A stretch of 57,765 nucleotides of DNA, taken from assembly GCA_039794085.1 (NCBI GenBank), contig JBDIWC010000025.1, positions 1 to 57,765 on the forward strand, in the 5' to 3' direction. Below the pieces are notes generated by a model that had not been told where the DNA came from, ran no database searches, and worked only from the letters and a program-made list of their open reading frames with translations. Positions 1 through 57,765 of this stretch are shown one piece after another (position 1 is the stretch's first letter; every line of letters starts with the position of its first letter). Both the position numbers and the translations under genes were made by a program. Source of the stretch: Gemmatimonadales bacterium (GTDB lineage Bacteria > Gemmatimonadota > Gemmatimonadetes > Gemmatimonadales > GWC2-71-9).

Positions 1-415
1 CCCCCCCAAGGGAACCCCCCGGGGGGGCCGCGAGGGCCCCCCCGCCACCTGGGGGCGAGGGGCGGGCCCCCCCCCCCCCGCCCCCCCCCCCCCCCCCCCC
101 CCCCAGTTGGGTTGGTGAAAGTGGTTGTTCGGTGGGTGAGATCGACGGGGCCTAGCACACCCCCTGTACTGAGCATACGACTTCTACGTTCGGGGCGCAA
201 GGGGAGGTGGAACAGGGTCGGGGGGAGTAGGGGAAAACCCGTAGGTACTTTCCCGGAGCGGGAAACTCCGTATTGCGGCGGCGGGGAAACTTCGGGATGT
301 TGTCTTCCATCGGACACACCGGTTGTACAGTAGGTCAGAGAACACGTAGGTGAGATCCACCGTCTCCCGTGCCATGCGACTGTCCATCCCAACGACAAGG
401 AGAAAGGCAGGGAAC

Positions 416-1048
416 ATGAGTAACCGGCCGCTGGTCATTTCACTCAGGATCATGTTCCTGTTCGGGCTATTGGCCGTGGCCGTCGGCTGCGGACCTGTCG
501 GGGACGTCACCAGTCCGGAGAAAGGCACGACGCCCCCGACATTCGTGTTTGGCGAGGGAACGTCATGTGAGGCGGCAACCGCCGAGTCCTTTCGCTGGTG
601 CTACATAACGTTCGCAGGGCGTGCCCTTGGCATCGAGCCGGGTCCCTCGTGTGTGGCAGTCTACTGTTGGGCCACATTCCCGGTCGGGCCTGTCACATCA
701 CAGCTCTGGGGTGCCAGAGACTTCTTGCTGGGTTCCTCGAACGCCACTTGCCGCCTCGCTGGTGCTCGATTTGCCCAACTTCTCAATGAGGATCGGGTGT
801 CATACTGGATCCCGCAAGATGTGACACCCCAGGGTGGTACTGTCCTTGGGATAACGTGGACAGCAGGGGGCGTAGTTCAGTCCGTCGCGATGCAATTCTG
901 GAGGACCATGCTTGATAATGCTCCTCAAGGCAGGGTTAATTGGGAGGTGGCACATGAGTTGGGCCATGATATAATGGGGCCTGATGAGATCGATGCGGAC
1001 GCATTCGCCATTATGTGCGTCGGCTTCAGGCCACTATGGAACCCCTGA
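416..1048 (+). CDS. Putative lipoprotein with C-terminal HExxH zinc-metallopeptidase-like motif
   Basis: Hydrophobic N-terminus ending in lipobox-like LLAVAVGC; VAHELGH...EIDADAFA near the C-terminus; ATG 416 follows a purine-rich stretch. Confidence 0.6.
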   Translation: MSNRPLVISLRIMFLFGLLAVAVGCGPVGDVTSPEKGTTPPTFVFGEGTSCEAATAESFRWCYITFAGRALGIEPGPSCVAVYCWATFPVGPVTSQLWGARDFLLGSSNATCRLAGARFAQLLNEDRVSYWIPQDVTPQGGTVLGITWTAGGVVQSVAMQFWRTMLDNAPQGRVNWEVAHELGHDIMGPDEIDADAFAIMCVGFRPLWNP

Positions 1049-1109
1049 GTTCGGTGGGGAACGCGCAGATATTTGCCCACGACGAAACCCAGACTTGCGG
1101 GAGGATGGC

Positions 1110-1637
1110 ATGCATAGTCGAGCCTTGATAGCGGCCCTCAGTTTGCTGCTGGTTGCAGTATCATCTGTGTCCGCTCAGGCGGCGCCCTTGGGGCAGTCGA
1201 TCCAGGGAAGGACCTTTCAAGAAGTCCACGATCTGGATCGAGCGGTGATCGAGTGGTTCACCGGCAATGTGCGAGGAGTCAGGAAGGCGGTTGTCCCTCC
1301 CGACGTCACGGCGGGGCAGGGGAGTGCCTTGCCGTTTGATGATTCCACCAGGGCCATGAAAGCGCGGGCGTCCATTAGTCGGAATGGCGGCGCCAAGGCC
1401 GCCGCGGGGGCCGCTAAGGATTGTATAGGGAGGTCGGAGGATGCGTGCTTCATGGCGGCTGACGTGGTGCTGGTGATTCGTCCGTTCCGTCGGCGAGGAG
1501 AGGGAGGCCGATTCCGCGCAGGATATGTGATTTTTACAAAGTATGGTGACACGATCCATCTCACGACGTGGTATGTTGGCTTTGAGGTGTCGGCGGAAGG
1601 GATCACCGTGACCGATGTCATCGCGGCTATGAGTTGA
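1110..1637 (+). CDS. Hypothetical secreted protein
   Basis: GGAGG upstream of ATG 1110; signal peptide MHSRALIAALSLLLVAVSSVSAQ. Confidence 0.65.
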   Translation: MHSRALIAALSLLLVAVSSVSAQAAPLGQSIQGRTFQEVHDLDRAVIEWFTGNVRGVRKAVVPPDVTAGQGSALPFDDSTRAMKARASISRNGGAKAAAGAAKDCIGRSEDACFMAADVVLVIRPFRRRGEGGRFRAGYVIFTKYGDTIHLTTWYVGFEVSAEGITVTDVIAAMS

Positions 1638-1993
1638 AGCGAGTTTTGGTCTCGGATCGGGGAGGTGTAGCCGGGCACCTCGTATGGTGCTGCGGGAAGC
1701 ACCGAAAGGGGTGTTGCGACCTGGAGAATCGTTTGTTGGGGTCTGTGACCGTGAGCCCGGAGGCGTGGTGAGGAGCACAAGTCGGATTCGCAGGCGCTTG
1801 GCGCCCGATTTTCTGGGGGATGCCTGTAACCCCTGACAGGGGAATGGCGGGAGGAAGTGGCACATCGCCCGCCCCCCACCATCGCGTCGAATACGACAGG
1901 GGGAGGCACAGGCTTGTGAACTCGAGACTTGCCGCCTCGATGCTGGTCGCGTAGGATCAGGGGGTCACAGAATCTCTGTCATGGAGGTCACCC

Positions 1994-2383
1994 TTGCGCG
2001 TCATGGCCATCCCCGTCACCCTCCTTTTCTCCCTCGCCGCCTCAGGTACTCTCGTAGCCCAGGACGACCATGTGGGCCACGGCTTCGGCGAGGTCCTCCG
2101 TATCAAGGCGATGGTGCAGCAGGACTCCCTCTACCGGGCGGCCCCCCGGGACACCACGCTCCTTCTTCTGATCGAGCGGGACGACACCGGCCGGCTTCGG
2201 GTGATCGGCACCGCGGCGGACCGGCCCTCCCTCCATCTCCGCGGCAAGGCCACGGGCCGGGGCGTCCTGAGCGGTGCCTTTCCTCCGGGAAGGGCGGTGC
2301 CGGCCCGGGTGTACTTCTACGTGGTGCAGGGGGTCTCGCGCTTCCCTCGCGCCCTCATTCCCGCCGAGGGAACAGGGAGCTGA
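1994..2383 (+). CDS. Hypothetical secreted protein
   Basis: GGAGGT before TTG 1994; signal-peptide-like N-terminus (…LAASGTLVAQ). Confidence 0.55.
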   Translation: MRVMAIPVTLLFSLAASGTLVAQDDHVGHGFGEVLRIKAMVQQDSLYRAAPRDTTLLLLIERDDTGRLRVIGTAADRPSLHLRGKATGRGVLSGAFPPGRAVPARVYFYVVQGVSRFPRALIPAEGTGS

Positions 2384-2548
2384 CCCCGTCGGCATCCGGC
2401 CTGACGGATCCTTTTCTCCTCCCCGCACCCGTACCCGTACACGAGCGGTTCCCTCGCGGTCACCTCTTGACTTGTCCCTGACTTCAGGCGTTCGTAAGGG
2501 TGACTCCATTCACATGAATGGGTCCCGCATCAGCGGAGGGAAGTCAGC

Positions 2549-2833
2549 ATGTCCACCAGCACAACGATTCATGCCTTTGTCCTTGCCGTGTCTGGCGGTG
2601 GCCTGCTGTGGTCCGCCATCCAGTACACCCGAGGACGCGATCGATCCGTGATATTGCTCCTGGCGCCCCTCCAGCTTGCCCTGGTCATTCAGTCGGTGGG
2701 GGCCCTGTTCCTGTCGGGACGGAGTGCGATCGCCGCTGCCATTGTCTCCATGGTGCTCTTGATTCCTGCCGCCGTCCAAAGCTTTCGGTTGATTCGGCAA
2801 CACAGAACCAAGTCGGTTGTAGGTCCCCGATGA
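2549..2833 (+). CDS. Small membrane protein (about 3 TM)
   Basis: GGAGG upstream; three hydrophobic segments; stop overlaps the next ATG (ATGA). Confidence 0.6.
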   Translation: MSTSTTIHAFVLAVSGGGLLWSAIQYTRGRDRSVILLLAPLQLALVIQSVGALFLSGRSAIAAAIVSMVLLIPAAVQSFRLIRQHRTKSVVGPR

Positions 2834-3390
2834 CTCGATCCGGCCCGCCCTTGATCACGCTGCTGTTCGCTTTCATCCTCGTCCTCACAACCCAGCCCAC
2901 CGGGTTGACGGCGCAGACGGGTGCGGCACGACCGTCGGTCTGGCTTCAGGGCGGGGTCGCCCCCCGGTCAGACGCGATGGTCTCCGCCGGGTTGGAAATC
3001 CGAGGGGGATGGAGTGGTCGGGTGACCCCGGTCCTTGCGGTGGCCGGCGTCTGGCGGGCCTCGGGGTGTGACCAGGTGGTCGGCGTCCCCTGCGACGACA
3101 ACGGATGGGCGCCGAGCCTCGGTGCCCTGATCTCCGTCACGCCAGCGACACGGGCGGCACGGCTGTACGTCTCTCCCCGGGTGGGGGCCATCTTCTACGA
3201 CGGCTTCGAACGTGGGGTCTGGAACCCGAGTCTCGGGCTCGGCGTGGCGTGGGCCGGGCAGGGGGCGGTCGGTTTCATGGGCGAAGTGCGGTACAATGCG
3301 GTCACCGATTCCCGGTCGAGGAACAGCCTGAGACGTCCCGACACGGAGGATTTCGTTGCGTTCCTGGTTGGACTCACCCTACGGATGTGA
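2830..3390 (+). CDS. Outer-membrane beta-barrel-like protein
   Basis: Signal peptide, then alternating beta-strand patterns (GLEIR, LYVSPRVG, FMGEVRY, FLVGLTLR); ATGA-coupled start. Confidence 0.6.
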   Translation: MTRSGPPLITLLFAFILVLTTQPTGLTAQTGAARPSVWLQGGVAPRSDAMVSAGLEIRGGWSGRVTPVLAVAGVWRASGCDQVVGVPCDDNGWAPSLGALISVTPATRAARLYVSPRVGAIFYDGFERGVWNPSLGLGVAWAGQGAVGFMGEVRYNAVTDSRSRNSLRRPDTEDFVAFLVGLTLRM

Positions 3391-3391
3391 C

Positions 3392-3778
3392 ATGAGCGCC
3401 AAGGGATTGAAGGTTTTTCTGCTGTCGCTTGCGAGCCTGGGGTGCGGTTTGGTCGACTCGGACACCGACACTTTCGTGATCCGGGTCGACAGCGTCTCGG
3501 CTCCTGCCGCCATCGCACCTGCCGACACCATCACCGTTCGCTTTTTCGGGTCCATCGGGCCGAACGGATGCTATTCCCTCGTCGACGCGCCCACCACGCG
3601 CACCCCAGCCTTGTTGGAGGTCCGATTCAATGGCAAGAGGGTGGACGCACTCTGTATCCAGACGCCCATCTTCCTCGATCACACGCAGCGACTGGTGCCG
3701 CCGTTTGTGGATCCGTTCACCATCCGGGTCCTGCAACCCGATGGAGCGACCCTCGAACACATCGTGCGGGTCCAATAG
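3392..3778 (+). CDS. Hypothetical lipoprotein
   Basis: Lipobox LASLGC; Cys pair (GPNGC…ALC); starts 1 nt after the previous stop. Confidence 0.65.
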   Translation: MSAKGLKVFLLSLASLGCGLVDSDTDTFVIRVDSVSAPAAIAPADTITVRFFGSIGPNGCYSLVDAPTTRTPALLEVRFNGKRVDALCIQTPIFLDHTQRLVPPFVDPFTIRVLQPDGATLEHIVRVQ

Positions 3779-3804
3779 GGCCGACGGGAAAGAATGCAAC
3801 CGCT

Positions 3805-3980
3805 GAGGGCGCGGAGGACGCAGAGGGTTGGCGGCTCTCGCGACGGGTTCCCGATCTCGCACCCTTGGGCATCGGCAGGATGGGGGCCCATCCACCCCCC
3901 AACAACAAATCCGGATCTCGGCGCGCGAGGCGTGGAGCAATGGAAAGCAATCGGAGACCCTCTGCGTCCTCCGCGCCCTC
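3805..3980. repeat. Perfect 23-bp inverted repeat built from 9-nt units, flanking a 130-nt spacer
   Basis: gagggcgcggaggacgcagaggg (3805-3827) is the exact reverse complement of 3958-3980. Confidence 0.9.
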
Positions 3981-4117
3981 TGTGGTGCCCTCTTCCAAGG
4001 GTGGAAGCCACCGATGACACAGATGACGCAGATGGCAAAGGGTTGAAAGTTACCTCACGGCGTCATGCCAGCTGGCATCGCACCTTGGACGACGGGAAGT
4101 ACACCTCCATGGTTCTC

Positions 4118-4144
4118 AGATCCCTCACTGCGTTCGGGATGACA
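4118..4144. repeat. REP-like palindrome (agatccc…gggatgaca)
   Basis: ATCCC/GGGAT stem followed by GAC, the same architecture as other REP-like copies in the window. Confidence 0.6.
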
Positions 4145-4159
4145 TCCCGCTCCCACTCT

Positions 4160-5383
4160 ATGTCCCTGTCCCTGCCCCTCTCCCTCACGTTCCTCTCTCT
4201 TCTTCTCGGGTGCGGAGAACCGGCCGTCGATCCGCCGTCGGTGAGCACCGCCGACTCCGCGGGTGTCACGATCGTCAGCGTCCATCGGCTCGATGACCTC
4301 GACCTCCCGGTCTGGAAATCCGAGGTCGTCTTCTCCACCGGCTCTTCCGACTCGCTCCTCCTCAAGCAATTCGCTGTCGCCCTTTTCCTCCCCGACGGTT
4401 CCCTCCTCGTGGGGTCCGGCGTCGATCTCTTCCAACTCGACGCAAACGGTGCGTTGCGGCGCCGGATCGGCCGAGCCGGGGATGGCCCCGGGGAGTTCCG
4501 CGGAATTGGACGCCTCCTGATCACCGAGGACTCCCTGATCGCCGTGAGCGAAGCCTGGTTCGGGTCCGGGCGCATGACCGTGCTGCGGCCCGACGGGTCG
4601 GTGGCACAATACATCGCCCGGTTAGGCGGCGCGGTCTCCACCACCGGACGGGAGCCTATTGCGATCCTGGGCCGCGGAGTGATTCTGTCGACGTTCGGGC
4701 AATTCATGCCCAACCGGGGGGAACTGCCCGGCGTCGTCTCGGGAGAGTTGGAGCGGGATCCGATGCCTCTCTTCGTCCACGACTCCACCGGCACGATCCG
4801 CGACACGCTCGGCTCCTGGCTCGGTCTGGAACGTGCCCGCCTGCTCCAGGACGGCCACACGGTCCGGACCACGGTTCCCTTTGCCCGAAGCGTGGTCCAC
4901 GATGGCCGAGGCGGGATCGCGGTCATCGGGCCCACCGACTCGCTCGATCTGTCGGTGTATGACGGGGGGCGTCTGGCCCTGCGGATCACCGGAACGGCAC
5001 CCCATCGTCCCGTCACTCCGAAACACCTCGAAGGGTGGCGGGCCGTGATGAGGACCTGGAATGGGAGCGACGGCCAGATCTTCCTCGACCTGATGAAGAA
5101 CGCTCCCCGGGTTCCCGAGCTCCCCGCGGTGGGTGCCGTCGTGGTGGACGACCAGGGGAATCTCTGGGTCGGCGGGTATGCTTTGGTGGGGGACACGGTG
5201 CGCACCTGGACCGTCTTTTCCCGGGAGGGCGTGCCGCTCGGGCGAATCGACCTGCCGGCCGTGACCGACCCGGTCTTTCACGGGCCGCATGAGCTGCTCG
5301 ATGTCCAGGGGGATCGCCTGGCGGTGCTCCGACCGGGCGAGGACGGGGAAGCAATCATCGAAGTGTGGCAGGTGCGAAGGTGA
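4160..5383 (+). CDS. 6-bladed beta-propeller lipoprotein
   Basis: Lipobox LLLGC; DSAGVTIV and IGRAGDGPGEF motifs; DDQGNLWV blade. Confidence 0.75.
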   Translation: MSLSLPLSLTFLSLLLGCGEPAVDPPSVSTADSAGVTIVSVHRLDDLDLPVWKSEVVFSTGSSDSLLLKQFAVALFLPDGSLLVGSGVDLFQLDANGALRRRIGRAGDGPGEFRGIGRLLITEDSLIAVSEAWFGSGRMTVLRPDGSVAQYIARLGGAVSTTGREPIAILGRGVILSTFGQFMPNRGELPGVVSGELERDPMPLFVHDSTGTIRDTLGSWLGLERARLLQDGHTVRTTVPFARSVVHDGRGGIAVIGPTDSLDLSVYDGGRLALRITGTAPHRPVTPKHLEGWRAVMRTWNGSDGQIFLDLMKNAPRVPELPAVGAVVVDDQGNLWVGGYALVGDTVRTWTVFSREGVPLGRIDLPAVTDPVFHGPHELLDVQGDRLAVLRPGEDGEAIIEVWQVRR

Positions 5384-5395
5384 ACAACACAATCA

Positions 5396-5610
5396 ACCAC
5401 AGAGACACAGAGAGCACGGAGGGTTCATCGCACTGGCCAAGGCTTCGCGATCCGGCGCCGTCTCCGAAAAGAGTGAGGCTGCCCATTGCCCCGCCAGGCA
5501 TACCTGAACCCCTCGGCTGCTCCGATGCTCTCTGTGCCCTCTGTGTCTCCGTGGTGAACCCACTTACGGCGCGGGGTGTGGGGCTTCGTGCCTTCGTGGC
5601 TTCGTGTGAA
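5396..5610. repeat. Imperfect inverted repeat of 9-nt units plus a cttcgtg triplet
   Basis: accacagagacacagagagcacggag (5396-5421) pairs with ctctgtgccctctgtgtctccgtggt (5530-5555); cttcgtgccttcgtggcttcgtg at ~5584-5606. Confidence 0.8.
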
Positions 5611-5648
5611 AGATGTTCCCCTACACGCTGGGCGAATGTGATTCGCCC

Positions 5649-6605
5649 CTACGGTGCGTCCACGCGCCGGAGAAAATCCCGGACCAAGCCGTAGATCGCC
5701 TCGGGGTTGTCATTCTCTGTTGCATGTCCTGCGCCCGGGATCACCGCGAACTCGGCACCAGGCACCAGCCGGGAGAACTCCTCCGTCGCGGCCGGGGTCG
5801 CCTCGTCGAATTCGCCGGTGACGAACAGGGCCGGCACCCGGATGTTCCGGAGCCAGTCGGTGCCGTCGAAGGTCTTGAGCGTGCCGGTCGAGGTGAACTC
5901 GCTCGGGCCCCACATGTAGTTGTAGACAAAACTCCCGCTCCTCTGGCGCGCGCTGTCGGCGTCGGCGGCGAACCGCGGCGGCGTCCGGCGCAGGAACTGC
6001 GCGTAGTAGGCGTCCATCGCCGCCTGGTATTCGGGGTGATCGGTGGTGCCCGCTTCCTCGTGCTCGGCGATGTGCCGTTGCATCGAGTCCGGGAGAAACA
6101 GGATGAGCGAGTCGGCGTCATGCTCCCAGCGGGCCGTGGTGACCAGCGGACTGGAGAACGTCACGCTGCGGACGCCGGAGGGGTTGGTGCCCATGTAGGC
6201 CTGGAGCAGCATGGCTCCCCAGGAGCGGCCGTAGAGGTGAACCTCGGTGAGGCCCAGGAAGTCCCGCAGGGCCTGCAGCTCCCGCACATAGCGGTCCACG
6301 GTGTAGAGGGTCGTGTCAGTGGGGTGATCCGACTTGCCCGACCCCAGCTGGTCGTACCGGATCACCGGGCGGTCGTCGCCCAGGGCGGCCCAGCCCTTGA
6401 GACCGAAGCTGGAACTCCCGGGGCCGCCATGGATCACGACGAGCGGGGTGCCGGGGCCGTTCCCCATCCGGGCCCAGTAGATCCGGCCGCCGGGTACGGT
6501 GATGAATCCCTCATCCGCGGGAGGGAGAGGGGGGACCGGAGGCGCCGCCGTGCAGGAGAGGAGGACGGCAGCGAGGGAGAGGGGGAGGATAGGGTTCGAT
6601 CGCAC
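5649..6605 (-). CDS. Proline iminopeptidase-family alpha/beta hydrolase, probable lipoprotein
   Basis: HGGPG oxyanion motif, GRSWG nucleophile, GEFDE and GAGH catalytic residues; lipobox LLSC; GTG 6605 preferred over ATG 6623, which lies inside the repeat. Confidence 0.85.
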   Translation of the reverse strand: MRSNPILPLSLAAVLLSCTAAPPVPPLPPADEGFITVPGGRIYWARMGNGPGTPLVVIHGGPGSSSFGLKGWAALGDDRPVIRYDQLGSGKSDHPTDTTLYTVDRYVRELQALRDFLGLTEVHLYGRSWGAMLLQAYMGTNPSGVRSVTFSSPLVTTARWEHDADSLILFLPDSMQRHIAEHEEAGTTDHPEYQAAMDAYYAQFLRRTPPRFAADADSARQRSGSFVYNYMWGPSEFTSTGTLKTFDGTDWLRNIRVPALFVTGEFDEATPAATEEFSRLVPGAEFAVIPGAGHATENDNPEAIYGLVRDFLRRVDAP

Positions 6606-6616
6606 GGCGGGCCCCT

Positions 6617-6658
6617 TGTTCATTGATTATTGGTCATTGTTCATTGTTCATTGTTCAC
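6617..6658. repeat. Heptamer tandem repeat (tgttcat-like x6)
   Basis: tgttcat tgattat tggtcat tgttcat tgttcat tgttcac; the last unit contains the stop codon of the upstream permease. Confidence 0.85.
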
Positions 6659-9102
6659 TGTCCTCGCATCACCATCGCCGGATCCACCCGCGCGGCACGG
6701 AGCGCCGGCAGCCAGCACGCCACGAGCCCCACCGTCACCATAACAACCGCCACCAGAATCAGCGTCACCGGATCGTGCGGGGCCACGCCAAACAGGAGGC
6801 CGCGGAGGATGCGGGTGGCGAACAATGCCCCGGCAATCCCCAGCACCAGGCCGATGCCGAGCAGTGTGCCACCCTCGCGGATCACCATCCCCTGCACCCG
6901 GTTCCGGTCGGCGCCCAGGCTCATCCGGATCCCGATCTCCAGGGTCCGGGCGCTCACCGAGAATGCCAGCACCCCGGCGATGCCGACGGCGGCGATGAGC
7001 ACCGCCAGGAGTCCGAAGGCGCCGATGAGGGCGGCGTTCAGGCGGCGGGGTGCCACGCTCTGGCCCTTGATCTCCGACAGCGTGAGCACGTTCTCGATCG
7101 GATCCCGCGGTGCGATGCTTCGCACCAGCCGCGTCGCGGCCGCTCCCAGGGCGGAGGCATCCTGCTCGGCGCGGATCACCAGTCCCCCGGCGAACACCAC
7201 CTCCTGGGCAAAGGGCTGGAACATCACCGGACGCGGATCGACATCGAGTCCCCCATCTCTCGTGTCTCCCACAACGCCGACCACCGTGCGCCAGTCACCC
7301 GTCACCGGAATGAATCGCAGCACGTCCCCGGTCCATGCCACCCGCTGACCGATCGGATCCCGGTCTCCGAAGAGGCGCCTGCTCAGCGTCTCGTTGAGGA
7401 TCACCACCAGGGCGCTCCCCTCGATGTCGGTGGAGGTGAACTCCCGTCCGCGCAGCACCGGGATCCCGGCTGCCCGGAAATACTCGGGGCTCGCCGTGCG
7501 ATACTCGGCGCGGGGGATCGCCTCGCCGGCGGCCAGGGCCCGTCCCTCCGCCTTCACTTCCAGTTGGAAATCGGAGGAGCGGAGGGGGATCACCGAACCG
7601 ATCCCGACGTCTCGCACACCGGGGATCGCGGAGATCTCGTACTTCATCCGGTCGTAGAGAGCCCTGGTGGCGTCGTTGTCCCCTTCTCCGCCGCTGACCG
7701 GCACTTCCATCGTGAGGACCTCGCTCTCGCCCCCGGTGAGGCCGGTGTCGACCTCCGAGAGTCGGAGCATGGTGCGGGTCAGGAGCCCCGCTCCGGTGAG
7801 GAGGATCACGGAGACGGCGACCTGGGCCACGACAAGCGCGCGTTGGAGCCGCTGGCGGCGCAGGGTGCCGCTGGCGCGCGCCACGCCCTGGGACATCCAG
7901 GTGCCGAGTGTCCCCTCCCGGGCGAGCCGCGGGGCGTAGGAGAGGAGAAGGGCCACGACCACGGTCAGCACCAGGGTGAACCCCAGGACCATGGCGTCGA
8001 GCCGGATCTCGCCGGCCCGGGGGGAAACCCGTTCCGCGAAGGCGATGAGGAGCTGCAGTCCGCCCGCGGCCAGTCCGAGCCCCAGGAGGGCACCGCCCAG
8101 GGCCAGCATCAGGTTCTCCACCAGGAGCAGACGGCGGAGCCGGCCGGCCCCGGCACCGAGCGCGGCCCGGATCACCAGTTCATGTTCGCGCCGCACACCG
8201 CGCATCAGGGTCAGGTTGGCGACGTTGGCGGCGGAGATGATCATCACGAAGGCGGCGGCACCCATCAGGAGCCAGAGGGTCAGGCGTGCGCGCTCGCCGA
8301 GTACCTCGTGGAAGGGAGTGAGGGTGACGCGGTATCCGGAGGCGGCATCGTAGGCGTCGGGGTGATCGGCCTGGACCCGGGCGCGGATCGTCTCCACCTC
8401 GCCGCGCGCCTGGGGCAGCGTGGCGCCGGGAGCGAGCCGGGCGATCATCTCCGTCATCCGGTGGGTGCGTCCCGTCACCATCATGGCGCTGGTGTGGTGC
8501 TCGCTGATCACCATGTTCATCAGCGCGTCCATCCGGTTCGGGAAGGTGGGGGCAGGCTCCACCACGCCGACCACCGTCACCGCCCGGCCATCCACCAGGA
8601 CCGTCTGTCCGACGATCCCGCTGTCGCCCTGGAACCGCTTCATCCAGTACTCGTGGGTCAGCACCATCACGGGAGGCACGGCCGTGCCGTCGTCTCCGTC
8701 CGTCAGCAGTCGGCCCAGCGTCGGGGAGAGGCCCATGACCTGGAAATAGTTTCCGGTGACGAGTCCGACGGTCATCCGGACCGCGTCGTTGTCCCCTTGG
8801 AGGGTGTAGGTCATGGGGGAGTACTCGGCGATCCCGCCGAGTGCCTCGGCGCCGTCGCGGAAGTCGTCGATTTCGGGGACGGAGAAGAGCACGTTCTCGC
8901 CGCCCGGTCCCTCGACGGACTGGCGGAGGTAGACCAGGCGGTCGCCGTCCCGATGGGGAAGGGGACGGAGGAGCACGCCCCGCACCACGCTGAAGATGGC
9001 GGTGTTGGCGCCGATGCCGAGCCCGAGGGTCAGGACCACGGTGAGGGTAAAGCCGCGGGCCTTGGCGAGGGAGCGCAGGGCGAAGCGGAGATCAGCGAGC
9101 AT
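6655..9102 (-). CDS. ABC transporter permease, ADOP (duplicated MacB/FtsX) family
   Basis: DLRFALRSL…LGLGIGANTAIFSVV N-terminus; two FtsX halves (IRAALGA, EIGIRMSLGA); C-terminal RAARVDP. Confidence 0.92.
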   Translation of the reverse strand: MLADLRFALRSLAKARGFTLTVVLTLGLGIGANTAIFSVVRGVLLRPLPHRDGDRLVYLRQSVEGPGGENVLFSVPEIDDFRDGAEALGGIAEYSPMTYTLQGDNDAVRMTVGLVTGNYFQVMGLSPTLGRLLTDGDDGTAVPPVMVLTHEYWMKRFQGDSGIVGQTVLVDGRAVTVVGVVEPAPTFPNRMDALMNMVISEHHTSAMMVTGRTHRMTEMIARLAPGATLPQARGEVETIRARVQADHPDAYDAASGYRVTLTPFHEVLGERARLTLWLLMGAAAFVMIISAANVANLTLMRGVRREHELVIRAALGAGAGRLRRLLLVENLMLALGGALLGLGLAAGGLQLLIAFAERVSPRAGEIRLDAMVLGFTLVLTVVVALLLSYAPRLAREGTLGTWMSQGVARASGTLRRQRLQRALVVAQVAVSVILLTGAGLLTRTMLRLSEVDTGLTGGESEVLTMEVPVSGGEGDNDATRALYDRMKYEISAIPGVRDVGIGSVIPLRSSDFQLEVKAEGRALAAGEAIPRAEYRTASPEYFRAAGIPVLRGREFTSTDIEGSALVVILNETLSRRLFGDRDPIGQRVAWTGDVLRFIPVTGDWRTVVGVVGDTRDGGLDVDPRPVMFQPFAQEVVFAGGLVIRAEQDASALGAAATRLVRSIAPRDPIENVLTLSEIKGQSVAPRRLNAALIGAFGLLAVLIAAVGIAGVLAFSVSARTLEIGIRMSLGADRNRVQGMVIREGGTLLGIGLVLGIAGALFATRILRGLLFGVAPHDPVTLILVAVVMVTVGLVACWLPALRAARVDPAMVMRGQ

Positions 9103-9566
9103 CCGACACTCCTTTCAGGTGTGACCCCATTGGTCGAACGGCGAGCTCCTCAATCGACATCCCTTGGATTGTCCCGGGGCCCTGGCGATTCAACCCGGTC
9201 CGAGGCGGGGAGTCAAAGCATTGGGTTCTGGTCTCTCTGCGACACTGTTACCCGAAACGGGTCGCAGGCTTTGGATGCCGAGTCCGTTCGCGAGCGGCGA
9301 CCCGGCCGTGTCAACGGCCTCCCGCCGCCGAGCAAGGGGCGTCAGCCCCGGGAAACACCACTCACGACCGAGGACACCGAGCCCAGGCATGAAATGAATC
9401 CGCCGGGGAACATACAGTGCCGGGTGCGTCTCGATCTACTCCCCTCTCCCGCACCTGGCCGCGGGCCCCGGCAACGGTGCGGAGGCTCTTTCCTCCCGCC
9501 TTCGCCTCGATCAGGAGCTTTCGTCCCCCCGCTTCCATCATGAAGTTGGGTCCGTATGATACCCCA

Positions 9567-10703
9567 TCATCCTGCGGGCCGTATCTCCAATCCCGCCCCC
9601 TCGAACTGCCCCATCACACCCCAACCTCCGAATCCATCCACCACGACCACAGTCAACTCGTTGTCACCGGCCCGGAGCGGGAGGTAAAGCGAAGCCTGGT
9701 CGAGCCCGATCAACCCCTCGCGGCGGGGCTGGTCAAAACTGTATCGTGCGTCGCCGGTGAAGAGGAGATTTCCATTGAGGTAGACACTGGCCTCGTCGCT
9801 GAATCCGAGGTTGAATCGGTACACTCCGGCACTCGCGGCCTTCACGATGACCCGCGCCACGACACCGACCCTTCGATTCCCCTCGGGCATCGGCACGTGC
9901 CGGTGGAGCAGGACGAACCCCTTGCCGGGCTCCACCGGGACCGGCCGGAAACCGTCAGCGATGGTCTCCGGGGGGATCGGCTGGCGAGAGCCGGAGTCGG
10001 GCACGAAGGCACGACCTACTCCCCACATCGTGATGGATCCCGGGCGCAGCGCCGGCACGGTGACCGGGGGGAAGCGATACCGAATGTCGCCGGGGCGTAT
10101 CACCAGATTGGCGAAGTGTGCCCCGTACACATCCTGAGGAATCGGGGCGGGGATGAAGCTGCGCAGGGCCAGGTATCCCGGAGCGGGGTCCCGGGCCAGC
10201 CGCGGCACCACCAGGACCGGGGTCACGGTGTCTCCCACAAAGAACGCGGCCTGACGGCCCTGCAGCACCAGGCGGACTCGGATCCAGGTGCTGCCGGGCA
10301 AGTGAGCCGGTACGGCACCGCCCGGTCCGTGGTAGAACTGCCAGGCACTGGCGCCCTGGAAACCGGGAGCGTACTGGATGGCATCCGGCAGAGTACTCTT
10401 GTGGGGCCGGAGGTACACCTCCTCGAACTCGTCCTCCGACTGCATCCGGAATTTCAGATAGACAAAGGAACGTTGGGTGGGAAACCGGACATCCACGTCG
10501 ATGGTGCCATCCTCCATGCGGATCTCTGGAAGGACCGCCTCGCCCGAGACCAGCTCGAGCCCCGCTCGGCCGGCGAACGGGACGATGCGCGAGCCCTCGC
10601 CGGACAATCGCCAGCGGTCATCGAAAGGGGTGGCTTCCTGGCGGGCCGCGAGGGGAGAGTACCACAGAAAAGAAGCGGCCGTCAGCAGCGCGAAGCGGGA
10701 CAT
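9567..10703 (-). CDS. Secreted hypothetical protein (DUF1080/ConA-like beta-sandwich)
   Basis: Signal peptide; DGTIDVDV, FEEVYLRPH and WIRVRLVL patterns; divergent from the AraC gene. Confidence 0.6.
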   Translation of the reverse strand: MSRFALLTAASFLWYSPLAARQEATPFDDRWRLSGEGSRIVPFAGRAGLELVSGEAVLPEIRMEDGTIDVDVRFPTQRSFVYLKFRMQSEDEFEEVYLRPHKSTLPDAIQYAPGFQGASAWQFYHGPGGAVPAHLPGSTWIRVRLVLQGRQAAFFVGDTVTPVLVVPRLARDPAPGYLALRSFIPAPIPQDVYGAHFANLVIRPGDIRYRFPPVTVPALRPGSITMWGVGRAFVPDSGSRQPIPPETIADGFRPVPVEPGKGFVLLHRHVPMPEGNRRVGVVARVIVKAASAGVYRFNLGFSDEASVYLNGNLLFTGDARYSFDQPRREGLIGLDQASLYLPLRAGDNELTVVVVDGFGGWGVMGQFEGAGLEIRPAG

Positions 10704-10795
10704 CGATCCACTCCCTGTGGGGGTTGGATCGAAGGTAGGAACCGGGCCGGGGGGGGTGAAGGGCGGAATCGACGCGGTTCTGGTACTTTTCGACG

Positions 10796-11650
10796 ATGAC
10801 TGACCGGGTGGACTTTCATCGCACCAAGTACGGTCGCGAGCTGCTGGTGGACGCCGCCAAGGTATCGAGCATGCCCACCTTTCTCCGCGACGGCCGTCCC
10901 CACACTCTCTCGTTTCACGACATCCTCATCGTGACCCGCGGTCGGGGCCGTTACTGGCTCGACGGGGCCACTCACCCGGTCCGTCGGGGGGCCGTGTTCT
11001 TCACGCTTCCGGGACAGGTCCGGCAATGGGAAGTCGAAGGACTCGATGGTGCCTGCCTGTTTTTCACCGCGGAGTTCATTGAGGACTTCTTCCGGGACGA
11101 CCGGTTCCTTCGCGACCTCGCTTTTTTCCGCGCGGCTCGTCCCAGCTCGGAACTGCTCTTGACGCGCGGCCGACTCCGCGGCGCACTACGCCGGTTCGGT
11201 GCCATGGAGGAGGAAATCCGGAACCGGCGGGCGGGGGTCGAGCATCTGCTGCGGGCCATTCTCTACGAGCAGCTGGTGTCCCTGCAGCGCGACTACGTCG
11301 AGCGCTGGGGAGAGCCGAGTACCCCGTCAGTGCACCCCCAGGTGGAGCGCTTTCTCGCGCTGGTGGAGCGCCGGTATCGCCAGGATCACCGGCTCCGTGG
11401 CTATGCCCGGGAGCTCGGTGTTACTCCGGGGCATCTCCGGCATCTCTGCCGCCACCACCTCGGCCTGTCTGCGGGTGAGGTGATACGTCGGCGTCTGGCG
11501 GTCGAGGCCCGCTGTCTCCTGCGACACTCCTCGGCCACGGTGGCCGAGATCGGGCGCGAGCTTGGCTTTGTGGATCCTGCCTACTTCGCACGGTTCGTGG
11601 GGAGAGAAACCGGCAAGACACCCTCTGCGCTGCGCGCGGCGAAGCACTGA
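10796..11650 (+). CDS. AraC-family transcriptional regulator
   Basis: N-terminal cupin sensor (PHTLSFH); C-terminal ELGFVDPAYFARF…TGKTP HTH. Confidence 0.92.
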   Translation: MTDRVDFHRTKYGRELLVDAAKVSSMPTFLRDGRPHTLSFHDILIVTRGRGRYWLDGATHPVRRGAVFFTLPGQVRQWEVEGLDGACLFFTAEFIEDFFRDDRFLRDLAFFRAARPSSELLLTRGRLRGALRRFGAMEEEIRNRRAGVEHLLRAILYEQLVSLQRDYVERWGEPSTPSVHPQVERFLALVERRYRQDHRLRGYARELGVTPGHLRHLCRHHLGLSAGEVIRRRLAVEARCLLRHSSATVAEIGRELGFVDPAYFARFVGRETGKTPSALRAAKH

Positions 11651-11701
11651 AGAGTTCCGGTGTGACGCGCGGAATGGCTCCCACGGCGCGAAGGAAGCAA
11701 C

Positions 11702-13006
11702 TCACTCGAGCGGGTTCGCGGCCCGCCGCGTGAGCATTCCGAACAGATCGGGATCCGCCCGCACCCGATCGTCGTCGATCCACTCCGCCTTCACCATCGC
11801 CCCCGCCTCGGCGAGCATCCGCACCACCGCCCGGTACGCCTCCTGGTCGTTCCTCCCCTCGACGAGCCAGGCATGGAGAGCCCACACGAGCGGCGTGGTT
11901 CCATGGACGTCATCGGTGACGTTCACCGGCGCCCCACGGCGTATCAGCAATTCGACGATCGTCACACGGCCCTCGTACGCTGCGAGGTGGAGCGCGGTGC
12001 GACTCTCTCCGTGGCCGCGGACCTTCCATGCCGGATCGAACCCACGATCGAGAAGAAAGCCCACGACCTCGGTACGCCCGTACCAGACGGCCATCATCAG
12101 CGCTTCGCCGACCTCTTGCCGCCACGCTGGGTCGGCCAGGCTGCGGGGTTCGTCGACGTACCGCTCGACGAGGTCGAGGCGCCCGATTCCCGCCGCCTCC
12201 TCCAGGCCGAGGGGGACGCCCCGGCGTGCCAGGTACTCCGCGGCCTCCGGGCAGCCGTTCATGAGGCAGGACCGAACGCTTCCGGGGGCGATGCGGGCGC
12301 CGCGCTCGAGCAGGAGATCGGCCAGGTCGTTCTGCACCCCGACTCGGCGCGGGTGCGCGCTGGTCATCGCGAGGTCGAGCGTCGTCGCCCCTCCGCCGTA
12401 CATGTCGGCCTCGGCGTTCACCTCCGCGCCGGCGTCGAGCAGGAGACGGGCGATCTCGACGATGTTCGGCGGCGTCTCCTGACGGTAGTTCTCCACTCCG
12501 TTCGCGGCGACGTAGTGCAACAGGGTGGCGCGATGCTGCCGGGGGGAACGGGCGTGGACGAGGTCAGGGTTCTCTTCAAGGAGTCGTTCGAGGGTGGCGC
12601 GGTCGCCGGCGATGATCGCATCGGCCGCCTCCTCGAAAGCGGAGACGGGCGTCGGGGAGCCGCCGAGCGCCTCGAGATGATGGGCCAGCCGGGGCCAGCT
12701 CTCGAATCCGTGCGCCCGCGCGATGACGAATTGCGCCTGTGCAAGCGCGCCTTCGGTGGCAGTGAGCCGCTCGCGGGCGAAACCGGCGACCTGATCGGCG
12801 TATCGTTCGGCGTCGCGCAGGTGGTGCACCCGGTCGCCCTCAGGCTGGAGCTCGAGCAGATCGCGAACCCAGGTCACGGCCCAGGCACGAATGGCCGCGG
12901 GGTCCTCGGAACGGCACGCCTTGACGAGGTCCTTGGCCCGCTTCCGATACTGGTGAAGATCGGGGTGGGGTGGAAGCGGAAGGACGTCCTGTGGGTTGGG
13001 ATACAG
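11702..13006 (-). CDS. Ankyrin-repeat protein with N-terminal LP…YRKRAKDL domain; probable CTG start
   Basis: Ankyrin repeats (TLLHYVA, TALHLAA, TPLVWAL); frame stays open 43 codons above GTG 12877 (LYPNPQDVLPLPPHPDLHQYRKRAKDLVK); GAGGAG lies 6 nt before CTG 13006, with an in-frame TGA just upstream. Confidence 0.8.
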   Translation of the reverse strand: MYPNPQDVLPLPPHPDLHQYRKRAKDLVKACRSEDPAAIRAWAVTWVRDLLELQPEGDRVHHLRDAERYADQVAGFARERLTATEGALAQAQFVIARAHGFESWPRLAHHLEALGGSPTPVSAFEEAADAIIAGDRATLERLLEENPDLVHARSPRQHRATLLHYVAANGVENYRQETPPNIVEIARLLLDAGAEVNAEADMYGGGATTLDLAMTSAHPRRVGVQNDLADLLLERGARIAPGSVRSCLMNGCPEAAEYLARRGVPLGLEEAAGIGRLDLVERYVDEPRSLADPAWRQEVGEALMMAVWYGRTEVVGFLLDRGFDPAWKVRGHGESRTALHLAAYEGRVTIVELLIRRGAPVNVTDDVHGTTPLVWALHAWLVEGRNDQEAYRAVVRMLAEAGAMVKAEWIDDDRVRADPDLFGMLTRRAANPLE

Positions 13007-13020
13007 ACGAATCTCCTCTC

Positions 13021-13126
13021 ATGGCGCCTGGAGTCCGCACTGATCAGGCTGAAAGAAGGTTCGGGATGTGGACCGCAACGGTGGGTGGGCACGGCCCTTT
13101 CCGCGGACTGGATGCGCCCCTCGCGC
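13021..13126 (-). ncRNA. Candidate structured cis-regulatory 5' leader RNA of the ankyrin gene
   Basis: Outer stem GGCGC-N4-AGUCCGC…GCGGACU-N4-GCGCC encloses hairpins GGGC-CGU-GCCC and ACCG-UUG-CGGU and closes just before the RBS. Confidence 0.55.
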
Positions 13127-13132
13127 AATGGG

Positions 13133-13161
13133 AGTATATCAGGCGCGGGGACGCCGGGCAA
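13133..13161 (-). promoter_or_regulatory. Sigma70-type promoter TTGCCC-N17-TATACT with extended -10 TG
   Basis: Minus strand reads ttgccc ggcgtccccgcgcctga tatact; spacer is exactly 17 nt. Confidence 0.7.
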
Positions 13162-13202
13162 ATGTACACCGGAGGATCGGCCGCCGTTCTCCATGGCCCA
13201 CT

Positions 13203-13946
13203 CTACGGGCGAGGCCAGCCATCCGGATCGTGGGGGTCGAATGGACGTTTCATCGCCACAAGATACGGGTGATCCTTGGCCCAAAATGATGCTTCGACCA
13301 TGCGAGCCACAGGGAGGATGAGGACGCTTTCAGCCCCTGCCTCCAGCAGGCATCCGGCCGAGCTGAGTGCCGTTGCTCCTGTCACCCACGTATCTTCGAT
13401 CAAGACGACGCGCTTTCCTGTAGTCTTCTCCGAGGCCCGGAATGCGGAGGGCTTGTACTCCTTGCGTCCGAGGGTTTCCGTCCTCTTGAACCTCACTGCC
13501 TCCACGAGGGCGTCCGCGAGCGGTCTGACGCGTGCCAGCGCCAACCGGAGTGGCTGGTGTTCGAAATCGACGCCGCGCTTTGAAGGAACTACAGTGATGA
13601 AGGACGGATCGCCACCCAGGGCGCTACGAATCTTCCCCTGGTGTGTCATCGTGTATTCGTATACGAGCGATGCGATGAGAGCGCCGTGCTCCTTCTGAAG
13701 CGTCTTGTAGGTTTGGAGTCTGGTGTACCAGGGACTCGGGTTGATGGCGGCGGTAATCGGCACGACACACTTCTGGAAAACCTCCGGAACCCCGGCATTC
13801 CGGAAGAGCATGTGACACGCGTGGCACATCTCGTACTCGTTCACCGGCCCGAGGCAGCAACGGCAGACAGAGCCGAAGTTATCGAGTTTCGGAACGCTGC
13901 CGAGGATGCCGGCTGCTTGCGCCAGAATTTCTCGGGTTGTCGGCAT
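13203..13946 (-). CDS. Phosphoribosyltransferase-fold protein with N-terminal zinc ribbon (ComF/ShosT-like)
   Basis: CRCC…CHAC; VVPS; PRPP-binding loop VVLIEDTWVTGATA. Confidence 0.8.
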   Translation of the reverse strand: MPTTREILAQAAGILGSVPKLDNFGSVCRCCLGPVNEYEMCHACHMLFRNAGVPEVFQKCVVPITAAINPSPWYTRLQTYKTLQKEHGALIASLVYEYTMTHQGKIRSALGGDPSFITVVPSKRGVDFEHQPLRLALARVRPLADALVEAVRFKRTETLGRKEYKPSAFRASEKTTGKRVVLIEDTWVTGATALSSAGCLLEAGAESVLILPVARMVEASFWAKDHPYLVAMKRPFDPHDPDGWPRP

Positions 13947-13952
13947 CCGGAA

Positions 13953-14888
13953 TCAAACGCCGACGGTGATTGGTCCCCGTAGTGCCACATCAAGGCGTTC
14001 AATCACATCGGCTGCCGATGTGATCTCAACAGCCCTGGTTCCGAACGCCCCCTCGACCACGTACTTCCTGGCCCACTCCCGAGTCCTCACCAGCTCGGAA
14101 TGCAGGAACACGGTACGGCCATGCTGCAGCGCAACACGGGCTTGAATTCGTGCCCCGGATGTGTCTGAGGCCTCAACGACGATGGTCGCGAGTGAGAGTC
14201 CGGACATCACGACGTTCCGCATCGGAAACGTCCACTTGGTCGGAGGTTGGTCCGGTGTGAACTGCGATATCAGCGTGCCTCCGGAAGCGAGGATCTCCTC
14301 CGCGAGGGTTGCATTCTCCGCAGGGTACAGGCGTTTGAGCCCGCTGCCGAGCACCGCACAGGTTACCCCTCCAGCCTGCAGGGTGGCACGGTGAGCTGCC
14401 GTGTCTATCCCAACAGCCAGGCCGGAGAGGATGACAAAGCCATCACTGACGAGTTGTGAAGTGATCTCCGCCGCGATTCCCAGTGCCTTCGGTCCTGCGG
14501 CACGCGCACCGACGATGGACACAGACCGTGTCCCCAAGGCAGCAGGCAACACGCCCCGGATGAAGAGGAGCGGTGGGCGGTTGAAGACGTCGTGAAGTGG
14601 CTCGGGGTATCCACTATCCAGCACCGTCACCGGTTCCAGTCCCTGCGCACGCCAGACGGCGAGATCCTCTCTGGCCCGTCGCAGGTCCTCCGCTGTCACG
14701 GCGCCTATGAACTGATGTACGGGATTTGGCCAGGCAAATAACCGATCCTCCTCGCCAAGTTCGACCAGACGCAACGCCGAACCAGTATGGCCGATCAGTG
14801 CCCCGAGGTGATCCTGGGGAACAACCCGTGCACGCTGGAGCGCCAAGGTGGCCGCAGTCTCGTCAAGTGGAAAGTCGGCCGCTACCAT
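13953..14888 (-). CDS. DprA/Smf Rossmann-fold protein without the C-terminal winged helix
   Basis: YPEPL…PPLLFIRG, SIVGAR, ILSGLAVGIDTAAH, FPMRN, VVEA…SG motifs; GGAGGA before ATG 14888. Confidence 0.88.
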   Translation of the reverse strand: MVAADFPLDETAATLALQRARVVPQDHLGALIGHTGSALRLVELGEEDRLFAWPNPVHQFIGAVTAEDLRRAREDLAVWRAQGLEPVTVLDSGYPEPLHDVFNRPPLLFIRGVLPAALGTRSVSIVGARAAGPKALGIAAEITSQLVSDGFVILSGLAVGIDTAAHRATLQAGGVTCAVLGSGLKRLYPAENATLAEEILASGGTLISQFTPDQPPTKWTFPMRNVVMSGLSLATIVVEASDTSGARIQARVALQHGRTVFLHSELVRTREWARKYVVEGAFGTRAVEITSAADVIERLDVALRGPITVGV

Positions 14889-15040
14889 CGTTCCTCCGTG
14901 CTGGCGACTCGGGTGGCCCTGTCCATGGGAGTATGAAGCAATACGCCCGAATATATACCGAAATAGCTGTTTCCGAAAGCTCCTACCTTCTACCCCAACC
15001 CGAAACATACGGGGACTCCTTGGCCCCATCTACTCCCCTC

Positions 15041-15481
15041 TCACCACCTCGCCGCCAGCCCCTGCAACGTCGCCGAGGCCGTGATCTCGTCATGGGGCAC
15101 CAGGAGGTAGGTCCACGGCTTCTCGCCGTATCCCGCCGCAAACACGCTCGCATGCCCGCACCACTTTACCTCCTGGAGCAGGATGTTGAACGCCTCCAGG
15201 ATGTTCCGCACCTCCTGCTCCTGGTACTGCTTGCTGGGCGGGAGAGACTTCCCCTCGACGACCCGCTCAATCTCCTCCTCGGAGAGGGTGTTGCCCTCGA
15301 TGGCGGTCGTGGCTTGAGCCCCCTTGGTCAGGGACACCAGCAGCAGGCGGCGATGGTACTCCGGCAGGAGGGGGGCGTTGGCGATCGCCTGGACGATGGC
15401 GTCGCACTGGCCCAGTTCGTAGTGTGTTTTTGAGCTGAGGTTCCAGTGCCTGCTGAATAGGAGGTGATCGTATGTGCTCAA
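15041..15481 (-). pseudogene. Chimeric remnant: Fic-family N-terminus fused to a type III restriction (Res) C-terminal tail
   Basis: ATTAIEGNTLSEEE is typical of Fic N-termini but no HPFxDGNGR motif follows; tail WCGHAS…KPWTYLLVPHD resembles, from memory, type III Res C-termini. Confidence 0.6.
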
Positions 15482-15736
15482 GACACCACACCGGACAGTT
15501 GGAGAGACAAATAATATGGCATATTTGTCCGTGACGTCGTAAACAACAGCGTTACTGATGGATAACAGGCAGTATTCTCCTAATTATCGGGACAAGAAAT
15601 CGGAGATTTGCCTGGACACTGCCCCTTCCGTCAAATTTCCGGACCTTCCACTGTGCAGTAGGTCCTCGCAAGGAGGTATACGGCGGCCTTGGCTTCATGC
15701 ATTGGTGACGCCCTCCCGCTGGCGGTGACGCATTGC

Positions 15737-15765
15737 TTGACATCCCACCCACAAAGTACTAGCCT
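15737..15765 (+). promoter_or_regulatory. Sigma70-type promoter TTGACA-N17-TAGCCT
   Basis: Consensus -35 and a 17-nt spacer in AT-rich DNA upstream of 15849. Confidence 0.5.
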
Positions 15766-15848
15766 TGCTTAAATCAGATAGCTCAGAAGTAGTGTATACT
15801 TGGTTGACCTCAGGCAATAACAAATCATAATCCAACGGGAGGTTTCAG

Positions 15849-16076
15849 ATGACCGCCAAGAAGCTGATCCTGATCTTGACTCTCGCCATCCCCGCACTCA
15901 TGACTGGAACTCCGGGGTTCGCCCGGGAGGCGGCTCCATGCATCGGATGCAGCAATGAGGATTGTGGCAGCGGTGGGAGCGCCTGCTCCTGCTGGTCGGA
16001 TGTCGGCAACATGTGCACGCGAAAAGGAGTGACTTTCCACAACCAGACCTGTGTCGCAAACACAGACGAAGGTTAG
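15849..16076 (+). CDS. Small secreted Cys-rich peptide (7 Cys)
   Basis: GGAGGT RBS; signal peptide MTAKKLILILTLAIPALMTGTPGFA; mature part CIGCSNEDC…CSC…C…C. Confidence 0.7.
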   Translation: MTAKKLILILTLAIPALMTGTPGFAREAAPCIGCSNEDCGSGGSACSCWSDVGNMCTRKGVTFHNQTCVANTDEG

Positions 16077-16088
16077 GGGGATGGACTG

Positions 16089-17267
16089 ATGTCGGCCAGG
16101 GGCAGGGGGGCTGTCCTGAGTCTCACCATCGTGCTCCTCTTCAGGATCGGCCTTGTCGGGGCCCAGGAGATCGAGTGGCCGACACGCAACGGCCTGGTCC
16201 CCTCCCTGACACGCATCATCGTCTCGGGCGCGCCCGCACTTCGGGTCGGTACCGCTGCCGGCCCGGAGTATTCGCTCTTCAACGGTGTGGCTGGTGCGGC
16301 ACGTCTCCCCGACGGGACCCTTGTCGTGGGGGATGCGGGGAACCACCGCGTGGTGTTTTTCGATCCCACGGGCCGGTGGCTGCGATCGGTCGGTCGGAAA
16401 GGGGACGGTCCGGGGGAGTTCCGCCAACCCCGCTGGCTGGGGCGGTGCGGCCCCGACCGGCTTGGTTTCCAGGACGGGGTGCATGGAAGGTTGAGTCTCT
16501 TCACCGTTCGCGGGGACTTCGTCGGGACGAATGCCCTTCCTCTTGACCTCAACTTCGACCGGGTCCTCTGGTGTTCCCCTGCGGGCGACCGCCTTCTGAT
16601 CCTGATGAATCAGCCCCATGGGCCGGTGCACCGAGGAACATACCTTGGGAGTCCTGTGGCGCTGCTTCGCACGAGTGGTACTGCTGTGGACACTGTGTTC
16701 AGAGCTGGAGTACGTGATTTCTATTTTGGGAAAGCAGTGAGCTTCGGGACCCACGTCCCCCTGGGCAGAGATGTCCACGCGGCGGCAGGATCGCGCACGC
16801 TCTACGTCTGTCCCAACAGCGATGGACGTTGTCACGTTTTCGACACCGCAGGGAGCCGTGTCCGAGAGTTCAGTCTCAACCTGAAGGGTCGCCGGGTTCG
16901 CTCCCCGGACTGGCAGGCAGCGTTGCGGCAGCACTTTGACGGCGAGCCGAGCCGCCGCTATCGAGTCGGCGCCCAGCGGCTGTGGCAGGAAATCACTCCG
17001 AGGACGGAGTTCCCCCTTTTCGACCAACTCCGGGCCGATCAGGCGGACAACCTGTGGGTGCGCACCTACGACGGGTACACCACGGAATACTCGACATGGC
17101 TCGTCCTCTCCCCAGAAGGAGTCGAGCGTGCGATCGTGGCGATTCCACGGCCGCTCTTCGTTCTGGAGATCGGCCGGGACCATATCCTGGGCCTCGCGCG
17201 GGATGAGGATGGTGTGGAGCGGGTGGAGTTGTACCGGGTGCCCGAACTCCGGGCTCTCGTGCGCTGA
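16089..17267 (+). CDS. 6-bladed beta-propeller protein
   Basis: Signal peptide; VGRKGDGPGEF; DQADNLWV; RDEDGVERVELY C-terminus. Confidence 0.78.
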   Translation: MSARGRGAVLSLTIVLLFRIGLVGAQEIEWPTRNGLVPSLTRIIVSGAPALRVGTAAGPEYSLFNGVAGAARLPDGTLVVGDAGNHRVVFFDPTGRWLRSVGRKGDGPGEFRQPRWLGRCGPDRLGFQDGVHGRLSLFTVRGDFVGTNALPLDLNFDRVLWCSPAGDRLLILMNQPHGPVHRGTYLGSPVALLRTSGTAVDTVFRAGVRDFYFGKAVSFGTHVPLGRDVHAAAGSRTLYVCPNSDGRCHVFDTAGSRVREFSLNLKGRRVRSPDWQAALRQHFDGEPSRRYRVGAQRLWQEITPRTEFPLFDQLRADQADNLWVRTYDGYTTEYSTWLVLSPEGVERAIVAIPRPLFVLEIGRDHILGLARDEDGVERVELYRVPELRALVR

Positions 17268-17363
17268 CCTACCGGACCTCCGCTTGCTCGGGCGAAGTCA
17301 TCAACGCATGTCCCGACACCTGCCCAGCACCGCATCATCACGGAATGGTGGGCAGGCAGGCAG

Positions 17364-17390
17364 TGGATTCCCGTGTCCGCGGGAATGATG
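17364..17390. repeat. REP-like palindrome TGGATTCCC-N8-GGGAATGA
   Basis: Similar copies at 19116, 34848 and 57326. Confidence 0.75.
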
Positions 17391-17418
17391 CCCCGGGGGA
17401 GGGATCCGAGGAGCACCG

Positions 17419-18822
17419 TCAACGACTCCCCACCGCGCCGATCTCCCAGGCGTAGAGACTCGTCGGTACCATGCGGATGGTCACTCCTGCGACTGCCCGT
17501 TCCGCGCACCGCGAACGGGTCGTGGCGGTCACCTCCGCCAGTCCATGCTCCCGGGCGAACCGGATCAGTCCGGCCAGTTGCTCCGGTGCGTCAACGTACC
17601 GGTCGGACCACTTGACCTCGGTGGCCCAGGTGGGTGCCCCCTCGGAACCCATCTGTACCAGGTCGACCTCACCCTCCTTCCAGCGGGCGTAATGAATCGG
17701 AGTCTGGGTGTGGAACCATTGCGCCACCACGGACGTCTCGGCGAGCGGGCCCATCGCTTCGTCATCCGCGCCCACCGGCGCAAAGAGCGCCGCCCGCAAC
17801 GATGGGTTGGTCAGGTAGACCTTGAACGTAACGGCTCGCTGAAAGTGCTTCCCGGCCCGGTCCACCCGGTGCACCACCCGGATCAGGAACGCCGATTCCA
17901 GATATTCCAGGTACTTCTTGAGAGTGTTCTTGGCGACGCCGGATCCCTTCGCCAATCCCTCGAGTGAGAGCTCCCGCGATGTGTTCCACGCCAGCATCGT
18001 GAAGAGCCGGTTGAGTTCCTGGATGTCGCCGATCCCATAGAGCTGCGGCAGGTCGCGGAGCAGGACCTTGTCCACGATGTCGCCCTTGATGTACCGCATC
18101 GGATCGGCACGCACCTCGGCACTCAACGCCGCTTCCGGGTAGCCGCCGAAGTTGGCATACTCCACGAACGCCTCGTTGAACCGTTCGATGGTCCCGGCCA
18201 CGAGTTGAGGGTGGTCACTCACCCGCTCCGGAGGCGGTGCGGCATCGGTCAAGTCGAGGTATTCTGCAAAGGTGAGGGGAGGGAGGAGGAAGTCCGTGAA
18301 GCGACCAGCCCCCGACTCCAGGCTCTTGATCCGAAGCGCCGCGGCCGCCGATCCGGAAACCACGATCTTGAGGTCCGGACGATCGTCGACCAGGCGCTTG
18401 AGGTGGACCTTCCAATCCTTGAGATACTGAATCTCGTCGAAGAAGACCCACTCCAGGGCATCACCCGATGCCTCCTCGGCCAACGCGAGCAGGCGCTCGA
18501 GGGAGAGCCCGTCATAGAGGGGGAGATCCACTGACAGGTAGGCCAGTCGCTGAGGCGGAATCCCCTCTCCGAGTAGCGCCTTGATGGCATGGTGGATCAG
18601 AACAGTCTTTCCCACCCGCCGAGGACCGAGGAGGACGAGCGCCCGCCGGACAGATCGCTCCCGGACCAGGCTCAAAAAGGACTGCAGGTATGCTCGAGGC
18701 CTGAGCTCCCGGAACTGCCCCCCCACAGCATGGGGTGGCTGCCACCATGGGCTCTCGGCCTGGAGACGGCGACGGACTTCATCCGCGGGAATCTGGTACA
18801 TATTCTTGGTGGGATCATCCAT
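17419..18822 (-). CDS. AAA_14 ATPase with DUF4143-type C-terminal nuclease-like domain
   Basis: Walker A GPRRVGKT; Walker B FFDEIQ; SGS; GGYPE; EVD…EVKW. Confidence 0.88.
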   Translation of the reverse strand: MDDPTKNMYQIPADEVRRRLQAESPWWQPPHAVGGQFRELRPRAYLQSFLSLVRERSVRRALVLLGPRRVGKTVLIHHAIKALLGEGIPPQRLAYLSVDLPLYDGLSLERLLALAEEASGDALEWVFFDEIQYLKDWKVHLKRLVDDRPDLKIVVSGSAAAALRIKSLESGAGRFTDFLLPPLTFAEYLDLTDAAPPPERVSDHPQLVAGTIERFNEAFVEYANFGGYPEAALSAEVRADPMRYIKGDIVDKVLLRDLPQLYGIGDIQELNRLFTMLAWNTSRELSLEGLAKGSGVAKNTLKKYLEYLESAFLIRVVHRVDRAGKHFQRAVTFKVYLTNPSLRAALFAPVGADDEAMGPLAETSVVAQWFHTQTPIHYARWKEGEVDLVQMGSEGAPTWATEVKWSDRYVDAPEQLAGLIRFAREHGLAEVTATTRSRCAERAVAGVTIRMVPTSLYAWEIGAVGSR

Positions 18823-19083
18823 GGCACAAATAATCTCATGATCATGACGCTAGTCAAGGTGTGCGCCATAATATGTTGCCCCACAATGCTATAGCAGGCC
18901 ATCAGAGCATGCTGGACCCATGTCAACGCTATTCATCCGCAAACACAGATCCTGTGTTAATAATAGAGTCAAGATTGTGATCTTATCCGAATATGTTGCG
19001 TTATCTGTTTGGATTGCAATGCTTTATGCCATTCAACGTTCCTCCTGACCACCATGTACCGTGAAATAATTCCACGGCGATAA

Positions 19084-19280
19084 CCGGGACCCCAAGACCC
19101 AGGACCAAGTGACAATGGATTCCCGCGTTCGCGGGAATGACGCATCTGGATTGATTCGATCCCCCAAAGACCCAGCACCCAGAACCCGATGCCAAAGACC
19201 CAATACCCCCAGAACCCAATACCCCCAGAACCCAATACCCCAGAACCCAATATCCCGGGCGACGCATGCGTCGCCCCTAC
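19084..19280. repeat. Composite repeat cluster: heptamer tract, REP-like palindrome and GTAG-type REP
   Basis: REP-like copy 19116-19141; cccaata/cccagaa units 19164-19252; perfect 20-bp palindrome gggcgacgcatgcgtcgccc (19257-19276) followed by CTAC. Confidence 0.85.
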
Positions 19281-19295
19281 CCTTATACTTAGGCC

Positions 19296-20156
19296 GTGCC
19301 AAATTCCGTCAGCGACACTCCTCACGCCCGAACTGCTCACCGGGAGGTACGCGGGGTTTCCCTCTTCGAGCGACGACTCGGCTCCGGGCCGCCGGTGGTG
19401 GTGCTCCACGGGGGTCCCGGGGCTCATCACGACTACCTCCTGCCCGGTTTCGACACCCTCGCCACGGGCCGGGAGCTGATCTATTACGATCAGCGGGGAG
19501 GGGGACAGTCGGCGGTGGCGCGGGAGGTGCCGGTCGGGTGGCGGGAGCAGGTGGCCGATCTCGAGGCACTCCGCGTCCTCTGGGACCTGGAGACGCTCAC
19601 CCTCACCGGCTACTCCTGGGGCGGCCTCCTCGCCCTTCTCTATGCGCTGGAACACCCGGGGCGCGTCGAACGGCTCGCGCTGGTCTCTCCCGCGCCCTGC
19701 TGGCGGGAGGCCCGGGCGGCCTTCGAGGAGCGGTTCGCCGAGCGGAGCAGGGCACCCGCGATTCTGACCGCGCGCCAGGAACTTCGGGACAGCGGTCTGC
19801 AGGCCGAGAACCCCGAGGCGTACCAGCGCCGTTCCTTTGAATTGACCGTGGCCGGCTACTTCCACGATCCGGCCCGAGCCCGCGACCTGACCCCGTTCCG
19901 CGTCACCGGACGGACCCAGCAGGAGGTCTGGTCCAGCCTTGGCGACTACGATCTCCGACCCCGGCTCGCGGAACTCACCATGCCCTCCCTCGTGATTCAC
20001 GGGGAAGACGACCCCATCCCGATCAGCGCCGCGGAGACCCTGGCCCGGGGACTCGGAGCCGGGTTTGTTCCCCTTCCGGCGTGCGGCCACGTGCCATACG
20101 TCGAGGCGCTCGATCTCTTTCGCGAGGAGCTCCACCGGTTCCTTCCGCATGACTGA
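19296..20156 (+). CDS. Alpha/beta hydrolase (proline iminopeptidase-like)
   Basis: HGGPG, YDQRG, GYSWG, HGEDD and CGH motifs. Confidence 0.88.
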   Translation: MPNSVSDTPHARTAHREVRGVSLFERRLGSGPPVVVLHGGPGAHHDYLLPGFDTLATGRELIYYDQRGGGQSAVAREVPVGWREQVADLEALRVLWDLETLTLTGYSWGGLLALLYALEHPGRVERLALVSPAPCWREARAAFEERFAERSRAPAILTARQELRDSGLQAENPEAYQRRSFELTVAGYFHDPARARDLTPFRVTGRTQQEVWSSLGDYDLRPRLAELTMPSLVIHGEDDPIPISAAETLARGLGAGFVPLPACGHVPYVEALDLFREELHRFLPHD

Positions 20157-20808
20157 CCCCCGTCCCACGCCGTTCCGGCATCTCCTGGCCCCAGTGGCCG
20201 AGGAGCGGTTTCCGGCGGTGAGTGAAACGCTGTGTGAGACGGGTGTCGATGCCCGGGATCGGGATGCCTTTCTCCTGGCCCCACCGGTGGCGGAGATGAT
20301 TCGTGATCTGCGGCCGGAGGAAGGTCTGGGTGAGGCGATCGACCCCTTCGTGGCGCTGATCCATGCCGCGTATCTTCATTGGGCAACGGGTGCGGTCGAA
20401 CGGGAGGTGACCGGGTCGCGCCTCGCCGAGGCGCTCGCGGGGCTGCCGGGGACTCCGATCCCTCTCGACACCGGCACCCCGTACCTGCAACTTCCTCCGA
20501 GGCGCCTCTGGGGCACTCCGGTGGAGGGTCAGCCCGCCGAGCCGCTCGATGGATGTTTCGTGACCCGGGTGTGCGATCAGCTCGCCGTGGTGGCCGCGTT
20601 CGGCTTTCATCCGGCCCGGTTCGGGTTGACGGTGGTGGAGGTGACCGGCGCTGATCCCGGTCCCCTGGCGCGGCCCGATGGATCCGCTCTCTTCGCCCCC
20701 ACCTTGCCGGGAGGTGCCGAGGCGGGACTCGCGAGCGTGACGGGAATGGAGGAGCTGCTCTGTCTGGTCTGGCGTCTGGTGGGAGAGGGTCTCGAGGGAA
20801 GGAGTTGA
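20149..20808 (+). CDS. Hypothetical protein
   Basis: Fills the operon gap, overlaps the previous stop, GC-rich third codon positions. Confidence 0.65.
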   Translation: MTDPRPTPFRHLLAPVAEERFPAVSETLCETGVDARDRDAFLLAPPVAEMIRDLRPEEGLGEAIDPFVALIHAAYLHWATGAVEREVTGSRLAEALAGLPGTPIPLDTGTPYLQLPPRRLWGTPVEGQPAEPLDGCFVTRVCDQLAVVAAFGFHPARFGLTVVEVTGADPGPLARPDGSALFAPTLPGGAEAGLASVTGMEELLCLVWRLVGEGLEGRS

Positions 20809-20830
20809 TGAGATGATGCACACAGCCGTG

Positions 20831-22552
20831 ATGGACAAGGCCGCGGTGGCGCAGGTGCTGGAGCAGATCGCGGCGATGATGGAACTCGTGGGCGAGAACC
20901 CCTTTCGGGTGAGGGCTTTCCGCACGGCGGCCCGGGCGCTGGGGGGGCTGCACGGGGAGATCGCCCCCGCGCTGGCGGACGGAACCGTCGCGTCGATGAG
21001 CGGGATCGGCCCGGCGATTCTGCAGATCGTGACGGACCTGGTGGGGACCGGGAACTCCCGCGTGTTGGAAGAACTCCGGGAGCGGGTCCCGCCGGGTCTG
21101 GTGGAGATGCTGGGCATCCCGGGACTCGGCGTGTCCCGCATCCGGCAGATTCATGACCTCCTGGACATTGATTCCCTGCCGGAGCTCGAAGCGGCGGCCC
21201 GGAGCGGCCGACTCTCCGAGATTCCCGGATTCGGCCCGAAGACGTGCGAGAACGTGCTGAAGGGAATCGCCTTTCTGCGCCGGGCAAGCGAGTTCCGGTT
21301 GCTGCACCACGCCCGCGTCGAGATGGATCGGCTGGTGGGGATGCTGGAGGAGGTGCCGGGGGTGCTGCGGGCGATCCCGGCGGGAGAGGTGCGGCGTTGG
21401 AGCGAGGTGGTGCGGGACCTGGTGGTGGTCCTGGTGACGGATTCCGTTCCCGAGGAGGTGCTCCGCGCTCTCGGCGAGGTGCCGGGAATCAGCGAGTACG
21501 CCGAGCACGACGAGCGGGTGGCCACGATCCGGGTGGCGGGTGGCTCGGCGGCCCGGGTGATCGTGACGCCCCCGGTCAATCTGGGGGCCGTGCTGGTGCA
21601 GGCCACGGGGAGTGAGGGGCATGTGGACGAACTGGGGACGGTGGCGGCGGATCGGGGTTCCTCCCTGCGCGGCGGGGCGCTCTGGCAGGGGAGCACCTTC
21701 ATCCCGACCCCCGATGAAGCCACCCTGTATCGCCATCTCGGCCTGCCGGAAATCCCGCCCGAGTTGCGGGAAGGCCGGGGGGAGACGCGGCGCTATGCGG
21801 GGGGCGTGCCGATGCTGGTGACGGAGAAGGACATCCTGGGATTGCTGCACTGCCACACCACCTACTCGGACGGCACCACCTCCGCAGAGGAACTGGCGCT
21901 CGCGTGCCGTGAGGCAGGCTACCAGTACGTGGGCATCACCGATCACTCCCAGAGTGCCGCCTACGCCGGGGGCATCCGGACCGAGGATCTCCCCGCCCAG
22001 TGGGCCGAGATCGACGAGGCGAACACCCGGTTGGAGGGGATCCGGATTCTCAAGGGGATCGAGGCCGACATCCTCCCCGACGGAGGACTCGACTACGACA
22101 ACGCGACCCTTGCGGGATTCGACTTCGTCATCGCCTCGGTGCACAGCCGGTTCGGGCTCGATGCCACCGCGATGACCGCGCGGGTGCTCGCGGCGATCGA
22201 CAATCCGTACGTGGCGATCCTTGGGCATCCGAGCGGACGCTTGCTGCTGTCCCGCGATCCCTATCCCCTCGACTTTCCCGCGATCTTTGCCCGGGCCGCG
22301 GCCCGCGGGGTCGCCATCGAAATCAACGCCGACCCGCATCGTCTCGACCTCGACTGGCGCCTCCTGGGCCAGGCCCGCGAGGCGGGGGTGATGATCTCCC
22401 TTGGCGCCGACGCCCACAGCCCCGCCGGGCTGGAACACATGCGCTATGGAGTGGCGATGGCACGCAAGGGCGGACTCGGCCCCGGGGACATCCTCAACAC
22501 CCGGCCGGTCGAGGCGTTTCTCGCGTTCGCCCGGGCCCGGCGCCCGGAGTGA
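20831..22552 (+). CDS. polX: DNA polymerase X-PHP family protein with altered polymerase active site
   Basis: ENPFRVRAF; HhH motifs (IPGLG, IPGFGPK); PPELRE; PHP motifs [28 protein letters not shown]; start could be 20813. Confidence 0.92.
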
Positions 22553-23181
22553 CGGTGGTCCGAACCCGGGCGCGGGCCGTCCTCCGTCGACTGAAGAAGG
22601 CCTATCCCGACGCGCACTGCGCTCTGGACCATCGGACCCCGTTCGAACTGCTGGTGGCCACGATTCTCTCGGCCCAATGCACCGACGTCCGGGTCAACCT
22701 CACGACCCCGGCCCTCTTCGCCCGATACCCGACCCCGCGCGATCTGGCCGGCGCCGATCCAGCCGAGCTCGAGTCGCTCATCCGGCCGACCGGGTTCTTC
22801 CGCATGAAGGCGAAGAACCTGATCGGGATGGCGACGGCGCTGCTGGAGACGCATGGGGGCGAGGTTCCCCGGACCATGGAGGCCCTCCGGGCTCTTCCCG
22901 GCGTCGGCCGGAAGACGGCAAACGTGGTGCTCGGCAACGCCTTCGGGATGAACGAAGGGATCACCGTCGATACCCACGTCGGACGGATCGCGCGTCTCCT
23001 CGAGCTGACGCGCGCCACGGATCCCGAGCAGGTGGAACGGGACTTGATGGTCCTCATTCCCCGAAAAGAGTGGACCCTCGTCTCCCATCTTCTCATCAGT
23101 CATGGCCGCGCGGTCTGCATCGCGCGCCGCCCCCGGTGTGACGACTGTGTCCTGCGCTCGGTCTGTCCGTCCGCCACCTGA
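22549..23181 (+). CDS. nth: Endonuclease III
   Basis: [31 protein letters not shown]-x6-C-x2-C-x5-C Fe-S motif. Confidence 0.96.
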
Positions 23182-23275
23182 ACGGCCCGGGCGGCGTCCC
23201 CCATTACTATTCGGGCAGGTTTCACCCTGCTGGTTTACGGTGCACGGCACACAGACCCAAGGACACGGTTGCCTC

Positions 23276-23722
23276 ATGAGCATTGCCACGATTGTCACCT
23301 CGCGCGGAACGATGACCGTCGAACTCTTTGACGACGAGGTCCCCGGCACGGTCGAGAATTTCCGGAAACTCGCCAGTGCCGGGTTCTACGACGGCACCCG
23401 GTTCCACCGGGTCATCCCGAATTTCATGATCCAGGGCGGTGATCCCCTGAGCCGGACTCCCGGAGCGCGCGGAGTCGGGACCGGGGGCCCGGGGTACAAG
23501 ATCAAGTGTGAAACCGACCGCAATGTGCACACCCATGTGGAGGGCACTCTCTCCATGGCCCATGCCGGACGGAACACCGGCGGGAGCCAGTTCTTCATCT
23601 GTCACTCAAGGCAGGCCCATCTCGACGGTGTGCACACCGTGTTCGGCCAGGTGACCGAGGGGTTGGACGTGGTGCATCAGATTCAGCAGAACGACGAGAT
23701 CATCACTCTGGCCGTGAGCTGA
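23276..23722 (+). CDS. Cyclophilin-type peptidyl-prolyl isomerase
   Basis: [38 protein letters not shown]. Confidence 0.95.
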
Positions 23723-24192
23723 CCCTGCAGATCGACTTCGCGGTCCTCGCCGATTATGCCCTGATCGACCAGCACGGAAAGCTGTCGGTTCTGGGGATGT
23801 TTCAGCACGTCTGGGTGGAGAGCTTCCCCGCGGTGCACGCCCGCACTCACCTGGTGCTCCGGGTCAGCGGGCGGCGGACCGAGATCGGTCAACACCGCAT
23901 CCGGATCCGGTTCCTGGACGACCAGGAGCAGGAACTGCTGGGTGGTGAGGGCACTGTGCATTTCGGGGAGCCTCGGGCGGGAGTGACCGAGATCGAAGCG
24001 GGCGCGGTCCTGGTGTTCGACGTGCCGCTGCCCCGGCCGGGACTCTATCATTTCCAGGTCGATCTGGGCCAGGCGAAGGCGCGGCGCATTCCGCTCTCCG
24101 TGTCCCAGGTGCAGCACGAGGGATCCATCGGCGGCGGAGGCGAAGGGGGAGACGACGAGGAAGGTGATGCCCGTGAGGAGGGACCGTCATGA
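23719..24192 (+). CDS. DUF6941-like protein; probable CTG start (23719 or 23725)
   Basis: Frame above ATG 23797 encodes family-like [23 protein letters not shown] with no ATG/GTG/TTG; CTG 23719 overlaps the PPIase TGA. Confidence 0.65.
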
Positions 24193-24776
24193 CGGGGGAA
24201 TGGACCCGGGACCGGGCCCTCGCGCTGATGCACGGGATGACGGAATCGGAGGCGCTGCGACGCCACATGTATGCGGTGGAGATTGCGATGCGTGCCATGG
24301 CCCACCGATACGGGGAGGATCCCGATGCCTGGGGTGTGGTCGGCCTCCTGCACGATCACGATTACGAGCGGTTTCCCAATGCGGACCGGGCCCCCGATCG
24401 GGAGCATCCGGCGGAGGGGGTTCGGCGCCTGGCCGAGGCGGGATTTCCCGAGCCGTGGTGCCGGGCGATCCTGGGCCATGCGGCGTACACCGGGGTACCA
24501 CGCGAGTCGCTTCTGGCCCGCGCCCTCTTTGCGGTGGATGAGCTCTCGGGGTTTCTGGTGGCCTGCGCGCTGGTCCGGCCCGACCGGAGCCTGGCGGGGC
24601 TCGAGGTCCGGAGCGTGCTGAAGAAGCTCAAGGACAAGGGTTTTGCGCGCGGTGTGAGCCGGGAGGATGTGCGGACCGGGGCGGAGGAACTCGGGGTGCC
24701 GCTGGAGGAGTTGATCGTCATAGTGCGGGATGCCCTGATCCCTCACGAGGCACTGCTGGGTCTCGGCGTGGCGTGA
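24189..24776 (+). CDS. HD-domain phosphohydrolase
   Basis: LRRH…GLLHDHDYE…ILGH…AVDELSG…KDKGFARGV. Confidence 0.88.
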   Translation: MTGEWTRDRALALMHGMTESEALRRHMYAVEIAMRAMAHRYGEDPDAWGVVGLLHDHDYERFPNADRAPDREHPAEGVRRLAEAGFPEPWCRAILGHAAYTGVPRESLLARALFAVDELSGFLVACALVRPDRSLAGLEVRSVLKKLKDKGFARGVSREDVRTGAEELGVPLEELIVIVRDALIPHEALLGLGVA

Positions 24777-26185
24777 CTCCGGTGTCCGCGCCCAGGCTTG
24801 CGTCCGATGGAGGGGATGCCCTGACGCGGGCGCTGGACCGGGCCGCCGGGTGCCGACCGATTCCCGGTAACGAGGTCACCCCCCTGGTGGATGGTCCCGC
24901 CATCTTCGAGGCGGGGCTCGCGGCAATCGCGGGGGCCACCCGCTGGATCCATGTCGACAACTACATCTTTCGCGGAGACCACACCGGCCGGAGGTTTGCT
25001 GAGGCGCTGGCCAGGCGGGCCCGGGACGGGGTGCGGGTCCGGCTTCTGGTCGATTGGCTCGGATCGTTCGGGACGCCGAACTCGTTCTGGACCCTGCTCC
25101 GGGCGGCGGGAATCGAGGTGCGGCACTTCGGCCCCCCGCGGCTGCTCGATCTGGCGCAGAACCTGACACGAAATCACCGCAAACTGATCGTCGCCGACGG
25201 GGTGGTCGCCCTGACCGGCGGCTTCTGCATCGGGGATGAATGGGCCGGGGACCCGCGCACCGGGACGCTGCCGTGGCGGGAGACCGGTGTGCTGGTGCGA
25301 GGACCCGCGGCCGCCCAGCTCGACCAGGCCTTTGCCGGCCCCTGGCGCGCGACCGGAGGGAACATCCCGCCTCACGAAACCCCGGGGGACGTCCCCGCGT
25401 CCGGTTCGAGTGTGGTGCGGGTGGTGGCCGGGGAGCCGTGGCGACTCCGGGCCTTCCGCACCCTGGAACTCATGCTGGCCTTGAGTGCCCGGCGGATCTG
25501 GCTCACCGACGCCTATTTCGTGGCGCCGCGCCGGGTGCGTGACGCGCTCCATGCCGCCGCGCGCGAGGGTGTCGATGTCCGGATTCTGGTGCCGGGAGCG
25601 AGTGACCTCCCCGTGATTCGCAATCTCACCCGCACGGGGTACCGGAGCCTGCTCCGGCACGGGGTGCGGGTGTTCGAGTGGCAGGGACCGATGCTGCATG
25701 CCAAATCGGTGGTGGTGGACGGGCGCTGGGTGCGGATCGGGTCGAGCAACGTGAACGTGTCGAGCTTTCTGGGGAACTGGGAAATCGACGTCCTCATCGA
25801 GGACGGACTCCTCGCCGAACAGATGGAACGACAGTTTCGTCGCGACTTGGACCAGAGTGCGGAAGTGGTGCGCCGCCTGCGCGGTCCGGAAACCCTGGGC
25901 CGGCTCCAACCGGTGACGCTGTCGGTGGATGCGGTCGATCCGGACATCGTCCTCCGCCATCACCCCAGCGGGAGGGAACGCCGCCGCCGGGCGCTGCAGA
26001 CCCTCTGGGCCGTGGCGGCCGGGACCCGGTGGTCGATTCTGGTGCCGGCCAGTGTCACGGCCTTGGGGGTCGGGGCCCTCTTCTTCTTCCTGCCTCGAAC
26101 CATGGCGGTGGTGTTCGGGGTGCTCTTTCTCTGGCTCGCTCTGGGGGCCGCTCTCGCCGCGATCCACCGGCCGGACGTCTCATGA
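24773..26185 (+). CDS. Cardiolipin synthase-like phospholipase D
   Basis: Two HKD motifs (HRKLIVAD, HAKSVVVD…GSSN); C-terminal TM pair. Confidence 0.9.
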   Translation: MTPVSAPRLASDGGDALTRALDRAAGCRPIPGNEVTPLVDGPAIFEAGLAAIAGATRWIHVDNYIFRGDHTGRRFAEALARRARDGVRVRLLVDWLGSFGTPNSFWTLLRAAGIEVRHFGPPRLLDLAQNLTRNHRKLIVADGVVALTGGFCIGDEWAGDPRTGTLPWRETGVLVRGPAAAQLDQAFAGPWRATGGNIPPHETPGDVPASGSSVVRVVAGEPWRLRAFRTLELMLALSARRIWLTDAYFVAPRRVRDALHAAAREGVDVRILVPGASDLPVIRNLTRTGYRSLLRHGVRVFEWQGPMLHAKSVVVDGRWVRIGSSNVNVSSFLGNWEIDVLIEDGLLAEQMERQFRRDLDQSAEVVRRLRGPETLGRLQPVTLSVDAVDPDIVLRHHPSGRERRRRALQTLWAVAAGTRWSILVPASVTALGVGALFFFLPRTMAVVFGVLFLWLALGAALAAIHRPDVS

Positions 26186-26757
26186 GTCAACATTCCCCCC
26201 CGACCCCGCGTACTCCGGATGTGGACGAGGCGAGGGACGCACGAGCGGCCGCCGGCGGGGATGGCGAGGCCTTCGGGCGGCTCGCGGAACGCCACGGTCT
26301 CGCGGCTCGCCGGGTGGCCATGGCGGTCCTCCGGAATCAGGAGGAGGCGGACGACGCGGTGCAGGACGGTCTCCTGGCCGCATGGCGGGCGATCGACCGG
26401 TTTGATCCGGCCCGTCCCTTCCGGCCCTGGTTGATGCGGATCGTGTCCAACGCCGCCCTGGATGCGGTCCGGCGGAGGCAGGTGCGGCGCACGGAGGAGA
26501 TTCCGCATGCCGTGGAGAGCCGGGATGTCCTGCCCGACCGGGCCACCGATCACTCGCTGATCCGGGAAACCCTGGATGCGGCGCTGGCGGAATTGCCGGA
26601 ACGGCAGCGGATCGCGGTGGTGTTGTTCGATGTCGAGGGATATGGACATGCAGATATTGCGGAGGTACTGCAGGTGCCGGAAGGGACGGTGCGGTCGTAT
26701 GTGTTTCACGCCCGCCGAGCCCTTCGGAAAACCTTGGCTCCGTTCATGGAGGAATGA
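26182..26757 (+). CDS. ECF sigma factor
   Basis: DDAVQD; FRPWLMRI; region 4 LPERQR…IAEVLQVPEGTVRS. Confidence 0.92.
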   Translation: MSQHSPPTPRTPDVDEARDARAAAGGDGEAFGRLAERHGLAARRVAMAVLRNQEEADDAVQDGLLAAWRAIDRFDPARPFRPWLMRIVSNAALDAVRRRQVRRTEEIPHAVESRDVLPDRATDHSLIRETLDAALAELPERQRIAVVLFDVEGYGHADIAEVLQVPEGTVRSYVFHARRALRKTLAPFMEE

Positions 26758-27092
26758 TGAGCGACTCACCCTTTGACGTGCGACCGGATGCGGCCCTCGG
26801 CGACCTGCTCCGGAAACATTTGACCGGTTCGGACGTCTCCCTGTTCCGGGAGCGGATGCGGCGTGCCCTCGCGGATGCGCATCCCGCCACTCCATGGGAC
26901 CAGTTGGCTCGATGGGCCCGGCCCGGTCTGATTGCGGCGGGCCTGGCGGCCGCGGTGCTGGGGTGGTTGGCGGTGCGCTCGCTGGATCGGGCCGTGGTCC
27001 CGGATGGAGGGGCGGTGTCCGTGCAGGTGGTGGTGGCGGGCGAGCAAACGGCGGGTGATCTCCTCATCGCCGCCGTGGCCGAGGGACGATGA
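26754..27092 (+). CDS. Putative single-TM anti-sigma factor
   Basis: Coupled to the ECF gene; one TM segment. Confidence 0.55.
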   Translation: MMSDSPFDVRPDAALGDLLRKHLTGSDVSLFRERMRRALADAHPATPWDQLARWARPGLIAAGLAAAVLGWLAVRSLDRAVVPDGGAVSVQVVVAGEQTAGDLLIAAVAEGR

Positions 27093-27511
27093 CCCGGGGA
27101 CGGTGGTACGCCACGGCGCTCCTGATCGCGGCCTTTGTGGTCGGGGGCCTGGCGGGAGGCGTGGTGGTCGCCATAGGGGACGCACGTTCCCACGATCATC
27201 GGGGGCGGGACCGCCGGGAGGGGGGGAACAGCGGAGGGCACCTGGGCCGGCTCACCGCGGAGCTGCAGTTGACGGAAGCACAGCAGGACAGTGTGGTGGC
27301 CATCCTGGCGCGGTATCAGCCGGTGACGGACTCGATGTGGCGGGAGATTCGCCCCGCATTCGACGCAGTGCGGGATCAGATTCGCAACGACATCCGCGCC
27401 CAATTGGGAGCGGACCAACAACAGGCGTATGCAGCGATGATTGAACGTCAGGAACGGGAGTACAAGGAGCGGGAAGCTCGCCGGGATCGGAGGGACCGTG
27501 GGTCGCGGTAA
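27089..27511 (+). CDS. Spy/CpxP-like periplasmic helical protein
   Basis: N-terminal TM; LQLTEAQ and LGADQQ (LTxxQ-like) motifs. Confidence 0.65.
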   Translation: MTRGRWYATALLIAAFVVGGLAGGVVVAIGDARSHDHRGRDRREGGNSGGHLGRLTAELQLTEAQQDSVVAILARYQPVTDSMWREIRPAFDAVRDQIRNDIRAQLGADQQQAYAAMIERQEREYKEREARRDRRDRGSR

Positions 27512-28820
27512 TGGAATGTCCCTGGGGATGGTCCTGCTCCTGATCGGCACCACGAGTCCGATGGCGGCGCAGGAGCCACGAACGCGGGCCGTGGTGACGC
27601 TTCCCGAGGCGATCGAGATGGCGGAGCGGGTTCAGCCCCGGGTGGTCCAGGCGCTGGGCGCCATCCGGTCGGCGGATGCGCGCAAACTGGCTGCCACGGG
27701 CGCCTGGTTTCCGAGCTTCACGCTGAGCGGCACCGGCACCAACGACTTCTCCGAGGGGACCAGCCGTCTCGATCCGGCCAGCGGCACGCTCATCAGCGGC
27801 AACCGGACCACCACGTCCGTCCGGTCCACCGCGTCGGCCCAGTTCGAACTCTTCGACGGGTTCCGCCGGTCGGCCGAATCGCGAGCGGCCTCGGCCACGG
27901 GCCGCGCCGCGGACGCCAACTACACCGACGCGCGTTTTCAGCAGGCCCTGACCACGACCAACCAGTTCTTCGACGCCCTGTCGGCGCAGCAGCTGCTGGC
28001 GGTGCGGGAGGCGGGAGTGGCCCGGGCCCGGGAGCAGTTGAACACCTCCATCGCCCGGCTGCAGACCGGCGCCGCCACCCGGTCCGACACCCTCCGGTCG
28101 TCGGTCCTCCTCGGCAATGCCCAACTGGCGCTACTCACGGCGGAAACCCAGCTCGCCACGGCGGAAGCGAACCTGGCGCGGCTCATCGGGGTCGAGGGTC
28201 GAGTGGGTGCCGCCGATGATTCGGTGTTCTACACCACCCGCGCCCTGATCGACACGACCTCGTTGCGCATGGAGGCTCTGGCCCGGGCACCCCAGGTGCT
28301 GGCCGCGGAAGCCACACAACAGGCGGCGCGCGCCACGATGTCATCGTCCAAGTCGGCGTATTGGCCCACCTTGAACCTCACGGGTTCCGCCAACGTCAAT
28401 TCGTCCAGCACGACCGACTACCGGGTTTTCCGGGGCCGCAGCCTCTCCCTGAATCTCAATTGGCCGATTTTCAACCGGTTTCAGCGGGAACAGCAGGTCG
28501 CGACCCAGTCGATCGCCTACGACAACGCCGAGGCCGCCGCGGGCGAGGCCCGCCGCCAGGTGCAGGCCGATCTTACCACGCGGCTGGCCGAGCTGGAGGC
28601 GGCCCGCCTCCGGATCCAGATCACGCAGGCGAGCGTGGTCGCCGCCGAGGAAGATCTGCGCGTGCAGCAGGAACGCTACCGCCTCGGGGCCGGGATCATT
28701 CTCGATGTGCTCACGTCGCAGGAAGCGCTGAGCCAGGCCGAGGTGGATGCGGTCAACGCACGCTTCGACTACCTGCGCGCCAAGGCCCAGATCGAGACCC
28801 TGATCGGGAGGTCGTTGTGA
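27498..28820 (+). CDS. TolC-family outer-membrane efflux protein
   Basis: GGAGG before GTG 27498; signal peptide; duplicated OEP repeats; ERYRLG…LDVL. Confidence 0.9.
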
Positions 28821-29575
28821 GTGACGTTCAGCGGCGGGCCACCGAGGCCCGGATGGCCCTGTTGCCGGCCGATGTGCCTCGGGATGCGGTCATCGTGATC
28901 CGGGATCTCGCCCGGGAGTACCGGATGGGAACGGAAATCGTGCGCGCCCTGCGCGGCGTGGACATCACGATCCGGCGCAATGAGTTCGTGGCCATCATGG
29001 GGCCGTCCGGATCGGGCAAGTCCACCCTGATGAACATGATTGGCTGCCTCGACACCCCGACCTCGGGCGAGTACTGGCTGAACGGGCACCGGGTGTCGGA
29101 GCTGAATGACAACGAACTGGCCCGGATCCGGAACCGGGAGATCGGGTTTGTATTCCAGACCTTCAACCTGCTGCCCCGGGCCACGGCGCTCCAGAACGTG
29201 GAGTTGCCGATGGTCTACGCCGGGGTGACCACCCGGGAACGCCGGGAAAAGGCCCAGGGCGCGCTGCAGCGCGTGGGCCTGGGGGATCGCATGGATCATC
29301 GCCCGAACGAGATGTCCGGGGGACAACGCCAGCGGGTGGCGATCGCACGGGCTCTGGTGAACAGCCCGAGCATTCTGCTGGCCGACGAACCGACCGGGAA
29401 CCTCGACTCGGTGACGAGCGAGGAAATCCTCGCCTTGTTTGAGCAGCTGCACGACGAAGGACAGACCATCATTCTCGTGACCCACGAACACGACATCGCC
29501 GCCCATGCCCGACGCCAGGTCCATCTGAAGGACGGCCGTGTGGAGAGCGACCACCCGACGGAGAAGACCGCGTGA
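28817..29575 (+). CDS. ABC ATP-binding protein (MacB/LolD-like)
   Basis: [31 protein letters not shown]. Confidence 0.95.
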
Positions 29576-31122
29576 AACCCCATCTGATGTTCACAACCGC
29601 GCTGCTCACCGTGGCGGCCTGCAGCAAACCGGCCCCGGTCCCGGTGTACCAGGCCATCGCCGTGGAGCGACGGGACGTGATCGTGTCCGCCCGCGCGGCC
29701 GGCCAGGTTCAACCCGATACCGTGGTCGAGGTCAAGTCGAAGGCCTCGGGAGAGATCCTCGACATGCGGGCGGAAACCGGGCAACTGGTGAACCGAGGGG
29801 AGCTTCTGGTGAAGGTGGACCCCCGCACGGCCCGGAACCGATTCAATGAAGCGGAGGCCAACCTGACCGTGGCGAAGGCCCGGCTCGCCAACGCTGAATC
29901 GAAGAAGCGGCGGGCGGACGAACTGTTCAAGACCCAGTCGATCACCCAGGAAGAACACGAGAACGCGATTCTGGAACTCGCCAACGCCCAGGCGGCCGTG
30001 GTCGGCGCCGAGGTGGCGGTGGAGAATGCGCAGATCGCCCTGGAGGACACCGACGTCCGGGCTCCCATCAGCGGCACCATCATCTCCAAGAGTGTGGAGC
30101 GGGGTCAGGTGATCTCCTCCCCCACGTCCGATGTGGGGGGCGGGACCGTCCTGCTGCAGATGGCGGATCTCGACCTGGTGCAGGTCCGGACTCTGGTGGA
30201 CGAAACCGACATCGGGAAGATCAAGGCGGGTCTCGCGGCCACGGTCCGGGTCGATGCCTATCCGAATCAGCCCTTCAACGGCGAGGTGCTCAAGATCGAG
30301 CCGCTTGCGGAGACCGCCCAGAATGTGACCATGTTCCCGGTGATCATCCGGATCGAGAACCGGAACGGTCTCCTCAAGCCCGGCATGAACAGCGACGTGG
30401 AGATCCACGTCGGTCGGCGGGACAATGTGCTGGCGGTGCCGAACGCAGCCCTCCGCACCGCGCGCGATGTGAGCTCGGCGGCGATGGTGCTCGGCATGAG
30501 CGAGGAGGAGTTGCAGGCCGGACTTGAGGCCGCCAACGCGGCTCGTGACTCCGCGCGAAGTGCCGGCCGCCTGGCCCGCGGAGGCGACAGCACGGCCCGG
30601 CGCCCGGGGGCCCCGGTCAACGGCGGGGGAGAAACGCCGGCCAACGTGTTCACCACCCCGGATGGACGATCCATCCCCCTGCCCGAAGGGGTCACCGAAG
30701 CCAAGGTCCGCGAACTCATGCAGAAGCGGTTCGGCGGGGGCCAGTTGAGCAGCGAGGAGCAGGCTCTCCTGAGCCGGGTGACCGCCGCATTCGGAGGCGG
30801 AGGGGGACGGGGTGGCTTTGGGGGACCGGGCGGCGGCAACCGGCGCCCCCGGACCCAGAGCAACGATTTCCAGTTCGGGGGTGACTACATCGTCTTTGCC
30901 CTGCGCAACGGACGGCCCACCCCGGTGCATGTGCAGACCGGTTTGACCGATCTCGACTGGAGTGAGGTCACGAGCGGACTCACCGAATCCGACTCGGTGC
31001 TCGTGCTGCCCAGTGCGAGCCTGGTGCAGCAGCAGCAGGAGTTCAAGGACCGGGTGAACCGGATGACCGGGGGTGGCGGAGTTCCCGGAATGCAGCAACA
31101 GACACCCGCGAGGCCCCGATGA
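29572..31122 (+). CDS. Efflux periplasmic adaptor (MacA-like lipoprotein)
   Basis: Lipobox [30 protein letters not shown]. Confidence 0.9.
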
Positions 31123-32333
31123 TCATCGGGGAGATCATCCGGGTGGCCCTGTCGAGCATCCGGGCCAACAAACTCCGCGCCATCCTCACCATGCTCGGGG
31201 TGATCATCGGAGTGGCCGCCGTGATCACCGTGGTGGCCCTCGGCACCGGGGCCCAGCGCGCGGTGGAACAGCAGATCCAGGCCCTGGGCGCCAATCTGCT
31301 CAGCGTCTTCCCCGGACAGTCATTCTTTGGGGGACGCGCCTCCGAGCAGCGGGTGTCGATGACCACCGACGATGCCCTCGCCCTGGAGCGGGACGGAACC
31401 ACGCTGTCGGCGGTGGTGCCGGAAATGCAGCGGTCGCTGCAGGTCAAGTACGGGAACAAGAATGCGAACGTCAACATCATCGGGACCACGCCCAATTACA
31501 CCGAGGTGAAGAACCACCCCGTGATGTACGGGCGGATGTTCACCCCCGGCGACAATGCGGCCCGGCAGCGCTACGCTGTGGTCGGGTCGGCCCTCTCCAC
31601 CATGTTCGATGTGAACGCCGCGGGAATGATCGGGCAGACCCTGCAGATCCGGGGGATTCCCTTCGAGATCATCGGCGTGCTGACCGAGAAGGGGGCCCAG
31701 GGAAGTTTCAACAACCCGGATGAGCAGATTTTGATCCCTCTCAAGACGGCGGAGTTCCGGGTGTTCGGAACCGACCGGCTCCGGTCGATCAGCGTCCAGG
31801 TGCGGGAAGGCGTTCCGATCGAGCAGGGAATGGTGGACATCGAGAGGATCATGCGGCGGGAGCACAAGGTGCGCCCCGGGGCGCCGAACGACTTCCAGAT
31901 CCGGAATCAGGTCGAGATTCTCGCCACCCAGCAGCAGACCACCCAGACCTTCGGTGTCCTCCTGGCCAGCATCGCGGCCGTGAGCCTCGTGGTCGGTGGG
32001 ATCGGCATCATGAACATCATGCTGGTGTCGGTCACGGAGCGCACCCGGGAGATCGGCATTCGCAAGGCTCTCGGCGCCACCCGCCTCAATGTCATGCTGC
32101 AATTTCTGGTGGAGGCCGTCGTCCTGACGATGGGGGGCGGGATCCTCGGGATCGTCGTCGGCTGGGGGGCCTCGCTCGTGATGTCCGCCCGGTTCGGGTG
32201 GAACAGCGTGGTCAGCCTGCAGGCCGTGGCCCTCGCCTTCGCGTTCAGCGCCGGGGTCGGACTTTTCTTCGGACTCTGGCCGGCCAAGCGTGCCGCGAAT
32301 CTGAACACGATCGACGCCCTGCGGTACGAGTAG
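31119..32333 (+). CDS. ABC permease (MacB-like)
   Basis: LTMLGVIIGVAAVI; GGIGIMNIMLVSVTERTREIGIRKALGA; ALRYE. Confidence 0.95.
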   Translation: MIIGEIIRVALSSIRANKLRAILTMLGVIIGVAAVITVVALGTGAQRAVEQQIQALGANLLSVFPGQSFFGGRASEQRVSMTTDDALALERDGTTLSAVVPEMQRSLQVKYGNKNANVNIIGTTPNYTEVKNHPVMYGRMFTPGDNAARQRYAVVGSALSTMFDVNAAGMIGQTLQIRGIPFEIIGVLTEKGAQGSFNNPDEQILIPLKTAEFRVFGTDRLRSISVQVREGVPIEQGMVDIERIMRREHKVRPGAPNDFQIRNQVEILATQQQTTQTFGVLLASIAAVSLVVGGIGIMNIMLVSVTERTREIGIRKALGATRLNVMLQFLVEAVVLTMGGGILGIVVGWGASLVMSARFGWNSVVSLQAVALAFAFSAGVGLFFGLWPAKRAANLNTIDALRYE

Positions 32334-32600
32334 ACAATGAACAATGAACAATGAACAATGAACAATGAACAATGAACAGTGAACAGTGAACAGTGAACAG
32401 TGAGCGATGAACATCGTCCCGAGCTGGGCGATTGAAAACCAATGGCCATTGTTCACTGATCCCATGGTTCACTGATCATTGCTCATTGATAGTTGTTCCT
32501 CGCGGACGCCGGGGTCCATCGTAGCGGTAGACGGATTCCGGCACCCGGATACCGTTGGTCATTGTTCACTGTTCATTGATAATTGATCATTGTTCCCTGA
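32334..32600. repeat. Heptamer arrays in inverted arrangement
   Basis: (acaatga)6(acagtga)4 at 32334-32403; complementary tgttcac/tggtcat tracts at ~32443-32497 and ~32556-32600. Confidence 0.9.
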
Positions 32601-32610
32601 TCTTCCGGTC

Positions 32611-33444
32611 ATGTCCGGCCTCCCCACATCTCTCGCCGTCCCGTGGCGGACCGTTCTCGCCGCCATCCTGGTCCTGGCAATTGCCCATCTGTTCGATCCC
32701 TGGGCCTGGCAGCACCTGCGCTATGCGGAGGTCATCGACCACGACAGCGGGCGGGTGCTCCGGGTTCTTGGATACCTCCCCCTCTGGCTGGTTCTGGGCG
32801 GAGCCTTGGCCTGGCAGGGTCGGCGCGAGAGGGGTGTTGGGGACTGGGTGTTGGGAGCTGGGGACCCAATACCCAGCACCCAGAACCCAATACCTGGAGG
32901 TGAAAGGGGTGTTGGGGACCGGGTGTTGGGGGCTGGGGGCCCAATACCCAGCACCCGGAACCCAATACCCGGAGGTGAAGGGGGTGTTGGAGACCCAATA
33001 CCCGATACCCAGAACCCAATACCTGATGGGAGGAGGGAGGGGAGGCCCCGCTGGTGGCGGAGTCCGGCCATGCTCCTGGCATGGGGTCCGATGGCGGCGG
33101 GCGCCGCGACCGAAACGCTCAAGATTCTGGTGCGGCGTGAGCGGCCCGGGATATCCGACGGGCTCTATGTCTTCCGCACTTTCAGCGATGGCCTCTTTCA
33201 CGGATCCCCGTTCGGCCTGCCGAGCGGTCACACGGGAGTGGCCTTCGGGGCGGCAACGATCCTGGCCCGCCTGGCACCGCGCGCTGCCGTGGTGTGGTAC
33301 CTGCTGGCCGCGGGGACGGCCTGGACCCGGGTGGCTCAGGGGGCCCATTTTCTGAGTGATGTCGTCGCGGGGGGCCTGATCGGGTATCTGGTGTCCCGGA
33401 TGGTCTGGGATCGTGTCGTCACCGTCGGGACGGGTTCGCGCTGA
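32611..33444 (+). CDS. PAP2-family phosphatase with an in-frame repeat insertion
   Basis: KILVRRERP, PSGH and TRVAQGAHFLSD motifs are intact; 68-aa repetitive insert. Confidence 0.85.
   Translation: MSGLPTSLAVPWRTVLAAILVLAIAHLFDPWAWQHLRYAEVIDHDSGRVLRVLGYLPLWLVLGGALAWQGRRERGVGDWVLGAGDPIPSTQNPIPGGERGVGDRVLGAGGPIPSTRNPIPGGEGGVGDPIPDTQNPIPDGRREGRPRWWRSPAMLLAWGPMAAGAATETLKILVRRERPGISDGLYVFRTFSDGLFHGSPFGLPSGHTGVAFGAATILARLAPRAAVVWYLLAAGTAWTRVAQGAHFLSDVVAGGLIGYLVSRMVWDRVVTVGTGSR
32827..33030. repeat. 75+75+54-nt tandem units made of heptamers, inside the PAP2 CDS
   Basis: Units start at 32827, 32902 and 32977; each has gggtgttggg-type and cccaata/cccagca-type arms. Confidence 0.9.
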
Positions 33445-33477
33445 GTCCGTCTCCCTCTCCTTCACCCCCTCGTGCCC

Positions 33478-34473
33478 ATGCCCACAACAATCGTCCTCGG
33501 ATCCGGTCGCGCCGTGCCGGAGCGCGTGGTGACCAACGACGAGCTCTCGCGGATGATGGACACGTCCGACGAGTGGATCCGGGTGCGCACCGGAATCGAG
33601 CAGCGGCATTGGGTCACTGAAGGGGAGACGGGTGCTGACCTCGGGGCCCGGGCCAGTCGCGCTGCCCTGGAGATGGCCGGTCTTGGTGTGGCCGACGTGG
33701 AAGCCATCGTCTACGCCACCTCGACCCCTGATCACTTCTGCCCCGGCAACGGCGTGTACCTGCAGCGCCTTCTGGGAGCCGGTCCGATTCCGGCACTCGA
33801 CATCCGGGCTCAGTGCAGCGGGTTCATCTATGCGCTTTCGGTCGCCGACGCCTGGATTCGCTGCGGTCTCTATCGGCGCATGCTGGTGGTGGGACAGGAA
33901 ATCCAGTCAACCCGTCTCGATGTGAGCACGGAGGGACGGAACACCGCGGTGATCTTTGCCGATGGGGCGGGAGCGGTTCTCCTCGGGGTCTCACCCGACC
34001 CGGAACGGGGGATCCTCGCCTTCGATCTGCACGCCGATGGCACCAAGGCCGAGAACCTCTGGGTGGATGGGCCCGGTGCCATGCATCACCCTCCGGTGAG
34101 CATGGCGGACCTGGAGGCGGGGAAGTACTTCCTCCAGATGGATGGCAAGGAGGTCTTTCGGCACGCCGTGGTGCGCATGCCGGAATCGGTGCGGGTCGTG
34201 CTGGCTGCCACGGGGAAGACGCCGGAGCAGATCGACCTCCTCATTTCCCACCAGGCCAACCTCCGGATCAGCGAGATGGTCCAGCGAAATCTTGGGTTGC
34301 GGGATGACCAGGTCTACAACAACATCCAACGCCACGGTAACACCACGGCCGCCACGATCCCGATCGCCCTGGATGAGTGCCTGCGGGCCGGGCGGTTGGC
34401 CCCGGGGAACCTGGTGGTGCTGACCGCCTTCGGGTCGGGGTTCCTGTGGGGGAGCTGTGCCCTGCGATGGTGA
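33478..34473 (+). CDS. fabH: 3-oxoacyl-ACP synthase III
   Basis: DTSDEWI…RTGI; AQCSGF; FADGAGA; HQANLRI; GNT; AFGSG. Confidence 0.93.
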   Translation: MPTTIVLGSGRAVPERVVTNDELSRMMDTSDEWIRVRTGIEQRHWVTEGETGADLGARASRAALEMAGLGVADVEAIVYATSTPDHFCPGNGVYLQRLLGAGPIPALDIRAQCSGFIYALSVADAWIRCGLYRRMLVVGQEIQSTRLDVSTEGRNTAVIFADGAGAVLLGVSPDPERGILAFDLHADGTKAENLWVDGPGAMHHPPVSMADLEAGKYFLQMDGKEVFRHAVVRMPESVRVVLAATGKTPEQIDLLISHQANLRISEMVQRNLGLRDDQVYNNIQRHGNTTAATIPIALDECLRAGRLAPGNLVVLTAFGSGFLWGSCALRW

Positions 34474-34570
34474 CGGGGCTGAAGGGGTCGACAGTGAAAC
34501 CAAATCGGGTTATGTTTCGTCTTGAAACGTCACGACTCTGTCGGTCGTGCCTGAGACTGGAGGTGTTGCG

Positions 34571-34831
34571 ATGCTTGGACTTTTTCTGGTGACGGCGATC
34601 GCGATTGGGGGCTTCAGCCTGGCCCGGCAATTCGTCAAGAGGCGGCTGCGCTTCGTGGATGCGGTGCGAGCGCCGATGTTTCCCTTCCTGGTGGGGCTCC
34701 TGGCGGCGGTGGCCGTGTGGCCGCTGGCGATCCTCCCGGTGCTGACGGCGCCGATGGCGGCGATTTTCGGAATCGGAACCGGGCTGGGGACGGCGAGCGG
34801 GGTGAAGGCGCTCAAGCGCGGGGAGCCCTGA
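34571..34831 (+). CDS. Small membrane protein
   Basis: GGAGGT RBS; hydrophobic; ARQFVKRRLRFVDAV. Confidence 0.7.
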   Translation: MLGLFLVTAIAIGGFSLARQFVKRRLRFVDAVRAPMFPFLVGLLAAVAVWPLAILPVLTAPMAAIFGIGTGLGTASGVKALKRGEP

Positions 34832-34847
34832 GACCAGGAAAGACAGT

Positions 34848-34870
34848 GATTCCCGCATCGCGGGAATGAC
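34848..34870. repeat. REP-like palindrome gattcccgc…gcgggaatgac
   Basis: Hairpin shared with three other copies. Confidence 0.75.
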
Positions 34871-34900
34871 AGGCGTCCTCGGCTCCCCTATCTTTGTCTC

Positions 34901-35143
34901 ATGACAATGATCGATTGCATCCGATGCGCCCGCCAGGGATCACAGATGGGATTCCAGCCCTTTCAGAACGATCTCGGGAAGCGGGCCTATGAGCAGATCT
35001 GCACCGCCTGCTGGAGCGAGTGGCTCCAGCATCAAACGGCGCTGATCAACCATTACGGGCTCAACCTTCGGGATGCGAAGGCGAAGGAGTTTCTCTTCGA
35101 ACAGATGAAGCAGTACCTCTTCAATAGCGAACCCCGACCCTGA
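34901..35143 (+). CDS. Fe(II)-trafficking / oxidative damage protection protein (YggX family)
   Basis: LGKRAYEQIC…CWSEWLQHQTALINHYGLNL…FLFEQM. Confidence 0.85.
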   Translation: MTMIDCIRCARQGSQMGFQPFQNDLGKRAYEQICTACWSEWLQHQTALINHYGLNLRDAKAKEFLFEQMKQYLFNSEPRP

Positions 35144-36107
35144 ACGAGAGATCGAGGGCGGGCCCCGCGGGGGCCAGGTCCTCGGTGATGCCCACCTGCC
35201 ATTCCGGGCCGTTTCCAATCCGGAAGAGTCCCCCGAAGTCTATGGTCAGCTCCCTCTGGTCCAGGGCGGCGAATCCGGTCCCGTGGTATTGCGGGGAGAG
35301 ATAGATCACGTTCGCGAAGACCGCCTGCTGTCCCGAAAAGCGCCAGCGAAGCCCCGAGCTCACCGATCCGAAGGTGGTGTTCTGGAAGAGCTTGAGCTCG
35401 GTCTCATGTCTCGGAGTGTACCCCAGGCCGACGGTGCTTTCCCAGGTCCACCGCCGGGCGAAGGGAAACCGTCCGGTGGTCACGAGGTTGGTGGACGCGA
35501 CCCCTCGGCCGAACCCGGCGGGCCCGGTGCTGGTGGGGAGGGTGAGCATGAGGACGGTTTGCAGGTGCCGGGTCACCCGCCATCCGGCCCCGATCCGAAG
35601 GTCGCCGATGAAGGCTCCGTCGCGCTGACGGTCGATCACCACGCCGTTCGGGAGCTCGATTTGGTCGGCGAACTCATTCTCCGGGCGGTCCTCGCTGCGG
35701 GCTGGCACCGGGAGGCGGATGAAGTCGTGGTACCAGTTGAGGAAGGGATCGAGGAACCCGTTGTAGGCGCCCTCCAATCCGAGCGAGGCCATGACGAAGA
35801 TGGAGCGGGTGACGTCACGCGAGAGCATCAGGTCGGCGCGGAGATATTCACCGTCGAGAACATAGGAGCGCCCGTCGGCGCGCTCGTTCAGCTCGGCGCT
35901 GTTGGCGTAATCCACCAGCAGGTTGAAGCGCCAGCGGGGTGTGGGGTCGAGGTACGGCTGGGTCATGAGCCCGCTACGGGACGAGACGACGGGATTGACC
36001 GCGGCGTAGGGGGGGAGGGACTGCGCCCGCAGGCCGCCGGTCCCGGCCCCGCTGGCGGCCAGGAGCAGGAGGGCCGGGAGTGTCCGGCCGGAAGATGATG
36101 TGAGCAT
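35121..36107 (-). CDS. Outer-membrane beta-barrel protein (DUF3187-like)
   Basis: Signal peptide; GFLDPFLNWYH; LPTSTG; ITEDL; ends in an aromatic beta-strand. Confidence 0.65.
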   Translation of the reverse strand: MLTSSSGRTLPALLLLAASGAGTGGLRAQSLPPYAAVNPVVSSRSGLMTQPYLDPTPRWRFNLLVDYANSAELNERADGRSYVLDGEYLRADLMLSRDVTRSIFVMASLGLEGAYNGFLDPFLNWYHDFIRLPVPARSEDRPENEFADQIELPNGVVIDRQRDGAFIGDLRIGAGWRVTRHLQTVLMLTLPTSTGPAGFGRGVASTNLVTTGRFPFARRWTWESTVGLGYTPRHETELKLFQNTTFGSVSSGLRWRFSGQQAVFANVIYLSPQYHGTGFAALDQRELTIDFGGLFRIGNGPEWQVGITEDLAPAGPALDLSFRVGVRY

Positions 36108-36226
36108 GAGGGTGAAAGTAAACCGGGATGGCCCGGGAGGACGATCCCCTCGGTCTCCAGCGCGGCCCGCTGTCGTGACCAGTCGCGTCCTTGCGCCTTG
36201 GTGTTGAGTGCCCGTCTGCTCGACCA

Positions 36227-36252
36227 TGGACCCCGGCTTTCGCCGGGGTGAC
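36227..36252. repeat. REP-like palindrome tggaccccggc…gccggggtgac
   Basis: Same TGGA-stem-TGAC architecture as the other copies, with a compensated stem. Confidence 0.65.
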
Positions 36253-36283
36253 ATTCCGATGTACGCTCGGGACCCCGATTGCC

Positions 36284-37219
36284 CTAGCGTCCGACCGTTC
36301 CGGTCACCCTTTCCCTCTTCTTCAAGCGAAGAACCTCGAAAGTGATTTGCTCGTCCGGCTCATAGGTGCGAAGGATCCGCAGAAGGCCGCCCGGGGTGGA
36401 GGGCTTCCGGCCGTCCAGATTCAGGATCACATCTCCCGCCTTGAGTCCGAGGCGGCTCTTCTCGGGCACTCGGATGACCAGGATCCCTTCGGCCGTGCCG
36501 AAGTAGGCGCCAAGGTCGGGGTTGAGAGAAGTCAGCTCGAGGTCGGCCAAGGGTCCGCCAAACTCCCGAAAAACGGCATTGGGACGGGTTTCCAACATCC
36601 GGACCCGGATGTCATCGTTCGGGAAGAGCCGATCCATCCGCAACTCCGGCATCGTCAGGACCCGTTCGATGGAGCCTCGCAACGAGTCGTTCGCGCGGGC
36701 GTAGTCTCGCATGGTGAAGGCAAAGGCGGCCGGCTCACTCGCCGTGACGAGGGAGGTGGTTGTGCGTCGGCCGTCGCGGGAATACTCGACCGTGACGGAG
36801 TCGCCAGGTTCCAGCTTGGCCGCGAGTTCGATCAGACGGGCTCCCGGCGCCGATTCACCATCGCGCGGGTTGGAGGTACCCGGCCCGACCAGCCGCTCGC
36901 CGTTGAGCCGGGTGATGATGTCGCCGCTCCGGATGCCTGCTTTCGCGGCGGGGCCCCCAGGGGTCACGGCGCTGATCCTCGCTCCGATCGTATCCGTTTC
37001 GGCCGAGGGAGCCAGTTCCACCGTCACCCCGAGCCGGGCCCGGCGGAGGAGAACGTCCTGGACCCGGCCGGTGACCTCCTTCCCGTCGATCCAGATCCGG
37101 GGTTGTCCATCACGTCCCAGGATTCGAATGCGGGAGCGGGCCGAGGTATCCTGCGCCGCGATCGAAGGCGCCAGGGCCATGACGGCGAGCAGTGGGAAAG
37201 TGAGTGTGGTCATTCGCAT
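36284..37219 (-). CDS. Secreted protein with two PDZ domains
   Basis: Signal peptide; GPAAKAGIRSGDII and LGLKAGDVIL; no protease triad seen. Confidence 0.8.
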   Translation of the reverse strand: MRMTTLTFPLLAVMALAPSIAAQDTSARSRIRILGRDGQPRIWIDGKEVTGRVQDVLLRRARLGVTVELAPSAETDTIGARISAVTPGGPAAKAGIRSGDIITRLNGERLVGPGTSNPRDGESAPGARLIELAAKLEPGDSVTVEYSRDGRRTTTSLVTASEPAAFAFTMRDYARANDSLRGSIERVLTMPELRMDRLFPNDDIRVRMLETRPNAVFREFGGPLADLELTSLNPDLGAYFGTAEGILVIRVPEKSRLGLKAGDVILNLDGRKPSTPGGLLRILRTYEPDEQITFEVLRLKKRERVTGTVGR

Positions 37220-37234
37220 GGTGTACTCCCGGGC

Positions 37235-37867
37235 CTACAGGCCCGCGTAGCGTGCTCGGGTGAGATGGACGTCCATCAGGGCTCCGAGGAGTCCAACGCG
37301 CTCCCGCCAGAGCTTGAGTTCCTCGCCGATCCGCTGGGGGGCGGAGGTGGCGAGCTGGCCGGTCACCTGAATCCGATGGTCGAGGAGTCCGAGCTGATCC
37401 TCCAGGCGTGCGGCCATCGTGGCGGTACGGCCATCGAGGGAGCGCACGTCGAAATCGAGCGCACTGAGGGCCGCTTCCAGCTCCCGGGACCGGAGTTTGG
37501 CGAGCTGCAGTTCGGCTCCGGGGTCGAGTGTCAGGGAATCACTCCCGGACCCATCTGCGGACCCCGTACTCCGCGGAACGATAAGAACAGCGGCCAAGGC
37601 CGCGGCGGCCGCGAGGCCACCCAGGGCGCCCCAGCGAGCGAGGCGCCGCCGTCGTTCATGCCGAAGCGTCCGCTGGATATCGGGGAGGCGGCTCCGGGGC
37701 GGACGAAGGGTGGGCAGGGCCCGAAGGCGAGCCACCCGCTGGTGCAAGCGGTCGGATTCCGCCTGGCAGACGGGGCACGCCTCGAGGTGCCTGCGCGCGG
37801 CGTTGGTTCCGGGTTCGAGTCCCGGTTCGCGCAGAGCCAGAAGCTGGTCCATCGTGAGATGTGTCAT
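37235..37867 (-). CDS. zf-HC2 anti-sigma factor
   Basis: HLEACPVC motif and one TM segment; overlaps the ECF stop. Confidence 0.78.
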   Translation of the reverse strand: MTHLTMDQLLALREPGLEPGTNAARRHLEACPVCQAESDRLHQRVARLRALPTLRPPRSRLPDIQRTLRHERRRRLARWGALGGLAAAAALAAVLIVPRSTGSADGSGSDSLTLDPGAELQLAKLRSRELEAALSALDFDVRSLDGRTATMAARLEDQLGLLDHRIQVTGQLATSAPQRIGEELKLWRERVGLLGALMDVHLTRARYAGL

Positions 37868-38418
37868 ACGGCAACCTCCTCGCCCAGCCAGGACCGCAGG
37901 CGGGCATGCGCCCGCGAGAGCTGGGACTTTGAAAAACTCGCCGTCCGGTCCATCATGGCGGCGATCTCCTCGTGCGTGTACCCCTCCACATCGTGCAGCC
38001 AGACCACGGCCCGCGTGGTCGTTCCGAGCCTCTCGAGAGCCGCCTCCAGGTCCATCCGGAGGGCGGTGTCCTCCTGGCGGCGGGCGGGTGGGTCTTCGGG
38101 GAGCTCATCGGCGTCGCGGTACTTGTTGCGCCGAAGTCGCATCAGCGCCTTGCTGGCGGCGATGGTCCTGATCCACCCCCAGAGACTCCCGTCGCCCCGG
38201 AAACGCCGAAGACTGCGGAAGACCTCCAGGAAGGTTTCCTGGAGAACGTCCTCCGCGTCCTCCACGGTCCGGCAGATCCGCCGGGCCAGATTGTATACCG
38301 GGGCCTCGTAGGCCCGGTAGATCGCTTCCTGAGCCGCGGGATCGCCCGCAATGGCCCGGGGAACGACCGCTTCATCCGCCAGCGGCATTGCGTCCATGAA
38401 AATCGCCCGTGTCGTCAC
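37864..38418 (-). CDS. ECF sigma factor
   Basis: DAEDVLQETF; WIRTI; LHDVEGYTHEEIA…SKSQLSRA; start is 38418 or 38397. Confidence 0.92.
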   Translation of the reverse strand: MTTRAIFMDAMPLADEAVVPRAIAGDPAAQEAIYRAYEAPVYNLARRICRTVEDAEDVLQETFLEVFRSLRRFRGDGSLWGWIRTIAASKALMRLRRNKYRDADELPEDPPARRQEDTALRMDLEAALERLGTTTRAVVWLHDVEGYTHEEIAAMMDRTASFSKSQLSRAHARLRSWLGEEVAV

Positions 38419-38496
38419 ACCCGATAAGATGCACCGGGGGAGGGGAAGGTCGCAGCCCCCCCGCCCCCCCGTCCCCGCTCCCCCCCCAGGGAATTT

Positions 38497-38579
38497 TAGG
38501 ACTTAGGACTTAGGACTTAGGACTTAGCTATGTCCTATGTCCTATGTCCTATGTCCTATGTCCTATGTCCTATGTCCTA
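38497..38579. repeat. Inverted heptamer arrays (taggact)4 / (tgtccta)7
   Basis: Counted directly; tgtccta is the near reverse complement of taggact. Confidence 0.92.
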
Positions 38580-38598
38580 CGCATGTATACTTCCGCCC

Positions 38599-39732
38599 AT
38601 GACACCTGTCCCCGCCCAATGGGCGCATCACCTTCAGGATGAAGCGGATGCGGCCTTTCTCTACCGCCAGCTTGCCGACCTGGAGCCTAACCGGGAGCGG
38701 GCGGAGATCTATCGGGAGCTGGCCCACGTCGAAGATCGCCATGTCGTTGTCTGGAAAGAGCTTATAGAAAAAGAGACGGGGACGAGTCCTACCGCGCCGG
38801 CACCGGGGTTTCGGGCCCGCACCATGGCCCGGCTGGCGCAGTGGTTTGGTCCGGGTCTCCTCCTCCCCTTGCTGCTCGAGGAAGAGGGTCGGGAAGTCAA
38901 GAGTTACCTCGCGCTCTATCAGGGGGCACCGGGGTCTCCGACGGCGCCGGCGGCGCTGAAGTTGGCCCGGGAATCGAAGGCCCACGCGGGGCGACTGGCG
39001 GGTCTCGTAGCCGGGGGCGAGGTGGATACGGCGGGACGGGAGCCGTGGCACAAGACGGGGGCCGGTGGGGTCCTTCGGAATGTCGTGTACGGGTTCAACG
39101 ACGGTCTTACGGCCAACTTCGGTCTCCTGGCGGGCATGGTCGGTGCCCAGGCCACGCTCGGCACCGGGGATCACGTGGTGCTGGCGGGGCTCGCGGGGAT
39201 GGTGGCCGATGCCCTGTCCATGGGATCGAGCGGGTACCTCGCCGCGCGCAGCGAACGGGAGGTGTACGCGTACGAAATCTCGATGGAAGCCGAGGAGATC
39301 CGGCTCATGCCGGAGCTGGAGCAGGAGGAGTTGCGGCTGATCTACCGGGCCAAGGGCATTCCGGAGGCGGACGCGACCCGTTTGGCGGCCGCGGTGATGG
39401 CCGATCCGGAGCGGGCCCTCACCGAAAAGACCCGGGAAGAACTCGGCATCGCCGAGGCGACCAGCACCCCGATGCGGGAAGCGCTGATCACCGGGGCCGC
39501 GACGGCATTCGGGGCCTTCATTCCGGTCGCGCCCCTGCTGGTGAGCACCGCCCCGTGGGCCATCTGGACCTCCTTTGCAGTTGCCATGGCGAGTCACTTC
39601 CTGGTGGGCGCGGCCCGCAGCCTCCTCACGGGGCGGGGAATCATCCGCAGCGGAATGGACATGTTCCTGGTGGGTCTCGGCGTGGCCGTGGCGGGGTATT
39701 TTCTGGGAGACTGGATCGTGCGGATTCTCTGA
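38599..39732 (+). CDS. VIT1/CCC1 transporter with N-terminal ferritin/rubrerythrin-like domain
   Basis: DE…Y…EDRH; LRNVVYGFNDGLTANF; ALSMGSSGYL. Confidence 0.9.
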   Translation: MTPVPAQWAHHLQDEADAAFLYRQLADLEPNRERAEIYRELAHVEDRHVVVWKELIEKETGTSPTAPAPGFRARTMARLAQWFGPGLLLPLLLEEEGREVKSYLALYQGAPGSPTAPAALKLARESKAHAGRLAGLVAGGEVDTAGREPWHKTGAGGVLRNVVYGFNDGLTANFGLLAGMVGAQATLGTGDHVVLAGLAGMVADALSMGSSGYLAARSEREVYAYEISMEAEEIRLMPELEQEELRLIYRAKGIPEADATRLAAAVMADPERALTEKTREELGIAEATSTPMREALITGAATAFGAFIPVAPLLVSTAPWAIWTSFAVAMASHFLVGAARSLLTGRGIIRSGMDMFLVGLGVAVAGYFLGDWIVRIL

Positions 39733-41237
39733 TGCCTGTACCGATGACGACGCGGGATGACACGATGCTGGCCCGCCTGAGGACGCTCGAAGCGGAGGCC
39801 CGCGCGCTGGAACCTGAAGGGGAGGAGCGGGAGAGACTTCGCGCGGCGGTGAGCGCCTATGCGGACCGGTTTCTCGATGCGCTCCCCGACTCCCCGGCCT
39901 ATGTGGAGGGCGATCAGGGGGCCGGCATTCTGGGGTTCCTGCCCCGGGAAGAACCGGCCCCGGTGGAGGATCTCCTCGCCCTTCTCGGCACCTCGGTGGA
40001 CCAGCCGGGGATCAACCCCGCGAGCGGACGCCACCTCGGGTACATCCCGGGCGGGGGAGTCTACACCTCGGCGCTGGGCGACTACCTCGCCGATGTCACC
40101 AATCGGTATTCCGGGGTATTCTTTGCCTCGCCGGGGGCGGTGCGCATGGAGCATGAGCTCCTGCGGTGGCTCGCCGGGGTGGTCGGATTTCCCGAGACCT
40201 CTGCGGGAACCCTCACCAGCGGTGGCAGCATCGCCAACCTGGTGGCGGTGGTGACGGCACGGGAGTCGGCCGGTCTCCGGGCCAACGCCGTGTCGCGAGC
40301 GGTGGTGTACCGCTCGGTGCATGCGCATCATTGTCTCGACAAGGCCCTCCGGATTGCGGGGCTCGGGGAGGTGGTGGTTCGGGATCTTCCCGTGGACGGA
40401 CACTATCGGATCCGACCGGATGCGGCGCGCGAGCAGGTCCAGGCCGACCGCGCGACGGGTCTGGTTCCGTGGCTGCTCATCGCCTCGGCGGGCACGACCG
40501 ACACCGGATCCATCGATCCGCTGGGTCCCCTCGCCGATCTCGCGGCGGACGAGGGGCTCTGGTACCATGTCGACGGGGCGTACGGGGCTCTCTTTGCGCT
40601 CACGGACCAAGGTCGAGAGCGTCTCGCCGGGATGGAACGGGCCGACTCGCTGGTCCTCGATCCGCACAAGACCCTCTTCCTTCCGTACGGCACCGGCGTC
40701 GTGCTCATTCGCGATCCGGAGCCACTCCGCCAGGCGCATCGGTACCACGCCCATTACATGCAGGACGCCGCCCGGGTCTCGGACGCCTGGTCTCCGGCCG
40801 ATCTCTCGCCCGAGTTGACGAGGCCCTTCCGCGGGCTCCGGCTCTGGCTGCCGCTCCATCTGCATGGACTGGCGCCCTTTCGGGCTGCCCTCGAAGAAAA
40901 GCTGCTGCTGGCGCAGTATGCCCACCGGCGCCTTGCCGAGGAGGGATTCTCCGTGGGTCCCGAGCCCGACCTGTCCGTGGTTACTTTCCGCTGGGAGGCC
41001 CCAAGAGGGGACGACACCAGAGCCGACCGGGTCAACCGGCGGATTCTCGACCGGGTGCTGGCCGATGGGCGCGTGTTCCTGTCGTCCACCCTTCTCGATG
41101 GCCGGTTCACCCTGCGGTTTGCCATCGTGGTGCACCGGACCCACCGGGCGGAAATCGATCTGGCCCTGGCGATGGTGTCGGAGGCGCTGCGGGCCTCGGT
41201 GCAGGATCTACCTGGGAGTGAAAGCCATGAATCGTGA
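39732..41237 (+). CDS. Group II PLP-dependent decarboxylase
   Basis: SGGSIAN; AGTTDTGSID; HVDGAYG; DPHK (PLP lysine); ELTRPFR. Confidence 0.9.
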   Translation: MPVPMTTRDDTMLARLRTLEAEARALEPEGEERERLRAAVSAYADRFLDALPDSPAYVEGDQGAGILGFLPREEPAPVEDLLALLGTSVDQPGINPASGRHLGYIPGGGVYTSALGDYLADVTNRYSGVFFASPGAVRMEHELLRWLAGVVGFPETSAGTLTSGGSIANLVAVVTARESAGLRANAVSRAVVYRSVHAHHCLDKALRIAGLGEVVVRDLPVDGHYRIRPDAAREQVQADRATGLVPWLLIASAGTTDTGSIDPLGPLADLAADEGLWYHVDGAYGALFALTDQGRERLAGMERADSLVLDPHKTLFLPYGTGVVLIRDPEPLRQAHRYHAHYMQDAARVSDAWSPADLSPELTRPFRGLRLWLPLHLHGLAPFRAALEEKLLLAQYAHRRLAEEGFSVGPEPDLSVVTFRWEAPRGDDTRADRVNRRILDRVLADGRVFLSSTLLDGRFTLRFAIVVHRTHRAEIDLALAMVSEALRASVQDLPGSESHES

Positions 41238-41688
41238 GTCGACGGCGCTGCCCCCTGCCGAGGATCTGGGCGGGATCCATGTGCTCCGCGGGAGCGGGGA
41301 GTGCCGGGGATGGAACGGAATCCGGTACAAGGCGGGGATCAGCGGGAGCAACGTCGGAGCGCGGCAGCTCTCGATGAATGTCGCCACGATTCCGCCAGGC
41401 GGGGTGGCCGCGGCCCACATTCACGTCGGCTTCGAGGTGATGCTCTACATCCTGCAGGGCCGGGTTCGTCACGAATACGGGGAGGGGTGTCGGCAGGTGG
41501 TGGAGAACGTGGCGGGGGATTTCATCTTCATCGAACCGGGGGTTCCGCACGAAGTGTTCAACGTGAGCGACTCCGAACCGGTCGTGGCCGTAGTCGCTCG
41601 CTCGGACGCCTCGGAGTGGGAACATATCGTCGGCTATGACCGGGCGCAGGCGGGGGCCGTCGCTTCCGGGGAGGGGGAAGGGGCATGA
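41227..41688 (+). CDS. Cupin-domain protein
   Basis: AHIH…E; GDFIFIEPGVPH. Confidence 0.85.
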   Translation: MNRESTALPPAEDLGGIHVLRGSGECRGWNGIRYKAGISGSNVGARQLSMNVATIPPGGVAAAHIHVGFEVMLYILQGRVRHEYGEGCRQVVENVAGDFIFIEPGVPHEVFNVSDSEPVVAVVARSDASEWEHIVGYDRAQAGAVASGEGEGA

Positions 41689-42461
41689 CACCCTGGGTGA
41701 TCCGGCTTCTGTTCCTCAATATCGCAGCCTTTTTCCTGCAGCAACTTGCCGCGGGCTTCACCCAACTGTTCGTGTTCTACGCCGCTCCGATTTCGCTGGT
41801 CTTCCGCCCGTGGACCTTGGTGACCTATCAGTTCCTGCATGGGGGCCTCGGGCATCTCTTCTTCAACATGCTCTCGCTCTTCTTTTTCGGGCCGCGGCTG
41901 GAGGCCAAGCTCGGGAGCCGTCGGTTCATCCTGCTCTACCTGTTGAGCGGGATCACCGGGGCCCTGGTCTCCATTCCCTTCAGCCCCGGCATCTTCATCA
42001 TCGGGGCCTCCGGGGCGGTCTTCGGTGTGCTGCTCGGATTTGCCCGCTACTGGCCCCGGGACCAGATCCTGATCTGGGGAGTTCTCCCGGTGGAGGCGCG
42101 CTGGATGGTGGTGGGGATGACGGTGCTCTCCCTCTGGAGCGGCTTCGGGGGTGGTGGCGGAGGAATCGCCCACTTTGCCCATCTGGGTGGATTCCTCGGC
42201 GGGTTCCTCTACCTCCGGTGGATCGAGACGCACACCCCCCAGGCCGAGTGGCAGCAGAAGCTCAAACCGAAAACGTCTCCCCTCGAAACTGCCACCGCCG
42301 CTCTGGCCCGATGGTCGCGCATTCAGCGCGAGGAGCTGCATGAGGTGAACCGGGCGGAACTGGACCGGATCCTCGACAAGATCAGCCGGTCAGGGATGTC
42401 GAGCCTGACCCCGGCGGACCGGGAATTTCTCGACCGGTTCAGCGCCCAGCGTTCCCCCTAG
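41685..42461 (+). CDS. Rhomboid intramembrane serine protease
   Basis: FLHG…HLFFNM; GASG; AHLGG; C-terminal LDRILDKI. Confidence 0.93.
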   Translation: MTPWVIRLLFLNIAAFFLQQLAAGFTQLFVFYAAPISLVFRPWTLVTYQFLHGGLGHLFFNMLSLFFFGPRLEAKLGSRRFILLYLLSGITGALVSIPFSPGIFIIGASGAVFGVLLGFARYWPRDQILIWGVLPVEARWMVVGMTVLSLWSGFGGGGGGIAHFAHLGGFLGGFLYLRWIETHTPQAEWQQKLKPKTSPLETATAALARWSRIQREELHEVNRAELDRILDKISRSGMSSLTPADREFLDRFSAQRSP

Positions 42462-42466
42462 GGTTC

Positions 42467-42623
42467 AGGACGGAGGACCGAGGACAGAGGACTTGTCATA
42501 AGGTTCTTCTCCAATTCCCGCGCAAGCGGCATGGCCGAAGCGCGGTAGACTTGACCGCTTGGAGACGCCGGATGGGTTCCCCTGCCCAGGGAACAACATC
42601 CTGTCAATCCTGTTCATCCTGTC
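42467..42623. repeat. Short heptamer tract (aggacNN x4) and 9-mer tract (atcctgt x3)
   Basis: aggacgg aggaccg aggacag aggactt (42467-42494); catcctgtcaatcctgttcatcctgtc (~42597-42623). Confidence 0.7.
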
Positions 42624-42853
42624 AAAAAAATACTCGTTCACCAAGGGTCGGATGGCTCCACCACATTCCCAACGGCCGTCAAGCACTTTGGCGGGTTATT
42701 CCCGAATCAGCCCTGACGTGATAGACTAGGGGAGATGCCCTGCCACCGACCCGGGCGATCCCCGATCTGTCCGGACCATGGTCGTCCCTCCTTGCGCAAT
42801 CCGAGGACGAATGCCGTCATGACTGGCCCATCGATCAGCCTGTTTCTCCGCTC

Positions 42854-43396
42854 ATGACGGAGCCCGGTGCCATGGAGCGCGACCGGCAGGCGCTCGATTC
42901 CCTGTTCAGTGTGGCCTACGAGGAGCTTCGGCGCCTGGCTTCCGCCATCCGGTCCGACGATGCCTCGGCCACGATCAGTCCCACGGCCCTGGTGAACGAA
43001 GCCTGGCTCAAGCTGGCCGGGAGCAGGGGTTTCGCCGATCTCTCTCCGCTCCATTTCAAGCGGATCGCGGCCCGGGCCATGCGGCAGGTTCTCATCGAGG
43101 CGGCGCGCAAGCGCTTTGCCCGGAAGCGCGGAGGCCGGGATGTGGCCCTGGTGACGTTTGATGACGCGGTGGGGGCCACGGTCTCGTCGGCGTCCGAGTT
43201 GCTCGCACTGGATGCGGCACTCCAGGACCTGGCCCGGCTGAGCCCGCGCCAGGCCACCCTCGTGGAGAGCCGGTTCTTCGGTGGTCTCGGCATCGCCGAG
43301 GTGGCTGACATGCTCGGGGTGTCGGAGGCGACCGCCCATCGCGACTGGCGGGCGGCCCGGGCGTGGCTGGCGCGAGAGCTCCAGTCGGGCACCTGA
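42854..43396 (+). CDS. ECF sigma factor, kinase-associated type
   Basis: YEELRRLA; PTALVNEAWLKL; AMRQVL; RFFGGL; RDWRAARAWL. Confidence 0.9.
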   Translation: MTEPGAMERDRQALDSLFSVAYEELRRLASAIRSDDASATISPTALVNEAWLKLAGSRGFADLSPLHFKRIAARAMRQVLIEAARKRFARKRGGRDVALVTFDDAVGATVSSASELLALDAALQDLARLSPRQATLVESRFFGGLGIAEVADMLGVSEATAHRDWRAARAWLARELQSGT

Positions 43397-43421
43397 TCAT
43401 TTCCTTGCCCACGAGGTGGAC

Positions 43422-46076
<2,655 letters not shown>

Positions 46077-46137
46077 GGAGAGGGTGGGATAAAGTGCGGG
46101 CACGAAATTGAGAACTCACCTCCACAGGAGCAGTCGC

Positions 46138-48369
46138 ATGTCCCTCCGCCCCTTCCTCCTTCTCGCGGCGTTGACGATACTGCCGGTGCGCCCGGTAGAA
46201 AGCCAGGATGAGGGGCGTGCCTTCACCACCCACGACGCGCTCGATGTTCGATCGGTCCGGATCGCGGGCGTGACGCCGGATGGCCGATGGGTGGCGGCCA
46301 CGTCCCAGACCCGGCGGGACCGCTCGGGGGTGGACCACTTCCGCTTCGGAGACCCGACCTATGTCGCGCCATCCACGAGCGAGTTGCTGGTGATCGAAAC
46401 GCGCACGGGACGAGCGCGGTCAGTCTTCCCGGGCCGGGAACAGCTCCGGGAGGGAACCTGGTCGCCGGATGGATCCCGGCTCGCCATGTTCCGGCTCGTG
46501 GAGGGCCATTACCAGCTCGAGATCCATTCGCCGGAAACGGGGCGGGTGCGTCCGGTGGCGCTGCGAACCCCGCGCAGAATTTCCGAGCAGTCCCCCCTGG
46601 TCTGGTCCCCGGACGGGACCGCCATCCTTCTGACCCTTCGGCCCGAGGGGTGGGCCGATTCGGCGCGGCGGGCCTTCCTCGACCTGACGGAGGGACCGGT
46701 CGTGGTGCAGGATTCCCGGAACGATTTTCTCGACTGGGACCGGGTGCGGAACCTGGCCCGCCGGGAGGTTCCGGTTCTCGTCACCGTCGCCGACGGATCG
46801 ATTCGGGACCTTCCGGCTCTTTCCTCGGCGCCGCAGGGAGTCCGGTTCTCGCCGGACGGAGGGACCCTGGTCTATGGCCTGACGGAGCCGAAGCGTACCT
46901 CCTACACGCGGTCGGCGGGGACGGAGTACGGATTCTACCGCCTCCATCCCGCCAGCGGGGTGATCGACACGGTGGTGAAACCCACGGAACGCCGCGTCAC
47001 CGGGGAGTGGAACCGGGCGGCGACGGCGCTGGCGTGGGGCGACCGGGGGAATGTCTTCCTCTGGAGGGAGGGTGCGGACAGCGCCCGGAACCTCACGGCT
47101 TTCCACCGTGCACCTCTGTCCGCCACCGACACCACGAAACTCCGCTTCACCCTGGAGCGATGGAGCCCCACGGGCGACGCCCTCCTCGTGAGGTCCCAGC
47201 GCGGGTTCCACGTTCTCGATCCCGCGACCGGCGCACTCCGGACCGCCCTCGAGTTCGCGGGACCGGAGGAGGCCCGCCCGCGGCTCGCGGTGCAGGGATG
47301 GAGCCCCGACGGGCGCTCGGTCTATCTCAGCATGTCGGAACGGGACCGGTGGGCCCGGGGATTGGCCCGCCTCGATCTGGAGACGGGCCGCCTGGAGGAC
47401 CTGCGACGCGATGCCCATGTGTACGGAGACTGGACCGTGTCGGAGGATGGACGCACGGTGGTGTTCCGCATGTCCGACGGCAACCGCCCCGACGACCTGC
47501 ACGTGGCCGACATCGGCTTTTCCCAAGTGCGGCGGCTCACCGACCTGAACCCTCAGCTCGCCGAGGTGGCCCTGGCCCGGACCGAGCTCGTGCCCTATCG
47601 CGATGTGGACGGCAATACGCTCTACGGAATACTCTACTATCCCCGGGACTATGCTCCGGGAAAGCGCTACCCGCTGGTGGCGGAGATCTACGAGGAGTTC
47701 TTCGACAACGGCTACAACGAGAACATGAACCTGGTGACGGCCCGCGGCTGGTTCGGTTTCCGGCCCTCGGTCCGGTTCGAAACGGGCTACCCCGGCGAGG
47801 CCTGGCTCAAGGGCGTCCCCAACGCGATCAACGCCCTGATCGAGCGGGGCCTGGTGGACGAGAAACAGGTGGGAGTCTACGGCCAGAGCTACGGCGGGTA
47901 CGCGGTGAATCTTCTGGTCACCCAGACCGATCGGTTCGCCGCCGCCGCCAACGTCTCCGGCAAGGTCAACATCATCTCCTTTCTGGGGGACAGCCCGCGC
48001 ATCACGACGCGGAACTACAACGCCGCGGAGGAGGGGCAGGACCGGATCGGGGCCACGCTCTGGGAACAGCCGCAGAAGTACGTCGCCACCTCGGCGGTGA
48101 TGTTTGCCGACCGGATCAAGACGCCGTTGCTTCTCCTCTCCGGCGAGGGGGACTGGAACGTGCCCGCCACCAATCAGCGGGAGATGTACTACGCCCTGCG
48201 GCGGCTCGGGAAGGAGGTCGTGTGGGTCAACTACATGAAGGGGGGACACGGAGCCGGCCGGGCCAGTGACGCCGCCGATTTTGCCGACCACTGGACCCGG
48301 CTGCTGGACTGGATGGGGGACCACTTCGCCAAGGCCGTGAAACCGGCCGGCGAACAGGCCGACCGCTGA
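46138..48369 (+). CDS. S9 prolyl oligopeptidase-family peptidase
   Basis: Signal peptide; WSPDG blades; GQSYGG; GEGD; GGH. Confidence 0.92.
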   Translation: MSLRPFLLLAALTILPVRPVESQDEGRAFTTHDALDVRSVRIAGVTPDGRWVAATSQTRRDRSGVDHFRFGDPTYVAPSTSELLVIETRTGRARSVFPGREQLREGTWSPDGSRLAMFRLVEGHYQLEIHSPETGRVRPVALRTPRRISEQSPLVWSPDGTAILLTLRPEGWADSARRAFLDLTEGPVVVQDSRNDFLDWDRVRNLARREVPVLVTVADGSIRDLPALSSAPQGVRFSPDGGTLVYGLTEPKRTSYTRSAGTEYGFYRLHPASGVIDTVVKPTERRVTGEWNRAATALAWGDRGNVFLWREGADSARNLTAFHRAPLSATDTTKLRFTLERWSPTGDALLVRSQRGFHVLDPATGALRTALEFAGPEEARPRLAVQGWSPDGRSVYLSMSERDRWARGLARLDLETGRLEDLRRDAHVYGDWTVSEDGRTVVFRMSDGNRPDDLHVADIGFSQVRRLTDLNPQLAEVALARTELVPYRDVDGNTLYGILYYPRDYAPGKRYPLVAEIYEEFFDNGYNENMNLVTARGWFGFRPSVRFETGYPGEAWLKGVPNAINALIERGLVDEKQVGVYGQSYGGYAVNLLVTQTDRFAAAANVSGKVNIISFLGDSPRITTRNYNAAEEGQDRIGATLWEQPQKYVATSAVMFADRIKTPLLLLSGEGDWNVPATNQREMYYALRRLGKEVVWVNYMKGGHGAGRASDAADFADHWTRLLDWMGDHFAKAVKPAGEQADR

Positions 48370-48391
48370 CCGGAACGGACGGGACTTCCGG

Positions 48392-49645
48392 TCAGCGCGG
48401 GGAGGACAGGTGCAGCCGGGCCACGCGTTCCACGCCCAGACTGTCGGTGACGACTGCCCAGGCGGTGTCTCCCCGGAAGAACGGGGCGGGGTACTCCCGC
48501 AGTTCCGGAGGAACCTTCACCACCGCGAGCCAGCGCCCCGTGGTATCGAACTGGTCGTACCCCATCGGTGACGTGTACACGACCTCCGGCCACCATGCGG
48601 GGCTGTTCTCCGGCGCCGGACCGCTGGTGCTCGGCTGGGAAGTTTTCACCCAGTACCGGCCGTCACTCCCCACGAGGATCTGACGCCAGGCCGGCTTGTG
48701 ATCGGGGACCGGGGGAGCGGTCCACCGCCAGTCGGGGTTGCGCTGGCGGAACTGGGCGGTGATGCCCCGGGTCCAGAACTCCCGCTCTGCCGGGCTCACC
48801 GGCACCGGTTCCCAGTCCCGGCCGATCCGGAGGACGGTGCCGTCGCTCCGCTCCACGTGGAACACATACTCCCGGTTGCATCCGACAACCAGACCTCCAT
48901 CCCGTCCGGGGACAACAGTCAGGGTCGGGGTGTGGACGACCGGGCGCGGTTGGGAGCCATCGTAGAGCGTGGCGGGACACGACTCGGCCTGGGCCGGTGG
49001 CACCTCGATGGTGTCCTGCACCGATCCGTCGGGGGAGAACCGGAGAAAGGAGGGAGGGGGCCAGGGATTCGATCCCTCGGGCTGGATGGCAACGAGCGTG
49101 GACCCATCCGGGAGCGGTCGCAGGGGAGGATCGCTGCGGACCTGGTGCCCCGCGAGACTCCAATGGGCCAGCGGAGTGCCCTCCCGACTGTACACGTTGA
49201 TCCGCCGGCTCGCGCCGTCGGGCACGAGGATCCGGCCGTCCCGGTGGATCGCCACAGCGGTCGCGTAGCGGAACTCTCCGGGGCCCGCTCCAGGCCCGCC
49301 GAAACGCCGCAGAAAAGTCCCGTCAGGGCCGAACACCCGGATCGTCGAACTGCCGCCATCCACCACATGAATGTTTCCCGCCGAATCGACACTGAGGGCC
49401 GACACACCGGAGAACGTGAGGGCCTCCTCGCCCTCCTCCACCCCGATCAGGAGGTCGGGGACGAGGAGGAGCGTGTCCGGCCGGGCCGGGACGGTGCTCC
49501 AGGCGATGGTGGTGTCCCCCGTCGTGGTCAGCGTAAACGGGGCGGAGGCTGAGGAGGTGCCGGCCGGGCCACACCCGATGAGCAGGAGCGGAGTCAGCAA
49601 ACCGAGGCTGTGGCGGACACCCTTCACCGGGGCACGAATGGTCAT
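48392..49645 (-). CDS. 6-bladed beta-propeller lipoprotein
   Basis: Lipobox LLIGC; FGGPGAGPGEF; GSDGRYWV; TDSLGVERV. Confidence 0.78.
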   Translation of the reverse strand: MTIRAPVKGVRHSLGLLTPLLLIGCGPAGTSSASAPFTLTTTGDTTIAWSTVPARPDTLLLVPDLLIGVEEGEEALTFSGVSALSVDSAGNIHVVDGGSSTIRVFGPDGTFLRRFGGPGAGPGEFRYATAVAIHRDGRILVPDGASRRINVYSREGTPLAHWSLAGHQVRSDPPLRPLPDGSTLVAIQPEGSNPWPPPSFLRFSPDGSVQDTIEVPPAQAESCPATLYDGSQPRPVVHTPTLTVVPGRDGGLVVGCNREYVFHVERSDGTVLRIGRDWEPVPVSPAEREFWTRGITAQFRQRNPDWRWTAPPVPDHKPAWRQILVGSDGRYWVKTSQPSTSGPAPENSPAWWPEVVYTSPMGYDQFDTTGRWLAVVKVPPELREYPAPFFRGDTAWAVVTDSLGVERVARLHLSSPR

Positions 49646-49756
49646 GGCTCGTTCGAAAGTAAGGATTTTCTCCCGATATGGAAGCGGAGGACGGCGCACG
49701 CACATCACCCTCCCCGGGCACCCCGGAGAGGGTGCATGGTGCCAGAGCGGGAAGGA

Positions 49757-50467
49757 TCACTTCGGCGTGAAGATCGCCCCGTTCACGTCCGCCGCCGAGG
49801 CCGTGATGAAGATCACGTTGTCACCCAGCTCGCCATTGCCCAGGAGGTTGTGGAAGCGCCCGGCGAGGGTGACCCGGTAGGTGGCCAGAGTGCAGTCCAC
49901 CCCCGCCGTACGGGAAGACCGGATCGGGCACGGGCCGCCGAGGTCCACCTGGGACATGCCACCCGACCCCGAGGTGGCCACCCAGGTGCGTCCGGTGCGC
50001 CGGTCGGACCAGGTGGCCCCTGCCCGCGACCGGCCCGCGTCGCTGCTCAGGTCGGCGATCGGGTAGCCGAGATCCCCGTTGTCCGAGGCGGTGGTGAGGC
50101 TGAGCACCGCATTCGGCCGGCCCGCCGTCCACGCCACCAGGGAACGGATCTCGACGGTTTCGCCGTTGTCGGCCACCCGGGTCTCGGTCTGCACGAACCC
50201 CAGATACTCGCTCGGAACGTCGTTGACGGTAACCGCCACGGGCGAAGGCGTGATGCCGTACCGGAGCGCGGACGCGGCGCCGGAGAACGCCCCGGCGGAG
50301 GGATGGTCACCGCGCTGGTTCGCCTCCTGCCCGGCCTGGGTCAGGGCAAACTCGACTTCCAGGTCGGGTTCCGCCACCGGCGCGGGGGCCAAGGCGTCCT
50401 CGGAGCAGGCGCCGAGGGAGAGGAGGCCAAGGAAAAGGGCCGTGGGACGAAGGAAAGAGGAACGCAT
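49757..50467 (-). CDS. Hypothetical lipoprotein
   Basis: AGGAG RBS; lipobox LSLGAC. Confidence 0.7.
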   Translation of the reverse strand: MRSSFLRPTALFLGLLSLGACSEDALAPAPVAEPDLEVEFALTQAGQEANQRGDHPSAGAFSGAASALRYGITPSPVAVTVNDVPSEYLGFVQTETRVADNGETVEIRSLVAWTAGRPNAVLSLTTASDNGDLGYPIADLSSDAGRSRAGATWSDRRTGRTWVATSGSGGMSQVDLGGPCPIRSSRTAGVDCTLATYRVTLAGRFHNLLGNGELGDNVIFITASAADVNGAIFTPK

Positions 50468-50521
50468 TGTCGACTCCTGGATCAAGGTGATCGTGCCGTC
50501 CGCCACGATGGCGGCTCCAGC

Positions 50522-50554
50522 ACAGGGACACCCGTCCCCGGAATCACCCTGACA
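50522..50554 (-). promoter_or_regulatory. Putative ECF promoter TGTCAGGGT-N14-GTGTCCCTGT
   Basis: Same motif and spacing as the copy upstream of fecR. Confidence 0.6.
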
Positions 50555-50560
50555 GGGGGG

Positions 50561-51127
50561 TCACTCCCGCAGGGGAGCAAGCTGAGTGCGGAGGGTCTTG
50601 AGAGCTCGTCCCATCAGCGTTTCCACCGACTTGACCGAGATCTCCAGCCGCTCGGCGATCTGGCGATAGGAGTGGCCTTCGTCGCGGCTCAGGAGAAATA
50701 TTTCACGGGTGCGGTCGGGGAGGCTGGCGATCGCCTCCCTCACCTGGCGCTCGATGTCGGTGAGCCCCTCCTCGGAGCCGGGGGTTGGAGGACCGTCAGG
50801 AAGCTCCGCCTCCCGGACCACCCGCTCGGCCCAGGAGCGCACCACCCGACGGTGCCGGATCACATTGAGAGAGCGGTTCCGGACCGACCGAAGGAGCCAT
50901 GCCGTCAGGGGGCCATGCTCCGCCGGGGCTTCCGCCCGCCGTTTCCAGAGCGTGAGGAACACCTCTTGCACTACGTCTTCCGCAGCATCGGTGGAGTCGC
51001 TGTACCGGCGGGCCAGTCCCACGAGACCGGGGTGAAAATGCCGGAACACCACCTCGAACGCCTCGCGGTCCCCGTCGTGGAGACGAGAAAGCACCTCGGG
51101 GGCGATCGGGTCCCGGCCCTGGGTCAT
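50561..51127 (-). CDS. FecI-like ECF sigma factor
   Basis: AEDVVQEVF; LPDRTREIFLLSR…SYRQIA…SVKSVE; divergent from FecR. Confidence 0.92.
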   Translation of the reverse strand: MTQGRDPIAPEVLSRLHDGDREAFEVVFRHFHPGLVGLARRYSDSTDAAEDVVQEVFLTLWKRRAEAPAEHGPLTAWLLRSVRNRSLNVIRHRRVVRSWAERVVREAELPDGPPTPGSEEGLTDIERQVREAIASLPDRTREIFLLSRDEGHSYRQIAERLEISVKSVETLMGRALKTLRTQLAPLRE

Positions 51128-51173
51128 GTCGTTGTCCTGAGCATCGGTGAGAGCATATTAGTCCCTGACCCGG

Positions 51174-51206
51174 TGTCAGGGTATCGGGGGACTCGCGTGT
51201 CCCTGT
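51174..51206 (+). promoter_or_regulatory. Putative ECF promoter TGTCAGGGT-N14-GTGTCCCTGT
   Basis: Second copy of the motif, upstream of the FecR-TonB receptor operon. Confidence 0.6.
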
Positions 51207-51251
51207 CTCATGCAAATCCCGTCCCACTCTCGGCTGGAGGGCGTCTGCCCC

Positions 51252-52232
51252 ATGCTTGACCAGATCCCGGATGACCTGCTGGCGCGGTACCTGGCGGGGG
51301 AGGCCTCCCCGGAAGAATCTGCCGGGATCGAACGCCGAGCGGAGACCGACCCGGCCTTTGCCCGGGAGTTGGATCGTCTCCTGGCCGCCTATGCCGGGGT
51401 TGGAGGGACCGGATCCCGCACCACCGACCAGGCGTGGACCCGGCTCGTGGCCCGGATCGATGCGCCGGTTCGTGTGCTCCCTTTTCACCGGCGGCCGACG
51501 TTCCGCATGGCGGCGGCGCTGGTTCTCGTGGCCGGGGCCACTCTTCTGTGGCGGGGTGCCGGGTCCGGGGGCCCGGGGCAGGCTGGTCCCGACACCATCC
51601 GTACCGCCGCTGGAGAGCGGCGATCGGTGGAACTGGAGGATGGGTCCCGGATCGTGGTGGCCCCGGGATCGGTGTTGCGGATCGGGGGGGGGCTCGCGTC
51701 GGGCAGGGGAGAGCGGCGGGTCGATCTGGAAGGGGAGGCGTGGTTCGAAGTGGAGCACGATGCGTCCCGCCCCTTCCGGGTCCACACGGACGGCGGGGTG
51801 GCCGAGGATCTGGGCACCGAGTTCACGGTGCGGGCATGGCCGGGTGAGGGTCGTGTGCAGGTGGCTGTGGTGTCGGGTGCGGTGGCGCTGCGGTCCGCGG
51901 GAGGGGGCGATTCGTCGGTCACCCTCGGGCCGGAGGATGTGGGAGAGGTGATGACGGGACAGGCTCCGACGGTGTCGCGTCCCGGTTCGCTCGCCGGTTT
52001 CGTGGCGTGGCGCGGGGGACGGCTCCCGGTGGAGGATCTCCCTGTCGACTCGCTGGCCACCCTGTTTTCCCGCTGGTACGGTGTGATCCTTACGGTGGGA
52101 GACAGTGCCCTGGGAGCGCGGCGCATCACGGCGACCTTCGACCTCGACCGGGTGGAGGATGCGTTGGAGGTCCTCCGCCTGAGCCTCGGGGTCGAGGTGG
52201 AACGCCGTGACGGCGCGATTCTCCTCCGGTGA
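51252..52232 (+). CDS. FecR-family anti-sigma factor
   Basis: LARYLAGE; TM; LEDGS; LEGEAWFEV…PFRV…LGTEF. Confidence 0.92.
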   Translation: MLDQIPDDLLARYLAGEASPEESAGIERRAETDPAFARELDRLLAAYAGVGGTGSRTTDQAWTRLVARIDAPVRVLPFHRRPTFRMAAALVLVAGATLLWRGAGSGGPGQAGPDTIRTAAGERRSVELEDGSRIVVAPGSVLRIGGGLASGRGERRVDLEGEAWFEVEHDASRPFRVHTDGGVAEDLGTEFTVRAWPGEGRVQVAVVSGAVALRSAGGGDSSVTLGPEDVGEVMTGQAPTVSRPGSLAGFVAWRGGRLPVEDLPVDSLATLFSRWYGVILTVGDSALGARRITATFDLDRVEDALEVLRLSLGVEVERRDGAILLR

Positions 52233-54628
52233 GGTCTTTCCTCGCGGCAGGAGTTTCGGTCGTGGTGTCGCTGCCACCGGGATCGTCGATCGTGGCGCAG
52301 GCGGGTGCGGTGCCGGTGCTCGATCGGGTGGTGGAGGTATCCTTCGTGAGGACCCCGCTTTCCGGTGCCTTGCTCACTCTTCGCCAGGACCGGAACGTCC
52401 CTCTCGCGTTCAGCGGGGACCTGATCCCGCCGGGCCGGGAGGTGACCCTGGCGATGCGAGGTCCTCTGCGCGACATCCTCACCGCCCTTCTCCGCGACAC
52501 CGGGCTCACGCATGTGATGACGGCACAGGGGACGGTGGTGATCGTTCCCGAACGCCGGGGGACGGCGTCGGCCCCGCGCGTGGCGGGAGATTCACCGCTC
52601 TCCGATCTGCTCGCGGCCACGGGAGTGCGCGAGCTCGACCAAGTCGTGGTCATGGGAACTCCGGTGCGGGGAGCACCGGCGTGGAAGCAACCGTCCGCGG
52701 TCGGCATCGCCGAGGGAGACGAGGTCCGGCGTCACCGGTTCCTCTCCACCGCCGATTTCCTGCGCAGCGCCCTCCCCGGTGTCGTGTTCTGGGACACCGG
52801 ACCCGGGGGGCCTCCGGCGGCGGTCGGTGCCGCGCGGGGAGTGAGTTCGTTCGCCACCCGGGCCCTCAAGACCTATGTCGACGGAGTGGAGGTGGCGTCC
52901 CCCGATCTGATCCTGCTTCTCGATCCCCGCAGCATCGAACGGGTCGAGGTCCTCCGCGGGCCGCAGGGGGCGGCGCTCTACGGGGCCGACGCGATCAATG
53001 GGGTGATTCAGGTGGTGACGCGCAAGGGGAGTTGGGCCGCCCGCTCCGCCTCCAGAGCGTGGGGGATCGTGTCGGGAGGATCCCTCGATCGGTCGGCGGA
53101 TGGGACCAACCTCCGTCAGGCCTACGGGCTGGGTGCCACCGTGGACGGCACACGGGCTGCGGGGGAGATCGGAGGCCAGTACCAGCACGCGGGAAACGCG
53201 CGTGCGGTGCCGTGGGCACGATCCTGGAGCGTTCAGGGTGGAGGAAGGGTGGTGGCGGGTCCGGTGGTACTGGAGGGCTCGGCGCGTGGAGGTCGTCACG
53301 AGTTTCTGGAGCAGCAGTTTCTCGACCTCCGCACGCTGCGTCGCATCGACTCCGTTCCCGAGGAGATTCGAACGGTGGGCGGGGGAATCACGGCGACGCA
53401 GTACTTCTCCGAGTCGTGGTTCCACACCGTGGTGGCCGGCGTGGACCACGCCGAAGGGGCGATCGAACGTGCCCGTCCCCTCCTTCTGGCGCCTCGATTC
53501 CCTCTCGGCGCCACCCATGTCCAGGCCACACGCGCCTCCGTCCGCTACAACATGGTCGGGGAGGGGAGGATCGGAGGGGTGGTGCGCCTGACGGGTACAC
53601 TCGGTGCGGAGCACTCATCTCTGAACCAGGATCGAGGGGTTGTGGGAGACGGGGAGACGGGGGGCCGTCGCCGGGTGACCACCGTGCTGGAGGACGATGC
53701 CGACAACTCCGGTGTCTTTGGTCAGGTCCGGCTCCGGTTCGGGGAGCGGGTGCTGGTGACGGGGGGCACCCGGGCCGAATGGAGCTCCACAGTGGGGGAC
53801 CAAGCGGGGCCGGCGTGGGCCTCCACGGCCGGCGCGGTGTGGACCATTCCGGCCGGCCGGCACGCCGTCCGGGTTCGCGGCTCCTGGGGCCGGGCCATCC
53901 GGCCGCCCTCTCCGGGGATGAGCGCCGCCCTGACCACCGGGACCTTCCAGCAACAGGCCAACCCCGGTCTCGGGGCGGAAATCCAGCGAGGCGGGGAAGC
54001 GGGTCTCGAGTTCCATTCCGATGGCGGGGCCCGGCTGGCAGTCACCTACTTCGATCAGCAGGCCGACGGGTTGATCCAGCCCGTGACCCGCCCCAGGCAG
54101 ACCCGCGGCACCACCATCTACCAGTTCCAGAACGTCGGGGCGATCGACAACCGGGGGGTCGAGGTGGAGGCGAGCTTCACCCTCGGCGCCTTTGAGCTCC
54201 GGGGGGCACATCATGTGACCGACAGCGAGGTGAGGCGTCTCGCGCCGGGATATACCGGGGAGCTCCGGGTGGGAGACGACGTGCCGGAGGTCCCCTCGTC
54301 CACGTCCACCCTGTCACTCACCTGGGCACCTGGTGGTTTCCGGCTGTCGGCGGGGGCGGCTCGACTCGGGTCATGGCGAGGCTGGGATGTGCGCGCCCTC
54401 GTCCGGGCGGAACAGTCTCCCGACCCCCTGCCGGAGGACCTGAGCTCCTTTCTGGTGCGCTTCCCCTCGTTGTTCCGGCCGTGGCTGAGCCTGTCGGCCG
54501 ACCTTCGAGGCCGCCTCTCCGCCTTCCTGTCGGTGGACAATCCGGGGGGATCGGACCGGCTGGTGCGGGACAACGGGTCTCCCCCGGTGGGTCGGTCGGT
54601 GAACCTGGGGGTGGAAGTCCGACCGTAG
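52229..54628 (+). CDS. TonB-dependent receptor with N-terminal signalling (STN-like) domain
   Basis: YVDGV; IERVEVLRGPQGAALYGADAINGVIQVVT; NRGVE; C-terminal GRSVNLGV. Confidence 0.9.
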   Translation: MRSFLAAGVSVVVSLPPGSSIVAQAGAVPVLDRVVEVSFVRTPLSGALLTLRQDRNVPLAFSGDLIPPGREVTLAMRGPLRDILTALLRDTGLTHVMTAQGTVVIVPERRGTASAPRVAGDSPLSDLLAATGVRELDQVVVMGTPVRGAPAWKQPSAVGIAEGDEVRRHRFLSTADFLRSALPGVVFWDTGPGGPPAAVGAARGVSSFATRALKTYVDGVEVASPDLILLLDPRSIERVEVLRGPQGAALYGADAINGVIQVVTRKGSWAARSASRAWGIVSGGSLDRSADGTNLRQAYGLGATVDGTRAAGEIGGQYQHAGNARAVPWARSWSVQGGGRVVAGPVVLEGSARGGRHEFLEQQFLDLRTLRRIDSVPEEIRTVGGGITATQYFSESWFHTVVAGVDHAEGAIERARPLLLAPRFPLGATHVQATRASVRYNMVGEGRIGGVVRLTGTLGAEHSSLNQDRGVVGDGETGGRRRVTTVLEDDADNSGVFGQVRLRFGERVLVTGGTRAEWSSTVGDQAGPAWASTAGAVWTIPAGRHAVRVRGSWGRAIRPPSPGMSAALTTGTFQQQANPGLGAEIQRGGEAGLEFHSDGGARLAVTYFDQQADGLIQPVTRPRQTRGTTIYQFQNVGAIDNRGVEVEASFTLGAFELRGAHHVTDSEVRRLAPGYTGELRVGDDVPEVPSSTSTLSLTWAPGGFRLSAGAARLGSWRGWDVRALVRAEQSPDPLPEDLSSFLVRFPSLFRPWLSLSADLRGRLSAFLSVDNPGGSDRLVRDNGSPPVGRSVNLGVEVRP

Positions 54629-54779
54629 CAGTTGGGTCCTCCCCGAATCATCCGGGGCGTTGGGGCCCAGCCGAAACCCCCGAATTCCGATCGACGTAAT
54701 GGGGTATATTGCACCCATCTGTTCCGTGGCGGAGCCGCAATCCCGCCATTCTACCCTTCGCCCACCTCCGAGGTGTCCC

Positions 54780-55433
54780 ATGAACGTACAGACGAGTCTT
54801 CTCGCAGCACTGGCGGTTCTGGTGGCCGCGCCCCTCAGCGCCCAGCAGCACGATGCCGACCGCACGGTCGATGGCGGGGGTGCCCTGCTCCCCGGGTGGC
54901 ATGCCCGGGTGGACAGGGACCGTCCGCTGAAGGACGTGAAGATGACCAAGCTGACGGACGGATGGCAGATCGACAACGGGCCCGCCATCGTGCTCTGGCG
55001 CGATGATCTCAAGGCCACCGGCAACTACGCGGTGACGGGAACCTTCAAGCAGGTCAGCTCCAAGGGGCATGCCCACGGGGTGGGCCTCGTGGTCGGGGGC
55101 AAGGACCTGGCCGGCCCCAACCAGGTCTACACCTATTTCCTGGTTCGCGGCGACGGGGATTTCCTGGTCAAGACCCGCACAGGCAATGAGACGGCCTGGG
55201 TGAACACGGCGTGGGAAAAAAACGCCGCGGTCCAGGTGGACAAGGCCGATGGCACCAACACCAATACCCTGGAAATCAGGGTTCAGAACGGACAGATGAT
55301 TTTCCTGGCCAATGGGACCGAGGTGTTCCGCAAGGCGGCGATGGGACTCTACAGCGACGGGAACTACGGGGTCCGTCTCAACCACAACCTGACGATTCAG
55401 GTGTCGAACCTGGCGGTCAAGCCGCTCCCGTAG
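54780..55433 (+). CDS. Secreted hypothetical protein (ConA-like fold suspected)
   Basis: GAGGT RBS; signal peptide; YTYFLVRGDG; GVRLNHNL. Confidence 0.7.
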   Translation: MNVQTSLLAALAVLVAAPLSAQQHDADRTVDGGGALLPGWHARVDRDRPLKDVKMTKLTDGWQIDNGPAIVLWRDDLKATGNYAVTGTFKQVSSKGHAHGVGLVVGGKDLAGPNQVYTYFLVRGDGDFLVKTRTGNETAWVNTAWEKNAAVQVDKADGTNTNTLEIRVQNGQMIFLANGTEVFRKAAMGLYSDGNYGVRLNHNLTIQVSNLAVKPLP

Positions 55434-55596
55434 CTTCGCCAGGGCATCCAGGGGGAGGGCGCACCCCGCGCATCCCCCTCCCCTCCCCCTCCCCTTCCCT
55501 TCACCGGGGGGGCTTTCGCCCGCAAACCGGGACGTTAGATTAGAGCCCTCACGGGCTCCACCCGGGGCCCGTTCTCTCATCCAAAGGCCTCCGGGC

Positions 55597-56034
55597 ATGT
55601 TCCGCGTTCCCACCTTTCTCGGCCCGAGCCCGATCCACGGGTTCGGCGTGTTCACAGCGGTGCCTCTCCCGGGGGGCACCCTGCTCTGGGATTTCACTCC
55701 GGGAGTGGACCAGGCGCTTCGAGAGGACGAGTTGATGGCGTTCCCCCCGTCGTGGCGGGAGTGGTTCGAACGGTATTGCTACCTGAACGACGAGGGTCTT
55801 TACATCCTCTGTGGGGACAATGCCCGGTTCATGAATCACTCCCCGACGCCGAACTGCGACGACTCCGGCGTCCTCACGGTGACTCTCCGGGACATCGCCG
55901 CCGGGGAGGAGCTGACCTGTGATTACCGGAGTTTTGACCGGCTGTCCCGCACCCGGGGGGAACTGTTCGGGTGGGGGAATTCCCTGGAGGTGGCGGGAGG
56001 ACCGAGGAAATCGGCGGGGGAATCAGTGGTTTGA
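55597..56034 (+). CDS. SET-domain protein
   Basis: SPIHGFGVF; ARFMNHS…PNC; DIAAGEELTCDY. Confidence 0.92.
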   Translation: MFRVPTFLGPSPIHGFGVFTAVPLPGGTLLWDFTPGVDQALREDELMAFPPSWREWFERYCYLNDEGLYILCGDNARFMNHSPTPNCDDSGVLTVTLRDIAAGEELTCDYRSFDRLSRTRGELFGWGNSLEVAGGPRKSAGESVV

Positions 56035-57243
56035 CAGGCGTGACACGACGACTGCCGCCACCCCGTCCGCGTCCTCGGTGATGCGCAGGGCCCGATCCCC
56101 TCGCACGGTGACGAGGCGCTGTCCGGGTGGGATCTCGATCCGCCCGAGGGGAATTCCCTCCGGATCGAGCACCAGCCACCGGGAGGGCTCCACCTCCGGC
56201 TCGATGATCATGGGGAACCGGGAGATCCAGATCCGCTCCGCGTCATCGACCAGGACCCGTCCCAGGGCGGGCCGCACTTTCGGAATGAAACGGTCGTCGA
56301 AGACGAGCGCCAGCACCCGCTCCGCATACCCGTCGGGCATGGTGCGCCAGGATTCGCGCAGGTATTCCCGGGTGCTGTCCACCTCGCTCCGGCGCAGCGG
56401 TTCGGGAGGGATCAACCACCGGATCTCGCGAACCGGGGCCAACCCGCTGTCGAGTACCGTGAGGCGGTGAGTGTCACCCGGTCCCCAGACGACCCCGTGT
56501 CCCGACACCGACAGGACGGGCAGGGGCCAGAAATAGGGTACTCCCCCGAGATCCCCGTATTCGATCTCCGGGCGGTTCGGATAGTGGAGCTCCGGGCCCA
56601 GCGGTCGGCCCGAGGCATCGGTGGTGAGCACGGTGGTGCTCATCGCGATCAGATGGGGAGGGGGACCCGACGGGGGGAGGGTGTCGAAAGTGGTCCGGGT
56701 GGTCCTGAGGCGGTCGGGCCTCACGGCCCGTACGCCATCGGGGGCAAGACGCCAGTCCCCGAACGACACGCTGCGGACAAAACCGCGGACCGCATGGTAC
56801 ACGCTGAGCCGGCCCTGCGTCCTGGAGTACAGATAGAGTGAATCGCCCGCCGCAGATAGGGAACTGGCGGACCAGAACTCTCCCGGACCGTCCCCCCGCC
56901 GTCCGAGGGAGCGGAGCCAGAGCTCCGTGCTGTCGAACAGATGAATCGCCTCCGGCCGGTCGTCGAGGGCGGCGATCGTGCCATCCTCCATCCACACCGC
57001 CTGCCGTAACCGCCCGAACTCGAGATCTCCCGCCGTGCGGATCATCACTTCCGGAACGGGGTCGAGGTGCCAGACGGGCAGCGAGGCCGGGTCGGTGGTG
57101 ATCGTGACGATGGCGACGCCCGCCGAGTCGGTGGTGGTGACCAGGGGGGTGGGGGAGCCGGTCTCCCCGCAGGCCAGGAGAGCCACGCGAAGGAGCCCGG
57201 AGACCGGACCGGCGAAAGGGAGCCCTGCTCGCGGGGTGCGCAT
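56023..57243 (-). CDS. 6-bladed beta-propeller lipoprotein
   Basis: Lipobox LLAC; DSAGVAIV; LGRRGDGPGEF; DDAERIW; DADGV. Confidence 0.75.
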   Translation of the reverse strand: MRTPRAGLPFAGPVSGLLRVALLACGETGSPTPLVTTTDSAGVAIVTITTDPASLPVWHLDPVPEVMIRTAGDLEFGRLRQAVWMEDGTIAALDDRPEAIHLFDSTELWLRSLGRRGDGPGEFWSASSLSAAGDSLYLYSRTQGRLSVYHAVRGFVRSVSFGDWRLAPDGVRAVRPDRLRTTRTTFDTLPPSGPPPHLIAMSTTVLTTDASGRPLGPELHYPNRPEIEYGDLGGVPYFWPLPVLSVSGHGVVWGPGDTHRLTVLDSGLAPVREIRWLIPPEPLRRSEVDSTREYLRESWRTMPDGYAERVLALVFDDRFIPKVRPALGRVLVDDAERIWISRFPMIIEPEVEPSRWLVLDPEGIPLGRIEIPPGQRLVTVRGDRALRITEDADGVAAVVVSRLSNH

Positions 57244-57325
57244 GAGGGGAAGAGAAGGTGGGGGCCGAGCCGTTGTCAATCGCAGTGTCGCCCGGCGGAC
57301 ACCGGCCGCGGCGCTTGGGCGAAAA

Positions 57326-57352
57326 TGGATTCCCACGTGCGCGGGAATGATG
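57326..57352. repeat. REP-like palindrome TGGATTCCC-N8-GGGAATGA
   Basis: Fourth copy of the family. Confidence 0.75.
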
Positions 57353-57387
57353 GGCATTGGCTGTCCCGTCAATCGATCAGAGTCTCC

Positions 57388-57652
57388 CTAACGTGAAAAC
57401 CCTCCCACGGGTGCGCCCCAGGCCGGATGCAGCCCCTCCAGGGCCGAGCGCACCCTCTCGTCCGGTGACCCCGCCACCACCATGCGCACCGGGGTCAGGA
57501 TCGCCAGGAACCGCTCCGCGAAGCGGCGGCCGAAGGTGCCCAGATGGATCATCGCGGCCTCGGAGTCGCGGTACCGCTCCAGGATCCAGACGGTGCTCCC
57601 ATCCGCGCTCGTGCTCCATTCGTAGATCAGGGTGCCGGGTTCATTGTCCCTG
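57388..57652 (-). pseudogene. 5'-truncated ABM (quinol monooxygenase-like) gene, absent from the ORF track
   Basis: Manual translation gives RDNEPGTLIYEWSTSADGSTVWILERYRDSEAAMIHLGTFG…PVGGFSR*; the frame hits a TGA inside the IS end with no start codon. Confidence 0.7.
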
Positions 57653-57765
57653 CGATGGGTCTGAAACCCTCGCCTTCAGGCGACACCTTTAGGTTTTACA
57701 ATATGGCCTTAAACTCTGTCGCATGGAACGTTACCGTACAGGTCCGCACACGCGCTATGATCTGA
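57653..57765 (+). mobile_element. Left end of an IS200/IS605-family element
   Basis: Subterminal hairpin tcgcct-tc-aggcga (57670-57683); abrupt AT-rich shift; TnpA start downstream; left boundary approximate. Confidence 0.7.
57723..57765 (+). CDS. tnpA: IS200-type Y1 transposase, N-terminal fragment running off the window
   Basis: MERYRTGPHTRYDL… matches the Y-R-x3-H-x2-YD-x-KYH opening of IS200 TnpA; only 14 codons are visible. Confidence 0.6.
   Translation, partial: MERYRTGPHTRYDL

Follow-up and report, generated by a model that had tools for sequence, protein, structure and literature searches.

A widespread mRNA leader absent from Rfam

The minus-strand stretch at 13007..13161 of the window (the whole 57,765-nucleotide stretch of Gemmatimonadales DNA analyzed here) is one copy of a widespread mRNA leader that is absent from Rfam 15. 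The leader spans about 120 nt (13126-13008, minus strand) downstream of its own promoter, and it precedes a 434-residue open reading frame (11702..13006, minus strand) that begins with CTG and encodes a helical N-terminal domain followed by ankyrin repeats. An initial annotation had proposed a structured cis-regulatory RNA at this position. The element is real and catalogue-free, but its structure differs from the one first drawn. It had been matched to no named riboswitch, and Rfam 15 agrees, as no model matched the window at gathering score and the best E-value around the leader was 2.5. Moreover, the structure is conserved and covarying in homologs, and no Rfam family takes the element in. 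We refer to window-like leaders as type A, to those of genes with a Glyoxalase_8 N-terminus as type B, and to those of PRK05973 genes as type C. A search of Rfam with 20 type A and B loci returned only a tRNA elsewhere in L080, and the leaders of 10 type B and C loci had no match at E ≤ 1.

Homologs were gathered by protein, by DNA pattern and by covariance model. The N-terminal 116 residues, used as a query, matched in 12 of 101 related genomes and at 54 metagenome loci; of the latter, 51 were scanned with the model (three duplicates were excluded), which detected the leader in 41, including one remnant; 3 of the 10 misses have no upstream DNA. A gene-blind DNA pattern recovered at least 120 stretches in GTDB genomes. 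Among 80 matches listed by title, these represent at least nine phyla, including Acidobacteriota, Gemmatimonadota, Actinomycetota, Verrucomicrobiota and Planctomycetota, with further copies in Armatimonadota, Myxococcota, Pseudomonadota and a Baltobacteraceae genome. Within the window's own phylum, covariance model R1 matches 40 of 151 genomes. Whichever mechanism applies, an abundant and strongly covarying RNA class is missing from Rfam 15. The closest named relatives of the window copy are L075 and L076 from Gemmatimonadota; type A is also carried by Streptomyces, Amycolatopsis and Nonomuraea, and type C by Sinorhizobium meliloti, all of them harmless hosts in culture. Locus L012, from an unpublished genome (G016), is one row in alignments A1, A2, A4 and A5, in R1 and in the seed HMM, and no claim depends on it alone.

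Three leader-plus-domain genes lie within 27 kb in one genome (G173:C6 237900-264700), up to five leader matches occur per genome (G162), and a type A copy sits on an IMG/VR viral contig (L069), the only pattern match in that collection. In deletion remnants (L037, L045 and L320; L197, L240, L246 and L247), the leader is partly lost and the gene kept, or the 5' half is kept and the gene lost or damaged, suggesting that the leader-gene module often decays. A close homolog (L007/L013, G069) has an intact leader and a reading frame broken within the domain.

Promoter and transcription start

The promoter read from the DNA by the initial annotation, TTGCCC-N17-TGaTATACT, is present at 13161-13133 (minus strand), with 17 nt between TTGCCC and TATACT and a TG ahead of the latter, and it is the single promoter-like site in 12800-13400, where 0.1 would be expected from shuffles. 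At the position corresponding to its -35 hexamer, TTGCCC (13156..13161), 46 of 112 homologs have TTG[AC], versus 7 in a control window. From the extended -10 element (TG-n-TATACT, 13133..13141), transcription is predicted to begin at 13126 or close to it. In 96 of 112 homologs, versus 2 of 112 in the control window, a TAnnnT box lies with its end 4-9 nt ahead of the first hairpin, P1; the first nucleotide of the RNA is therefore likely that of P1 (13126), upstream of the structure rather than downstream of its stem. Metatranscriptomes yielded two contig sets from one study, with shares of 0.15 and 0.08; a ~94% relative covers 11721-13155, and as these contigs extend beyond the promoter they are uninformative on start, strand and expression. 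No terminator-like site was found between the RNA and the gene in the window. An upstream out-of-frame ATG at 13022 is unconserved and was set aside.

The CTG start codon stands at 13006, as first annotated. At the same position homologs use ATG (33), GTG (13) or TTG (1), counting duplicate loci, and CTG occurs only in the window; CTG at 13004-13006 is a weak start, a recent mutation or an assembly error.

A predicted double-pseudoknot fold that buries the Shine-Dalgarno sequence

Covariation supports a predicted type A fold consisting of two pseudoknots, a hairpin at the 5' end and, at the 3' end, a long hairpin that pairs the Shine-Dalgarno (SD) sequence. Taken singly, the window sequence is no more stably folded than shuffled versions of it (z -0.83), and the structural case therefore depends on homologs. 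Two measures were used. An alignment-free test used 117 distinct pattern-found leaders (the 120 listed matches minus 3 that were cut or duplicate) and compared the pairing of each strand with its own partner against its pairing with the partners from all other leaders. This gave z values of -11.5 for P1, -8.5 for P4 and -12.6 for the anti-SD/SD pairing, each with 0 of 10,000 permutations as extreme, although these z values are overstated because related leaders are not independent. Pair changes were counted over 64 model-found sequences, for which the nested-helix figures lean toward model R1.

All elements lie on the minus strand. P1 (13114..13126) pairs GCGC at 13126-13123 with GCGC at 13117-13114, and its loop (13122-13118) contributes to pseudoknot 2. 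The 5' strand of pseudoknot 1, AGUCCGC (13103..13109), pairs with GCGGACU at 13038-13032; 99.7% of its cells are paired with two-sided changes at 3 of 6 pairs (64 sequences), and it is not contained in the model that found those sequences. Its type A variants include GCCUGC/GCAGGC and GUCCAC/GUGGAC. Next is an unpaired, conserved purine-rich junction, G-R-R-M-A (13098..13102), a candidate tertiary or binding site whose column counts are partly fixed by the search pattern in one set and free of it in another. The P2 hairpin, GGGC-CGU-GCCC (13087..13097), is 99.2% paired, and its free pair across the 117 leaders is CG in 96, AU in 13, UA in 6 and unpaired in 2. The 3' strand of pseudoknot 2, CCC (13083..13085), forms three pairs in the window with GGG of the P1 loop (13120-13118), and across the 64 model-found sequences this helix is 92.5% paired with two-sided changes at 3 of 4 pairs. 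A variable linker (13064..13082) follows, which measures 14-35 nt in pattern-found copies and has longer inserts in L021, L046, L050 and L052-L054.

The 3' half is dominated by the stem over the ribosome binding site (RBS). The 5' strand of P3, the anti-SD CGAA-C-CUUCUUUC (13051..13063), pairs with a 3' strand (13008..13020) made up of the SD GAGAGGAG (13020-13013) and UUCG; P3 is 91.4% paired with two-sided changes at 8 of 8 core pairs in the 64 model-found sequences. Within it, the P4 hairpin (13026..13049) pairs GCCUG (13049-13045) with CAGGC (13030-13026), with two-sided changes at 4 of 5 pairs, and presents the 3' strand of pseudoknot 1 (13038-13032) in its loop. P3 and P4 together contain 65 G-U versus 19 A-C cells, an excess more in keeping with an RNA from the minus strand than with a DNA element. 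The window's SD has a predicted unpaired probability of 0.00-0.01, and opening of the RBS would cost 8.4 kcal/mol, pseudoknots uncounted. The window's minimum free energy structure (-43.6) contains P1, P3 and P4, whereas the fold of the initial annotation scores -31.1.

Roughly half of that earlier fold is incorrect. The GGGC-CGU-GCCC hairpin (13097-13087) is present and backed by covariation. The AGUCCGC/GCGGACU helix likewise exists and covaries, but as a pseudoknot into the loop of P4, a hairpin that had been missed, and not as a stem closing a junction. The letters of the outer GGCGC/GCGCC stem are present; however, the leader's own partner beats the median foreign one in just 58 of 117 leaders (z -2.0 versus a control of -1.8), and the stem clashes with two covarying helices. 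With this stem unsupported and the 7-bp helix a pseudoknot, the closed multibranch junction is absent. The ACCG/CGGU letters fall in the variable linker, and the hairpin drawn from them is kept in 0 of 33 close homologs. GGCGC/GCGCC does end 4 nt before GAGGAG as described, but the RBS is not left free beyond a stem; it sits inside a 12-bp one.

No conserved ON-state pairing emerged from the two tried: the 5' purine run against the anti-SD gave z -0.2 and the linker against the SD z -1.8. The 5' GGAAAGGG run, considered as an anti-anti-SD, was accordingly rejected as lacking covariation. RNAalifold on a MAFFT alignment recovered only pseudoknot 1 and P2, plus proposed pairs 35-53 and 36-52. 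These two pairs entered R1 but were later discarded, since 13 of 59 cells break the equivalent of pair 35-114 and the covariation of column 52 is with the P1 loop.

The leader tracks a three-helix N-terminal domain

The leader tracks a three-helix domain of about 55 residues, not the ankyrin repeats. A domain profile derived solely from protein-found loci places the domain after 113 of the 120 pattern-found leaders listed and ahead of 0 of 120. The seven misses are five cut loci, L123 with a deletion in the domain gene, and L100 with an ankyrin gene without the domain. For model-found leaders the domain is adjacent in 59 of 62, the three misses being remnants without the 3' half of the RNA. 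Of the 151 genomes of the window's phylum, 40 carry the RNA and 41 the domain, with 38 carrying both. As leader and domain are adjacent, joint inheritance alone would yield much of this linkage. No other neighboring gene is common to the homologs (0 of 322 other loci).

In the window, the three-helix domain (YRKRAKDL ... ARAHGFESW) lies at 12665..12979 (minus strand) and carries an insertion of about 55 residues; the minimal domain is itself about 55 residues long. A 61-residue structure prediction of the minimal domain shows three helices (pLDDT 81). Its best match among solved folds has Z 4.7 (rmsd 2.9, 52 aligned), and Foldseek with this model gave only E > 1, nothing above background, leaving no clear relative among helix-turn-helix or other solved nucleic-acid-binding folds. 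By sequence, the best PDB match is a chain named JUBO2 (E 0.006); the ESM Atlas returned only unnamed clusters under 0.9 and PHROGs three weak families.

The rest of the protein varies. Pfam assigned ankyrin repeats to 65 of 73 downstream proteins, a kinase to one, leucine-rich repeats (LRRs) to one and nothing to six, and a further scan, of 25 selected proteins, revealed additional fusions to LRR, TPR and Clp_N. The "RNA-plus-ankyrin" module envisaged earlier is too narrow, since kinase, LRR, glyoxalase, Lon-N, ClpX zinc-finger and ATPase fusions also follow related leaders. A second, degenerate domain copy is seen in 8 of 63 long type A proteins (L070, L089, L097, L113, L119, L126, L140 and L147), and in L086 and L098 a single domain is split by an insertion.

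Leaders of different sequence precede homologous domains

Three leader families precede the same domain fused to unrelated C-termini. The first ~55 positions of Pfam Glyoxalase_8 (PF20066) match 32 of 88 domain members (best E 1.5e-5), and the N-terminus of NCBIfam PRK05973, named "DNA helicase", matches 31 of 88; profile-profile comparison (hhalign) among the three domain subfamilies gave probabilities of 97.5, 95.7 and 95.7%. The window protein has no match to PF20066 (curated cut-off 23.7 bits) and falls below the curated cut-offs of both entries. By these profiles, the window domain is a distant homolog of the Glyoxalase_8 and PRK05973 N-termini and not a member of Glyoxalase_8. New here is that these two subfamilies carry leaders of different sequence and the same architecture.

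The type B leader, which differs in sequence, was found in 31 of 32 Alphaproteobacteria loci; four weak matches were left out, as were L296 and L297, which match only PF20066 positions 58-134. Its 5' hairpin loop pairs downstream (z -9.7) and its lower stem covers the RBS (z -13.8), against a control of 0.1. A 6-bp pseudoknot into the 3' hairpin loop occurs in seven sequence variants, whose letters are partly fixed by the regex; in a structure-blind alignment of 30 leaders, 180 of 180 pseudoknot cells are paired with two-sided changes at 4 of 6 pairs. Type B C-termini comprise the Glyoxalase_8 core, glyoxalase, Lon-N and the ClpX zinc finger. In type B alignment A7 (columns 24, 138 and 152), one base covaries with two partners in 2 sequences, as in a base triple or alternative pairing. 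PF20066 gave one weak match in 300 genomes of the class that holds Burkholderia.

The type C leader, with pseudoknot CCCUCC/GGAGGG, precedes all 16 PRK05973 genes by eye and 15 by regex, in a sample of six genomes and ten of 15 plasmid records. Its covariation is weak (lower stem z -0.8, pseudoknot 2 z -2.4) because the 15 copies are too alike; a distant homolog, L298, carries a compensated version of the pseudoknot. In L299-L304 and L309-L318 the 3' strand of pseudoknot 1, UAAGGAGG, is a perfect SD-like word with no consistent start codon, possibly a decoy or standby site. No type C protein was found on viral contigs.

R1 scored none of the type B, C and D leaders tested except L283, which bridges types A and B, having type A pseudoknot letters and 22.9 bits with R1 (E 2e-4). 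Since R1 misses the others, their kinship to type A rests on architecture, L283 and the domain. A fourth version (L306 and L307, in the class of G101) shows by eye the P1 loop pairing, a 7-bp pseudoknot and an SD stem before domain homologs, and the leader of L305 is unclassified.

A proposed autoregulatory mechanism

The leader is a structured element that overlaps the RBS of the gene for its candidate binder, as autoregulatory leaders do. The initial annotation had suggested recognition by the basic helical N-terminal domain of the leader's own product; the conserved, covarying leader is indeed tied to the gene of that domain, and recognition itself remains a prediction. We propose that the domain would bind its own mRNA at the predicted double-pseudoknot fold, and that binding would lock the SD-burying fold and repress translation in negative feedback. 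Sensing would then fall to the C-terminal part, which is interchangeable (ankyrin, LRR, TPR, kinase, glyoxalase, Lon-N, ClpX zinc finger or ATPase), such that engagement of a target would release the protein from the RNA and allow more of it to be made. Such a protein would be a one-component regulator acting on RNA instead of DNA.

Residue patterns in the domain suggest that the basic face of helix 1 probably contacts the leader RNA. In leader-bearing domains, basic residues occupy two positions of helix 1, separated by one turn, in 86 of 88 and 88 of 88 copies; the first is an invariant Lys in types B and C. The Lys/Arg after an invariant Ala is found in 88 of 88 and 57 of 57 copies with a leader versus 4 of 9 without. 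A basic residue stands at both positions in 48 of 57 leader-bearing copies found by the model versus 1 of 9 leaderless copies, which represent only 4-5 lineages and in which the substitutions include Glu or Gln, and in 3 of 3 with a deletion remnant; the scoring behind this comparison ignores both basic columns, and partial matches L323 and L324 were left out. Across the 57 leader-bearing copies, the second position is never acidic and the first is T, S or H in 9. Loss of these residues in leaderless copies is a hint of RNA contact, but it could instead be general decay.

We slightly favor the combined reading, in which the domain binds the leader of its gene and represses translation of that mRNA. 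The polarity is a guess, as the SD stem is predicted to form without protein and no ON-state pairing was found; binding could equally open the stem. A sensor role for the C-terminal part, relieving repression, is a tentative and rather doubtful step. Further points against the proposed mechanism are that ankyrin repeats persist in 65 of 73 type A proteins and that L100 retains the leader ahead of an ankyrin gene lacking the domain. With similar reserve we sketch an ancient, portable RNA-level one-component system, in which a double-pseudoknot leader superfamily (at least three, probably four or more classes) and a new three-helix RNA-binding domain would have co-diversified, the domain joining with dozens of sensor or decoy domains. 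Each protein would read its own leader and perhaps induce its own synthesis on meeting its target (such as a foreign protein, antibiotic or misfolded protein).

Alternative explanations

The leader might instead be a new riboswitch class, whose double-pseudoknot core binds a small molecule or ion and controls SD access, the domain being merely part of the regulated gene. As in riboswitches generally, a 5' element with a conserved, covarying tertiary fold stands beside an expression platform, and near-invariant unpaired bases accompany two pseudoknots at the mRNA 5' end next to the SD-burying stem, in nine phyla among the matches listed. The ZTP (pfl) riboswitch, RF01750, joins its 5' domain through a variable linker to a short 3' hairpin, the loop of which is pseudoknotted to the 5' domain, and the present 5' domain, linker and 3' hairpin with its docking loop resemble that aptamer. 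However, remnants aside, the leader precedes no other gene kind among the matches listed, unlike ZTP leaders; types A, B and C keep the domain but not the letters of the core, unlike one conserved pocket; the unrelated C-terminal domains make no shared metabolite evident; and the two pairings tried yielded no SD-freeing alternative. We regard a riboswitch as unlikely, though it would be a common orphan class with a new ligand. Less likely again is a protein-independent device, an RNA thermometer or 5'-end stabilizer that sets low, stress-dependent translation: a G-U-rich SD stem (the P3 and P4 cells counted above) and a structure that begins at the predicted transcription start would suit it, but it leaves unexplained the two pseudoknots, the link to one domain across three families and the basic-residue loss. 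Double pseudoknots are also known from HDV-like, twister and glmS ribozymes, and self-cleavage in or near the P4 loop could free the RBS; with no Rfam ribozyme match, core letters that differ between types, and a helix order unlike the nested order of HDV, we consider a ribozyme very improbable.

A further reading accepts the same domain-RNA linkage and gives it another role, that of a stoichiometric RNA partner or antidote (type III toxin-antitoxin-like, or an alarm ribonucleoprotein), in which RNA released from the mRNA would bind the domain and quiet the C-terminal effector until cleaved, for example on phage infection. Type III systems place a pseudoknotted RNA upstream of the partner gene, an arrangement also seen here, and the window copy adjoins ShosA-, SoFic- and PDC-S01-like genes while one copy lies on a viral contig. 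Yet those systems have tandem RNA repeats, a terminator before the toxin gene and an endoribonuclease toxin, whereas here the RNA is a single copy without repeats (one model match in the window), no terminator precedes the gene, the RNA 3' end is the RBS itself, Pfam scans show no nuclease domain (several C-terminal parts have no match at all), and the defense-like neighbors are absent from homologous loci. We consider this reading improbable, less so than a thermometer or stabilizer and more so than a riboswitch, and the autoregulatory mechanism remains our preferred one.

Relation to known systems and significance

The nearest parallels are ribosomal protein leaders: as described in part of PMC10931766, uS4 (E. 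coli alpha operon) and uS15 (rpsO) repress their own mRNAs through pseudoknots. As there, a pseudoknot lies at the RBS, binding by the gene's own product is proposed and the leader varies by lineage while the protein is kept. Unlike there, the gene does not encode a ribosomal protein, no rRNA target is known to be mimicked, the domain is portable across unrelated fusions, the distribution is patchy and often multi-copy, and no Rfam model matches. The element is not a ZTP riboswitch, despite sharing a 5' domain, variable linker and 3' hairpin loop pseudoknotted to the 5' domain, as it has a second pseudoknot and buries the SD at the base of the 3' hairpin; the ZTP model is not among Rfam matches to the window up to E 10. 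ZTP leaders accompany many purine and folate genes (PMC7266159, in the sections available), and no such genes were found downstream of the present leaders. Similarity to type III systems such as ToxIN ends with a pseudoknotted RNA just upstream of a putative protein partner, since tandem repeats and a terminator are lacking, the proteins scanned show no nuclease domain and the RNA overlaps the RBS. Closest by homology are Glyoxalase_8 and PRK05973, each with the three-helix domain behind a same-architecture leader; their library entries assign the N-terminal part no function or RNA partner, and the window domain differs by its long insertion.

A full-text literature search found no description of the leader, with the supplements of PMC5737381 and PMC11109978, which may bear on novelty, outside its scope. 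The word "ankyrin" is absent from the main texts of large motif surveys, and the leader was not found in the supplements of PMC2864571, PMC8632094 (one small file) and PMC6429828. In the portions available of preprint 10.64898/2026.10.21.760802, a motif (cluster 630,527) precedes glyoxalase, monooxygenase and NmrA-like genes and ankyrin is not mentioned; the 20,149 unnamed clusters of that work may include the present RNA.

These results suggest a testable function for an unannotated domain mislabelled in "glyoxalase superfamily", "DNA helicase" and "ankyrin repeat" proteins, and matched RNA-domain pairs of different sequence permit a direct test of specificity. If orthogonal, such pairs would provide compact parts for translational control (55 residues plus 120 nt).

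Genomic neighborhood

A SorX sRNA match near threshold (46.1 versus 46.6 bits) lies in L301 at 1293-1358 (plus strand), away from the leader. The window's ankyrin gene borders a small defense-like island, all on the minus strand, whose ShosA-like arrangement recurs in no homologous locus. A DprA-like gene (PADLOC ShosA, E 9e-59) and then a weak phosphoribosyltransferase-like gene, whose protein matches no PADLOC model, occupy 13203-15029 and recall the ShosTA defense pair; the island also holds a short Fic-like open reading frame at 15041-15568 (SoFic, E 3e-7) and an ATPase gene at 17419-18834 that matches PDC-S01 (E 2e-52).
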